Origin: Squalus acanthias
Lineage: Eukaryota
NCBI GenBank assembly: GCA_030390025.1
Contig: CM059433.1
Location: 137,144,001-137,208,000 of the forward strand
DNA length: 64,000 nt
Reading direction: 5' to 3'
Part shown: positions 1 to 64,000 of the stretch, piece after piece
How the letters are laid out: every line of letters starts with the position of its first letter
How positions within the stretch are numbered: the first letter of the stretch is position 1
Program-made: the position numbers and the translations under genes
The notes under the pieces: model-generated
What the model saw: the letters and a program-made list of their open reading frames with translations, nothing else
What the model was told of the DNA's origin: nothing
The model's database searches: none

Positions 1-27
1 TTGCACCAATTCGTCCTGCACATTTCT
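1..27 (-). CDS. DNAH8: Axonemal dynein heavy chain exon, first 9 codons (runs off the window)
   Basis: Acceptor ...cttaacag| then AGA AAT GTG CAG GAC GAA TTG GTG CAA = RNVQDELVQ, phase 0; continues the 23685-23789 exon and matches the recalled DNAH8 segment VSVQEDLVQ. Confidence 0.8.
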
Positions 28-654
28 CTGTTAAGACAAGTAATTACAACACAGGATCAAACAAGTTCTACTGCCAGGTCTTGCAATGTCTTAGTGTTGG
101 CGAATAATTTGACCTGGCTAGTCAAATAAACACTCAAAATTGTAAAGGCTAGTGAAACAGAGTGATAATTTTTGCTGTGAAAACTGAAAGAATCTATTGG
201 TAGTACAGCTTGGAATCTACAAAAAGTAGTTGACCAAATCCAGCAATAAACTTTGGTGGAATACGAGAGGTAATTATACAAGAATGCGCAATGTATCTAA
301 TATATATTTATTATAGTTGATGTAAGAAAACTACTAGGCACTTGGTCTAAGTGTTAAACAAAGCTTTAATCAACTGTTTTTCAACATGGAGATCTAGTTG
401 TGTCCTTCTCTAGTTCCTGTTAAGGAATGTCCTAAGCAAGCTGGGCCCATGCCCGAGTATTTATACTCTCCCTGGACAGCGCCACCAGCAGGCCACCCAG
501 TATTACTTCATACATGAATGACAAGATTCATGTCAATAGTTATGGTACATAGAGTGTAAGTGACAATATTTCAGTTACATATATAGTATATATATTTGGT
601 TTGAGCCATGGAGCACAAAACACTACCACCAGTGCTCCTCAATGGCTCAGCATT

Positions 655-1622
655 TTTTATTGTTTCACGGGTGTCACTGGCTAGGCCAGCATTTTTTGCC
701 CATTCCTAATTGCCCTTGAAAAGGTGGTGGTGAGCTGCCTTCTTGAGCCGCTGCAGTCCGTGAGTTGAAGGTACTCCCATAGCGCTGTTAGGTAGGGAGT
801 TCCAGGATTTTGACCAAGTGACGATGATGGAACAGCGATATATTTCCAAGTCAGGATGATATGTGAATTGCAAGGGAATTTGGAGGTGGTGGCGTTTCCA
901 TGCACCTGCTGCCCTTGTCCTTCTAGGTAGAAGTCACAGGTTTGGGAGGTGCTGCCGAAGAAGCCTTGGCGAATTGCTGCAGTACATCTAGTAGATGGTA
1001 CATACTGCAGCCCCAATGCACAAGTGGTACAGTCAGTGAATGTTTAAGGTAGTGGATGGGGTGCCAAACAAGTGGGCTGCTTGGTCCTGGATGGTGTTGA
1101 GCTTCTTGAGTATTGTTGGAGCTGCACTCATCCAGGCAAGTGCAGAGTATTCCATCACACTACTGACTTGTGCCTTGTAGATGGTGCAAAGGAATTGAGG
1201 AGTCAGGAGGTGAGTCACTCACTGCAGAAGACCCAGCCTCTGACCTGCTCTTGCAGCCACAGTATTTATGTGGCTGGTCCAGTTAAGTTTCTGGTCAATG
1301 GTAACACCCAGGATGATGACGGTGGGACATTCGACAATGGTAATGCCATTGAATGTCAAGGGACGGTGGTTATACTTTCTCATGCTGGAGATGGTCATTG
1401 CCTGGCACTTGTGTGTTACTTGCCACTTATCAGCACAAGCCTGAATGTTGTCCAGGTCTTGCTGCATGTGTGCATGGACTAAGGAGTTGCAAATGGAACT
1501 GAACACTGAGCAATCATCAATGAACACCTCCACTTCTGACCCTATGATGGAGGGAAGGTCATTGATGAAGCAGCTGAAGATGGTTGGGCCTAGGACAGTG
1601 CCCTGAGCAACTCCTACAGCAA
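655..1622 (-). mobile_element. 3' fragment of CR1-group LINE 'family B'; continues at ~10331-10467 after a nested insertion block
   Basis: RT motifs GV.QG.VLGP.IF / F.DD and YSxLAWMSAAPT; 3' UTR shared with copies at 21140, 38582 and 58690; caat repeated at both junctions. Confidence 0.85.
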
Positions 1623-4600
1623 TCATAGAATCATAGAAATTTACGGCACAGAAGGAGGCCTTTCGGTCCATCGTGTCAGTGCCGGCCGAAAAAGAGCTAC
1701 CCAGACTAATCCTACTTTCCAGCTTTTGGTCCGTAGCCTTGTAAGTTACAGAACTTCAGGTGCATATCCAAGTAGTTTTTAAATGTGATGAGGGTTTCTG
1801 GCTCTACCACCCTTTCAGGCAGTGAATTCCAGACCCCCACCTTCCTCTGGGCGAAAAAAGTGCTCCTCAACTCCCCCTAATCCTTCTACCAATTACTTTA
1901 AATCTATGCCCCCTAATTATTGACCTCTCTGCTAAGGAAAATAGGTCCTTCTTATCCACTCTATCTAGGCCCCTCATAATTTTATACACCTCAATCAAGT
2001 CTCCCCTCAGCCTCCTCTGTTCCAAAGAAAACAACCCCAGCCTATCCATTCTTTCTTTATAGCTAAAATGCTCCAGTCCTGGCAACATCCTCGTAAATCT
2101 CCTCTGTACCCTCTCTCATGCAATCACATCTTTCCTATAATGTGGTGACCAGAACTGTACGCAGTACTCTAGCTGGTGTTTTATACAGTTCTAGCATAAC
2201 CAAAAACACAATTTCTAAATTTGCAGACGACACCAAATTGGGGGGGATAGCCAATGCTTAGGAGGATTGCAACAAATTACAATAAGACATTAAAAAACTT
2301 GCAGAATGGGCATAAAATTGGCAAATGAAATTCAACACAGATAAATGTGAGGTATTACATTTTGGTAAGAAAAATAGGGAGGTCACATATTACTTGGAAA
2401 ATAAGAATCTAAATAGGGTAGAGGAACAAAGGGATCTCGGAGTACAAATACACAAATCACAAAGTATTGACACAAGTTAACAAGGCCATAAAAAAAGCAA
2501 ACCAAGCACTAGGGTTTATTTCTGGAGGCATAGAATTGAAAAGTAGTGAAGTTATGCTAAACCTGTATCGAACTTTGGTTAGACCACACTTGGAGTACTG
2601 CGTGCAATTGTGGTCGCCATATTATTAAAAAGGATATAGAGGCACTGGAGAGGGTGCAGAGAAGATTTACAAGGATGATACCAGAAATGCGAGGGTACAT
2701 CTATCAGGAAAGGATGAACAGGCTGGGTCTCTTTTCTTTTGAAAAGAGAAGGCTGAGGGGTGACCTAATAGAGGTCTTTAAAATCATGAAAAGTTTTGAT
2801 AGAGTAGATACAGAGGGAATGTTTCCACTTGTGAGGAAGAGCAAAACTAAAGGCCATCAATATAAGATAGTCACCAAAAAATCAAATAGGGAATTCAGAA
2901 GAAACTTCTTTACCCAAAGAGTGGTGAGAATGTGGAACTCACTACCACAGGAAGTAGTTGAAGCGAATAGTATAGATGCATTCAAGGGACGGTTAGATAA
3001 GCATATGAGGGAGAAGGGAATAGAGGGTTATGCTGATAGGGTTAGATGAAAGACGGGAGGAGGCTTGAGTGGAGCATAAACACCGGCATAGACTGGTTGG
3101 ATATACAGCACAGAATGGCCTGTTTCTGTGCTGGATATCCTATGTAATCCTATGTAATGTAAAACCTCTCTGCTCTTATATTCTATGCCTCGGCTAATAA
3201 AGGAAAGTGTCCTGTCTGCCTTCTTAACCACCTTATCTACCTGTCCTGCTACCTTCAGGGATCTGTGGACATGTACTCCAAGGACGCTCTGTTCCTCTAC
3301 ACTTCTCAGTATCCTACCATTTATTCTGTATTCCCTTGACTTGTTAGCCCTCCCCAAATGCATTACCTCACACTTCTCCAGATTGAAATCCATTTGCGAC
3401 TTATTCCATTGATATCATCCTGCACTCTACAGCTTTCTTCCTCAACCACACGGCCAGTTTTTGTATTATCTGCAAACTTCTTACATTGAAGTCTAAATCA
3501 TTGATGCATACCACAAAAAGCAAGGGACCTCTTACAGAACCCCAATGGAAACAGCCTTCCAGTCACAAAAACACTTGTTGATCATTACCCTTTGCTTCCT
3601 GCCACTGAGCCAATTTTTGATCCAACTTGCCATTTTCCCTTGAATCCCATGGGCTTTTACTTTTCTGACCAGGCTGCCATGTGGGACCTTGTCAAAAGCC
3701 TTGCTAATATCCATGTAGACTACATCAAACATGCTACTCTCATCGACCCTCCTTGTTACCTCCCCAAAAATTCATTCAAGTTAGTCAGACACGGCCTTCC
3801 CTTAACAAATCCATGCTGACTGGCCTTGATTAATCCGCGCCTTTCTAAATGACGAATAATACTGTCCCTCAGAATTTTTTCCAATAATTTGCCCACCACC
3901 GAGGTTAGGCTGACTGGCCCGTAATTACTTGGTCTATCCCTTTCTCCTTTTTAAACAACACTACAACATTAGCAGTCCTCCAGCACCACGCCTGTAGCCA
4001 GGGAGGATTGGAAAATGATGGTCAGAGCTTCTGCTATTTCCTCCCTTGTTTCTCTTAACAGCCTGGAATACATTTCATCCGGGTCTGCCGAATTATCTAC
4101 TTTCAAAGATGCTAAACCCCTTAATATTTCCTCTCTCACTATAGATATCTCATCTAATATTTCACACTCCTCCTCCTTAACTATAATGTCTGCATCGTCC
4201 CTCTCTTTTGTGAAGACAGGCGCAAAATATTCATTAAGTACCATAGCCACATCTTCCGCCTCCACACACGGGTTACCTTTTTGGTCTCTACTAGGCCCTA
4301 CTCTTTCTTTAGTTATCCTCTTGCTCTTTATGTATTTATAAAACATCTTTGGATTTTCCTTGATTTTACTTACCAATTTTTTTCATGCCCTCTCTTTGCT
4401 TTCCTAATTTCCTTTTTAATTTCCCCCCTGCACTTTCTATACTCCTCTAGGTTTTCTGCAGTATTTATTTCTCGGTATCTGAGATAAACTTCCCTTTTTG
4501 GCCTAATCCTACCCCTTGACATCCAGGGATTTGTGAGTCACACCCTTTTTCTTTGTGGGAACATATTTGCTCTGAACCCTCACTAACTCCTCCTTGAATG

Positions 4601-4754
4601 CCTCCCACTGCTATGACTGATTTACCTTCATGTAGCTGTTTCCAGTCTACTTTTACTAAATCACATCTCAGCTTAGTAAAATTGGCCTTTCCCCAATTGA
4701 AGACTTTTACTCCTGAGCTATCTTTGTCCTTTTCCATAACTACGCCAAATCTAA
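1623..4754 (-). mobile_element. CR1 LINE ORF2 pseudogene with (catagaat)n tail; interrupted at 2200-3160; continues at ~9873-10330
   Basis: RLGLFSLEQRRLRGDLIEVYKI, KAFDKVPH, FYKYIKSKR and YRPPN motifs across several broken ORFs. Confidence 0.9.
2200..3160 (+). mobile_element. CR1 LINE 3' fragment nested in another CR1
   Basis: KFADDTKLGG...RRLRGDLIEVFKI...FFTQRVVRMWNSLP; tail (atcctatgta)n. Confidence 0.88.
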
Positions 4755-5974
4755 CGGAAGAGGATACAAATAACTTCCCAGAAATGCTAGGGAACCAAGG
4801 GTCTACTGAGAAGGAGGAATTAAAGGAAATTAGTATTAGTAAAAAAATAGTGCTGGAGAAATTAATGGGACTGAAAGCCGATAAATCCCTAGGGCCTGAT
4901 AATTAGCATCCCAGAGTACTAAAAGAGGTAGCCATGGAAATAGTGGATGCATTGGTTGTCATTTTCCAAAATTCTATAGATTATGGAACAGTTCCTGCAG
5001 ATTGGAGGGTGGCAAATGTAACCCCAGTATTTAAAAAAGGACGGAGAGAGAAAACAGGGAACTACAGACCGGTTAGCCTAACATCAGTAGTGGGGAAAAT
5101 GCTCGAGTCTATGATAAAGGATGTGATAACAGGACACTTAGAAAATATCAACGGGATTAGACAAAGTCAACATGGATTTATGAAAGGGAAATCGTGTTTG
5201 ACAAACCTACTGGAGTTTTTTGAGGATGTAACTGGTAGAATGGATAAGGGAGAACCAGTGGATGTGGTGTATTTGGATTTTCAGAAGGCCTTTGATAAAG
5301 TCCCACATAAGAGGTTAGTGTGCAAAATTAAAGCACATAGGATTGGGGGTAATATACTGGCATGGATTGAAAATTGGTTAAGAGACAGGAAACAGAGAGT
5401 AGGAATAAATGGGTCTTTTTCAGGGTGGCAGGCGGTGACTAGTGGGGTACCGCAGGGATCAGTGCTTGGGCCCCAGCTATTCACAATATATATCAATAAT
5501 TTGGATGAGGGAACCAAATGTAATATTTCCAAGTTTGCTGACGACACAAAACTAGGTGGGATTGTGAGTTGTGAGGAGGATGCAAAGAGGCTTCAAGGCA
5601 ATTTAGACAAGTTGAGTGAGTGGGCAAATATATGACAGATGCAGTATAACATGGATAAATGTGAAGTTATCCACTTCGGTAGGAAAAACAGAAAGGCAGA
5701 GTATTATTTAAATGGTGGTAGATTGGGAAATGTTGATGTACAAAGGGACCTGGGTGTCCTTGTACACCAGTCACTGAAAGCAAACATGCAGGTGCAGCAA
5801 GCAGTTATGAAGGCAAATGGTATGTTGGCCTTCATTGCAAGAGGATTTGAGTACAGGAGCAAGGATGTCTTACTACAGTTATACAGGGCCTTAGTGAGAC
5901 CACACCTGAAATACAGTGTGCAGTTTTGGTCTCCTTACCTAAGAAAGGATATGTAGAATTCGCAATATATCGCC

Positions 5975-7168
5975 ATGACTCTCCATTTAAAGGAAATTAT
6001 AGCAGAGTTAGAGAAACATGCAAAGACGGTAAATGCCCTGATTTGGGAAGATCGGAATGCATCCGATCAAGCTGCGCAGAATGAGGTGTGCGTGCTTTAC
6101 GGGGCGTGGTTACTGGGCGAGGGCCGCAGTAATTTGGAGGATTTAAAACAAGGTTTGGTCCCGTCCTGGATAAGTAACAAACACCTGCGGGCGCTCCACC
6201 CTTTTCAGAACGCATTAAGCCCGTGCCAGCTCAGGCTAGCTTCAGAAGCATACCCAGTCCCCGTGGACTGTGGACGATCAAACCATACTATCATGGGTAT
6301 AGTACTACGTATGCCGGTTTTGGGCGACACAGCAAAGCCCGCCCCGGTGTATCGGGTAGAGAACATTGGTGTCATTCAGGGGGGAGCCCATATTCGCTAT
6401 GCAGCGGTTCCACCTTACGTCATCCGCTGGGAGCAAACGATGACAGGTACAGATCTCTCTGGTTGTCGTGGCAGGGGAGCACACATAATACTGTGTCCCC
6501 AGCACTTGAATGCCTTTTTAACACCACAGTGCGGGTTCAGAACGGCTGGCGCCAAGTCCATGAATTGCACCATGGAGGCAATGGCACAAGATCATGTGCC
6601 TCCGCAGGTAGCATACATCGGGGGTGGAACATATTGTGTTACCACTGCAGCGCAACACTACCAGCATGGAAACCGTAGCCGGTGTCCGGTGAGTGACAGC
6701 AGTTTCTGTTTCAAACCCAGGGCGGAAGTTCAAGTAGCACAACAGCGAATTGTCCCAATCCCTGAACCATCCACTGTTCATCTGACAGTAAAAGAGAATT
6801 TCACCGACTTGCAGCGATTCGTCGCGCATTTCGGATACCTCATTCCCCCTCTCCCTGAACACCTCACCAAGCTTTTAAAAGCCGTCACGGTGTCACAAAA
6901 ACATTTTTACACACTAGAGCAGAAAACTGTCGAGATAGGGACCGACATTCTGGATATAGTAATTCCACCGTGGTGGAATCTGTTCACCAATATTGAAGTA
7001 CCTTCATGGATCAGAATAGCCTCCTACATTTTAGTTGTATGCCAAGTTTTTATTGTAGTGTACCTATTGGTCGTACATTGTAAGAGAGGCAAACGCCTCA
7101 CCAAGCACGAAAACACGGGAGAGTGGCGAGAACGTTACGTGCGCGTGCACGATGAAAGCACCGTGTGA
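5975..7168 (+). CDS. N-terminally truncated envelope glycoprotein, class I F-type (paramyxovirus F / lokiretrovirus Env-like)
   Basis: 397 open codons; Cys-rich block MPVL...VYRVENIG...VPPYVI...DLSGC...ILCPQ...QC...NC; five N-x-S/T sequons; Trp-rich juxtamembrane segment; TM IASYILVVCQVFIVVYLLVVHC; short tail; located just upstream of PPT and LTR. Confidence 0.8.
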   Translation: MTLHLKEIIAELEKHAKTVNALIWEDRNASDQAAQNEVCVLYGAWLLGEGRSNLEDLKQGLVPSWISNKHLRALHPFQNALSPCQLRLASEAYPVPVDCGRSNHTIMGIVLRMPVLGDTAKPAPVYRVENIGVIQGGAHIRYAAVPPYVIRWEQTMTGTDLSGCRGRGAHIILCPQHLNAFLTPQCGFRTAGAKSMNCTMEAMAQDHVPPQVAYIGGGTYCVTTAAQHYQHGNRSRCPVSDSSFCFKPRAEVQVAQQRIVPIPEPSTVHLTVKENFTDLQRFVAHFGYLIPPLPEHLTKLLKAVTVSQKHFYTLEQKTVEIGTDILDIVIPPWWNLFTNIEVPSWIRIASYILVVCQVFIVVYLLVVHCKRGKRLTKHENTGEWRERYVRVHDESTV

Positions 7169-7614
7169 TCGGAAAATGGCGTCACTCCCGCTTGCCACGT
7201 GCGCTGCGGAAGTTTGTACTCGATCATGATTTTTCGGAAACTGTAAATACGTTTGGAACTCGACATGTTTTAAGAGTTGGTGTTGATTATTTTGGTGATG
7301 GTGTTGTAGTTAAAAATGATTGTTTGGTTTTGTTTTCTTTTTCTTTTCCCTAAATAAAAATATGAATATACAGGTGATACGAGAGGCATCGGCCTGGTTA
7401 CACCTGGAAGGAAAACAAGTGGTGTAAGTTTAAAGGCAAATGATGCCTACGGTGATATAAAGTGTAATTTTCTTGGGAAATAAGGACGACGCAAAGACCC
7501 TAGATAGTTTAAGTTATGGGATTAATTTTCTGGATCTGGAGAAATCGAGATAATATTGCTCACCACAATATTTTTGATACGATAAGCGGAGTTATTCGCA
7601 TCAACAGGAGGGAC

Positions 7615-9344
7615 TGTAGAATTCGCAATATATCGCGATTTTATTAATAAGGAGAAGAACACATAGTTTCGTTCAAACAGCTTTTATTTCAGCAGAATGC
7701 TGTCAGGTTTTCAAAGTGGACATAAGCAGCTTGTAAAATGGCCGCCGCGCCTCGTGGCAGAACATTCTAGACTTTTCAACAGGCAGACAAGATGGCGTTC
7801 CAGTAAACATTTGTGCAAGATCGATTAAGACTCAGCACATTGAAGATAATACACGAGACATCATGGGTTCACAGTATACACATAAATACTGAAATCGGTC
7901 TCCCAGGTGCGAATGAGGGCTGTTGTACCAAGTAATCAAGAACCCATCCAAAGACATTAATATGTAAAATCCCAACGACCCTACGATGAGAGAGCCGTTA
8001 GCGGGTAGTTACAGAAAACACTTGGAAGCCCAAAACCCCTCCAGGGAGAACACCGACCGATTAAACAATGGGAGAAATATTAACAGGTACTCAGACATTT
8101 ACGAGTAGCCCCGAAACCCATTAAAACGAAGATCACCCTATACAAGACATTTGAGCGCCAAACCCTAACAAAAGAAAAGACATTAAGGTTGGGCGGGAAA
8201 CGGAAGATTTTGCACTATAATTACAAGCTCCAAACCGTCCATCTTTCTCTTGACTCTTGACTCTTATTCGGTTGACTCTTATCTTGCTGGTGTTTATCCT
8301 CGTGGCTGCTCTTGACTCGCCGTCTTGTTCCTGCTTGCCTCGTGTCTCTTTTCAAAAGACTGTTGAACTTTACGATCCGCTCGAATCTACCTCGTGTCGT
8401 GTCGCGAAGACCTGTGTAGAACTGGGCTCTGAAGCCTTGAAGCGGGCGCACCATCCCGATAAGTCGGTAAACGGTGTTGGAACCGAAGGCCCGAGATGAG
8501 ATGAGATGAGATGAGATGAGATGAGATGAGATGAAAAGAGAAGAAGACCATACTTATCGCCACGGTCAGTAAGCTCCGACCGCGCCTGTAAGTCGAATAG
8601 ACATTTTCCTTGCCAGGAAGACTTCTTCGAGTTTTACAGAACTGACAGGAAGACTATTTTTCGAATTTTATCGAACCCGTGCGAGGGCACAGGAAGACTC
8701 TTTTTTTGAGTATAGTCGGAACTCCGAGGACAACACAGATCTTCATGACAGCAGACGTTCCAGCCTGCTAGCCGGAGCAGAAACGAGTAAACAAGTGGGG
8801 CCAGGAGACCCCCTGATCGACACGTGGGCGCTGCAGTGAAAAACATCCGATCAGAGTTTTCGGAATTCTCCGAGTTATCACGAGTGGTGAGCATGAGTCT
8901 CGAATCCTACGAATCTAGCTTAGGACAGATATTGATAGGGGAGGGTTTTAAGTATTAAGGATAATTGTAATGTGTGCCCCCATTTACGATGTGTCGTTCG
9001 TTCCTCGTTTCCCCGAAATTAGTTACATAACTGCGTGTAAGATTGTACTGTCATTAATCTGTGCTTATGGCATGTGTTTCGTAATCTTAAATATTATGCA
9101 ATAAAGATTTTCCATTTCGTACCATTCAACCGAGTCTACCTGAGTTTCATCTCCATTACTGCTCTCGCATCTAAGTCCAGTGTCTAGAACCGTAAGGGCG
9201 AGTGGGTCGAACCACTCACAGGTGTGTCTAGTGCTCCCAGACTGGCTGGAGACCAGAACAGGCAACAAGGCCTAAACCCGCACTAGCACCCGGGCTGCAC
9301 AGAGCCACGCGAATCTCACAGGCTGAGAGACAAAAACCCTTACA
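7615..9344 (+). repeat. 3' LTR (1730 bp)
   Basis: TGTA...TACA termini; GC box 8191, TATAA 8216, (GAGAT)8 at 8493-8532, AATAAA 9100; homologous to 15847-17485. Confidence 0.92.
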
Positions 9345-10929
9345 GATATACTTGCCATAGAGGGAGTGCAGCGAAGGTTCACCAGACTGATTCCTGGGAT
9401 GGCAGGACTGTCGTATAAGGAGAGATTGGGTCGACTAGGCCTGTATTCACTTGAGTTTAGAAGAATGAGAGGGGATCTCATTGAAACGTATAAAATTCTG
9501 ACAGGGCTAGACAGACTGGATGCAGGGAGGATGTTTCCCCTGACTGGGGGGTCTAGAACGAGAGGTCACAGTCTCAGGATACGGGGTAGGACATTTAGGA
9601 CTGAGATGAGGAGAAATTTCTTCACTCAGAGGGTGGTGAACCTGTGGAATTCTCTACCACAGAAGGCTGTGGAGGCCAAGTCACTGAATATATTTATGAA
9701 GGAGATAGATAGATTTCTAGACACAAAAGGCATCAAGGGGTATGGGGAGAGAGCGGGAATATGGTATTGAGATAGAGGATCAGCCATGATCATATTGAAT
9801 GTCGGAGCAGTCTCGAAGGGCCGAATGGCCTACTCTTGCTCCTATTTTTCTACGTTTCTATGTTCTATGTTTCTAACTGAATTATGATCACTACCACTAA
9901 AATGCTCTCCCACTGATACCCCTTCCACCTGCCCAGCTTAATTCCTTAAAACTAAGTTCAGAAACGCTCGTTCTCCTGTTGGGCTTGCTACCTACTGGCT
10001 AAAAAAAATTCTCCTGAATGCATTGTAAGAAGACTGCACCCTCTATACCTTTTACACTGATTCTATCCCAGTTAATATTAGGGTAGTTGAAATCCCTTAC
10101 TATTACTGCCCTATTGTTTTTGCACTTCTCAGAAATTTGCCTATATATTTGCTCTTCTATTTCCCTCTGAATATTTGGGGGTCTATAGTACACACCCAGC
10201 AGTGCGATTGCCCCTTTTTTGTTATTCAGTTCAACCCATATGGCCTCATTTGAAATATCATCCATCCCTCAGCTGTATTTGTTTCTTTAACCAGTATTGC
10301 GAACCCCCCTTCCTTTTTTATCCCCTTCTCAATGTCCTGGGGCTGAAATGATTGGCCTCCAACAACCACAACCATCTTCCTTTGTGCCAGTGGAGATCTT
10401 CCCTCTGATTCCAATTGACTACAATTTTATTAGGGCTCCTTGATGCCACACTCGGTCAAATGCTGCAGCCTGCTTCCTGCTGGTAGACGTCAACTCTCCC
10501 TATCTTTGTTCTGCGCTGCCATTAAGGTAAGTGGCTATGGCGAAGTAGGAAGATCGGACGTCCAGTGAGCGTTGCACACTCACTGACATCACGATTTCCA
10601 TGATGGCGAGGTCCCAGGCGATCGAGTTTACCGGCAGCGCTACCAGCAACACCGATATGGCGCGCGGTGCTGGAAGCGGCATCAGCTGTCGTTACAGCTG
10701 TCAACGGCATTTTAGTGCCATCTTGTGGTGCTAACGTGCAGTACAAACCACATGAATTTTCCCCCCTTGGTGTGGGCCATGTTCAGCAAACGATATTTAG
10801 ACACAGTGGGGTAGAAATTGGTATGCGTGTCACCCGCTTTTTGGGCATAAAATAGGCGCAATGTATACTAACGTCTGGGCACAAGGTCCTGCACTTAATC
10901 TGCACCGGTGGCATGCCCATCACAAATTA

Positions 10930-11695
10930 TATAGTATTACTTAGTAGTATTACATAGTATTTACAGCACAGAAATAGGCTATTCGGCCAACAGGTCCATT
11001 CTGGTGTTTACGCTTCACACGAGCCTCCTCCCACCCTTCTTCATCTAAACCCATCAAAGTATCCTTCTATTCATTTCTCCCTCACGTTCACCATTTACAT
11101 AAATGATTTGGACTCGGGAATCGGAAGTAAAAATTTGAAATTTACGGACGACACTAAATTGGGGGTGTAGTTAATACAGAGGAGGGCTGCTACCTTCCCC
11201 TCAAATGCAGCTATGCTAGTTGCCTCAACTATTCCCTGTGGTAGTGAGATCCACATTCAAACCACTTTCTGGGTAAAGAAGTTTCTCCTGAATTCCCTAT
11301 TGGATTAATTAGTGACTATCTTATATTTATGGACCCTAGTTCTGGTCTCTCCTGCAAGTGGAAATATCTGCTCTGCGTCTACCCTTTCATAATCTTAAAG
11401 ACCTCCAACAAGTCACCCCTCAGTCTTCCCTTTTCTAGAAAAAAAGAGTCCCAGCCTGTTCAGTCTTTCCTGATAGGTATAATCTCTCAATTCTGGTATC
11501 ATCCTAGTAAACCTTTTTTGCACCTTCTCCAGTGCCTCTGTATTCTTTTTATAATATGGAGACCAGAACTGTTCACAGTACTCCAAATGCAATCTAATCA
11601 AGGTTCCATACAAGTTTAACACAAATTCTCTTCTTTTCAATTCTATCCCTCTGAAAATGAACCCCAGTGTTTTGTTTGCTTTTTTATGGCCTTAT
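10930..11695 (-). mobile_element. CR1 LINE 3' fragment (small + strand CR1 piece at ~11085-11190)
   Basis: LEYCEQFWSP...EKVQKRFTRMIP...RLGLF. Confidence 0.8.
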
Positions 11696-11774
11696 GATGG
11701 CGCTGGATTTGCTGAATTCCTTCAAGCGAGAGCGGGACCTGTTTCTGGCTGGGGCGGAGATCACCTCTTACAGA

Positions 11775-13376
11775 AATCATAGAGCCATAGAGTCATAATG
11801 GCACAGAAGGAGGGCATTCGGCCCATCAAGTCTGTGCCGGCTCTCTGTAGAGCAATCCAGTCAGTCCCATTCCCCCACTCTATCCCCGTAGCCCTGCAAG
11901 TTTATTTCACTCAAGTGCCTATCCAGTCTCCCCTTGAAAACATTGGCCCAGAAATTAAAGACTGAGTGTTGACGCGGGGGTAAGGCTTCCCCGCGATCTC
12001 TCACTCCGCGTTGGCTTTTTCAGATCCAGCTCGCACGAACTTGATGTTCTAGACATCAGCTGGGCAGTGCTTGCGTATCCCACCGGCGTAGTGAATTTGT
12101 GCGAGCTGTGGGATCACGTGACTCAGTTAGAGCCAATGGCAGCACACCATCTTCCATTCATAAGTTTCACATAAGTGCTGTGAAAGCTATGAATCTTACA
12201 CACCCCCAAAATAACAGCTAAACCTCAATTAAATTTTTTAAAAAAACCATCACATTAATAAAATAAGTATAGTTAAATAAATTAACCATTTTAAATAAAA
12301 AATTAAATTTTTGAAAAAATTTAAAATCTTTTAAAAAGTTATAAAAATAAACTTACCTGTCTTTAAAGTCTCTAAAAAAGATATACCTGTTAAAAAAAAT
12401 TCAAAATAATACTTAATTCACTACTTACCTTGTTAAAAGTGGGTCTTACTCCTCCTTTTTTATTTCTAAAATCTTCCGTCCTTACCTGCGCGTCCAAAGC
12501 ACTAAGTGCACAGCATGCGCGCAGCCTGTAGCGCGCACGCGGTGCACCGAGGAACCGCCCCCTTTTCCAAAAACCAAGTGCCGGTTTTCAGCGCATGCGC
12601 AGTGCATGCAGAAAACCGGCAATTGGTGACAGAATACGCGAGAGTACACAGTGCGTACTCTCGCGTCGCGGGACTAATTTTTGGGTCATTGAGTGTCTCC
12701 GTTTTCACCACTCGCTGCGTAAAAATGTTTTCCCTCATGTCCCCCCTGTATCTCTTGCCCAAAACCTTAAATCTGTGTCCCCTAGTCCTTGTACCATCAA
12801 CTAGTGGGAACAGCCTTTCCCGTCTAGCCTATCCAAACCCGTCATAATCTTGTACACCTCTATCAAATCACCCCTCAACCTCCTTTGCTCTAATGAAAAC
12901 AAATCCAGCTTCTCCAACCTGTCCTTGTAGCTAAGATCCCCCATCCCCGGGACCATTCTGGTAAATCTCCTCTGCACCCTCTGAAGGGCCTTCACATCCT
13001 TCCTAAAGTGTGGTGACCAGAACTGGACGCAATACTCCAGTTGTGGCCTAACCAGCACTTTATAAAGGTTCAGCATAACTTCTCTACTTTTGTACTTAAT
13101 ATCTCTATTTATGAAGCCCAAGATTCTCTCAATATGTCCTGCCACCTTCAGGGACCTAGGCACATTAACTCCCAGGTCCCTCTGTCCCTGCACACTCTTT
13201 AAAACTGTGCCATTAAGTGTATATTGCCTCTCCCTGTTTCTTCTGCCAAAATGCACACTTCTCTGTATTAAATTCCATCTGCCACTTGTCTGCCCATTCT
13301 GCTCGCCTTTCTATGTCCTGTTGCAGTCAATTGGTATCATCATCACTGTTGGCCACACCCCCAAGTTTGGTGTCAA
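11775..13376 (-). mobile_element. CR1 LINE 3' fragment, split by a MITE at 11945-12687
   Basis: VRPQLEYCVQFWSP...RRLRGDLIEVYKI; catagag-type tail at ~11778. Confidence 0.85.
11945..12687. mobile_element. Non-autonomous TIR element (Harbinger-like MITE)
   Basis: TIR GGCCCAGAAATTA / TAATTTTTGGGTC; 3-bp TSD ATT; AT-rich core; GCGCATGCGC-rich subterminal region. Confidence 0.75.
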
Positions 13377-14185
13377 GGTAGGTACTGCAGGGAATTCAGG
13401 GCCAGAGTGATCTCCTGGACTAGTTTCGATCACCTAGATGGGTCGGAGAGGAATTTCCCAGATTTTTTCCCCCAAATTGGCCTGGGTTTTTAATCTTTTT
13501 TTTTGCCTCTCCCAGGAAACCACATTGTTTCGGGTGGGGTGGAATGTTTATATTGTGATACACAAGGTACCACAATTGTGTGGGACAGGGCCGATGGACC
13601 AGAGGGTCTTTACCTGTCTGTCATTGTTCACATGTTTGTATGTTCGTATGTAACCTGTGTCGCTACTTTTAGTGATTTGTGTATCTGTACCCCTCGATCC
13701 CTCTGATCCTCTATACCATTTAGACACTTATTTTCCAAGGAGTATTTGGCCTCCTTACTCTTCCTACCAAAATGTATCGCCTCACACGTATCTGTGTTGA
13801 AGTTCATTGGCCAATTACACGCCCATTCTGCATGTTTATTAATGTCTTCCTGTATTTTGTCACAGTCCTCCTCTGTATTAACTACACCCCCCAATTTGGT
13901 GTTGTCTGCAAATTTTGAATTTATACTTCCGATTCCCGAGTCCAAATTGTTTATATAAATGGTGAACAACAGTGGTCCCATCACCAATCCTTGTGGAACA
14001 CCACTTCCCACCTTTTGCCAGTCTGAGAAATGACCTTTAACCCCTAAGCTCTATTTTCTGTTTTGTAGTCAGCTTGCTCTCCATTCTGCTACTTGTCCCA
14101 TAACTCTGCATGTTCAGACCTTAGTCATGAATCTACTATGACCTGAGTCATGAGTCTACCTTATCGAAGGCCTTTTCAAAATCCT
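13377..14185. mobile_element. CR1 fragments (+ strand 3' end ~13377-13650; - strand RT piece ~13650-14185)
   Basis: SGVPQG.VMGPLLFTIYIN...KFADNTKLGG on the minus strand; microsatellite-type tail near 13630-13650. Confidence 0.7.
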
Positions 14186-14615
14186 AATATATTCGGCGCA
14201 AAATTGGAATCGGTAGTGCCCGTTGTTTGTGCTCTACGGGTGCAGCTTGGGTACCAAACTGGCGTCCAATCTGAGCGCATACACTTGTGGGGCAAATCAC
14301 ACCGGACACCATATTGGTGAGGGTAATAGCGCGCGCGCACCTAACGTTCACCAGAAGTATGCAGAGCAGGCAGATCATGACGTCAATCAGCGTGCAACAC
14401 TGTTTTGACACCAGCGGTGCCATTTTGGAGCTCAATGCTCCAGCCAAGCCCTCTCCTAAGCTCGCACAGCTGAACACATGTTCAGCAACAATCCTATTTA
14501 CAGGGATGATCAACTACTTACAGGTTAGTTGCTGATTTATTTCTTCTGGCTATTGCTACGATTCTACAAGTGTTTTGTTTTCTATAGCTGTTTCAAGTTG
14601 CAAATGTTTCAAATT

Positions 14616-14965
14616 GCAAATCCCACCACAGCAGCTGGGGAATTTAAATTCAGTTAATTAAATAAATCTGGAATATAAAGCTAGTATCAGTAATGGTGAC
14701 CATTACTACCGGATTGTTGGAAAAACCCATCTGGTTCACTAATGTCCTTTAGGGAAGGAAATCTTCCGTCCTTACCCGATCTGGCCTATATGTGACTCCA
14801 GACCCACAGCAATGTGGTTGACTCTTAACTGCCCTCTGAATGGCCCAGCAAGCCACTGTATTCAAGAAGGCGGCTCACCACCACCTTCTCGAGGGCAATT
14901 AGGGACGGGCAATAAATGCTGGCCTTGCCAGCATCGCCCACATCCTGTGAACGAATAAAAGAAAA
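14616..14965 (+). mobile_element. Short bipartite retroposon: 5' SINE-like core plus 3' end of family-B LINE
   Basis: 5' part matches 61655-61865(-) and 17935-18090(+); 3' part (ttcaagaaggcggctcaccaccaccttctc...aataaatgctggccttgccagc...A tail) matches family-B 3' UTRs. Confidence 0.8.
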
Positions 14966-15846
14966 TGGCTACAGGGAGTGGTGTGGCAGGTGCTGAAGGA
15001 CTTTTTGCTGACTTCAAGGCTTCTGCACAAACCACTTGCTGCCAGACATGGGTACAATAGTAGGCATTCCCCTTCGAATACAGCATTACTTGGAGAATGA
15101 ACAGAGGCCACACAGAGCAGGACAAGCTGCTGGAAAAGGGAGGAGGAAGGGGAGAAGGGCTCTCAGCAGGAGGCCATATCCGCCCAGGGTGTTCAGGGAG
15201 CAATTCTCCTAACTGAACCTCAACGAGGAACAATGTATGAGACATCTGTGTTTCAGTAAGGACGTCCTCACTGGAATCTGCCAGCTGCTGCAGCCACAAC
15301 TGCAACTGCAGAGCAGGGCAAGAATCACATTGCCTGTGGCTATGAAGGTGACCGTGGCGATGAACTTTTATGCATCTGGCTCCTTCCAGGCAGGAGCTGG
15401 ACATATTTGCAACATCTTGAAGTTTGCTGTTCACTGTTGCGTAAGGGAGTTCACTAAGGCTCTCTATTCAAAGGGAGCTGACTACATGTCATTCTCTCTT
15501 GCCAGAGACCAGTAGGTGGAACGAGCACACGGGTTTCTAGGATTGCAGGCTTCCCCATGGTGCAGGGTGCCATTGACTGCATGCATATCACTTTGCGGGT
15601 GCCGCATGTCAACTCTGCCCTACACCAGAACCGAAAGGGATACCACTCCCTCAACGTACAGCTGGTGCACGGCTATACTCAGTGTATCACGCAGGTCGAT
15701 ACCTGGTATCTTGGCAGCAGACATGATGCCTTCATTCTGCAGCAGTCCTTTGTGCCAGCTGCATTTCAGCCACCACGGCAAACCAAAGGGTGACTACTGG
15801 GTGACAATGGCTATCCACTGACCACATGGCTCATGACTCTGGCCTG

Positions 15847-17485
15847 TGTAGAATTCGCAATATATCGCGATTTTATTAATAAGGAGAAAACACAGAGTCT
15901 CGTTCAAACAGCTTTTATTTCAGCAGAATGCTGTCAGGTTTCTCAAAGTGGACACAAGCAGCCTGTAAAATGGCCGCCGCACCTCGTGACAGAACATTCT
16001 AGACTTTTCGACAGGCAGACAAGATGGCGTTCCAATAAACATTTGTGCAAGATCGATTAAGATTCAGCACAGTGAAGATAATACACGAGACATTATGGGT
16101 TTACAGTATACACATAAATACTGAAATCGGTCTCCCAAGGTACGAATGAAAGCTATTGTACCAAGTAATCAAGGGCCCATCCAAAGACATTAATATGTAA
16201 AATCCCAACGACTCTACGATGAGAGAGCCGTTAGCGGGTAGTTATACAAAACACTTGGAAGCCCCAAAACCCCTCCAGGGAGAACACCGACCGATTTAAC
16301 AATGGGAGAGGTATTAACAGGTACTCAGACAGTTACGAGTAGCCCCGAAACCCATTAAGAACGGAGATCACCCATACAAGACATTTGAGCGCCAAACCCA
16401 AACAAAAGAAAGGACATTAAGGTTGGGCGGGAAACGGAAGATTTTGTACTATAATTACAAGCTCCAACCGTCCATCTTTCTCTTATTCTCTTATCCGATC
16501 GACTCGTAACCTCGTGGCTGCTCCTGTGTTTTGACTCGTAGTCTTGTTCCTGCTTGCCTGGTGCCTCTTTGAAAAAGACTGTTGAACTTTCTGATCCGTT
16601 CGGATCTACCTCGTGTCGCGTAACGAAGACCTATGTTGGTAACTGGCATCGGAACCAAAGGCCCGAGATGAGATGAGATGAGATGAGATGAGATGAGAAG
16701 AGAGGAAGACCATACTCATCGCCACGGTCAGTAAATCCCGACCGCGCCCGTAGGTCGAATAGCCAAGTTTTCCTTGCCAGGAAGACTTCTTTGAACTTGC
16801 AAGAACGGATTATCACCGATGATATTGACTGGTCTGGATTCGGAAAGTACCTGTTAAACCAACCAACACAGATCTTCATCACAGCAGACGGTCCAGCCTG
16901 CTAGCCGGAGCAGAAGCAAGTAAACAAGTGGGACCAGGAGATCTCCTGATCGACACGTGGGTGCTGCGGTGAAAACATCCGATCAGCTATTCGGAATTTC
17001 TCCGAGTTATCACGAGTGGTGAGCATGAGTCTCGAAATCCTACGAATCTAGCTAGGACAGATATTGATAGGGGAGGGTTTAAGTATTAAGGATACTTGTA
17101 ATGTGTGCCCCTATTTACGGTGTGTCGTTCGTTCCTCGTTTCCCTAGGATCAGCTATATAACTGCTTGTAAGATTGTACTGTCATTAATCTGTGCTTATG
17201 ACATGTATTTCGTAATCTTAAATATCATGCAATAAAGATTTAACATTTCGTACCATTCAACCGAGTCTACATGAGTTTCATCTCCATTACTGCTCTCGCA
17301 TCTAAGTCCAGTGTCTAGAACCGTAAGGGCGAGTGATTCGAACCACTCACAGGTGTGTCTAGTGCTCCCAGACTGGCTGGAGACCAGAACAGGCAACAAG
17401 GCCTAAACCCGCACTGACATACAGGCTGCACAGAGCCGCGTGAATCTCACAGGCTGCGAGACACGCAGGGTCAGAATCCCTTACA
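15847..17485 (+). mobile_element. Solo LTR (1639 bp) of the same family, inserted in a Harbinger transposase
   Basis: TGTAGAATTCGC...CCCTTACA; TSD CCTG (15843-15846 / 17486-17489); colinear with 7615-9344. Confidence 0.95.
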
Positions 17486-17934
17486 CCTGTAACCCAATGT
17501 GCAGCATGCATACAGTGAAAGCCAGGCTGCCACATGAAATGTGATAGAGCAGGCCATTGGCATGTTGAAACAACGCTTCCGCTGCATGGACCATTCTGGA
17601 GGAGCCTGCAGTACACGACAGAGCAGGTGTCAAGTGTCGTTGTGGTTTGTTGCATGCTGCACTACCTCCCCATCATGAGGGCACAGCCCTTGCCACCAAC
17701 TATACGGAGAGCAGCTGAGGAGCAGGAGCATGAGGAGGAGGAGGAGTAAGAGGAGGAAGCGGAAAGCAGGAGGCAACATAGACAGCCCCTTTCTGCCTGG
17801 GCTATCTGTGAAGAACTCATCCGAGTGTGATATCAGTAACCGCAAACACAATTCCCCATTCACCAACAGTCCCACACCTTACCTTCTTTCTGTGACTGAC
17901 CATCACAGTGTCCGCTTGGCCACAATGCAAAAAT

Positions 17935-19690
17935 AAAATCTGGAATAAAAAGCATGAAACTACCGGATTGTCGTAAAAACCAATCTGGTTTACTAATGTC
18001 CTTTAGGGAAGGAAATCTGCTGTCCTGACCTGGTCTGGCCGATATGTGACTCCAGACCTACAATAATATGGTTGACTCTGAAATGGCCCAGCAAGCAAGT
18101 TGTACCAAACCGCTACAAAGAAGTATACTATGAATAAAACCACCCGGCATCGACCTAGGCAGCGGACATGACAAATTCACAACCAGCCCAGTGAACCCTG
18201 CAAAGTCCTCCTCACTAATATCTGGGGACTTGTGCCAAAATTGGGAGAGCTGTCCCACAGATAAGTCAAGCAACAGCCTGACCAAGTCATATTCACAGAA
18301 TCATACCTCTCAGACTTCTCCATCACTATCCCTGGGTATGTCCTGTCCCACCGGCAGGACAAACTCACCAGAGGTAGCGGCACAGTGGTATACAGTCGGG
18401 AGGGAATGGCCTTGGGAGTCCAAAACATTGACTCCAGACCCCAGGATGTCTCATGGCAACAAGTCAAACATGGGCAAGGAAACACCTGCTTATTAACACC
18501 TACCGCCCTCTCTCAGCTGATGAATCAGTACTCCGCCATGTTGAACACCACTTGGAAGAAGTACTGAGGGTAGCAAGGGCACAGAATGTACTCTGGGTGG
18601 GGGATGTCAATATCCATCACTACGATTGACTCGGTAGCACCATCACTGACCGAGCTGGCCGAGTCCTGAAGGCCATAGTTGCAAGACTGCGGCAGGTGGT
18701 GAGAGAACCAACACAAGGGAAAAGCATACTTGACATCGCCCTCACCAATTTACCTGTCGCAGATGCATCTGTCCATGACAGCATTGGCAGGAGTGCTCAC
18801 CGCACAGTCCTTGTGGAGACGAAGTCCCGTCTTCACATTGAGAACACTCTCCATTGTGTTGTGTGGCACTACCACCATGCTAAATGGGATAGATTCAGAA
18901 CAGATCTAGCAGCTTAAAACTGGGCATCACACTGAGGCAGCAAAATTGTATTCCAACACAATCTGTAATCTCATGGCCCGGCATATTCCTCACTCTACCA
19001 TTACCATCAAGCTGGTTCAATGAGGAGTGTAGAAGAGCATGCCAGGAGCTGCACCAAGCGTACCTAAAAATTAAGTGCTAAACTGGTGAAACTACAACAC
19101 AGGCTAAACGGCAAAAACAGCATGCTATTCACAGAGCTAAGCGATCCCACAACCAACGGATCAAATAAAAGCTCTGCTGTCCTGCCACATCCAGTTGTGA
19201 ATGGTGGTGGACAATTAAACAACTAACGGGAGGAGGAGGCTCCATTAACATCCCCATCCTCAATGATGGCAGAGCCCAGCACATGAGTGCAAAAGACAAG
19301 GCTGAAGCGTTCGCAATCATCTTCAGCCAGAAGTGATGAGTGGAAGATCCATCTCGGCCTCCTCCTGAGATCTCCACCATCACAGAAGCCAGTCTTCAGC
19401 CAATTTGATACACTCCTTTTGATATCAAGAAATGTCTGAGTGCATTGGATACAGCAAAGGCTGTGGGCCCCAACAACATCCCAGCTGTAGTCCTGAAGTG
19501 CTCCCGAACTAGCTGGGCCTCTAGCCAAGCTGTTCCAGTACAGCTATAACCCTGGCATCTACCCAACAATTTGGAAAATTGCCCATGTATGTCCTTTCCA
19601 CAAAAGCAGGACAAATCCAATCTGGCCAATTACTGCCCCATCAGTCTACTCTCAATCATCAGCAAAGTGATGGAAAGTGTTGCTGACAAC
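17935..19690 (+). mobile_element. Family-B LINE 5' part (SINE-like leader, APE endonuclease, start of RT)
   Basis: LLTNIWGLVPKLGELSHR, PGYVLSHRQD, NYCPISLLSIISKVME; colinear with 58690-61865. Confidence 0.85.
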
Positions 19691-19696
19691 AACAAC

Positions 19697-20605
19697 AACA
19701 CAATTTCAAAATTTGCAGATGACACTAAACCTGGAAGTATAGTGAAAACTGAGGATGAAAGTGATAGACTTCAAGAGGACATAGAGAGGCTGGTAGAATA
19801 GGCAGACATGTGGCAGATGAAATGTAATGCAGAAAAATGCGAAGTGATACATTTTGGTAGAAAGAATGAGGAGATGAAATATAAACTAAAGGGTACAATC
19901 CTAAAGTGGGTGCATGAACTGACAGACGTAGGGGTATATGTGCACAAACTGTTGAAGGTAGCAGGACAGGTTGAGAAAGCAGTTAAAAAAGCTTATGGGA
20001 TCCTGGGCTTCATGAATAGAGGTATAGAGTACAAAAGTGTGGAAATTATGACGAACCTGTATAAAACACTGGTTCGGCCTGAACTAGAGTATTGTGTCCA
20101 ATTCTGGGCACCACATTTTAGAGGGTGCAGAAAAGATTTACGAGAATGATTCCAGGGATGAGAGACTTGGAGAAGCTGGGGTTGTTCTCCTTAGAGCAGA
20201 GAAGAATGAGAGGAGATTTGGTCGAGGTGTTCAAAATCATGAGGGGTCTGGACAGAGTAGATAGAGAGAAACTGTTCCCATTGGCAGAGGGATCGAGAAC
20301 CAGACGACACAGATTTAAGGTGGATTGGCAAAAGAACCAAAGGCGACATAAGAAAAAACTTTTTTACGCAGCGAGTGGTTAGGATCTGGAATGCACTGCC
20401 TGAAAGGGTGGTGGAGGCAGACTCAATTGCACCTTTCAAAAAGGGAGTTGGATATGTGCCTGAAAGAAAACATTTTGCAAGGCTACGGGGAAAGGGCAGG
20501 GGAGTGGGACTACCTGAGGTGCTCTTGCAGAGAGCTGGCATGGGCTCGATGGGCCAGATGGCCTTCTTCCGTTCTGTAATCATTCCATGATTCTATAATT
20601 CTATG
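19697..20605 (+). mobile_element. CR1 LINE 3' fragment
   Basis: KFADDTK...VRPELEYCVQFWAP...RRMRGDLVEVFKI; (attctatg)n tail. Confidence 0.88.
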
Positions 20606-21065
20606 AACAACTTGTATTTATATAGTGCCTTTAACGTAGTAAAACGTCCCAAGGCACTTCATAGGAGTATTATAAGACAAAAAATAATTTGACACTGAAC
20701 TACATCAGGAGAAATTAGGGCAGGTGACCAAATGCTTGGTCAAAGAGGTAGGTTTTAAGGAGCGTCTTAAAGGAGGAAAGAGAGGTAGAGAGGCGGAGAG
20801 GTTTAGGCCGGGAATTCCAGAGCTTAGGGCCTTGGCAACATAAGGCACGTCCACCAATGATTGAGCGATTATAATCATGGATGCTCAATAGGGCAGTCTG
20901 ACAATTTAGAGACCGTGGAGGGGTCGAGAGAGGTGGTGGTGAGGTAGAGCTGGGTGTCATCAGTGTACATGTGGAAACTGACGCTGTGTTTTCGGATGTT
21001 GTTGCCAAGGGGCAGCATTGAGATGAAAAATAGGGGGGGGGCCAAGGATAGATCCTTGGGGGACA
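20606..21065 (-). mobile_element. L2 LINE 3' fragment (internally deleted)
   Basis: FHMYTDDTQLY; GPKLWNSRPKPLRLSTSLSSFKTLLKTYLFDQAF; tail aaggcactatataaatacaagttgtt. Confidence 0.85.
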
Positions 21066-21137
21066 CCGGATTGGACCAATCGCTGGGAAGCTTAACAAGG
21101 TAGCTTGGTGGGCTGACGGGAAGCAATCTTGTTCCTC

Positions 21138-22021
21138 CTTTTTTTTAATTCATTCATGGGATGTGGGTGTTGCTGGCAAGACGAGCATTTATTGCCAATC
21201 CCTAATTGCTTTTGAGAAGGTGGTGGTGAGCCGCCTTCTTGAACCATTGCAGTCCATGTGATGAAGGTACTCCCACAGTGCTGTTAGGGAGGGAGTTCCA
21301 AGATTTTGACCCAGTGACGATGAAGGAACGGCGATATATTTCCAAGTCAGGACGGTGTGTGACTTGGAAAGGATCTTGGAGGTGATGGTGCTCCCATGCG
21401 TCTGCTGCCCTTGTCCTTCTAGGTGGTAGAGGTCGTGGGTTTGGGAGATGCTGTTGAAGAGGACTTGGAGAGTTGCTGCAGTGCATCTTGTAGATGGTAC
21501 ACTACAGCCATGGATCGCCGGTCGTGGAGGGAGTGAATGTTTAAGGTGGTGGATGGGGTGCCAATCAAGCGGGCTGCTTTGTCCTGATGGTGTCGAGCTT
21601 CTTGAGTGTTGTTGGAGCTGCACTCATCCAGGCAAGTGGAGAGTATTCCATCACACTCCTGACTTGTGCCTTGTAGATAGTGGAAAGGCTTTGGGGAGTC
21701 AGGAGGTGAGACACTCGCCGCAGAATACCTAGCTTCTGACCTGCTCTTGTTGCCACAGTATTTATGTGGCTGGTCCAGTTAAGTTTCTGGTCAATGGTGA
21801 CCCCCAGGATGTTGATGGTGGAGAATTCGGCGATGGTAATTCCGTTGAATGTCAAGGGGCAGTGGTTAGACTCTCGCTTGTTGGAGATAGTCATTGCCTG
21901 GCACATGTGTGGCGCGAATATTACCTGCCACTTATCAGCCCAAGCCTGAATGTCGTCCAGGTCTTGTTGCATGCGGGCATAGAGTGCTTCATTATCTGAG
22001 GAGTTGCGAATGGCACTGAAC
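21138..22021 (-). mobile_element. Family-B LINE 3' fragment
   Basis: MQQDLDDIQAWADKWQV...YKAQVRSVMEYSPLAWM; A-rich tail at ~21138. Confidence 0.9.
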
Positions 22022-22254
22022 AGTGCAGCGCAGTTCGATTGCAGCTACACATCCTTGGAGATATTCTCCTTCCATTGGTACAAAGAGAGCCCAAGTCGAC
22101 GGTTGGGGCAGGTTATGACCAGCATAAGTAGCGGCAAAGATGCGTTTGGACATTTGGAGATTGTTTTTGAAACTACCGAAAAGCAAAGCTATTTCGCTTT
22201 CAGAAAGATGGAAGAGCCGGACTACGCGGTCTATAATTGTATATTCAAGGATCT
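22022..22254 (+). pseudogene. Orphan antigen-receptor V gene segment fragment (TCR alpha/delta V-like), lacking leader and most of FR1
   Basis: Open frame SAAQFDCSYTSLEIFSFHWYKESP...MEEPDYAVYNCIFKD: first Cys 22040, WY 22076, D-x-A-V-Y-x-C with second Cys 22238; the Cys residues are 66 apart; followed directly by an RSS. Confidence 0.85.
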
Positions 22255-22293
22255 CACTGTGACAGCAATGAGCGGCACCACTGTACAAAAACC
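22255..22293 (+). promoter_or_regulatory. V(D)J recombination signal sequence, 23-bp spacer
   Basis: Heptamer CACTGTG (22255-22261), exactly 23 nt, consensus nonamer ACAAAAACC (22285-22293); starts 14 nt after the second Cys codon. Confidence 0.9.
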
Positions 22294-22760
22294 TGGCCTC
22301 GGGGAGACACGCCCTTTCTGATCTCCCCGCCTCGGCCTTTCTGATCTCTCCCATCCCCCACCCCCGTCCAACCTCTCCCTCCCTCTCGCTGCCATCTGGT
22401 GCCGCTGGCCTTCTTGTACGGCAGCCAGTCAGCCTCTCAATCTGGCTGGCTGCCAGCCAGGAAAAGGAGACAAAAAATTTAAATGAGGACCTGCTGTTAA
22501 ATTTGGCAGGACCTCTGGGTTACCTGCATTTCTGGGTTTCCAGGCCACTGCGACGACCCCGCTCCCTCCCTGGCTCCCTGTAAATATCAGGGCCAATATC
22601 TGTTATTCCACTCTGTTAAGAATTTTACCATTTTGGGTATACTTTCTTTCATTATTGTTTTCCCCCAAATATAACACTGCACATTTCTCTGCATTGAACT
22701 GCGTCTGCCCCATGCTAACTTGTCGACCCTGCAATCTCCTAATTCTTCTTTTTAGAGTTT

Positions 22761-23220
22761 CAGCTGTGGCTCAGTTGGTAGCACACTTGCCTCTGAGTCA
22801 GAAGGTTGTGGGTTCAAGTCCCACTCCAGGGACTTGAGCGCATAAAGCTAGGCAGACACTCCAGTGCAGTGCTGAGGGCATGCTGCACTGTCGGAGGTGC
22901 CGTCTTTCGGATGAGACGTTAAACCGAGGCCCCATCTGCTCTTTCAGGTGGACGTAAAAGATCCCATGGCCCTATTTCGAAGAAGAGCAGGGGAATTATC
23001 CCCGGTGTCATGGTCAATATTTATCCCTCAACCAACATAACAAAAACAGATAATCTGGTCATTATCACATTGCTGTTTGTGAGAGCTTGCTGTGCGCAAT
23101 TGGCTGCCACGTTTCCAACGTTACAACAGTGATTACACTTCAAAAAGTACTTAATTGGCTGTAAAGCGCTTTGGGACGTCCAGTGGTCGTGAAAGGCGCG
23201 ATAGAAATGCAAGTCTTTCT
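22761..23220 (+). mobile_element. tRNA-derived SINE, DeuSINE/SacSINE1-like, full length
   Basis: A box TGGCTCAGTTGG, B box GGTTCAAGTCC; core gaggtgccgtctttcggatgagacgttaaaccgagg...aaagatcccatggc recalled as the Deu domain; L2-like 3' tail. Confidence 0.82.
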
Positions 23221-23684
23221 GTTCATCTTCTTTGTAGTTTGTAATTCCCCCTAATCAGTAAACTTCCATTATCATTCTTTTTATATCTATATCTCCTCTT
23301 GTGACAATGTCCAAATCAGGTATTATAAGTGGAAAACAAGAATTTCACATGAAAGTATTAACCAGTGTACTAACAATAGGTAACAGAGGAATTTCAATCT
23401 GTGAAGATTGCTGTTGTGTTGATAAATGGCATTCCACTGAATAAAAGAGTGATCTGATCATTTGGGGTTTGATTTGCTCATTTATTCTGTGGGCTTTGGG
23501 CTTCTATTAGTGTTTCATGTAACCTTCTATTAGCTCTTCTACTCACTTAATAAAGATTATGTGCAATAATGAATTAATGCTGGTTCAGAATATTATTCAT
23601 CTTTCCCTCTGAAATATTCCCATAGATTTAGCATTGATTCCTTTTGACTTGTACATTATTTGAAGATAAAGATACAATACTCAC

Positions 23685-23789
23685 AGCTTTAACTTGCACT
23701 TTGTTGAAAGAATACCGAAGTGTGTCAACTCCTTCTGCTTCCTCCTTTGAAATCTCTACTTCATACTTATTCAGGATACTATATGCTTC
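23685..23789 (-). CDS. DNAH8: Axonemal dynein heavy chain exon (105 nt)
   Basis: tgtag|GAA...GCT|gtgagt, phase 0/0; translates to EAYSILNKYEVEISKEEAEGVDTLRYSFNKVQVKA, close to recalled DNAH8 EAYAILNRFEVEVTKEESEAVDTLRYSFNKLQSKA. Not in the ORF track. Confidence 0.93.
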
Positions 23790-24886
23790 CTACATGGAAA
23801 CCAGTAATAAAGCAACAATAGATAAAATCTGGTTAAGATATGATTTGTACCTGTGCTAACCTCTATCAATATTAATTAAACACCAGATCTAATGGAAATT
23901 ATTTATTAAGTAAGCAATTGACAATACTAGACAACTGGATCGTAGGAACATAAGGGTTGCTAGACAAAAAAAAAACAAGGTCCATCTAGCTGCCTTTCCA
24001 CCATCCTGGTAGTCACATGGTACAACAATAATGGAGTTGTTGACTAAACAGGGCAATCAATTTCTATCAATTAGCCTACAACGGTGACTAGAGGGTTAAC
24101 ATTCATCTTTTACTAATATCAGTGGACTACTTGTTGTATTACTTGTATTGAGCCATCAGGTAGATATAAACTATTTCCTCTGGTGGGGAAATCCAGAACA
24201 AGTTGTCACAATCTTAAAATCAGAGCTAGGCCATTTAGTAGTGCAATCAGGAAGGATTTTTTCACACAGAAGGATATCTAAAAATGCTCTCCCCCAAAAA
24301 GTTGTGCATGCTGTTTGAAATGTTTAAGACTGAGATCAATAGATTTTTGTGAGCTACGGTTATCATAGAATCATAGAATGTGCCCTAATCAAGGGATAAG
24401 GATCCAAGGCTTCTTGTTTGTGGGTCAACTGTAAAAAACTCCAACTCCTTCTCCTCTTTCATTTGCTTTCCCTGCAAATTTATTTGAGGTCGTTGAAATC
24501 CCCCATGATTATGAATCTGCGGGGGCAAAACTGGTCTTCCGCGCTAATGCAAAACGAGCGATAGCAAAACGGCAGCAATTTTGTTTTCCATTCCCTCATT
24601 TTCTTGCTGATGCTCTGTGCATTGCTGTGCAGGCAATTTAATATTCTCTTATAATTTAATTATGTTTGCTTTATTTTTGTCACAAATTTTATTATTACTT
24701 TCTATTACCTTTTCTAATCTCTGAGTATTTATGTTATCTTTATTTCTTTTTGTACTCCGAACTTTGCTTCGTCCCATCTTTCTCTTATCCTGTCCAAAGA
24801 TTGAGTAATTACAGACAGCCTCACTTACATAAACTAAGAGCAAGTCTTGGTGGGCAACCCTGAAGCAGGAGCTTGTATATCTGTGC

Positions 24887-25060
24887 CAGTTGTGACTCAG
24901 TGGATAGCAATCTCGCCTCTGAGTCAGAGGTCATGAGTTCAATCCCCACTCCAGAAAATTTATCCCATAATCGAGGCTGACATTTCCAGTGCAGTACTGA
25001 AGGAATGCTTCACTCTCGAAAGTGCCGTCTTTCAGATGAGACGTTAAACCAAGGCCCTAT
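24887..25060 (+). mobile_element. 5' part of the same SINE family; its apparent continuation is at 38491-38580 and 39561-39755
   Basis: Ends ...aaccaaggccctat; 38491 resumes ctatctgccctctcaggtggatgtaaaagatccc, colinear with the 22761 copy. Confidence 0.7.
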
Positions 25061-28000
25061 AAGAACATAAGAAATAGGAACAGGAGTAGGCCATTAGGCC
25101 CCTCGAGCCTGCTCCGCCATTCAATAAGATCATGGGTGATCGTCGACCTCAACTCCACTTTCCTGAACTATCCCCATATCCCTTGATTCCCTTAATATCC
25201 AAAAATCTATTGATCTCTGTCTTGAATATACTCAACGACTGAGCCTCCACAGCCCTCTGGGGTAGAGAATTCCAAAGATTCACCAGCCTCTGAGTGAAGA
25301 AATTTCTCCTCATCTCAGTCTTAAATGGCCGACCCCTTATTCTGAGACTGTGACCCCCTGGTTTTGGACTACCCAGCCAGGGGAAACATCCTCCCTGCAT
25401 CTACTCTGTCAAGCCTTGTAAGAATTTTGTATGTTTTAATGAGATCACCTCTCATTCTTCTAAACTCTAGAGAATATCGGCCTAGTCTACTCAATCTCTC
25501 CTCATAGGACAATCCCCCCATCCCAGGAATCAGTCTGGTGAACCTTCGTTGCACTTCCTCTTTGGTAAGTATATCCTTCCTTAGGTAAGGAGACCAAAAC
25601 TGTACACAATACTCCAGGTGTGGTCTCAGCAGAGCCCTATATAATTGCAGTAAGATGTCTTTACTCTTATACTCAAATCCTCTTGTAATAAAGGCCAACA
25701 TACCATTTGCTTTCCTAATTGCTTGCTGTACCTGCATGTTAACTTTCAGTGATTCGTGTATCAGGTTCCCAATCTCTCACCATTTAAAAATACCCTGATT
25801 TTCCAACCAAAGTGAATAACTTCACATTTCTCCACATTATATTCCATTTGCCATGTTCTTGCCCACTCACTTAGCCTGTCTATATCCCCATGAAGCCTCT
25901 TTCCATCCTCCTCACAACTTCAATTCCCACCTAGCTTTGGCATCAGCAAACTTGGATATATTACATTTGGTCCCCTCATCCAAATCATTGATATAGATTG
26001 TGAATAGTTGAATAGTTGGGGCCCAAGCACTGATCCTTGCAGTACAGCCTGCCAACCTGAAAATGACCCATTTATTCCTACTCTCTGTTTTCTGTCCGTT
26101 AACCAATCCTCAATCCATGCTAGTATATTACCCCCAATCCCATGAGCCCTAATTTTGTTTAATAACCTCTTGTGTGGCACCTTATCGAATGCCTTCTGAA
26201 AATCCAAATACACCACATCCACTGGTTCCCCCTTATTAATTCTGCTCATTACAACCTCAAAAAACTCTAACAGATTTGTCAAACATGATTTCCCTTTCAT
26301 AAATCCGTGTTGATTCTACCCAATCCTATTATTATTTTCTAAGTTCCCTGTTGCCACATTCTTAATAATAGATCCTAACATTTTCCCTACTACTGATGTC
26401 TGGCTAACTGGTCTGTAGTTCCCCGTTTTCTCTCTTCCGCCTTTCTTAAATAGTGGGGTTACATTTGCTACCTTCCAATCCGCAGGAACCGTCCTAGTAT
26501 CTAGGGAATTTTGGAAGATGGCAACCAATGCATCCACTATCTCGATAGCCATCTCTTTCAAAACCCTGGGATGTAGGCCATCAGGTCCAAGGAATTTATC
26601 GGCTTTCAGTCCTATTAATTTTGCCAGTACTATTTTTTTACTCATACTAATTTCTTTCAGTTCCTCATTCTCACTAGACCTTTGGTTCTCCGCTATTTCT
26701 GGGAAGTTTTTTGCGTCTTCTTCCGTGAAGACAGACACAAAGGGCTGGATTTTGCCAGCCCTGGGGAGGCGGGTTTGGAGGCGGGACTGCCGGGAAAATG
26801 GCAGAATCTGGGCGCGGGTACCCATCCCGCCCCCAACCCGCCTCTGTGCCATCTTCCCAGGAGGCGAGTAGTTGACCCGCGCCAGGTCCCATCTCCTGGA
26901 GGCAGGAAGGGGATTACAGCCACTTACACCCGCTAGGGTCACCGAGGCGAGCAGTGGGTCTGCGAGGGTCGGAAGGGTGCAAAAGTGCGTTGTGGAGGTA
27001 AGTGATGGGTGCAAGTGTGGAGAGGTAAGTATGTGAGGTGAGTGAAAAGTGATAGAAAATGTTTACTTACCTTTGTTTCTTCCTGCAGGCTTCAACAGTT
27101 GGGGAACTGGAGACTCCCGCATCTCACAGGCAGAGATGACTGGTGGCTGCTGCACTCTCTGATGCAATAGCCATCTGATTTCTGCTCACAAAAGAGGTTT
27201 GATGAGTCTTGAATACAAGGACCCACTGAACAACAGAGAATGTCAGTGTTTGACAGCTTCACAGAGCTGTCAAACGATGACAATTCATCTGTCAAAAGTT
27301 TTTGACAGATGAAACGTCATACGCTGACGTTCTCTGTAACCAGCTTCCCCTTAATTGGCCTGCTAAGCCCGCTGGGCGGGCTTAACAAGGTCAATCAAGG
27401 GAAAATATCGTGGGTTGGCCACAAGTCGATGAAGGTGGGACTGAAACCCGACAAACAGCAGTCCCGCCTCCAATGCGCCCCCATTGGCAAAATCACCCCC
27501 AAAGTATTTGTTTAATTTGTCTGCCATTTCCTTATTCCTCATTATAATTTTTCCTGTCTCAGCCTGTAAGGGATCCGCATTTACTTTCACTAATCTTTAC
27601 TTTTTACATACCTATAGAAGCTTTTACAGTCTGTTTTTACGTCTCTCTAGTTTACTCTCATATTCTATTTTCCCTTTCTTTATTAATTTCTTGGTCCTCC
27701 TTTACTGAATTCTAAAATCCTCCCAATCTTCTGGCTTACCAATCTTTTTGGCAACATTATAAGCCTCTTCCTTTGATCTAATACTATTTTTAACTTCTCT
27801 TGTTAGCCATGGTTGGACCACTTTTCCTGTGGGGTTTTCGTGCCTTAAAGAAATGTATATTTGTTGTAAATTATGTATTAATTCTTTTGCCCTCTGACAG
27901 GGCTAGACAGACTGGATGCAGGGAGGATGTTTCCCCTGGCTGGGGGGTTTAGATGAGGGGCCACGGTCTCAGGATACGGGGTAGGACATTTAGGACTGAG

Positions 28001-28428
28001 ATGAGGAGAAATTTCTTCACTCAGTGGGTGGTGAACCTGTGGAATTCTCTACCACAGAAGGCTGTGGAGGCCAAGTCACTGAATATATTTAAGAAGGAGA
28101 TAGATAGATTTCTAGACACAAAAGGCATACAAAAGGGTACGGGGAGAGCGCGGGAATATGGTATTGAGATAGAGGATCAGCCATGATCATATTGAATGGC
28201 GGAGCAGGCTCGAAGCTCCTATTTGTTTCTATGTTTCTATGTTTCTTAAATGCTAGCCATTGCTTGTCTGCCATCATACCTTTTAATGTAGTTTCCCAAT
28301 CTATGTTCACCAATTCGCTCCTCGTACCTACATAGTTTGCTTTCTTTAGATTTAAGACCCTAGTTTCGGATTTAACTAAATCACTTTCAAACTCAATATA
28401 AAATTCTGTCATATTATGGTCACTTTTC
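25061..28428 (-). mobile_element. CR1 LINE ORF2 pseudogene with (aagaacat)n tail; insertions at 26742-27500 and ~27893-28245 (+ strand CR1 3' end)
   Basis: RT and C-terminal CR1 motifs in ORFs 25149-27014; SDHNM endonuclease end near 28420. Confidence 0.88.
26742..27500. mobile_element. Harbinger-family MITE
   Basis: GGGCTGGATTTTGCCA...TGGCAAAATCACCCCC; TSD AAA; removing it restores CR1 acacaaagtatttg. Confidence 0.85.
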
Positions 28429-28876
28429 ATAAGAAACATAAGAACCATAAGAAACAGGAGCAGGAGTAGGCCAATTGGCCCCTCGAGCCTGCTCCGCCAT
28501 TCAACAAGATCATGGCTGATCCAATCTTGTCCTCAACACCACTTTCCCCCTCTCTCCCCATACCCCTTGACTCCCTTGTAGTTCAAATGTCTGTCAATCT
28601 CCGCCTTGAATATATTCAGTGACTCCGCCTCCACAGATCTCCGGGGTAGAGAATTCCAAAGATTCACGACCCTCTGTGAGAAGAAATTCCTTCTCATCTC
28701 CGTGTTAAATGGGCAACCTCTTATTCTGAAACTGTGCCCCCTAGTTCTAGATTCCCCCACTAGGGGAAGCATCCTCTCAGCATACACCCTGTCAATCCCC
28801 CTCAAAATCTTAAATAACAACAGAAAACGCTGGAAAAACTCAGCAGGCCAGGCAGCATCCGTGGAGAGAGAAACAG

Positions 28877-28912
28877 AGTTAACGTTTCAGGTCGAAACCC
28901 TTCGTCAGAACT
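28877..28912 (-). ncRNA. Minimal type I hammerhead ribozyme motif
   Basis: agtt CTGACGA a gggt ttcg acct GAAA cgtt aact: core boxes, stem I agtt/aact, stem II with UUCG loop, palindromic AACGTT stem III. Confidence 0.8.
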
Positions 28913-29036
28913 GGAAAAAATCAGGAAATGAAATAGATTTTAAAGCAAGTTTAGGGCTGGGAAAAGGGGGAGGGGATGAAAGAACAAAAGCGAAGGTCAG
29001 TGATAGGATAGAAAGCAGGAGAGATTAAGAGACATC

Positions 29037-32000
29037 GGGCTGGATTTTCACAGGGCCGTTGAGGCGGGATTGGAGGCATGTGGGGGGTTAAAATTGGAAA
29101 TATGGTGGGTGGGCCCGATCCCGCACCCATCCCACCTCCGCCGAATTTTCCCAGGTGCGTGTTTTCAGATCCAGTTCCCGACCTGCCTCCAAGAGGCGGG
29201 ATAGGCCCTTAAGGCCATTGACAAGCTCCTAATTGGCTCCATAATGCCATTTTCAGAGGCCTTTCAGATTTTTACTGGTTTTCCACGTGATGCACGCCTC
29301 CTCTGAAACACGACGGTGAAACCTGGCGGGTACACATTTGGTTTGCTGGCTTTCAGCTGCAGCTCCACCAATAAAGAGTAGTTTGGTGCAATCATCATTT
29401 GCAGGTGGCAGAACTTAGTTGTTTCAGGTCTGGGGAAACTTTAGCAGGCCTACTCATTGTTGTGGAAGTTTGGAGCCTGACACCCATCTCCAGTGTGAGC
29501 TCCTGGAAAACCCCTCACCCCACCCTGACTCAGCGCTTCCTCAACTGAGGCATCTACCAGAAGAATGGGAACCAATCGGTTCCTTTCCCCCTGGACATCA
29601 GATGAGGACGAGGAGGTGGAGGAGAGAGAAAACAAACATCTGGCAGAGGCGCATCAACCAGCGGCGGCAATACACGAGATCATTGCTGGCCGGGACACAA
29701 GGAATGCACTCATCTTGGCCGCATTTACCTAGCCTAGCCAAGCAACCACTTGTGCCTCGCAGTTTCTTGCCACAGCATCGTTAATGGCCAGGACCCATCG
29801 TCTTCCTAGCATTCTGACCATCATTCTGACAACTGCTACTCCTCCTAAGCCCGCAATGTGGAAGTCCCAATAGCGAGATGACACAGGCCACAACTGCAGC
29901 AGTAGCCATCAGATTTTTTATTTACAGGAAGCTACTGATGGCTTATCACAATTAAACATAACATTTCACCCAAGTGACAAACCTTGTGACTATTTGTGCA
30001 GTTTCTTTCTCTCACGCATGCTTCTACGTGGTGGTTCCCCCTTGGCATCAGCAGATGTGGAGGCCCCTTGCTCACTCTGTTGCTGCTCCTGTCTCGACAC
30101 CTTGGGCGGGCGTCCTCTGGGGTGCCGAGTCTGTAAGGGCTCGCCAACAGTCTGCTGCTGTTCCTGCGGCTGTGCAGGGGTTGAGACGCCGATCTCAGTT
30201 GGGTGTGGACTCTGGTGGGGCTCTGACCGAGGACTTGTCAGTGGCATGGAAGTGTGAGTGCTTGGAGAGGAACCCCCACTTCCTTGTTCTCTGCCACCAT
30301 CATCCCTCTCATGGGTCAGGCCCACCTCAGCGCTTGCAAGTGGCTTGAGAGCACCTTGCTGCACATCAGGGAGGCCATGGGGACCTGTATCTGCACTGGC
30401 AGTCCTACTCAGAAGGACTTCCATGAAGGTCTGGTTTCTCTATTCAATAGATGTCCATCGTTCCTCCAGAGATGTCATTCTATTCAGAACACTCACCATG
30501 TTTTCTGCACTCTGGCGACTTATCACCTCCATGGAGGTTGCCATCCTTTCCATGGTGATGCGTTCATGCGCCAATGACTCCACAAAGGCTCTGCTCATGT
30601 TCGCAATGGACTCCTCCATTCGCTCCACACTCGCAGCGACCCTGGAGACAAAACCTGCCAGAGACTCCTGCATCTGTTCCTGGAGTTCCAGCACCGCTGA
30701 TCTTGTGGATGGACCCAGAGGCATAGGGTCGACATGCAGCTGAGCTGAGCTGGGAGAGTCCTGCGCCCTCCGACGAGGACTCTCCACTGCTTTCCCTGTC
30801 TCCACCATCTGCTGAGGCTCACTTGTGAGCTGTGATATACCAGGTGACAACACTACTCTATCTCGCGAGGGTCCCATCGAGGTGTGAGTCTCTGGGCTGG
30901 TGCTGGCCTGGCTGAATTGTGCTGACGCTGCACCCTCAGAGGTTTCAGCTTCCTCTGAGGAGTCTTGAGCCTCAGGCTGTTCCTCCTGGATGGTGGGGAC
31001 GGGTGCTTGCGATGGTCCTGTGGGGGAGTAAAGGAAAAAGTCAGAAATGTGAGGCCAAGGTGACATGCACAGTGCATATTGCAGATGATCATAAGTCCAA
31101 CTGTTAGAGCTTCAGAATCATTATCAGCGACTCATGCAATGTCAATGAGAGAGATGAACAACTATTCTGTCACCGGTTTGCTCTGCTGCGCCCGTCTGCC
31201 CGTCCCCCACTTGCACATCATCATCGAGTCCCACGATCTCCAGGGCCGCCTCCTCCCTGGGGGTGAGCTGGGCTACTGAGGGTGGCCCTCCTCCTGTCCT
31301 CGCTCTTTCGCGCTTATTGTGAGCTCTCTTTTCCTGCAATGAGGGAGACAAGTGGAGTTTGAGTGAGAATGAAGGAGAGAGTTTATAGAATCCATCTCAT
31401 AGATGCTTAGAAGGAGGCAAAGATGGAGTGAGGTGGCAAGACTAAGGGCCCATCCTGTGTGTTGTAAGTTGTTTGCATAGCATGACAGTGATAGGGAGTG
31501 TGAGGGCTGCATAGTGGAATAGTTAGGTGAATATGACCATAGAGAGAGAGGGAATGGGTAAGGGTGCAGGGATGTCAGTGTCAAGTGGGATGTGGAGGAA
31601 GAGGTTGCTAAAGCTGAGTGCTGGTGAGGAGAGGCAAAGGGCATCAGATTGAGGGTGATGGGAAAGTCATACTCACTTTTCCAGTGCGCACAAGGTCATG
31701 AAATCTTTTGCGGCATTGAATCCAAGATCTGTTGATCAAGGATAGAGAAGTCACCTCCTGGGCCACCTGGAGCCACACCGCCTTTGTTTGCTGAGGAGGC
31801 TTCTTTCTCCCTGAAGAAGGGAAGAGCACCTCCTTATGATCTCTTGCTCCATCTATCAGGGCTTGCAGGGCGGCGTCCTCGAATCTTGGAGCAGACTTGG
31901 GTTTGCTGGTACACATGATGCCTCCAGGTCAATGTAGGAACAAAGGCCAGAAGGTTGGCAGTCTGCAAAGGAAGCAAGGCCTCTTGCAGACCTTAAAAGC

Positions 32001-32196
32001 AGCAGCAATGATGATGTCATCAGAGGCGACTTTCAGACTGGAAAAGCTAATTGGGCCAGGGGTTCCCACACACTGAAACTCAATTGCCCAATCAGGGGAA
32101 AATTGCGTTTGTTACACACATCTCATGAGAGTCGTGTGGATAACACGGAATTCGGATAACACGACCCCAACCCGCCCCAGTATCAAAATCCAGCCC
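29037..32196 (-). mobile_element. Harbinger element with Myb/SANT gene and no transposase core
   Basis: TIR GGGCTGGATTTT / AAAATCCAGCCC; flanks ATC and ATT (3-bp TSD with one mismatch at a CpG). Confidence 0.88.
29990..31916 (-). pseudogene. Three-exon Harbinger Myb/SANT-like gene (31916-31677, 31333-31174, 31017-29990), ~475 codons, one premature TAG at 30440-30442
   Basis: APRF...W..VA.EV...RSW.QCRKRFHDL; RERARTGGGP; GT-AG introns in compatible phases; coiled coil; AT-hook PRGRPPK; AATAAA at 29917-29922(-). Confidence 0.85.
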
Positions 32197-33040
32197 ATTG
32201 AGAGACATTAAGAGATATTCAAGGCAAGAGGAGGTGGAAATGGGCCAGGTTGAGGAACAAAGGATGGCTCAGATGAAGTGTGAATTGCACTGGCAGAATG
32301 AAAGACAGCTGCCATGTGGGAGGGAAGAAAAAAAGGCCAAACAAAAGTGTGGATAAAAAAATATATAAAATAAAAATATATATATATGTGATCAGGGCCG
32401 GGGTTATGATCTGAAATTGTTGAGTACAGAGGGCTGTAGAGTGCCTAATCGATAGATGAGGTGCTGTTCCTCGAGCTTACACTGAGCTTCCGTGGAACAA
32501 TGCAAGAGGCCGAGAACGGTGAGGTCAGAGTGGGAGTGAAGCGGTGAATCTTACATGTTTCAATAAGATCACCTCTCATTCTTCTAAACTCCAATGAGTA
32601 TAGGCCCAACCTGCTCAACCTTTCGTCATATGTCAACCCCTTCATCCCAGGAATCAACCTAGTGAACCTTCTCTGTACTGCCTCCAATGCAAGTATATCG
32701 TTCCTTAAATATGGAGACCACAACTGTAAGCAGTATTCCAGGTGCGGTCTCACCAGCGCCCTGTAAAGTTGCATCAAAACTTCCCTACTTTTATACTCCA
32801 TACCCCTTGCAATAAAGGCCAACATTCCATTAGCCTTCCTAATTACTTACTGTACCTTTTTGTGTTTCATGTACTAGGACCCACAGATCCCTTTGTATCG
32901 CAGCATTTTGTAGTCTCACTCCATTTAAATAATAATTTTCATTCTTCCTTCCAAAGTGGATAACCTCACATTTTCCCACAATGTACTCCATCTGACAAAT
33001 TTTTGCCCACTCACTTAACCTATCCCTTTGCAGACTCTTT

Positions 33041-36000
33041 GGGCTCGATTTTGTCACTGGGGCGGGCTGGGGGCGTGTCATCCGCTTTTCGTGTTAGCCA
33101 CCCGACTTCAATTTGATGTGGGAAAAATATGCGATTTTCCCCTAATTGGGCAATTGATTTCCAGCGTGTGGGAACCCCTGGCCCAATTAGTCTTTCCATT
33201 CTGAAACTCGCCTCCGATGACGTCATCAATGCTGCTGGATTTAAGGCCTGCAAGCAGCCTTGCTTCTTCTGCAGACTGCAAACCTTTTGGCCTTTGCTCT
33301 GATAGTTTCTTCCAGGCAAAATGTCCAGCAGTCGACCTAAGTCTACACCGAGGTTTGATGATGTCGCCCTGCAAGCTCTGGTGGAGGGAGCAAGAGGGAA
33401 TAAGGAGGTGCTCTTCCCTTCTTCAGGGAGGAAGAAGCCTCCCCAGCAGACGAAGGCTGTGTGGATGCAAGTGGTCCAGGAGGTCAACTCCTTATCTATG
33501 TGCCGCAGAACCTGGCTGCAGTGCAGGAAGAGGTTTCATGACCTTCTGCGCACTGGAAAAGTAAGTATGACTTTCCCGTCACCCTCAATCTGATCCCCAT
33601 CGCCTCTCCTCACCAGCACTCAGCTTTGACAACCTCTTCCTCCACATCCCACTTGACACTGACATCCCTGAACCATTCCCTCTCTCTGTATGTTCACATT
33701 CACTTAACTATTCGACTATGCAGCCCTCACACTCCCTATCGCTGTGATGCTATGAAAACAACTTATAACACACAGGGAGGACCCTTGGTCTTGCCACCTC
33801 ATTGAATCTTTGTCTCCTTCTAGGCATCTATGCTATGGATTCTCTACACTCACTCCTTCATTCTCACTCAAACTCCACTTGTCTCCCTCATTGCAGGAAA
33901 AGAGAGCTCACAATAAGAGGGAAAGAGCGAGGACAGGAGGAGGGCCACCCTCAGTAGCCCAGCTCACCCCCAGGGAGAAGGCGGCCCTGGAGATCGTGGG
34001 AGTGGAGGACGATGCGCAAGTGGGGGACGGACAGACGGGTGCATCAGAGCAAGCTGGTGACAGAATAGTTTTTCATCTCTCTCATTGACATTGCATGAGT
34101 CACTGATAATGATTCTGATGCTCTAACAGATTGACTTATGATCATCTGCAATATTCAATGTGCATGTCACCTTGGCCTCACATCTCTGACTCTTTCCTTT
34201 ACTCCCCCACAGGACCATCGAAAGCCCCCATCCCCACTATCCAGGAGGAACAGCCTGAGCCTCAGAGGAAGCTGCAACCTCTGAAGGCGCAGCGTCAGCA
34301 GAATTCAGCCCCCCCAGCACCAGCGCAGACATTCACACCTTGGTGGTACCTTCGCGAGATAGTGTAGTGTTGTCATCTGATGTATCACAGCTCACAAGTG
34401 AGCTTCAGCAGATGGTGGAGGCAGGGACAGCAGTGGAGAGTCCTAGTCGGAGGGCACAGGACTCTGCCAGCTCGGCTCAGCTGAATGTCGACCCTCTGCC
34501 TCCGGGTCCATCCAGAAGAAGAGCGGCGCTGGAACTCCAGGAAGAGGTGCAGGAGTCTCTGGCAGGTTTTGTCTCCAGGTCGCTGCGAGTGTGGAGCGAA
34601 TGGAGGAGTCCATCGCTAACATGAGCAGAGCCTTTGTGGAGGCGTTGGCGCATGAACGCATCCCCACGGAAAGGATGGCTACCCCCATGGTAAGGCTGGC
34701 TACCGAAGAGGAGAGGATGGCTACAGTAGAGGAGAGGATGGCTACGTCCATCGAGGAGCTTAGTCGCCAGGGTATGGAAAACATGGTCATTGTTCAGAAT
34801 AGACTGACATCTGTTGAGGAGCGATGGTTAGCTATTGAGCAAACAAACCAGACCTTCAGGCAAGTCCTCGGGAATAGGACTTCCAGTACAGAAACGGGTC
34901 CTCATGGCCCCCCTGAAGTGCAGCAAAGTGCTGTCAAGCCACTTGCTAGCTCTGAAGTAGGGCTGACCCATGAGAGGGATGTTGGTGGCAGAGAACAAGG
35001 AAGTGGGGGCTCCTCTCCAAGCGCTCACACGACCATGCCACTGCAAAGTCCTCGGTCAGAGCCCCACCAGAGTCCCCACCCAACTGAGATCGGCGTCTCA
35101 ACCCCTGCACAGCCGCAGGAGCAGCAGACTGTTGCTGAGCCTTCACAGGCTCGCAACCCCAGAGGACGCCCGCCAAAGGTGTTGAGACAGGAGCAGCAAG
35201 AAAGTGAGCAAGGGGCCTCCACATCTGCTGAAGCCACAGGGGAAGCACCACGTAGGAGCACGCGTAAGAGGAAGTTAATGCACAAGTAGTCACAAGGGTA
35301 GTCACTTGGGTGAAATGTCATGTTTAATGTTGAAAAGCCATCAGTTGGTTATTGTAAATAAAAAATTCTGATGGCAACTGTTGCAGTTGTGGCGTCTGTC
35401 ACATCGCTAATGGGACTTCCACACTGAGGGCTTAGGATGACTTGCAATTGTCAGTATGGTGGTCAGAGTGATAGGAATCCGCAGGTTCTTGGCCATTGTC
35501 GGTGGTCTGATAAGAAGGTGCGAGGCAAAAGTGTTTGATTGTGCAGGCTAAGCAAATCTGGCCAAGAGGAGTGTGTCCCTTGCATCCCGGGCAGCAATGT
35601 GGTCGCGCGCTGGCGCCTTCTGGCCTGTGCAGCTTCAGGTGGGTGAGCAGCAGCTTGGTGCTCCTGTTGTTGCTGCTGCTGTTGGTGTTGCTGTTGTTCA
35701 TGGATCTGTTACTGCCACGGCTGGTCTTCGTCCGAATCTGATGTCCAGGAGGAAAGGAAATAAGTGGTTCCCATGCTTCTGGTATATGCCTCATTCAAGG
35801 TGGCGAGAGGGGTTTCCCAGGAGGTCACACTGGAGATGGGTGTCAGGCTCCAAACTTCCACAACAATGGGTATGCCTGCTAAAAGTTCCCCCAGACCTGA
35901 GACAACAAAGTTCTGCCACCTGCAAATGAAGATTGCTGAAAACTCCTTTTTAATGTTGGAGCTGCAGCTGTTAGTAAGCATTCCACTTGTGCTGTCGCCA

Positions 36001-36288
36001 GGTTTCACTGGCGTGTTTCAGAGGAGGCGTGAACCACGTGGGAAGAGTGTTAAAATCAGAAAGGCCTCTCAAAATGGGATTATAGAGGCACTTAACTGGT
36101 TGTTAAGGGCTTTAAGGGCCTATCCCGCCTCTTGGAGTCGGGATGGAGACGGGGTCAGAAAACTCGCATTTGGAAAAATTGCTCGGAGGTGGGATGGAGG
36201 CGGGATTGGGCCCGCCCGCCATTTTTCGCGATTTTAACACCTCACACGCCTCCAATCCCACCTCCTCGGGCCTGGCAAAATCGAGCCC
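33041..36288 (+). mobile_element. Second Myb/SANT-only Harbinger element, inverted relative to 29037-32196
   Basis: Perfect TIR GGGCTCGATTTTG / CAAAATCGAGCCC; TSD TTT. Confidence 0.92.
33321..35289 (+). pseudogene. Three-exon Myb/SANT-like gene (33321-33560, 33897-34056, 34213-35289) with frameshifts near 34260 and 34578
   Basis: Same sizes for exons 1 and 2 (240, 160 nt) as the minus-strand copy; 10-nt and 1-nt deletions relative to that copy. Confidence 0.85.
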
Positions 36289-37601
36289 TTTGTGTCCTCC
36301 TCACAACTTGATAACCCACCTATCTTTGTATCATCAGCAAATTTGGTAACAGTACACTCAGTCCCTTCATCCAAGTCATTAATATAGATTGTAAATAGTT
36401 GAGGCCCCAGCACTGACCCCTGTGGCATCCCACTAGTTACTGGTTGCCAACCGGAAAATGACCCATTTATCCCGACTCTCTGTTTTCTGTTAGTTAGCCA
36501 ATCCCCTATCCATGCCAAAATATTACCCCTAACCCCCGTGCGCTCTTATCTTGTGCAGTAACCTTCTATGTGGCACCTTATCGAATGCCTTCTGGAAATC
36601 CAAATACACCACATCCACTGGCTCCCCTTTTTCTGCCCTGTTTGTTACATCCTAAAAGAACTCTAGCAAATTTGTCAAACACGATTTCCCTTTCATAAAA
36701 CCATGTTGACTCTGTTTGATTGTCTTCTGATTTTCTAAATGTCCTGCTATTACCTCCTTAATAATGGATTTCAGCATTTTCCCAATGACAGATGTTAGGC
36801 TAACTGGCCTATAGTTTCCTGCTTTCTGTCTCCCTCCTTTCTTGAATAGTGGCGTTACATTTGCGGTTTTCCAATCCGCTGGGACCTCTCCAGAATCCAG
36901 GGAATTTTGGTAGATTACAACCAACGCATCCACTATCTCTACAGCCACTTCTTTTAAGACCCTAGGATGCAGACCATCAGGTCCAGGGGACTTGTCGGCC
37001 TTTAGCCCCATTAGTTTGCCTAGTACTTTTTCTCTAGTGATCGAGATTGTTTTAAGTTCCTCCCTCCCTATAGCCCCTTGATTATCTATTATTATTGGGA
37101 TGTTTTTAGTGTCTTCTACCGTGAAGACTGATCCAAAATAATTGTTTAGAGTCTCTGCCATTTCTCTATTTCCCATTATTAATTCCCAAGTCTCATCCTC
37201 TAAGGGACCAACATTTACTTTAGCTACTCTCTTCCTTTTTATATACCTGAAGATGCTCTTACTGTCTGTTTTTATATTATTTGCTAGTTTACTCTCATAC
37301 TCTACCTTCTCCCTCTTTATAATTTTTTTAGTCATCCTTTGCTGGTTTCTAAAAATTTCCCAATCCTCTGGCCTACCACTAATCTTCGCAACATTGTATG
37401 CCTTTTCTTTCAATTTGATACCATCCTTAACTTCCTTAGTTAGACAGGGATGATGCATCCTTCTCGTAAAGCCTTTCTTTCTCACTGGAATACACCTTTG
37501 CTGAGATTTATGAAATATCTCCTTAAATGTCTGCCACTGCTGATCTACCGTCCTACCCTTTAATCTGTTTTCCCAGTCCACTTTAGCCAACCCTGTCCTC
37601 T

Positions 37602-37954
37602 TAAAATAAAAACAGAAAATGCTGGAAATACTCAGCAGGTCAGGCAGCATCTGTGGAGAGAGAAACAGAGTTAAAGTTTCAGGTCGACGACCCTTCGTCA
37701 GAACTGGAAAAAGCTGGAGATCGAGCAGGTTTTTAAGCAAGTGCAGGGGCAGGGAAAAGGGGGAGGGGAGGAAAGAACAAAAGGGAAGGTCTGTGATAGG
37801 ATGGAAGGCAGGAGAGATTAAGAGACATTAAGAGATGGTGCAAGGCAAAAGGAGATGGTAGTGGGACAAGTTAAGAAACAAAAGATGGCTCTAGATGGAA
37901 GGCAGGAGAGAGTAAGAGACATTAAGAGATGGTGCAAGGTAAAAGGAGATGGTA
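37602..37954 (-). mobile_element. Penelope-like 3' UTR fragment with hammerhead motif (37669-37705)
   Basis: agtt CTGACGA agggtcgtcgacct GAAA cttt aact; homologous to 28813-29036; ~60-bp internal duplication (37800-37860 / 37894-37954). Confidence 0.75.
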
Positions 37955-38581
37955 ATACCCTTGTATTTCCCTAAAGGCCCCTTTACTACAAGGTTATTAA
38001 TTAACCCTTTCTCATTGAACAATACCAGATCTAAAATAACCTGTTCCCTAGTTGGTTCCTCAACATACTGATCTAGAAAACCATCTTGTATATATTCGAA
38101 GAATTCGTCCTCCAGACTATTACTGGAAATTTGGTTTTCCCAGTCTATATGTAGATTAAAGTCCCCCATGATTACTGTATTACCCTTGTTACATGCACCT
38201 CTAATTTTCTGATTTATACTCTGCCCTACAATAAAACTACTGTTTGGGGGCCTATAAACAAATCCCACCAATGTTTTCTGCCCCTTGCTGTTTCTGAACT
38301 CCACCCAAACTGATCCTAATTCTTGATTTTCAGAGCTAAGATCCTTTCTCTCTATCCCATCTTTATCCCATCCTTTATTATCAGGGCTACCCCTCCTCCT
38401 TTTCCATTTTGCCTATCTCTGCTAAAAGTTAAGTATCTTGGAATATTTAGTTCCCAACCTTGGCCACTTTGCAACCATATCTCCGTAAAGGCTATCTGCC
38501 CTCTCAGGTGGATGTAAAAGATCCCACGGCACTATTTCAGAGAAAAGCAGGGGTGTTCTCCCAGGTGTCCTGGTCAATAGT

Positions 38582-39560
38582 TATTTTTATTTTATTCGTT
38601 TATGGGATGTGGGTGTCGCTGGCAAGGCCAGCATTTATTGCCCATCCCTAATTGCCCTTGAGAAGGTGGTGGTGAGCCACTTTCTTGAACCGCTGCAGTC
38701 TGTGTGGTGATGATACTCCCACAGTGCTGTTAGGAAGGGAGTTCCAGGATTTTGACCCAGCGACGATGAAGGATCGGCGATATACTTCTAAGTCAGGATG
38801 GTGTGTGACTTGGAGGGGAACTTGGAGGTGGTGGTGTTCCCATGCGTCTGCTGCCCTTCTAGGTGGAAGAGGTCGCAGGTTTGGGAGGTGCTGCCGAAGA
38901 AGTCTTGGTGAGTTGCTGCAGTGCATCTTGTAGATGGTACACCCTGCAGCCACGGTATGCCAGTGGTGGAGGGAGTGAATGTTTAAGGTGGTGGATGGGG
39001 TGCCAATCAAACGGGCTGCTTTGTCCTGGATGGTGTCCAACTTCTTGAGTGTTGTTGGAGCTGCACTCATCCAAGCAAGTGGAGAGTATTCCATCACACT
39101 CTTGACGTGCCTTGTAGATGGTGGAAAGGCTTTGTGGAGTCAGGAGGTGAGACACTCGCCGCAGAACACCCAGCCTCTGACCTGCTCTTGTTGCCACAGT
39201 ATTTATGTGGCTGGTCCAGTTAAGTTTCTGGTCAATGGTGACCCCCAGGATGTTGATGGTGGGGGATTCAGCGATGGTAATGCCTCTAAATGTCAAGGGG
39301 CGGTGGTTAGACTCTCGCTTGTTGGAGATAGTCATTGCCTGGCACTTGTGTGGCGCGAATGTTACCTGCCACTTATCAGCCCAAGCCTGAATGTCATTCA
39401 GGTCTTGTTGCATGCGAGCATGGACTGCTTCATTATCTGAGGAGTTGTGAATGGCACTGAACACTGTGCAGTCATCAGCGAACATCCCCATTTCTGACCT
39501 TATGTTGGAGGGAAGGTCATTGCTGAAGCAGTTGAAGATGTTTGGGCCTAGGTCACTGCC
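38582..39560 (-). mobile_element. Family-B LINE 3' fragment inserted in a SINE
   Basis: LGPNIFNCFSNDLP...FADDCTVF...YSPLAWMSAAPT. Confidence 0.9.
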
Positions 39561-40569
39561 AAGCAACCAACATCACTGTTCCAGATTATCTGGTCATTGT
39601 CACATCAATGTTTGTGTGACCTTGCTATTTGCAAATTGGCTGCTGCATTTCTCACATTACAACAGTGACTGCACTTCAAAAGTACTTCATTGATTGTGAA
39701 AGGCTTTGGGACGTTCTGAGGACATGAAGGATGCCATATAAATGCAAGCCCTTCTTCTTTTGCATGTATTCCACCAATGAACTGCTACTTCACTAGCAAC
39801 CAAGCCACCCTGAAAAAGGGCAAAACCTTCTCCTGCTATTGATATAAGTTAGAAAAGTGTTAACGTCATTTCTGACACACAAGGCATTAGTCACCTGATG
39901 ATTGCAATTGTGCATTTCAAATTGAGTGATCTGGCAAAACTCCGCTGACTCACCTTGAAAGGAGAAAGTTACGTAAAAGTTTTCTGTGGTGTAAATTATG
40001 AGTGGCAGCAGCAGGGCTTTTCACCATAATGTTTTTGTTGCAGGAGTGCTCTCCATGGGCCTTGCAAGAAATTCCTGTGTCGCTCCAGCCCTGGCCTTGA
40101 TTCTCCCTCAGCGTTGCCATTGGATGCCAAAGCCCTTGCCCCGTGCTAACTTTATGCTGAGGACCTTTCCCTCGGATCTCTGACGTCCGAAGGCCCCCTA
40201 CCCGATTTCTGCTCCCGCCCGCCTGCCCTCATGTCAGACCTGTCAGTTTCAGAAGGGAGATTATCCTGGATTATTTAAATGAGGCCCATGAGTTAAAATG
40301 ACCCAGGCCTCATGCCCGCACCCCTGTCATCCCGATCTGGCCCCCCCAGTTAAAATCAAGGCCGTGGATTAGGACTACTGCTCACATGGAGGATAAACAC
40401 CAACACAGACTGGTTGGGCCAAACAGCCTATTTCAGTGTTGTAATATCTATGTACTTCAATGCATTATCGGAAATCTCTATTGGGAATACTGGCCTTCAG
40501 TTAGAAAATGCAGCCTTCTACTAGGAGCCAATGCCGGCATTAAGCTGATTGAGAACTTTTAAAATTTTA

Positions 40570-42424
40570 TGCTGCTAAATTCGGCTCCGTAGCACACAGT
40601 TTTTCAGCACTACGGGTGCCGATTTGGGTCCAAAATGGCATCCACAGTGGGCGCGCACACTTTTGGTGCAGGCCGCATCGGACGCCATTTTGCCAATGTC
40701 GTTAGCGTGGGCGCTGGGAGTGTGCGCCGGAAATATGCAGAGTGCGCAGATCGTGACGCCAATCAGCGTGCAATGCTGACTTGATGCCAGTGCTGCCATT
40801 TTCAACTTCAACGCTACAGCGAACACCCTCTCTTAAACACGCACAGCTGAACATGTGTTCAGCGGCATGAAGGACCTCCCCATCAGCGCTATTTAAAGGG
40901 ATCATTAAGTGCTTTCTGGTTAGTTGCTGATTGATTCCTATTGTCCCTTGGTGGGTTTGTAGAAGTGTTTGGTGGTTTGTTATCTTATTTGAAGTTGCTG
41001 AAGTGTCCAGGGAGTGGTGTGGCAGGTTACTTCATCGCTTCTGCTCAGACCAGTTGCTCCCAGACATGGGTGCAGTAGTTTGTATCCCCCTTGGCCTGCA
41101 GCATGATGGGGAGAATGAGCAGAGGCGACACAGAGGAGGACAAACTACTCAAAGAAAGAGGAGGAGGAGGGGTAGAAGGGCTCTCAGCAGGAGGTCATAT
41201 CCAGAGAGCAATTCTCCTATCTCAACCTCAGAGAGGAACAGTGTATGCAATGTCTCCACATCACTAAGGAGGTGCTCACTGAATTCTGCCACCTATTGCA
41301 GGCAGAACTGCAGCTTCAGAGTCGGGCGAAGACGACATTGCCAGTGGCTGTCAAGGTGAATGTAGCTATGAATTTTTATGTGTCAGGCTGGAGCTGGTGT
41401 TATTTGCAACATGTCCCATTTCGCCGTGCACTGTTGCATAAGGGAGGTCACTGAGGCTCTGTATGCAAAAAGAGGTGAATACATTTCATTCTCTCTTGCC
41501 AGAGAGAAGCATGCAGAGTGAGGCTGGGCTCCAAGCTCTGTGCAAAGCCTTGTGCAAGGTTGGTACTAGGCTCCTCCATGCTCCCTAACATTGCATTCAG
41601 GCTTTCTGGCAGGTCTGCCAATGCACCAAGCATTTCATTGTGCATACCCAGCCTTCTTTTGTAGGCCACCTCATTGAAGTCCTCATCTGAGTCCTGAGCC
41701 ACCTTGTCCTGCAAGAGAAAGTGAAGTGTGTCAGTGAGTGTGGTGCAATGTGTTTGGGTGATGTGCCTTCATGGTTAAATAGCTGACATTGTGCGCAAGC
41801 TGTGAGATGTGGGTGTGAGGCTTGCAGCAGTGCTAAGATATGTGAGGGTTAGGTGAAGCTGTTAATGTGAGGTATGGGTCGTGATTGATAGAGATTGTTG
41901 GCAGGTGAGCGAAGGGGGTGTGGTGAACTGAGCAGTGTCTGAGGCTAGTGGTTCACTTGTAAGGATATGGCGTTTGAAGATGAATTCACTGACCTTGACA
42001 TTAAACTTCTCACTGCACTGCGTCCAGGTCCTCGGGGTACACTGCTGACATTGACTACAATGGCTATTCTCTCCCATTGCCTTCTCCGACTTTGTCTGGA
42101 GAGCCTCCTGGCCCCCTGTTGAAACAGGGCCCCTCTCAACGCCTCCAGTGCTGCATCAGAGAACCTTGGAGCACGCTCTCTGCCATGTACTCAATGTTGT
42201 TCTTGCTCAGACTCTGTTCCCCAGCCAGTTGAATTACCAGCTGCGGCCAGAATGCACCTCCCCTTTAAGAGGTGCAGGCTCGCTTTAAGTGGTGCTATCC
42301 TTGCACGAACATGGGCCCTCTGCTGAGGCGTGCAGCCACTCAGCAGTGCATTCAGCGCTGGGCTGCACGCCACAATTATTATAATTAGCAGGCAGCACAC
42401 AAGGGGCTGTCAAATTTTTAGTCC
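40570..42424. mobile_element. Decayed Harbinger element: 5' transposase piece (+, ~41066-41515) joined to a Myb-gene piece (-, ~41520-42190)
   Basis: KEVLTEFCHLLQAELQLQSRAKTTLPVAVKVNVAMNFY; minus strand ERAPRFSDAALEAL...RTWTQCSEKFN; left end similar to 14190-14560. Confidence 0.75.
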
Positions 42425-43015
42425 TTAATGTTTTTAAAAGTACTTATAACTTAAAGCCAGTTCCCAGGCCATGAGGTGGCAGCAGATAGGAATGTGTGGG
42501 GAGTAACAGTGAAAAGGGACACGAAGGGGCTGGCACTTCAGCCTGATATACGCTCCCAGAGCCATACCATCACCCCCCATACCTCTTCCCAATATCTCCT
42601 GGCTCCCATTACCCCTCCTCACAACCATGTCTTCTACCCTGATCCTTACTTTCCTATTGCTTCTCCTCCAATTTAGTCCCCAATTCTGCCCATCATTAAC
42701 CGCTCCCCTCTCACCCATCTCCTCACTACCCATCATCTAATGCTCACCACATCCACTTCCCTGCCCTCTACCTTCCTTAATCCCTTTCTCCAAATACCTC
42801 CCCTTTCCATTCTCTCACTCACTCACTCCCATTGCGTCCCTGGCCCTTAGCATTATCCCTTTACCCTGTAGCTCCCTGTCACTTCCCTGCCCTGCATTCT
42901 ATCATTTCCTTCCCACTCCCCTCAGTCCCATTGCCTCTCCATTACCAACGTCTACTTCCTTCACTCCCCAAATCTCCCCCGTTCCTTCTCTTCACTCCCA
43001 CTCCTATACCCCTGA

Positions 43016-43660
43016 ACAATAACAATAACAACTTGCATTTATATAGCGCCTTAACATAGTAAAAACATCCCAAGGCGCTTCACAGGAGCATTATTGAACA
43101 AAATTTGACATCGAATCACATAAAGAGATATTAGGACTGGTGATCAAAAGCTTGTTCAAAGAAGTAGGTTTTAAGGAGTGACTTAACGGATGAGAGAGAA
43201 GTAGGTGGAGAGGTTTAGGGAGGGAATTCCGGAGCTTAGGGCCTAAGCAGCTGAAGGCACGCCACCAAGGGTGGAGTGATTAAAATTGGGGATGCGCAAG
43301 AGGGCAGAATTGGAGGAGCGCAGAAATCTCAAGAGGGTTGTAAGGTTGTAGGGCTGGAGGAGATTACAGAGATAGGGAGGGGCAAGGCCATGGAAGGATT
43401 TAAACACAAGGATGAGAATTTTAAAATTGAGGCATTGTCAGACCTGGAGCTAATCTAAGTTATCGAGTACTGGGGTGATGGATGAATGGGACTTGGTGTG
43501 AGTTAGGATACAGGCAGCAGAGTTTTGAATGAGATCAAGTTTACGGAGGGTGGAAGGTGGGAAGCCAGCCAGGAGATCATTGGAATAGTTGAGTGTGGAG
43601 GTAATAAAGGCATGGATGAGGGTTTCAGCAGCAGATGAGCTGAGGCGGGGCAGAAATGGG
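43016..43660 (-). mobile_element. L2 LINE 3' fragment
   Basis: Tail aaggcgctatataaatgcaagttgttattgtt; homologous to 20606-20870; upstream L2-type IHAFITSTLNYSN. Confidence 0.82.
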
Positions 43661-43879
43661 CCATATTACCCACTTCAAGGCTGCTATATCTTTCCTGAGT
43701 TTTGGTGCCCAAAGCTGAACGTGGTACTCCAGATGGGGTTTGACCAAGGCTCTGTACAACTGAAGCATCACTTCCTCACTCCTGCGCCACCTGGCCCCAC
43801 AAAAGTAAGTTTTAAACTTACCTTACATAGCCTGTGCTGGGTGTCTGGCAACTTCCACTGTACACTCCATCTACTGGTT

Positions 43880-44995
43880 GTTAAATGACTTTGTGGTCCT
43901 ATCTGAGCAATAGGCCACCAAATAGTGGGAAGGAGATCGAGGAACAAACTTGTAGGCAAATTGCAGAAAAATGCAAGAACTTCAGAGTCGTGATAATGGG
44001 GGTTTTAGTTATCCTAGTATAGACTGGGATAGTAACAGTGTAAAGGGCAAAGAGGAGGAGGATTTCCTGAAATGTGTACAAGAGAACTTTCTGGATCAGT
44101 GTATTTCCAGCGCAATGAGGAAGGAAACAGTGCTGGATCTAGTTCTGGAAGAAGTGGGGAAAGTGGAGAATGTTTCATTGGGGGAGCATTTGGGAAACAG
44201 TGATCACAATATCAACAGGTTTAGAATAGTTATGGAAAGGACAAGGACAAATCAAGCATAAAAACACTTTACTGGAGTAGGGCTAAGACAAAGAGGAAGT
44301 ACTTAAATGGTTGGCAACGCTGAAAGTAGAAAAGTCACCAGGTCCAGATGGATGCATCCTAGTTACTGAAGAAATTGCAAAGCTTCTGGCCAAAATCTTT
44401 CAATCCTCCTTGGATATGTGAGTAGTGCCAAAGGACTGGAGGATTGCAAATATTACACTCCTGTTCAAAAAAGGGGACAAGGGTAACCCCAATAACTACT
44501 GACCAGTCAGTCTAACGTTGGTGGTGGGGAAACTTCTGGAGACCATAATCTGGGACAAAATTTATCGTCACTTGAGAAAGCTGGATAATAAATGACAACC
44601 AACACAGATTTGGTAAAGGCAAATTGTGTCTGACAAACTTGATTGAGTTCTTTGACAAAATAACAGAGAGGGTTGATGAAGGTAGCACAGTTGATGTTAT
44701 GCATATCAACTTTCAAAAGGCTTTTGATAATGTGCCACATAATAAACTTGTTAGCAAAGAGTAGTGGTGAATGGTTGCATTCACACTGGAGGGAGTTATA
44801 CAATGGTGTCTCCCAGGGGTTGTTATTAGGACCACAGCTCTTTTTGATATATATTAATGACCTGGACTTGGGTAGAAGGGGCACAATTTCAAAGTTTGTA
44901 GCTGATACAAATCTTTGAAATGTAGTAAACAGTGAGAAGGATAGTAGCAGACTTCAGGAGGACATAGGCAGGCTGAAGAAATCGGCAGACACATA
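43880..44995 (+). mobile_element. Old, deleted CR1 ORF2 fragment
   Basis: YPSIDWD, LDLVL, SDHN, GVSQG..LGPQLF.IYINDL, KFVADT. Confidence 0.75.
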
Positions 44996-45815
44996 GGCCC
45001 CGATCTTGACTGGGGTGAGCTTTGCGATCGGGGTCGGGGGAGGAGATTTAGTCGGAAAAATGCTGTGTAGTTTTAATGTCACAACGTGTGTCTTTTTTTC
45101 CAGCAGGTTACTTGCCCAGAAACCAGTCTGATCGACGGGTTTGGCACCCTGTCATGCGGGAACGCTCTGGAGGAGGCCGCAGGCATAGGAGCTGGTAGGG
45201 AGCCTGCAGCTGGGTTAGTGGTAGCGTGGAGCCAGCCAGCGTTAAACCTGGAAGATAGATTAAATCTGAAACACGTGGCTTCATTATAGAAAGTGCAGGG
45301 GGAAATGAACGAGGAAATTAGGAAAACAAAGAGAGGGCATGAAAAAATATTGACAAGTAAAATCAAGGAGAACCCAAAGATGTTTTACAAGAGGATAACT
45401 AAAGAAAGAGTAGGGTCTATTAGAGACCAAAAAGGTAACCTGTGTGTTGAGGCAGAAGGCATGGCTATGGTTCTTAATGAATACTTTGCGTCTGTCTTCT
45501 CAAAAGAGAGGGACGATGCAGATATTGCAGTTAAGGAGGAGGAGTGGAAATATTAGATGAGATAAACATAGTGAGAGAGGAAATATTAAGGGGTTTAGCA
45601 TCTTTGAAAGTAGATAAATCACCAGGCCCGGATGAAATGTATCCCAGGCTGTTAAGAGAAACAAGGGAGGAAATAGCGGAGGCTCTGACAATCATTTTCC
45701 AATCCTCTCTGGCTACAGGTGTGGTCATGATGCGGAGATGCCGGTGTTGGACTGGGGTGGACAAAATTGAGAGGTCGCACAACACCAGGTTATAGTACAA
45801 CAGTTTTATTTGAAA

Positions 45816-45857
45816 TCACAAGCTTTCGGAGCTATCGATTGCCCCTTCCTCAGGTGA
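45816..45857 (-). ncRNA. Inverted copy of the same hammerhead motif
   Basis: Exact reverse complement of 49169-49210. Confidence 0.8.
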
Positions 45858-46169
45858 AGTAAATAGATATAGAATCGCCAAAGCATATATAGATAGAGAA
45901 CAAAGCATGTGTACCTTACAATTGCAGACCACTAAATTAAATCATCCTGACTATCTGCCGAGGTGTGATAAAGTTAATCAGGTCAGCCAGGAAGGTACCA
46001 CATCAAAGACATAGCAAGATACAACTGAGACAATGAGGTGTAGTCGCAGGGGTTCTAACGTGTCAAAAGCTGCCGTCTGTATGTAAAACAAAAAGCTTTA
46101 ACATTTTTACTTTTGTTGTGCGACCTCTCAATTTTGTCCACCCCAGTCCAACACCGGCATCTCCGCATC

Positions 46170-48840
46170 ATGACCACTATCGACACCACAAACTGCCGGC
46201 TCAAAGTGGAGAGAATCGCCAAGAAGATCGCGCATATCGACACCGACATCAAGTATCTACAGAGATGCAAGAAAGCAGACAAGATCCCGAAAGGACTACA
46301 GATCACGAACCCACTCAAGTCGACATACAACACAGACTACGCTGAGAGACTCTGCCGTCGTACCTCTCGCACACTCCTCAACCATCTCGTACACCAGCTC
46401 TACAGCAAACGCCACAACCTCGAAACCAAGATAGAGTCCATGCTCTCAGCCTGTGCTCAGGACACAGCAGACCAGTTACGAGACACCACCAAACAGACGA
46501 GGCAACGGAACTACGCTGCCTACATGCGCATCAAGAACAGGAAGCTTGAGAAACTCGGCATCACCACCAGCAGCAACCAAGCCTCCCCCGGTACCACGGC
46601 TGCAACCACAGGGAAGTCCATCGTCAACTTGTCCGACCATACCCTTCAACCAGACGAAATCGAAGTTCTCGCCCTAGGGCTCAAGTTCTGCCCAACCACC
46701 AAAATGGACCCCATCGGTCTCGCGGCAGACACGGAGGAATTCATCAGGAGAATGAGGCTCCGGGAATACTTCCACAAATCCCAAGATGTCAGCAACAAAC
46801 CCAATGAGACAATCAATGATCCAGAACAGCAGACAGAGGGACTCGCAGTGCAGCAACCGAAGAAAAAAGAGTCAAACTGGACCCCTCCGGAGGGTCGCTG
46901 CCCCAAGCTTGACATGTATGCTCAAGCTGTCAGGAGATGCATCAACGCCAGATTCATCAGCCGCACTCACAAGACAGTCCAGAATGTCACCCGAGCACAA
47001 CGCAACGCCATCCACGCTCTCAAGACCAACCGCAACATTGTCATCAAACCAGCGGACAAAGGAGGAGCCATCGTCATACAGAACAGAACGGACTATTGTA
47101 AAGAAGCATACCGACAACTGGACAACCAGGAACACTACAGACAGCTACCCGCAGATCCGACCAAAGAACACACCCGCCAACTCAATAGACTGATCAAGAC
47201 CTTCGATCCAGACCTTCAAAACATCCTACGCGCTCTCATCCCACGTACTCCCCGCGTGGGAGACTTCTACTGCCTCCCAAAGATACACAAAGCCAACACA
47301 CCCGGACGTCCTATCGTATCAGGCAATGGAACCCTGTGTGAGAACCTCTCTGGATACGTCGAGGGCATACTGAAACCCATCGTACAGGGAACCCCCAGCT
47401 TCTGTCGCGATACTACAGACTTCTTACAGAAACTCAGCACCCACGGACCAGTTGAACCAGGAACACTCCTTGCCACGATGGACGTATCGGCACTCTACAC
47501 CAGTATCCCCCACGATGACGGCATCGCTGCAACAGCCTCAGTACTCAACACCAACAACAGCCAATCTCCAGACGCCATCCTACAACTCATCCGCTTCATC
47601 CTTGACCACAATGTCTTCACCTTCGACAACCATTTTTTTACCCAAACACACGGAACAGCCATGGGGACCAAATTCGCACCCCAATACGCCAACATCTTCA
47701 TGCACAAGTTCGAGCAAGACTTCTTCGCTGCACAGGACCTCCAGCCAACGCTGTACACCAGATACATCGACGACATTTTCTTCCTTTGGACCCATGGCGA
47801 AGGATCACTGAAAAGACTACACGATAACATAAACAAGTTCCATCCCACCATCAAACTCACCATGGACTACTCCTCAGAATCGATTTCATTCCTGGACACA
47901 CGAATCTCCATCAAAGACGGACACCTCAGCACTTCACTCTACCGCAAGCCCACGGACAACCTCACGATGCTCCACTTCTCCAGCTTCCACCCTAACCATG
48001 TTAAAGAAGCCATCCCCTATGGACAAGCCCTGCGAATACACAGGATCTGCTCAGACGAGGAGGAACGCGATGGACACCTACGGACGCTGAAAAACGCCCT
48101 CGTAAGAACGGGATATGACGCTCGACTCATCGATCGACAGTTCCGACGGGCCACAGCGAAAAATCGCATAGACCTCCTCAGAAGGCAAACACGGGACACA
48201 ACCAACAGGGTACCCTACGTCGTCCAGTACTTCCCCGGAGCGGAGAAACTACGCCATGTTCTTCGCAGCCTTCAACATGTCATCGATGACGACAAACGCC
48301 TCGCTAAGGCCATCCCCACGCCTCCACTACTTGCCTTCAAACAGCCGCCTAACCTCAGAAGTACCATCGTTCGCAGCAAATTACCCAGCTTTCAGGATAA
48401 CAGCGACCACGACACCACACAACCCTGCCACGGCAAACTCTGCAAGACATGCCAGATCATCAACACAGATACCACCATCACACGTGAGGACACTAACCAC
48501 CAGGTACATGGTACATACTCATGTGACTCGGCCAACGTTGTCTACCTCATACGTTGCAGGAAAGAAGGCATGGTACATCGGCGAGACCATGCAGACACTG
48601 AGACAACGTATGAACGAGCACCGCGCAACAATCGCCAGACAGGATTGTTACCTCCCAGTCGGGGAACACTTCAGCAGTCAAGGACATTCAGCCTCGGATC
48701 TGCGGGTAAGCGTTCTGCAAGGCAACCTTAGAAACACACGACAACGCAAAATCATCGAGCAGAAACTGATAGCCAAGTTCCGCACTCATGAAGACGGTCT
48801 CAACCAGGATCTTGGGTTTATGTCACGATACATGACGTGA
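46170..48840 (+). pseudogene. Penelope RT + GIY-YIG endonuclease ORF with a single frameshift at ~48565
   Basis: ATG 46170; IKPADKGGA, LPKIHK, GRPIVS, MDVSALYTSI, GTAMG, RYIDDIF, YRKPT; Cys linker PCHGKLCKTC; NVVYLIRC / WYIGET...RMNEH...EQKLI in shifted frames. Confidence 0.93.
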
Positions 48841-49168
48841 TCCGGACTCGAGTCGTCGTTGGCTTGTTCACAGATGTGATTCCCAGTAAAAAAGTAAACA
48901 TTTTCCCAGTAAAAAAGTAAAAATTTTAAAGCTTTTCGTTTTACATACAGACGGCAGCTTTTGACACGTTAGAACCCCTGCGACTACACCTCATTGTCTC
49001 AGTTGTATCTTGCTATGTCTTTGATGTGGTACCTTCCTGGCTGACCTGATTAACTTTATCACACCTCGGCAGATAGTCAGGATGATTTAATTTAGTGGTC
49101 TGCAATTGTAAGGTACACATGCTTTGTCTCTATCTATATATGCTTTGGCGATTCTGTATCTATTTACT

Positions 49169-49210
49169 TCACCTGAGGAAGGGGCAATCGATAGCTCCGA
49201 AAGCTTGTGA
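49169..49210 (+). ncRNA. Minimal type I hammerhead ribozyme motif in the Penelope 3' pseudo-LTR
   Basis: tcac CTGAGGA a ggggc aatcgata gctcc GAAA gctt gtga; palindromic AAGCTT stem III. Confidence 0.82.
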
Positions 49211-50745
49211 TTTCAAATAAAACTGTTGGACTATAACCTGGTGTTGTGCGACCTCTCAATTTTGTACAGGTGTGGTGCCAGAGGACTGGAGACTACTAAC
49301 GTTGTACTGTTGTTTAAAAAGGGAAAAAGGGATAGACCAAGTAATTACTGGCCAGTCAACCTAACCTCGGTGGTGGGCAAATTATTGGAAAAATTCTGAG
49401 GGGCAGTATTAATCGTCAGTTAGAAAGGCAAGGATTAATCAAGGACAGTCAGCATGGATTTGTTAAGGGACAGTCGTATCTGACTAACTTGATTGACATT
49501 TTTGAGGAGGTAACATGGAGGGTCGATGAGGGTAGTGTGTTTGATGTAGTCTACATGGATTTTAGCAAGGTTTTTGACAAGCCCCCACATGACAGAATGG
49601 TCAGAAAAGTAAAAGCCCATAGGATTCAAGGGAAAGTGGCAAGTTGGATCCAAAATTGGCTCAGTGGCAGGAAGCAAAGGGTAATGATCGACAGGTGTTT
49701 TTGTGACTGGAAGGCTGTTTCCAGTGGGGTTCTGCAGAGTTCAGTACTGGGTCCCTTGCTTCTTGTGGTATATATCAATGATTTAGACTTCAATGTAGGG
49801 GACATGATTAAGAAGTTTGCAGATGATACAAAAATTGGCAGTGCGGTTGATATTGAGGAAGAAAGCTCTAGACTGCAGGAAGATATCAATGGATTGGTCA
49901 GGTGGACAGAAAAGTGGCAAATGGATTTCAATCTGGAGAAGTGTGAGGTAATACATTTGGGGAGGGCTAACAAGGCAAGAGAATACACAATAAATGGTAA
50001 GATACTGAGATGTGTAGAGGAACAGAGGAACTTTGGAGTGCATGTCCACAGATCCCTGAGGGCAACAGGACAGATAGATAAGGTGGTTAAGAAGGCATAC
50101 AGGATAGTTTCCTTTATTAGCTGAGGCAGAGAATATAAGAGCAGGGGGAGTACCTTCACCACACGGACTGCAGCAGTTCAAGAAGGTGGCTCACCACCAC
50201 CTTCTCAAGGGCAATTAGGGATGGGCAATATATGCTGGCCTTGCCAGTGACGCCCATTTCACATGAATGAATAAAAAAAAAACAGGGGAGTGGGATTAAT
50301 TGGATAGCTTTACCAAAGAGCCAGCACAGGCACCATGAGCCAAATGTCCTCCTTCTGTGCTGTATCACTCTATGATAGGACCCCGATATGCATATATTTA
50401 TGAGGCGTACCTGAGTCAGGCAGATGCCTCAACCATTTGACTTTAAAACAATCACAGGATGGTGTTAGTGCGATGAGTCTACAGGGAACTTAATTCTCAT
50501 TTAGTCCAGTTTCCGCCCGGCGGAGGGAATTAAAATACCATCGTAAGTGTTTGTTGAAAAGCCTCATTTCAAGCCAAGGCACATAGTAAAGGAAACTCCC
50601 AAGTTAGTAGAAGAGATTATGTAAATTAGGGAGCATTATTTCACTGATGTCAAGTTTGGGTTCTAAAAGCCTGAAAAACTGTAGGAGAAAAAAAAGAGTC
50701 AAACAAATGTGTAGAAGACATGCTTTGAAAGAGAAGGACACGTAC

Positions 50746-50981
50746 CTCAATGGGTCCCAAAGTCATATCCATCTGTATCTCATTCTGTCGTATTTCTGCT
50801 AAAGACTCCATGGCAAATCTAACATCATCCAGATCCTGAATAGGTCGTGCCAAATTTTTCATTTGTTCACTGATAAAAGCTGTTATTGCTGACATTTTTC
50901 CCTTGTACTGTTCATTCAAGAACCGACAAAGTACGATTTTCCAAGCTTTGGCTTCCACCAGAAGAGCCATTTTTATGGGTT
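50746..50981 (-). CDS. DNAH8: Axonemal dynein heavy chain exon (236 nt)
   Basis: ccttag|AA CCC ATA AAA ATG...ATT GAG|gtacgt; (E)PIKMALLVEAKAWKIVLCRFLNEQYKGKM...RPIQDLDDVRFAMESLAEIRQNEIQMDMTLGPIE. The EAKAWK, DLDDVRFAME and QMDMTLGPIE motifs fit DNAH8 better than DNAH5 as recalled. Confidence 0.93.
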
Positions 50982-51904
50982 CTAAGGGGGGCGGAAATAG
51001 GTAACTATTAAAGTAAATTCAATTCTCATGTTGTTTATTTAGTATAAAAAAAACAAATATTGTGGCCCCAACAGTGTACTGGCTATGCTCCCATCAATTA
51101 CACTGGGATCACATCCTCCAGTGACCTCCAGCACTGACCTGCCAGAGTATGCAGGGTTGAGAAGATCACCAGGATGGTTGCAGCTCTTTCGGATCACTTA
51201 AAAAAACTTCCAGCTATAACCAGGTAATTTTCCTGCCTTGGACCCACTTCTGAAGATCCTCTAACCTTATGCCAGGTCCCACTGAAGCAAGGGAGTCCCT
51301 GCTGCCAACTCCGCCCCCTCTGACATGGGAATCATGTTTAGTGGATAGAGATAAAGCCTCAAACAAAGCCCCATGGCAAGTATTAGCTAAGGCAAGGATC
51401 TAGTGTATCTGGATTCTGGCCCACTTCCAAGACCTTCTGCACTCCTGCCTGAATTGCGGCAAGAGTGTGCTGGACGGTCCGTGCAATTTCAGAGGCTTTG
51501 CTATGCTAAAAACATAATTCCATTACTGGAGTCAAATGTAGACCAGATCAGGTAGGGAGGGCAGGTTTCCTTCCCAGGGTGAAAGCCTTGATTTAGAACT
51601 GTGGGATTGGTCCTCTTGCATCATCAGGACGAGACCTGCATGCCGGGGGCCTGCAGTTGTGCCCTAGGAGGCAGCATGATGGACCTGAAGAAGACAAAAG
51701 TTAGTCAACGAAATGCCTATACTAAGTCTATGGTGAGTCTGGGAGATCGGGTAGGGGGTTGAGCGTTGGCCAGCAGTGGCCAGCAATTTCAGTGTGGAGC
51801 CAGGAAGAGCTTTTTTAACTTACGTTTTTGTGGCAACCTGGTTTGGCTGCTTTAGTCCCGAGAAAATTGACTACAGTACGCAAGGTACATGCTTGAGCAG
51901 GCGG

Positions 51905-52560
51905 TAATCGGAGGCGGTATCAGCGGCGGCGGGACATCAATCAGAGAGCGGAGGAACAGCGCGTACCTAATCGGAGGCGGTATCAGCGGCGGCGGGACAT
52001 CAATCAGAGAGCAGAGGAACAGCGCGTACCTAATCGGAGGCGGTATCAGCGGCGGCGGGACATCAATCAGAGAGCGGAGGAACAGCGCGTACCTAATCGG
52101 AGGCGGTATCAGCGGCGGCGGGACATCAATCAGAGAGCAGAGGAACAGCGCGTACCTAATCGGAGGCGGTATCAGCGGCGGCGGGACTTCAATCAGAGAG
52201 CGGAGGAACAGCGCGTACCTAATCGGAGGCGGTATCAGCGGCGGCGGGACATCAATCAGAGAGCGGAGGAACAGCGCGTACCTAATCGGAGGCGGTATCC
52301 GCGGCGGCGAGACATCAATCAGAGAGCGGAGGAACAGCGCAGACCTAATCGGAGGCGGTATCCGCGGCGGCGGGACATCAAGCAGAGAGCGGAGGAACAG
52401 CGCAGACCTAATCGGAGGCGGTATCCGCGGCGGCGGGACATCAAGCAGAGAGCGGAGGAACAGCGCAGACCTAATCGGAGGCGGTATCCGTGGCGGCGGG
52501 ACATCAAGCAGAGAGCGGAGGAACAGCGCGTACCTAATCGGAGGCGGTATCAGCGGCGGC
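51905..52560. repeat. 63-bp GC/CpG-rich minisatellite, 10 units plus 26 bp
   Basis: Unit taatcggaggcggtatcagcggcggcgggacatcaatcagagagcggaggaacagcgcgtacc; unit starts run 51905 to 52535. Confidence 0.97.
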
Positions 52561-52590
52561 CAAAGCTTCCACAATTTCAACAAATTACAA

Positions 52591-53210
52591 GGGGAGAGAA
52601 ATTAGGTTGCTTTGCGCCTTCCGTTCTTGCCCAAGAAGGCACTAATGGGCACAAAGCACCTAGTGACTGGGTGTGGCGCCGTTAACACCCCCCGCGAAAT
52701 TCTGCGGGAGGTTAGCGGTGGCGGTAGCCGATAGCGCCCCGCGGTGCTGCACCTCCAACGATGACGTCATAGCCGTGTGCAGCGCCTCGATCGCGCCCCA
52801 ACCGCAAACTTCGCTCACGCCTCCTGACTTACCGCCGGACGCTATGTCCGACAGGGTCAAGGTGCCGTGTTTGCGGCTGCGCAAATTAAAGGGCAGGTGC
52901 CGGGCAGCCATTTTTTTTGGGCCACCTGCCAGCACCTGCCCCCTTTCGCCTCCTCCTGCAGGGTGCCAGCAGCGATCGGTCAGCCCAGCACTCCTCTTGA
53001 GGGAGGCCTCTAATACTGCGGCGCCACGTGCCGATGCGCGTGGCGCTGTTGCACGTAGCGCCGCGATATTGAATGGTATCACCCCAAGAGGGAGGGGGAG
53101 TGCTTCCAGTAGCATCCCGCCTCCTGCTCGGGGCGCTACTATTCAATTTCTGGCACGGGGACACTAACTGAAATTAGCGCCCCAAAAGGGGCGCGACCCA
53201 ATTTTTCCCC
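52591..53210. mobile_element. GC-rich Harbinger-like MITE
   Basis: GGGGAGAGAAATT...AATTTTTCCCC; TSD CAA. Confidence 0.75.
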
Positions 53211-53244
53211 CAAGGTCTGACATCACAGGACAGCAGATACGTCA

Positions 53245-56200
53245 TAAGAACATAAGAACACAAGAAATAGGAGCAGGAGTAGGCCATTCAGCCCCTCGAG
53301 CATGCTCCGCCATTCAATAAGATCATGGCTGATCTGATCTTGGCCTCAACTCCACTTTTCTGACTGTTCCCCATAAACCCTTGACTCCCCTATAGTTCAA
53401 AAATCTGTCTATCTCAGCCTTGAATATATTCAATGACTCAGCCTTCACAGCTCTCCAGGGTAGAGAATTCCAAAGATTCACAAGCCTCTGAGAGAAGGAA
53501 TTCCTCCTTATCTCCGTCTTAAATGGGCGATCCCTTATTCTGAAACTATGACCCCTAGCTCTAGATTCCCCCACGAGGGGAAACATCCTCTCAGCATCTA
53601 CCCTGTCAAGCCCCCTCAGAATCTTATATGTTTCAATAAGATCACCTCTCATTCTTCTAAACTCCAATGAGTATAAGCCCAACCTGCTCAACCTTTCCTC
53701 ATAAGGCAACCCCTTCATCCCAGGAATCAACCTAATGAACCTTCTCTGAACTGCCTCCAATGCAAGTATATCCCTCCTTAAATAAGGAGACCAAAACCGT
53801 ACGCAGTACTCTAGGTGAGGTCTCACCAACGCCCTGTACAGTTGTAGCAAGACTTCCCTACTTTTATACTCCATCCCCCTTGCAATAAAGGCCAACATTC
53901 CATTTGCCTTCCTAATTACTTGTTGTACCTGCGTGCTAACTTTTTGTGTTTCATGTACGAGGACCCCCAGGTCCACCTGTACCGCAGCATTCTGTAGTCT
54001 CTCTCCATTTAAATAATATTTTTCTTTTCTATTCTTCCTACCAAAGTGGATAACCTCACATTTTCCCACATTATACTTCATAGAATCATAGAAATTTACA
54101 GCACAGAAGGAGGCCATTTGGCCCATCTTGACCGTGCCGGCCGACAAAGAGCTATCCAACCTAATCCCACTTTCCAGCACTTGGTCCGTATCCTTGTAGG
54201 TTATGGCACTTCAAGTGCATATCCAAGCACTTTTTAAATGTGATGAGGGTCTCTGCCTCTACCACCCTTTCAGGCAGTGAGTTCCAGAGCCCCACCACCC
54301 TCTGGGTGAAAACATTTCCTCTCAAATCCCCTCTAAACCTCCGACCAATTACTTTAAAATCTATGCCCCCTGGTTATTGACCTTTCTGCTAAGGGAAATA
54401 GGTCCTTCCTATTCACTCTATCTAGGCCACTCATAATTTTATACACCTCAATTAGGTCTCCCCTCAGCCTCCTCTATTCCAAAGAAAACAACCCGAGCCT
54501 ATCCAATCTTTCCTCATAGCTAAAATTCCCCAGCCCAGGCAATATCTTCGTAAATCTCCTCTGCAGCCCCTCTAGTGCAATCACATCCTTCCTGTAATGT
54601 GGTGACCAGAACTGCCGCAGTATTCTAGCTGCAGACTAACTAGTGTTTTATACAGTTCAAGCATAACCTCCCTGCTCTTATATTCTATGCCTCGGCTAAT
54701 AAAGGCAAGTATCCCGTATGCCTTCTTAATCATCTTATCTACCTGTCCCGCTACCTTCAGGGATCTGTGGACATGCACGCCAAGGTGCCTCTGATCTTCT
54801 GCACTTCTCAGTATCCCCCCATTTATAGTATATTCCCTTGCCTTGTTAGCCCTCCCCAAATGCATTACCTCACACTTCTCCAGATTGAATTCCATTTGCC
54901 ACTGTTCTGCCCACCTGACCAGTCCATTGATATCTTCCTGCAGTCAGCAGCTTTCTTCTTCATTATCAACCACACGGCCAATTTTTGTATCATCTGCAAA
55001 CTTCTTAATCATACTTCCTATATTCAAGTCCAAATCATTGATATATACCACAAAAAGCAAAGGACCCAGTACTGAGCCCTGCGGAACCCCACTGGAAACA
55101 GCCTTCCAGTCTCCAAAACACCCTTCGACCATAACCCTTTGTTTCCTGCCTCTGAGCCAATTTTGGATCTAACTTGTCACTTTGCCTTGGATCCCATGGG
55201 CTTTTACTTTCGTGATCAGTCTGCCATGCGGGACCTTATCAAAAGCATTGCTAAAATCCATATAGACTACATCAAATGCACTACCCTCATCAACCCTCTT
55301 TGTTACCTCCTCAAAAAACTCAATCAAGTTAGTCAGACACAACCTTTCCTTAACAAATCCATCCCTGATTAATCCGTGTCTTTCTAAATGAAGATTTGGC
55401 AGATTTCATCAGCCAAATTTTTGCCCACTCACTTAACCTATCTATATCCTTTTGCAGACTTTTGTGTCCTCCTCACAACTTGCTTTCCCACCTTCATCCA
55501 AGTCATTAATATAGATTGTAAATGGTTGAGGCCCCAGCACTGATCCCTGTGGCACCCCACTAGTTACAGTTTGCCAACCTGAAAATTACCCATTTATCCC
55601 GACTTTCTGTTAGTTAGCCAGTCCTCTATCCATGCGAATATATTACCCCCAACACCATGAGCTCTTATCTTGTGCAGTAACCTTTTATGTGGCACCTTAG
55701 CGAATGTCTTTTAGAAATCCAAATACACTACATCTACTGGTTCCCCTTTAGCCACCCTGCTCGTTACATCCTCAAAGAACTCTAATAAATTTGTCAAACA
55801 CGATTTCCCTTTCATAAAACCATACTGACTCTGCTTGACTGTATTATGATTTTCTAAATGTCCTGCTACTACTTCCTTAATAATGGATTTCAGCATTTTC
55901 CCAATGACAGATGTTAGGCTAACTGGCCTATAGTTTCTTGCATTCTGTCTCCCTCTTTCTTTAATAGGGGCATTACATTTGCGGTTTTCCAATCTGCTGG
56001 GACCTTTCAAGAGTCATGGGAATTTTGGAAGATTACAACCAATGCATCCACTATCTCTGTAGCCACTTCTTTTAAGACCCTAGGATGCAGGCCATCAGGT
56101 CCAGGGGACTCGTCAGCCTTTAGTCCCATTAGTATGCCTAGTACTTTTTCTCTAGTGGTAGTGATTGTTTTAAGTTCCTCCCTCCCTTTTGTCCCTTGAT

Positions 56201-57600
56201 TTTCCACTATTATTGGAATGCTTTTAGTGTCTTCTACCGTGAAGACAGATACAAAATATTTGTTCAGTCTCTGCCATTTCCTTGTTTCCCATTATTAATT
56301 CCCCAGTCTCATCCTCTAAGGGACCAACATTTACTTTAGCTACTCTCTTCCTTTTTATATACTTGAAGAAGCTCTTACTGTCTGTTTTTATATTTCTTCC
56401 TAGTTTACTCTCATAATCAATTTTCTCCCTCTTTATTATTTTTGTAGTCATCCTTTGCAAGTATCTAAAAATTTCCCAATCTTCTGGCCTACCACTAATC
56501 TTCACAACATTGTATGCCTTTTCTTTCAATTTGATATCCTCCTTAACTTCCTTAGTTAGCCACGGATGGTTCATCCTTCTCGCAGAGTCTTTCTTTCTCA
56601 CTGGAATATATCTTTGTTGAGAGTTATGAAATAGCTCCTTAAAGGTCCGCCACTGCTTATCTACCGTCTTACCTTTTAATCTATTTTCCCAGTCCACTTT
56701 AGCCAACTCTGTTTTCATACCCTTGTAATTGCCTTTATTTAAGTTTAAGACATTAGTTTCAGACCCAAGTTTCTCACCCTCAAACTGAATGTGAAATTCT
56801 ATCATATTATGATCACTCTTTACTATGAGATCATTAATTAATCCTGTCTCATTACACATTATCAGATCTAAAATAGCCTGTTCCCTCATTGGTTCCACAA
56901 CGTATTGTTCTATGAAACTGTCCTGAATACACTCTATGAACTCGTCCTCAATGCTACCTTGCCCGTTTGATTTGTCCAATCTATATGAAGATTAAAATCG
57001 CCCACGATTATTACAAGCTTCTTACAAGCCCCCATTATTTCTTGATTTATACTCTGTCTTACAGTGTAGCTACTGTTAGGGGGCCTATAGATTACTCCCA
57101 CCAGTGACTTCTTTCCCTTATTATTTCTTATCTCCACCTAAACTGATTCTACATCTTGAGCCAAGATCATTTCCCACTACTGTACTGATCTCATCCTTTA
57201 TTAACAGAGCTACCCCACCTCCTTTTCCTTTCTGCCTATCCTTCCGAAATGTCAAATACCTGTGAATATTCGGTTCCCAGCCTTGGTCACCTTGCAACCA
57301 TTTCTCTGTAATCGCTATCAGATCATACCCATTTATTTCTATTTGTGCCATCAATTCACCTATCTTGTTACAAATGCTGTGTGCATTCAGATAAAGCGCT
57401 TTTAATTTTGTCTTTTTACCATTTTTCCCTACTCTGACCCTATTTGCTGGTGCACTCTTATGCTTGTACGCTCTGTCCCTTCCTGTCACACTCTAGTTAT
57501 CATTACCCCTATCGCTACCCTGCACTATTGCCTTGTCCTTTCTCTTTAACTTTCTAAGTTTCCCCTCACCTGAACCCTCCTCCCCACTATTTAGTCTATT
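53245..57600 (-). mobile_element. CR1 ORF2 (endonuclease to 3' end) with a second CR1 3' fragment nested at ~54078-55400
   Basis: LYLNAHSI..K..EL, YRPPN, GDFN, SDHN, NYRPVSLTS, RRMRGDLIETYKI; tails (aagaacat)n at 53245 and (catagaat)n at 54079. Confidence 0.88.
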
Positions 57601-58689
57601 TAGTGATTGGTTGGTAAGTATTAAGGTTTTTTTCTCTCTAAATTAAGACAGTGATTGAAACTAGGAGCGGGAAACTATAACATACTGTATTAAATTTATA
57701 TCTTAACTAGTTAAGCTAATTAATATAACTATAAATAATCGTTGATTAAAATCTTTAACTAATTAAATAAATAAAATAAGCCAAGACTAAGATATGGCAG
57801 GGCAGGTTATGAGTCTGGACTGCAGTATGTGGGAGTTTGTGGAAAACGAGACTGTCCTAGCAAACACGTCCGCAGGAGATGTCTTCATCTTGAATCTCTC
57901 CGGCTCAGAGTCATTGAGCTGGAGTGCAAATTGGAGACACACCAATACATAAGGGAGGGGGAGGAATTTCTGGACAGTTTTATCCAGAATACAGTCACAT
58001 CCCAGAGGAAAGCACAAGTTCAAAAAGGGAGGGTGTGACTGTTTGGGAGATGATTATCGGGGATTTAGGAGAGGTTGAGAAGGAGGTCCCACAGACACTG
58101 GTCCTGTCCAACAGGTACGATGTACTCGCTACCTGTGAGGACAAGGAGAAAGACTGCAGGGAGGACAACCACAATGCAGACCAAGGCACCGTGGCTCAGA
58201 AGGCTGTCCAAGGGGGGGAAGAACAGAATAGAAATGTGGTAGTGATAGGGGACTCTATAATTAGGGGGATAGATATCATCCTCTGCAGCCAAGAACGAGA
58301 ATCCCGAAGGGTGTGTTGCCTACCCGGGTAAGGGATATCTCACGGCAGCTGGAAAGGAACTTGGAAAGAGAGGGTGGAAATCCAGTTGCCGTGGTCCATG
58401 TTGGAACAAATGACAATCGTAGGAACAGGGAGGAGGTCCTGCTAAAGAGAATCAGGAGTCAGGATCTAAATTAAAAAGCAGGACCTCGAGGGTAATAATC
58501 TCTGGATTATTGCCTGAGCCACGTGCAAATTGGCAAAGAAGCAGACAGATCAGGAGAATTAACATGTGGCTAAAGGGCTGGTGTGGGAAAGAGGGGTTCC
58601 TTTTCATGGGACACTGGCATCAGTTCTGGGACAGGAAGGAGCTGTACCGATGGGAAAGGCTCCATCTGAACTGGGATGGGACCCGTGTT

Positions 58690-61600
58690 TATTTTATTTG
58701 TTTATGGGATGTGGGCGTCGCTGGCAAGGCCAGCATTTATTGCCCATCCCCAATTGCCCTTGAGAAAGTGGTGGTGAGCTGCCTTCTTGAACCGCTGCAG
58801 TCCGTGTGGTGAAGGTACTCCCACAGTGCTGTTAGGTAGGGAGTTCCAGGATTTTGACCCAGCAACGATGAAGGATCAGCGATATACTTCTAAGTCAGGA
58901 TGGTGTGTGACTTGGAGGGGAACTTGGAGGTGGTGGTGTTTCCATGCGGCTGCTGCCCTTGTCCTTCTAGGTGGAAGAGGTGGGGTTTGGGAGGTGATGC
59001 CGAAGAAGCCTTGGTGAGTTGCTGCAGTGCATCTTGTAGATGGTACACACTGCAGCCACGGTACGTCGGTGGTGGAGGGAGTGAGTGTTTAAGGTGGTGG
59101 ATGGGATGCCAATCAAGCGGGCTAAGTTGTCCTGGATGGTGTCGAGCTTCTTGAGTGTTGTTGGAGCTGCACTCATCCAGGCAAGTGGAGAGTATTCCAT
59201 CACACTCCTTACTTGTGCCTTGTAGATGGTGGAAAGGCTTTGGGGAGTCAGGAGGTGAGACACTCGCCGCAGAATACACAGCCTCTGACCTGCTCTATTT
59301 AACACAGTATTTATGTGGCCAATGGTAGCCCCAGGATGTTGATGGTGGGGGATTCGGTGATGGTAATGCCATTGAATGTCAAGGGGATGTGGTTAGGCTC
59401 TCGCTTGTTGTAGATAGTCATTGCCTGGCACTTCTGTGGCACGAATGTTACCTGCCACTTATCAGCCCAAGCCTGAACGTCGTCCAAGTCTTTTTGCATG
59501 CGGGCATGGACTACTTCATTATCTGAGGAGTTGTTAATGGCGCTGAACACTGTGCAGTCATCAGCGAACATCCCTATTTCTGACCTTATGTTGGAGGGAA
59601 GGTCATTGCTAAAGCAGCTGAAGATGGTTGGGCCTAGGACACTGCCCTGAGGAACTCCCGCAGCGATGTCCTGGGGCTGCGATGATTGACCTTCAACCAC
59701 CACAACCATCTTCCTTTGTGCTAGGTATGACTCCAGCCAGTGGAGCGTTTTCCCCCTGATTCCCATTGACTTCAGTTTTACTAGGGCTCCTTGATGCCAC
59801 ACTCAGTCAAATGCTGCCTTGATGTCAAGGGCATTCGCTCTCACCTTACCTCTGCAATTCAGCTCCTTTGTCCATGTTTGGACCAAGGCTGTAATGAGGT
59901 CGGGAGCTGAGTGGTCTTGGCGGAACCCAAACTGGGTATCAGTGAGTATGTTTTTGCTGAGGAAGTGCCGCTTTATAGCATTGTCGATGACACCTTCCAT
60001 CACTTTGCTGATGATTGAGAGTAGACTGATGGGGCGGTAATTGGCCGGGTTGGATTTGTCATGCTTTTTGTGAACAGGACATACCTGGGCAGTTCTCCAC
60101 ATTGTCGGATAGATACCAGTGTTGTAGCTGTACTGGAACAGCTTGGCTAGAGGCGCGGCTAGTTCTGGAGCACAAGTCTTCAGCATGATAGCCGGGATGT
60201 TGTCAGGGCCCATAGCCTTTGCTGTATCCAGTGCACCCAGCCGTTTCTTGATATCACGTGGAGTGAATCGAATTAGCTGAAGAATGGCTTCTGTGATGGT
60301 GGGGACCTCAGGAGTAGGCCGATATGGATCATCCACACGGCACTTCTGGCTGAAAATGGTTGCAAATGCTTCAGCCTTGTGTTTTGCACTCCATTATCAT
60401 TGAGGATGGAGATAATCATGGAGCCTCCTCCTCCCGTTAGTTGTTTAATGGTCCACCACCATTCCGACTGGATGTGGCAGGACTGCAGAGCTTTGATCTG
60501 ATCCGTTGGTTGTGGGATCACTTAGCTCTGTCTACAGCATGCTGCTTCCGCTTTTTAGCATGCATGTAGTCCTGTGTTGCAGCTTCCCCAGTTTGGCAAC
60601 TCATTTTTAGGTACGCCTGGTGCTGCTCCTGGCATGCTCTTCTACACTCCTTCTTGAACCAGGGTTGGTCTCCTGGCTTGGTGGTAATGGTAGAGTGAGG
60701 GATATGCCAGGCCATGAGGTTACAGATTGTGGTGGAATACAATTCTGCTGCTGCTGATGGCCCACAGCGCCTCATGGATGCCCAGTTTTGAGCTGCTAGA
60801 TCTGTTCTGAATCTATCCCATTTAGCACGGTGGTAGTGCCACACAACACGATGGAGGGTGTTCTCAGTGTGAAGACAGGACTTCGTCTCCACAAGGACTG
60901 TGCGTTGGTCACTGCTGCCAATGCTGTCATGGACAGATGCATCTGCGACAGGTAGATTGGTGAGGACGAGGTCAAGTAGGTTTTCCCCTCTTGTTGGTTC
61001 TTCACCAGCTGTCGCATCCCCAGACTGGCAGTTATGTCCTTCAGGACTCGGGCAGCTCGGTCAGTAGTGGTGCTACCGAGCCACTCTTGGTGATGGACAT
61101 TGAAGTCCCCCACCCAGAGTAGATTCTGTACCCTTGCTACTCTCAGTGCTTCTTCCAAGTGGTGTTCAACATGGAGGAGTACTGATTCATCAGCTGAGGG
61201 AGGGCGATAGGTGGTAATCAGTAGGAGGTTTCCTTGCCCATGCTTGATCTGAAGCCTTGAGACTTCATACGGTCTGGAGTCAATGTTGAGGACTCCCAGG
61301 GCCACTCCTTCCCGTCTGTATACCACTGTGCCACCACCCCTGGTGGGTCTGTCCTGCCGGTGGGACAGGACATACCCAGGGATGGTGGTGGAGGAGTTTG
61401 GGACATTGGCTGAAAGGTTTGATTCTGTGAATATGACTATGTCAGGCTGTTGCTTGACTAGTCTGTGAGACAGCTCTCCCAATTTTGGCACAAGTCCTCA
61501 GATGTTGGTGAGGAGGACTTTGCAAGGTCGACTGGGCTAGGTGTGCCGTTGCCATGTCCGTAGCCGGTGCCGACGTCGATGCCGGGTGGTCCGTCCGGTT

Positions 61601-61865
61601 TCATTCTTATTATGTTTCGTAGCGGTTAGTTACAACTGAGTGACTTGCTGGGCCATTTCAGAGGGCAGTTAAGAGTCAACAACATTGCTGTGGGTCTGGA
61701 GTCACATATAGGCCGGACCAGGTAAGGACGGCAGATTTCTTTCCCTGAAGGACATTAGTGAACCAGATGGATTTTTACGACAATTCAATAGTTTCATGGT
61801 TACCATTGCTGATACTAGCTTTTTATTCCAGATTTATTTAATTAACTGAATTTAAATTACCCAGC
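58690..61865 (-). mobile_element. Near full-length family-B LINE (SINE-like leader + APE + RT, no ORF1)
   Basis: [58 protein letters not shown]; stops and frameshifts; inserted into CR1 ORF1. Confidence 0.9.
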
Positions 61866-62192
61866 GGAAAGGGTAAATAGGGAGGTGGCAAAGGTTTTAA
61901 AGTAGTAAGATGTGGGGAGGGATCTACAAGAAACGTAACCAGCCTAAATGTAAACAAAAACAGGAAAAAAGAGCATAGAAAAGAACAAAGTAAGGGATAA
62001 CATTGATCGTAAGGGAATAAATAGTTATAGTATAGGAGTCAAAAAGAATGTTAAGCATAAAGAGAGAAGAAATCCGCTAAAAAATGAGTTACATTTTCTG
62101 TACAGCAATGTACACAGTGTCTGTAATAAAACAGGGGAGCTGGAGGCAATCATGCATTGTGAGGAACCAGACATAGCAGGGATTACTCATAC

Positions 62193-62287
62193 GATAGCAA
62201 AATACTGCGGATGCTGGAAATCCGAAATAACAACAGAAAATGCTGGAAAAACTCAGCAGACCAGGCAGCATCCGTGGAGAGAGAAAC
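62193..62287 (-). mobile_element. 95-bp Penelope-derived insertion
   Basis: Perfect 11-bp TSD attactcatac (62182-62192 / 62288-62298); overlaps in sequence with 28813-28874. Confidence 0.85.
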
Positions 62288-63398
62288 ATTACTCATACAT
62301 GGCTACACAAAAATCAGGACTGGGAATTAAACATTGCAGGAAATAACCTATTTAGAAAAGATAGGGAGGGAAAAAGGGGAGGTGGAGTAGCTGTACTTAT
62401 TAGGGATAACATAATGGCAGTAGAAGAAAGTGATGCAGATATCAGCAAGACAAAAATAGAATCCATATGGATAGAGATAAAAGATAAAAAAGGATCAATC
62501 ACACTAATAGGCATAGTCTACAGACCACCTAATAGTGGAAGGGAGGTGGAGGAAGAAATATGCAGACAAATTAGGGAAATGAGTAAAAAACATAGAATAA
62601 TAATCATGGAGGATTTCAACTACCCTGATATTAATTGGACGGAAGAGGTAGGTAAAGGGGATAAGGGAATGGAGTTCCTACAATGTGTACAGGACTCCTT
62701 TCTAACCCAATATGTAAAAAGCCCAACAAGGGAGGATTCGCTATTAGATCTAGTAATGGGGAATGAACCAGAGCAGATAAGAGATGTAAAAGTAGGGGAA
62801 CATCTCGGCAATAGTGACCATAATATAATACGCTGTAAGATGATAATTGGGAAGGACGTAAGTATGACAGAACCAGGTTAATAGATTGGAGAAAAGCTGA
62901 TTTTGAGGGGCTGAGAATAGAACTGGGGGAAAAAAATGGGCAACAATATTGGCAAACAACGATGTAAAACAGCAATGGGAAACATTTAAAATGGTGTTCA
63001 ACAGAGTGCCGGAAAAATATATTCCGCTGAAAGGAAAGAACAAATTAAACAATAATGAGACTCCATGGATGAATAAAGCCATAAGGGAACAATTGAGGGT
63101 AAGAAAAGAGGCATATATTAAATACATAGACATCAGGGGAGTGCACGATAAGAGAGAATACGAAAAGATTAGGAGAGAGATCAAAAAAACAATTAGGGAG
63201 GCAAAGGGGAACTATGAAATTAAATTATCAAGCAACATTAAACAAAATAGTAAAATATTTTACAGGCACGTCAATAAATTATATTTTTGCCATCTCTCTA
63301 GCGTTACCTGTGGTATTATCCTGTCTATCCCTTAATGGCACTATTCCCATCCCAACGCTGGTTACTGGTGTGTGCTCAGGTAACTCTGGAGTGTCATA

Positions 63399-64000
63399 GG
63401 GCTCGATTTTGCCAGGCTTGAGGAGGCGGGAATAGAGGCGTGTGGGGTGTAAAATTGCAAAAAATGGCAGGCGGGCCCGACCCCGCCTCCAAGCAATTTT
63501 CCCAAATGCGTGGTTTGTGATCCCGTCTCCGTCCCGCCTCCAAGAGGCGCGATAGGCCCTTAAGGCCACTAACAACCACTTAATTGCCTCTATAATCCCA
63601 TTTTGAGAGGCCTTTCTGATTTTAAGACGTTTCTGACGTGATGCACGCCTCCTCTGAAACACGACGGTGACGTGATGCACGCCTCCTCTGAAACACGACG
63701 GTGACGTGATGCACGCCTCCTCTGAAACACGACGGTGAAACCTGGCGGTAGCATACTTGCATTGCTGACTATCAGCTGCAGGTCCACCATTGAGATAAGG
63801 GGATCATCCTCCTCCTCCTCCTCCTCCTCCTACTACAACTACTTCTACTCCTCCTACTCCTACTACTCCGACTACTACTCCTCCTACTCCTACTACTACT
63901 ACTCCTCCTCCTACTCCTCCTCCTACTCCTACTCCTGTTCCTGCTCCTGCTCCTACTCCACATTTTGGGAGCAAACTTAGGTCTCCTGCTGCTCATTTTG
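63399..64000. mobile_element. End of another Harbinger element of the 33041-36288 family (runs off the window)
   Basis: GGGCTCGATTTTGCCAGG TIR; reverse-complement match to ~35950-36288; 34-bp triplication at 63635-63736; (TCC/TAC)n tract at ~63807-63960. Confidence 0.85.

What the first reader, a model, noticed from the sequence alone, without database searches (positions are those of the whole stretch)
22022..22320. Orphan, unrearranged TCR-like V segment with an intact 23-RSS inside a dynein intron
Seen: a stop-free frame with the V-set hallmarks (F-D-C, H-W-Y, D-Y-A-V-Y-N-C; Cys spacing 66) ends 14 nt after the second Cys in CACTGTG-23 nt-ACAAAAACC. Leader and most of FR1 are missing, and its 5' side is fused to the truncated end of a minus-strand LINE. 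Many CpGs are retained, suggesting it is recent. Established: this is the germline layout of a RAG substrate, and 23-spacer RSSs flank TCR V and IgH V segments. Inference: a TCR alpha/delta-like V was moved out of its locus, by LINE template switching or 5' transduction from an antisense germline V transcript, or by repair-associated capture. That leaves a strong ectopic RAG site in DNAH8. No D, J or C segment was seen in the window.
Basis: partly seen in the sequence, partly recalled or inferred. Interest (0 to 1): 0.88.

Follow-up and report, generated by a model that had tools for sequence, protein, structure and literature searches.

The report
Dead T-cell-receptor V fragment beside a LINE
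A broken piece of a shark T-cell-receptor V gene, still carrying a perfect recombination signal, sits next to a jumping-gene copy inside a dynein gene intron; it is a stray pseudogene of a known general kind and not a working receptor gene.

Summary
At 22023-22254 (+) there is a stop-free V-set frame: Cys codons at 22040 and 22238 (66 apart), with F-D-C, H-W-Y and D-Y-A-V-Y-N-C. Fourteen bases after the second Cys comes CACTGTG, a 23-base spacer and ACAAAAACC (22255-22293). This is the only exact RSS in the window; shuffles expect none. The best solved-structure matches are TCR alpha chains. Leader and about 17-30 residues of FR1 are missing. The V abuts, in opposite orientation, the 5'-truncated end (22022) of an endonuclease/RT LINE copy (21139-22022, minus). 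Two minus-strand exons match consecutive residues of a DNAH8-like dynein heavy chain, so the V lies antisense in a dynein intron. There is no other V, and no 12-RSS with an intact CAC, in the 64 kb.

My reading is a non-functional V "orphon" fragment. It most likely arrived with the LINE (twin priming on a V transcript, or template switching), or was cut by the LINE. 5' transduction is excluded.

"Recent" and "strong ectopic RAG site" are not shown.

Public contigs give mixed support. One contig from another study spans the LINE/V junction and the RSS at about 95% identity. Two individuals of the window's species show only V paralogs at about 82-87% identity.

This is a new member of known kinds. 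Interest is moderate to low.

The parts
21139..22022 (-). 5'-truncated copy of a non-LTR retrotransposon (LINE). It holds the 3' 884 nt, the RT C-terminus from just after the FADD box, and an A-run at its 3' end (T8 on the + strand at 21140-21147).
   Evidence: Self-BLAST gives 90.4% to 38585-39471, 87.0% to 58688-59557 and 83.2% to 669-1508. The longer copy at 58688-61865 has Exo_endo_phos and RVT_1 domains. The other copies continue past 22022 (loose-end consensus in X2, X6 and X7).
22023..22030 (.). Junction letters of uncertain origin. They fit the V frame (S-A-A) and share GTGCAG with the LINE 2 nt out of register.
   Evidence: Alignment A1. Paralog V contigs begin to align at 22028-22031, and P0002 aligns from 22031.
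22031..22254 (+). V-exon remnant running from the end of FR1 to 14 nt past the second Cys. It is TCR alpha/delta-like and stop-free, but lacks the leader and most of FR1.
   Evidence: Cys codons at 22040 and 22238.
22255..22293 (+). 23-RSS: heptamer CACTGTG (22255-61), 23-nt spacer (22262-84), nonamer ACAAAAACC (22285-93).
   Evidence: 0 mismatches, and 0 of 100 shuffles give a match.
22294..22390 (+). GC-rich (66%), CpG-rich (o/e 0.89), low-copy stretch behind the RSS. It is probably the native 3' flank of the V that came with it.
   Evidence: CpG. One search gives depth 84 in X1 against about 25-65 in the single-copy bins 23247-23888, and the X7 contig runs to 22358. P0002 stays alike through VQKPGL, to about 22300.
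22388..22402 (+).
   Evidence: 2 matches in the window against 0.61 expected; 14 of 100 shuffles reach 2, so it is weak by itself. Unchecked first-stage notes say V segments of this genome's TCR loci are each followed by such a site.
23631..23789 (-). Dynein heavy-chain exon. The coding part runs from about 23789 down to about 23675, ending at a GTGAGT donor.
   Evidence: PDB 9fqr_I3 residues 1385-1423, E 7.8e-12. Pfam DYH2-5-8_CC E 0.01.
50722..50973 (-). The preceding dynein heavy-chain exon.
   Evidence: PDB 9fqr_I3 residues 1309-1386, E 9e-31; DNAH5 (8j07) E 1e-16. Pfam DYH2-5-8_CC E 0.011.

Best explanation
This is a dead fragment of a TCR alpha/delta-type V gene segment. It comprises about 230 nt of V exon, the intact germline 23-RSS and roughly 100 nt of 3' flank. 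It lies outside any antigen-receptor locus, antisense in an intron of a DNAH8-like axonemal dynein gene. It abuts the 5'-truncated end of a LINE copy head to head, in opposite orientation. I think it most likely entered the site in the same event as the LINE. While the LINE cDNA was made from one side of the target break, a second reverse transcription from the other side copied a V-locus transcript that ran through the RSS (twin priming). Alternatively, the RT switched from the LINE RNA to an antisense V transcript. The two incomplete cDNAs were then joined at 22022/22023. The fragment cannot encode a V domain, because the leader and most of FR1 are absent. Its RSS is a sequence-perfect RAG substrate, but nothing shows that it is ever cut. 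Shown: the anatomy, the homology and the gene context. Inferred: co-insertion, the RNA intermediate, and RAG inertness or activity.
For: V identity and RSS. The V homology starts within 1-9 nt of the exact point where the LINE homology stops. The V is truncated at its 5' end, as an unfinished cDNA would be. The LINE is also 5'-truncated and has its A-run at the far end. The opposite orientation of LINE and non-LINE parts is the signature given for twin priming in passages of PMC13174262. No 5' half of the V lies on the other side of the LINE or anywhere else in the 64 kb: all 34 tblastn hits with E<0.1, from 22 V-type proteins, fall on 21965-22303. The V plus its flank stands out as a CpG-rich island (o/e 0.80-0.95) between CpG-poor repeats (0.35-0.45) and CpG-free intron. 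This fits a foreign piece about 370 nt long. An independent 364-nt contig (X7, another study) covers 21993-22358 with 16 mismatches and 2 gaps. It ends 30 nt (k-1) into the LINE, so the same junction exists outside this assembly. Contigs of the same species hold V paralogs at about 82-87% identity. Some have word depth 593-653 against about 20-45 for single-copy DNA, so a multi-copy donor family exists.
Against: No target-site duplication brackets the composite: one search found no repeat of 7 nt or more next to both ends. The right-hand end of the V-derived piece is not defined. The LINE is not L1, and twin priming or template switching has not been shown for its clade in anything I read. A germ-line V-locus transcript is assumed, not shown; no listed run holding the stretch is on record as RNA. 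The window's own V letters were not found in X2 (97% of the run read) or in the 55% of X1 that was read, although both hold the neighbouring intron exactly or with 1 mismatch. This is unexplained.
Confidence: 0.45

Rival explanations
1. A V orphon was already in the intron, moved there by segmental duplication, DNA capture at a break, or as a retrocopy of its own. Later a LINE inserted into its FR1, with loss of the upstream V part through a target-site deletion.
For: V orphons moved as DNA are well known; the chromosome 9 TRBV orphons appear in passages of PMC4657264. [quoted passage not shown] This also explains why the V ends exactly at the LINE. The low-copy flank 22294-22390 and a CTCF-like motif at 22388-22402 suggest that native flank came along.
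Against: It needs two independent rare events at one spot plus a deletion. No V 5' part lies left of the LINE. What lies there is another RT-like repeat (RVT_1 E 0.042). The foreign CpG-rich piece looks only about 370 nt long, which is short for a DNA-level duplication.
Confidence: 0.3
2. The placement is an assembly error, or a variant private to the sequenced individual. The LINE-V-RSS piece is real DNA but does not belong in this dynein intron in the species at large.
For: Both sides of the piece are repeats (depths). X2 lacks the window's V letters: bin depth 21.2 is accounted for by two paralog contigs of 17 and 3.73. So does the part of X1 that was read. Word shares are only 0.60 (X1) and 0.25 (X2-X5). 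The X7 contig does not reach unique intron, so it confirms the junctions but not the location.
Against: The X7 contig reproduces both junctions independently. A 0.9-kb LINE is short for confusing a long-read assembly. Contigs show presence, not absence, as the tool's own caveat says.
Confidence: 0.12
3. The RSS is a live ectopic RAG target, or the V is used. Under this reading lymphocytes cut at 22254/22255 and cause deletions or translocations in the dynein gene, or trans-rearrangement to a TCR J.
For: The RSS is sequence-perfect: CAC heptamer start, 23-nt spacer, consensus nonamer. The abstract of PMC12711392 states that the first three heptamer letters are strictly conserved and that RSS-like sequences allow off-target activity.
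Against: The window has no partner 12-RSS with an intact CAC; the two hits at 3 or fewer mismatches lack it. RAG2 is guided by H3K4me3 (abstract of PMC5175335). An intron of an axonemal dynein gene is unlikely to be open in lymphocytes (my inference). The V lacks the leader and FR1, so no productive chain could result. Human orphon V segments gave next to no rearrangements (passages of PMC4657264).
Confidence: 0.05

Closest known systems
Orphon V gene segments (for example the human TRBV orphons on chromosome 9; the IGHV and IGKV orphons are from my recall)
   Same: A V segment with its RSS lies outside the receptor locus, is unrearranged and is not used. The chromosome 9 TRBV orphons served as negative controls and were essentially unseen among rearrangements (PMC4657264, passages).
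   Different: Known orphons are, from my recall, whole V genes carried in large duplicated blocks. This one is a fragment of about 370 nt, truncated in FR1, fused head to head with a LINE, and found in a cartilaginous fish.
Chimeric LINE insertions made by twin priming or template switching (PMC13174262)
   Same: A 5'-truncated LINE has a non-LINE sequence at its 5' junction. Opposite orientation of the parts is taken there as the mark of twin priming, and mRNA parts in antisense orientation are described (passages).
   Different: That catalogue concerns mammalian L1, whereas this is another endonuclease/RT LINE of a shark. No target-site duplication was found. The captured piece is an unspliced germline V with its RSS, which is not a normal mRNA.
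Germline TCR alpha/delta V gene segments
   Same: It has the V-set hallmarks, TCR alpha as best structural relatives, a 23-RSS placed 14 nt after the second Cys, and a CTCF-like motif behind the RSS, as first-stage notes report for V segments of this genome's TCR loci.
   Different: It has no leader, no intron and most of FR1 is gone. There is no J or C nearby, and it sits inside a dynein gene on the opposite strand.
Cryptic or off-target RSS sites
   Same: It is an RSS outside the receptor loci that RAG could in principle recognise (abstracts listed).
   Different: Cryptic RSSs are chance look-alikes, usually little more than CAC. This one is a true RSS by descent, with a full consensus.

Membership tests
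Antigen-receptor V gene segment (germline RAG substrate) | V-set domain hallmarks: two Cys about 65-70 residues apart, Trp after CDR1, and the D-x-A-x-Y-x-C motif | tested here: met
   Cys at 22040 and 22238 (66 codons apart), HWY, and DYAVYNC. Pfam V-set E 5e-4, below the cut-off. TCR alpha chains are the best PDB matches.
Antigen-receptor V gene segment (germline RAG substrate) | Complete coding unit: leader exon, intron, and full FR1 | tested here: not met
   Homology starts at residue 12-18 of mature TCR alpha chains and at residue 33 of P0002. Upstream of that is LINE sequence.
Antigen-receptor V gene segment (germline RAG substrate) | RSS (heptamer, 12- or 23-nt spacer, nonamer) directly behind the coding end | tested here: met
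   22255-22293 with 0 mismatches; 0 of 100 shuffles match.
Antigen-receptor V gene segment (germline RAG substrate) | Lies in a locus with partner J (12-RSS) and C | tested here: not met
   No 12-RSS with an intact CAC at 3 or fewer mismatches and no other V-like stretch in the 64 kb. C domains were not searched for separately.
Orphon (V outside the main locus) | Located away from the receptor locus, among unrelated genes | tested here: met
   Dynein exons lie at 23.6-23.8 kb and 50.7-51.0 kb on the other strand. That the TCR loci are on other pieces of the genome rests on unchecked first-stage notes.
LINE chimeric insertion by twin priming | A 5'-truncated LINE with its 3' tail, and a non-LINE part at its 5' junction in opposite orientation | tested here: met
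LINE chimeric insertion by twin priming | Target-site duplication around the whole composite | tested here: inconclusive
   No repeat of 7 nt or more adjoins both ends. The right end is unknown, and this LINE clade may not make regular duplications.
LINE chimeric insertion by twin priming | An empty site, lacking both parts together, in other individuals or species | not testable with these tools
   Only contigs were available, and the single read-laying run was used. The listed joints do not show one, but 2654 joints were not shown.
DNAH8 (axonemal dynein heavy chain 8) | Exons best matching DNAH8 rather than its paralogs | tested here: inconclusive
   The best match is a 4730-aa chain of 9fqr (E 9e-31 and 7.8e-12) that the table labels with another protein's name. 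DNAH5 is second at 1e-16. Pfam DYH2-5-8_CC also hits. That the 4730-aa chain is DNAH8 is my recall of its length.

The most novel reading that the evidence does not exclude
In this shark, retrotransposon machinery copies germline V-locus transcripts that run through the RSS and scatters V+RSS (+CTCF-site) cassettes around the genome. This copy would then be a young, still segregating insertion: present in the reference individual and one other sample, absent from two sequenced individuals. It would illustrate a route by which RAG targets, and perhaps the many dispersed receptor clusters of cartilaginous fish, get seeded at new places. Unchecked first-stage notes of intronless leader-V segments with retained RSS elsewhere in this genome point the same way.
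Probability: 0.15. Interest if true: 0.65.

Novelty: new member of a known kind. Interest (0 to 1): 0.35.

Why it matters
If the co-insertion reading is right, this is a clean example of a retrotransposon carrying a true recombination signal to a new chromosomal place. That bears on two questions. One is how V/RSS units spread, which is relevant to the dispersed cluster-type loci of cartilaginous fish. The other is how genomes tolerate perfect RSSs outside the receptor loci. As it stands it is a single pseudogene fragment with no sign of function. Its main practical value is as a natural test site: one can ask whether an isolated consensus 23-RSS in silent chromatin is ever cut in thymocytes. 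It could also serve as a presence/absence marker.

Tried and rejected
- **LINE splitting a whole V:** rejected for this window. tblastn of 22 V-type proteins, including P0002 with a full FR1, found nothing outside 21965-22303 below E 0.1. The left flank of the LINE is another RT-like repeat.
- **V inserted into a LINE copy:** rejected. 22294-22765 has no similarity to the LINE's continuation. It only has old (60-68%) matches of 22599-22750 to a different repeat family.
- **RAG cut at the breakpoint:** the other LINE copies read CACTGTG exactly where this copy breaks. The break falls inside that heptamer-like string and not at its border, so I take it as coincidence.
- **5' transduction:** rejected, because the LINE is truncated in its RT.
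- **High-copy repeat carrying a V:** rejected for this exact sequence. The unique-looking depth and the contig ends fit a low-copy piece. The high-depth unitigs (593, 653) differ from the window at many places and are V paralogs.
- **Target-site duplication:** none found.
- **Close protein relatives:** The search for homologous proteins returned nothing for the fragment and only P0002 itself for P0002. The metagenome scan with alignment A2 matched 77 stretches, none confirmed, so the DNA of P0002's 1265-nt contig could not be fetched.
- **The search of earlier findings by sequence:** blank.
- **tRNA scan of 22300-23300:** 0 genes.
- **Next dynein exon below 23600:** not recognised by eye among 73 minus-strand stop-free stretches of 28 aa or more. 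The intron therefore runs to the window's start or the exon is short.
- **Not done:** I computed no formal RSS information-content score (no model was at hand). I opened no supplementary files. Supplements of PMC13174262 may list antisense mRNA/LINE chimeras that bear on the comparison.

Full report
**What is in the sequence.** The + strand frame from 22004 to 22321 is stop-free. From about 22023 it reads as the body of an immunoglobulin-superfamily V domain: SAAQFDCSY...FHWYKESPSRRLGQVM...GHLEIVFETTEKQSYFAFRKMEEPDYAVYNCIFKD. The two Cys codons are at 22040 and 22238, 66 codons apart. Fourteen bases after the second Cys codon comes CACTGTG (22255-61), then 23 bases, then ACAAAAACC (22285-93). 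This is the only exact match to the heptamer-23-nonamer pattern on either strand of the 64 kb, and none of 100 shuffles gave one. With three mismatches allowed, only one other poor hit appears. The two 12-spacer hits both lack the CAC start.

**Homology of the V part.**
- Pfam's V-set model matches at E 5e-4 and 20.6 bits, below the curated 26 bits, as expected for a domain without its first strands.
- Among solved structures the five best matches are TCR alpha chains (E 2.1e-5 to 8.9e-5), and the sixth is a Fab heavy chain. The alignments start at residue 12-18 of the mature chains.
- A profile of the fragment plus its closest relative again gives mostly TCR alpha among single-domain chains. 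Multi-domain antibody constructs rank first by summed score.
- A full HMMER scan of 1.84 billion representative proteins gave 19 hits at E<=1e-3. The named ones I looked up are unnamed multi-V predictions from squamate genomes.
- The closest hit, P0002, is 54% identical. It is a 144-aa prediction from a 1265-nt JGI metagenome contig. It has a full FR1 and, like the window, reads straight through an RSS (LTVT...VQKPGL).
No named shark V was available for comparison.

**The left junction.** 21139-22028 is a copy of a non-LTR retrotransposon on the minus strand.
- It is 90.4%, 87.0% and 83.2% identical to copies at 38585-39471, 58688-59557 and 669-1508.
- The longer copy at 58688-61865 has an endonuclease (Exo_endo_phos) and RT (RVT_1) domains.
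- This agrees with the first-stage note s1-889133 that a LINE lies there.
- The other copies continue beyond the point that corresponds to 22022, and hundreds of contigs in X2, X6 and X7 do the same (loose ends behind 22022).
- The copy next to the V therefore stops inside its RT, just after the FADD box. It keeps only 884 nt and ends at 21140-21147 in an A-run.
- V paralog contigs and P0002 start to align at 22028-22031. The two homologies thus meet within a few bases, in opposite orientation.

**The right side.**
- The V homology to paralogs runs to 22299-22300.
- 22294-22390 is 66% G+C with CpG o/e 0.89 and low copy number.
- From about 22391 a very high-copy repeat starts; 22599-22750 is an old fragment of another LINE family; 22760-23220 is a high-copy repeat, SINE-like by its tRNA-like head as I read it (ARAGORN found no tRNA there).
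- V plus flank has CpG o/e 0.80-0.95. The adjoining LINE has 0.45, the repeats to the right 0.35, and the next 410 nt of intron have no CpG at all.
- A CTCF-like motif (consensus from memory, 1 mismatch) lies at 22388-22402. Several unchecked first-stage notes say that V segments of this genome's TCR loci are each followed by such a site. If so, the V brought its own flank along.
- The foreign piece is then about 370-380 nt long.

**Gene context.**
- On the minus strand, 50722-50973 and 23631-23789 match residues 1309-1386 and 1385-1423 of one 4730-aa chain of entry 9fqr (E 9e-31 and 7.8e-12). DNAH5 is second (E 1e-16). Both stretches also hit Pfam's dynein 2/5/8 coiled-coil model.
- The table gives that chain another protein's name. 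From its length I take it to be DNAH8, but that is recall.
- I searched the two exons separately and did not join them.
- The V lies about 1.4 kb downstream of the second exon, on the opposite strand. More than 3000 residues of the dynein are still to come, so the V is in an intron. I did not recognise the next exon in the window.
- No other V-like stretch exists in the 64 kb.

**Public reads.** Only Logan contigs were available.
- X1 and X2 (organism A) hold the neighbouring intron 23194-23703 with 0 and 1 mismatches, so they are the window's species.
- Over the V they show only paralogs. Examples are a 469-nt contig on 22031-22299 with 48 mismatches, and unitigs with word depth 593 and 653 against about 20-45 for single-copy DNA. 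This points to a V family with many near-identical members.
- The bin depths are fully accounted for by these paralogs: in X2, 17 + 3.73 against 21.2. So the window's own V letters are absent from X2 (97% of the run read) and from the 55% of X1 that was read.
- Word shares are 0.60 (X1) and 0.25 (X2-X5).
- X7, from another study and without an organism name, has one 364-nt contig on 21993-22358 with 16 mismatches and 2 gaps. It ends 30 nt into the LINE, as a k=31 unitig should at a repeat border.
- The LINE/V and RSS/flank junctions therefore exist outside this assembly. Their place in the dynein intron, and their presence in all individuals, are not shown.
- Contigs show presence, not absence. 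I leave this as unexplained, with presence/absence polymorphism as one reading.

**Age.**
- Against that, the X7 copy is about 4-5% diverged.
- In addition, 38 of the 40 difference rows shown (413 in all; the other 2 lie outside the V) compare the window's V with paralog contigs. 28 of these have A/T in the window against G/C in the paralog and only 5 the reverse; 7 are of CpG type.
- This could be decay, or it could be a difference between V families. The age is open.

**How it got there.**
- 5' transduction is excluded by the truncated LINE.
- Passages of PMC13174262 state that template switching or RNA ligation gives LINE and non-LINE parts in the same orientation, and twin priming gives opposite orientations. 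They describe antisense-oriented mRNA/LINE chimeras without splicing features.
- The arrangement here fits twin priming on a sense V-locus transcript that ran through the RSS. The parts are in opposite orientation, both are 5'-truncated, and they meet head to head with the LINE tail at the outer end.
- The main rival is a pre-existing orphon cut by the LINE with a target-site deletion.
- I found no target-site duplication, which helps neither side.

**Function.**
- The fragment cannot make a V domain.
- Its RSS is perfect by sequence. However, RAG needs a 12-RSS partner, and none with an intact CAC is in the window.
- RAG also needs active chromatin: RAG2 binds H3K4me3 (abstract of PMC5175335).
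- Human orphon V segments were essentially unseen among rearrangements (passages of PMC4657264).
- "Strong ectopic RAG site" is therefore an untested inference. I give it about 5%.

**Literature seen.**
- Passages: PMC4657264 and PMC13174262.
- Listings and abstract starts only.
- I make no claim that such a case is absent from print. Among the 15 listed of 20 papers holding orphon + recombination signal sequence + T cell receptor, no title named a cartilaginous fish.

**Verdict.** This is a real, well-preserved but dead V+RSS fragment. It is an orphon-type pseudogene, probably a by-product of a LINE insertion. It is a new member of known kinds, with an open question about its population status.

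Noticed in passing
window 23226-23703: Besides the exact contig, X1 and X2 each hold a second contig type with 43 mismatches and 14 gaps at similar depth (24.7 and 18.9, against 18.9 and 15.2). Its left part does not match the window's SINE-like repeat at 22760-23220. It is either a deeply diverged haplotype or a roughly 9%-diverged duplicate of this dynein exon and intron.
   Followed up: no
window 39455-39470, 59541-59556 and 1495-1510 (other LINE copies): The LINE family reads CACTGTG (coding C-T-V just after the FADD box) exactly where the copy next to the V is broken off. The break lies inside this heptamer-like string, not at its border, so I take it as coincidence.
   Followed up: partly
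window 22067-22206 and 22027-22091 (reads): Unitigs of V paralogs with word depth 653 and 593 in X1, about 15-30 times single-copy depth. One V family of this species seems to have many near-identical members.
   Followed up: no
P0002 (JGI metagenome contig, 1265 nt): The closest known relative of the V is a gene call from a metagenome. It reads through its own RSS and lacks the second Cys (VYVYV). It is presumably host DNA of a cartilaginous fish in a microbiome sample. Its DNA could not be fetched.
   Followed up: partly
window 46059-48837: An uninterrupted 890-aa ORF with an RVT_1 domain (E 1.1e-8), followed in another frame by a 222-aa stretch without a Pfam hit. It looks like a young retroelement of another class. 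My impression that it is Penelope-like is recall and was not tested.
   Followed up: partly
window 5957-7165: A 403-aa stop-free frame in non-repeated DNA with a hydrophobic C-terminal stretch and no Pfam match at E<=1.
   Followed up: partly
window 22760-23220: A high-copy repeat, SINE-like by its tRNA-like head as I read it (ARAGORN finds no tRNA). 15 contigs in X1 and 28 in X2 join its end back to its start ('goes back 461'), so tandem copies exist elsewhere in the genome.
   Followed up: no
window 22411-22463: An imperfect palindrome inside a very high-copy repeat (word depth about 48,000 in X1), directly right of the CTCF-like motif.
   Followed up: no
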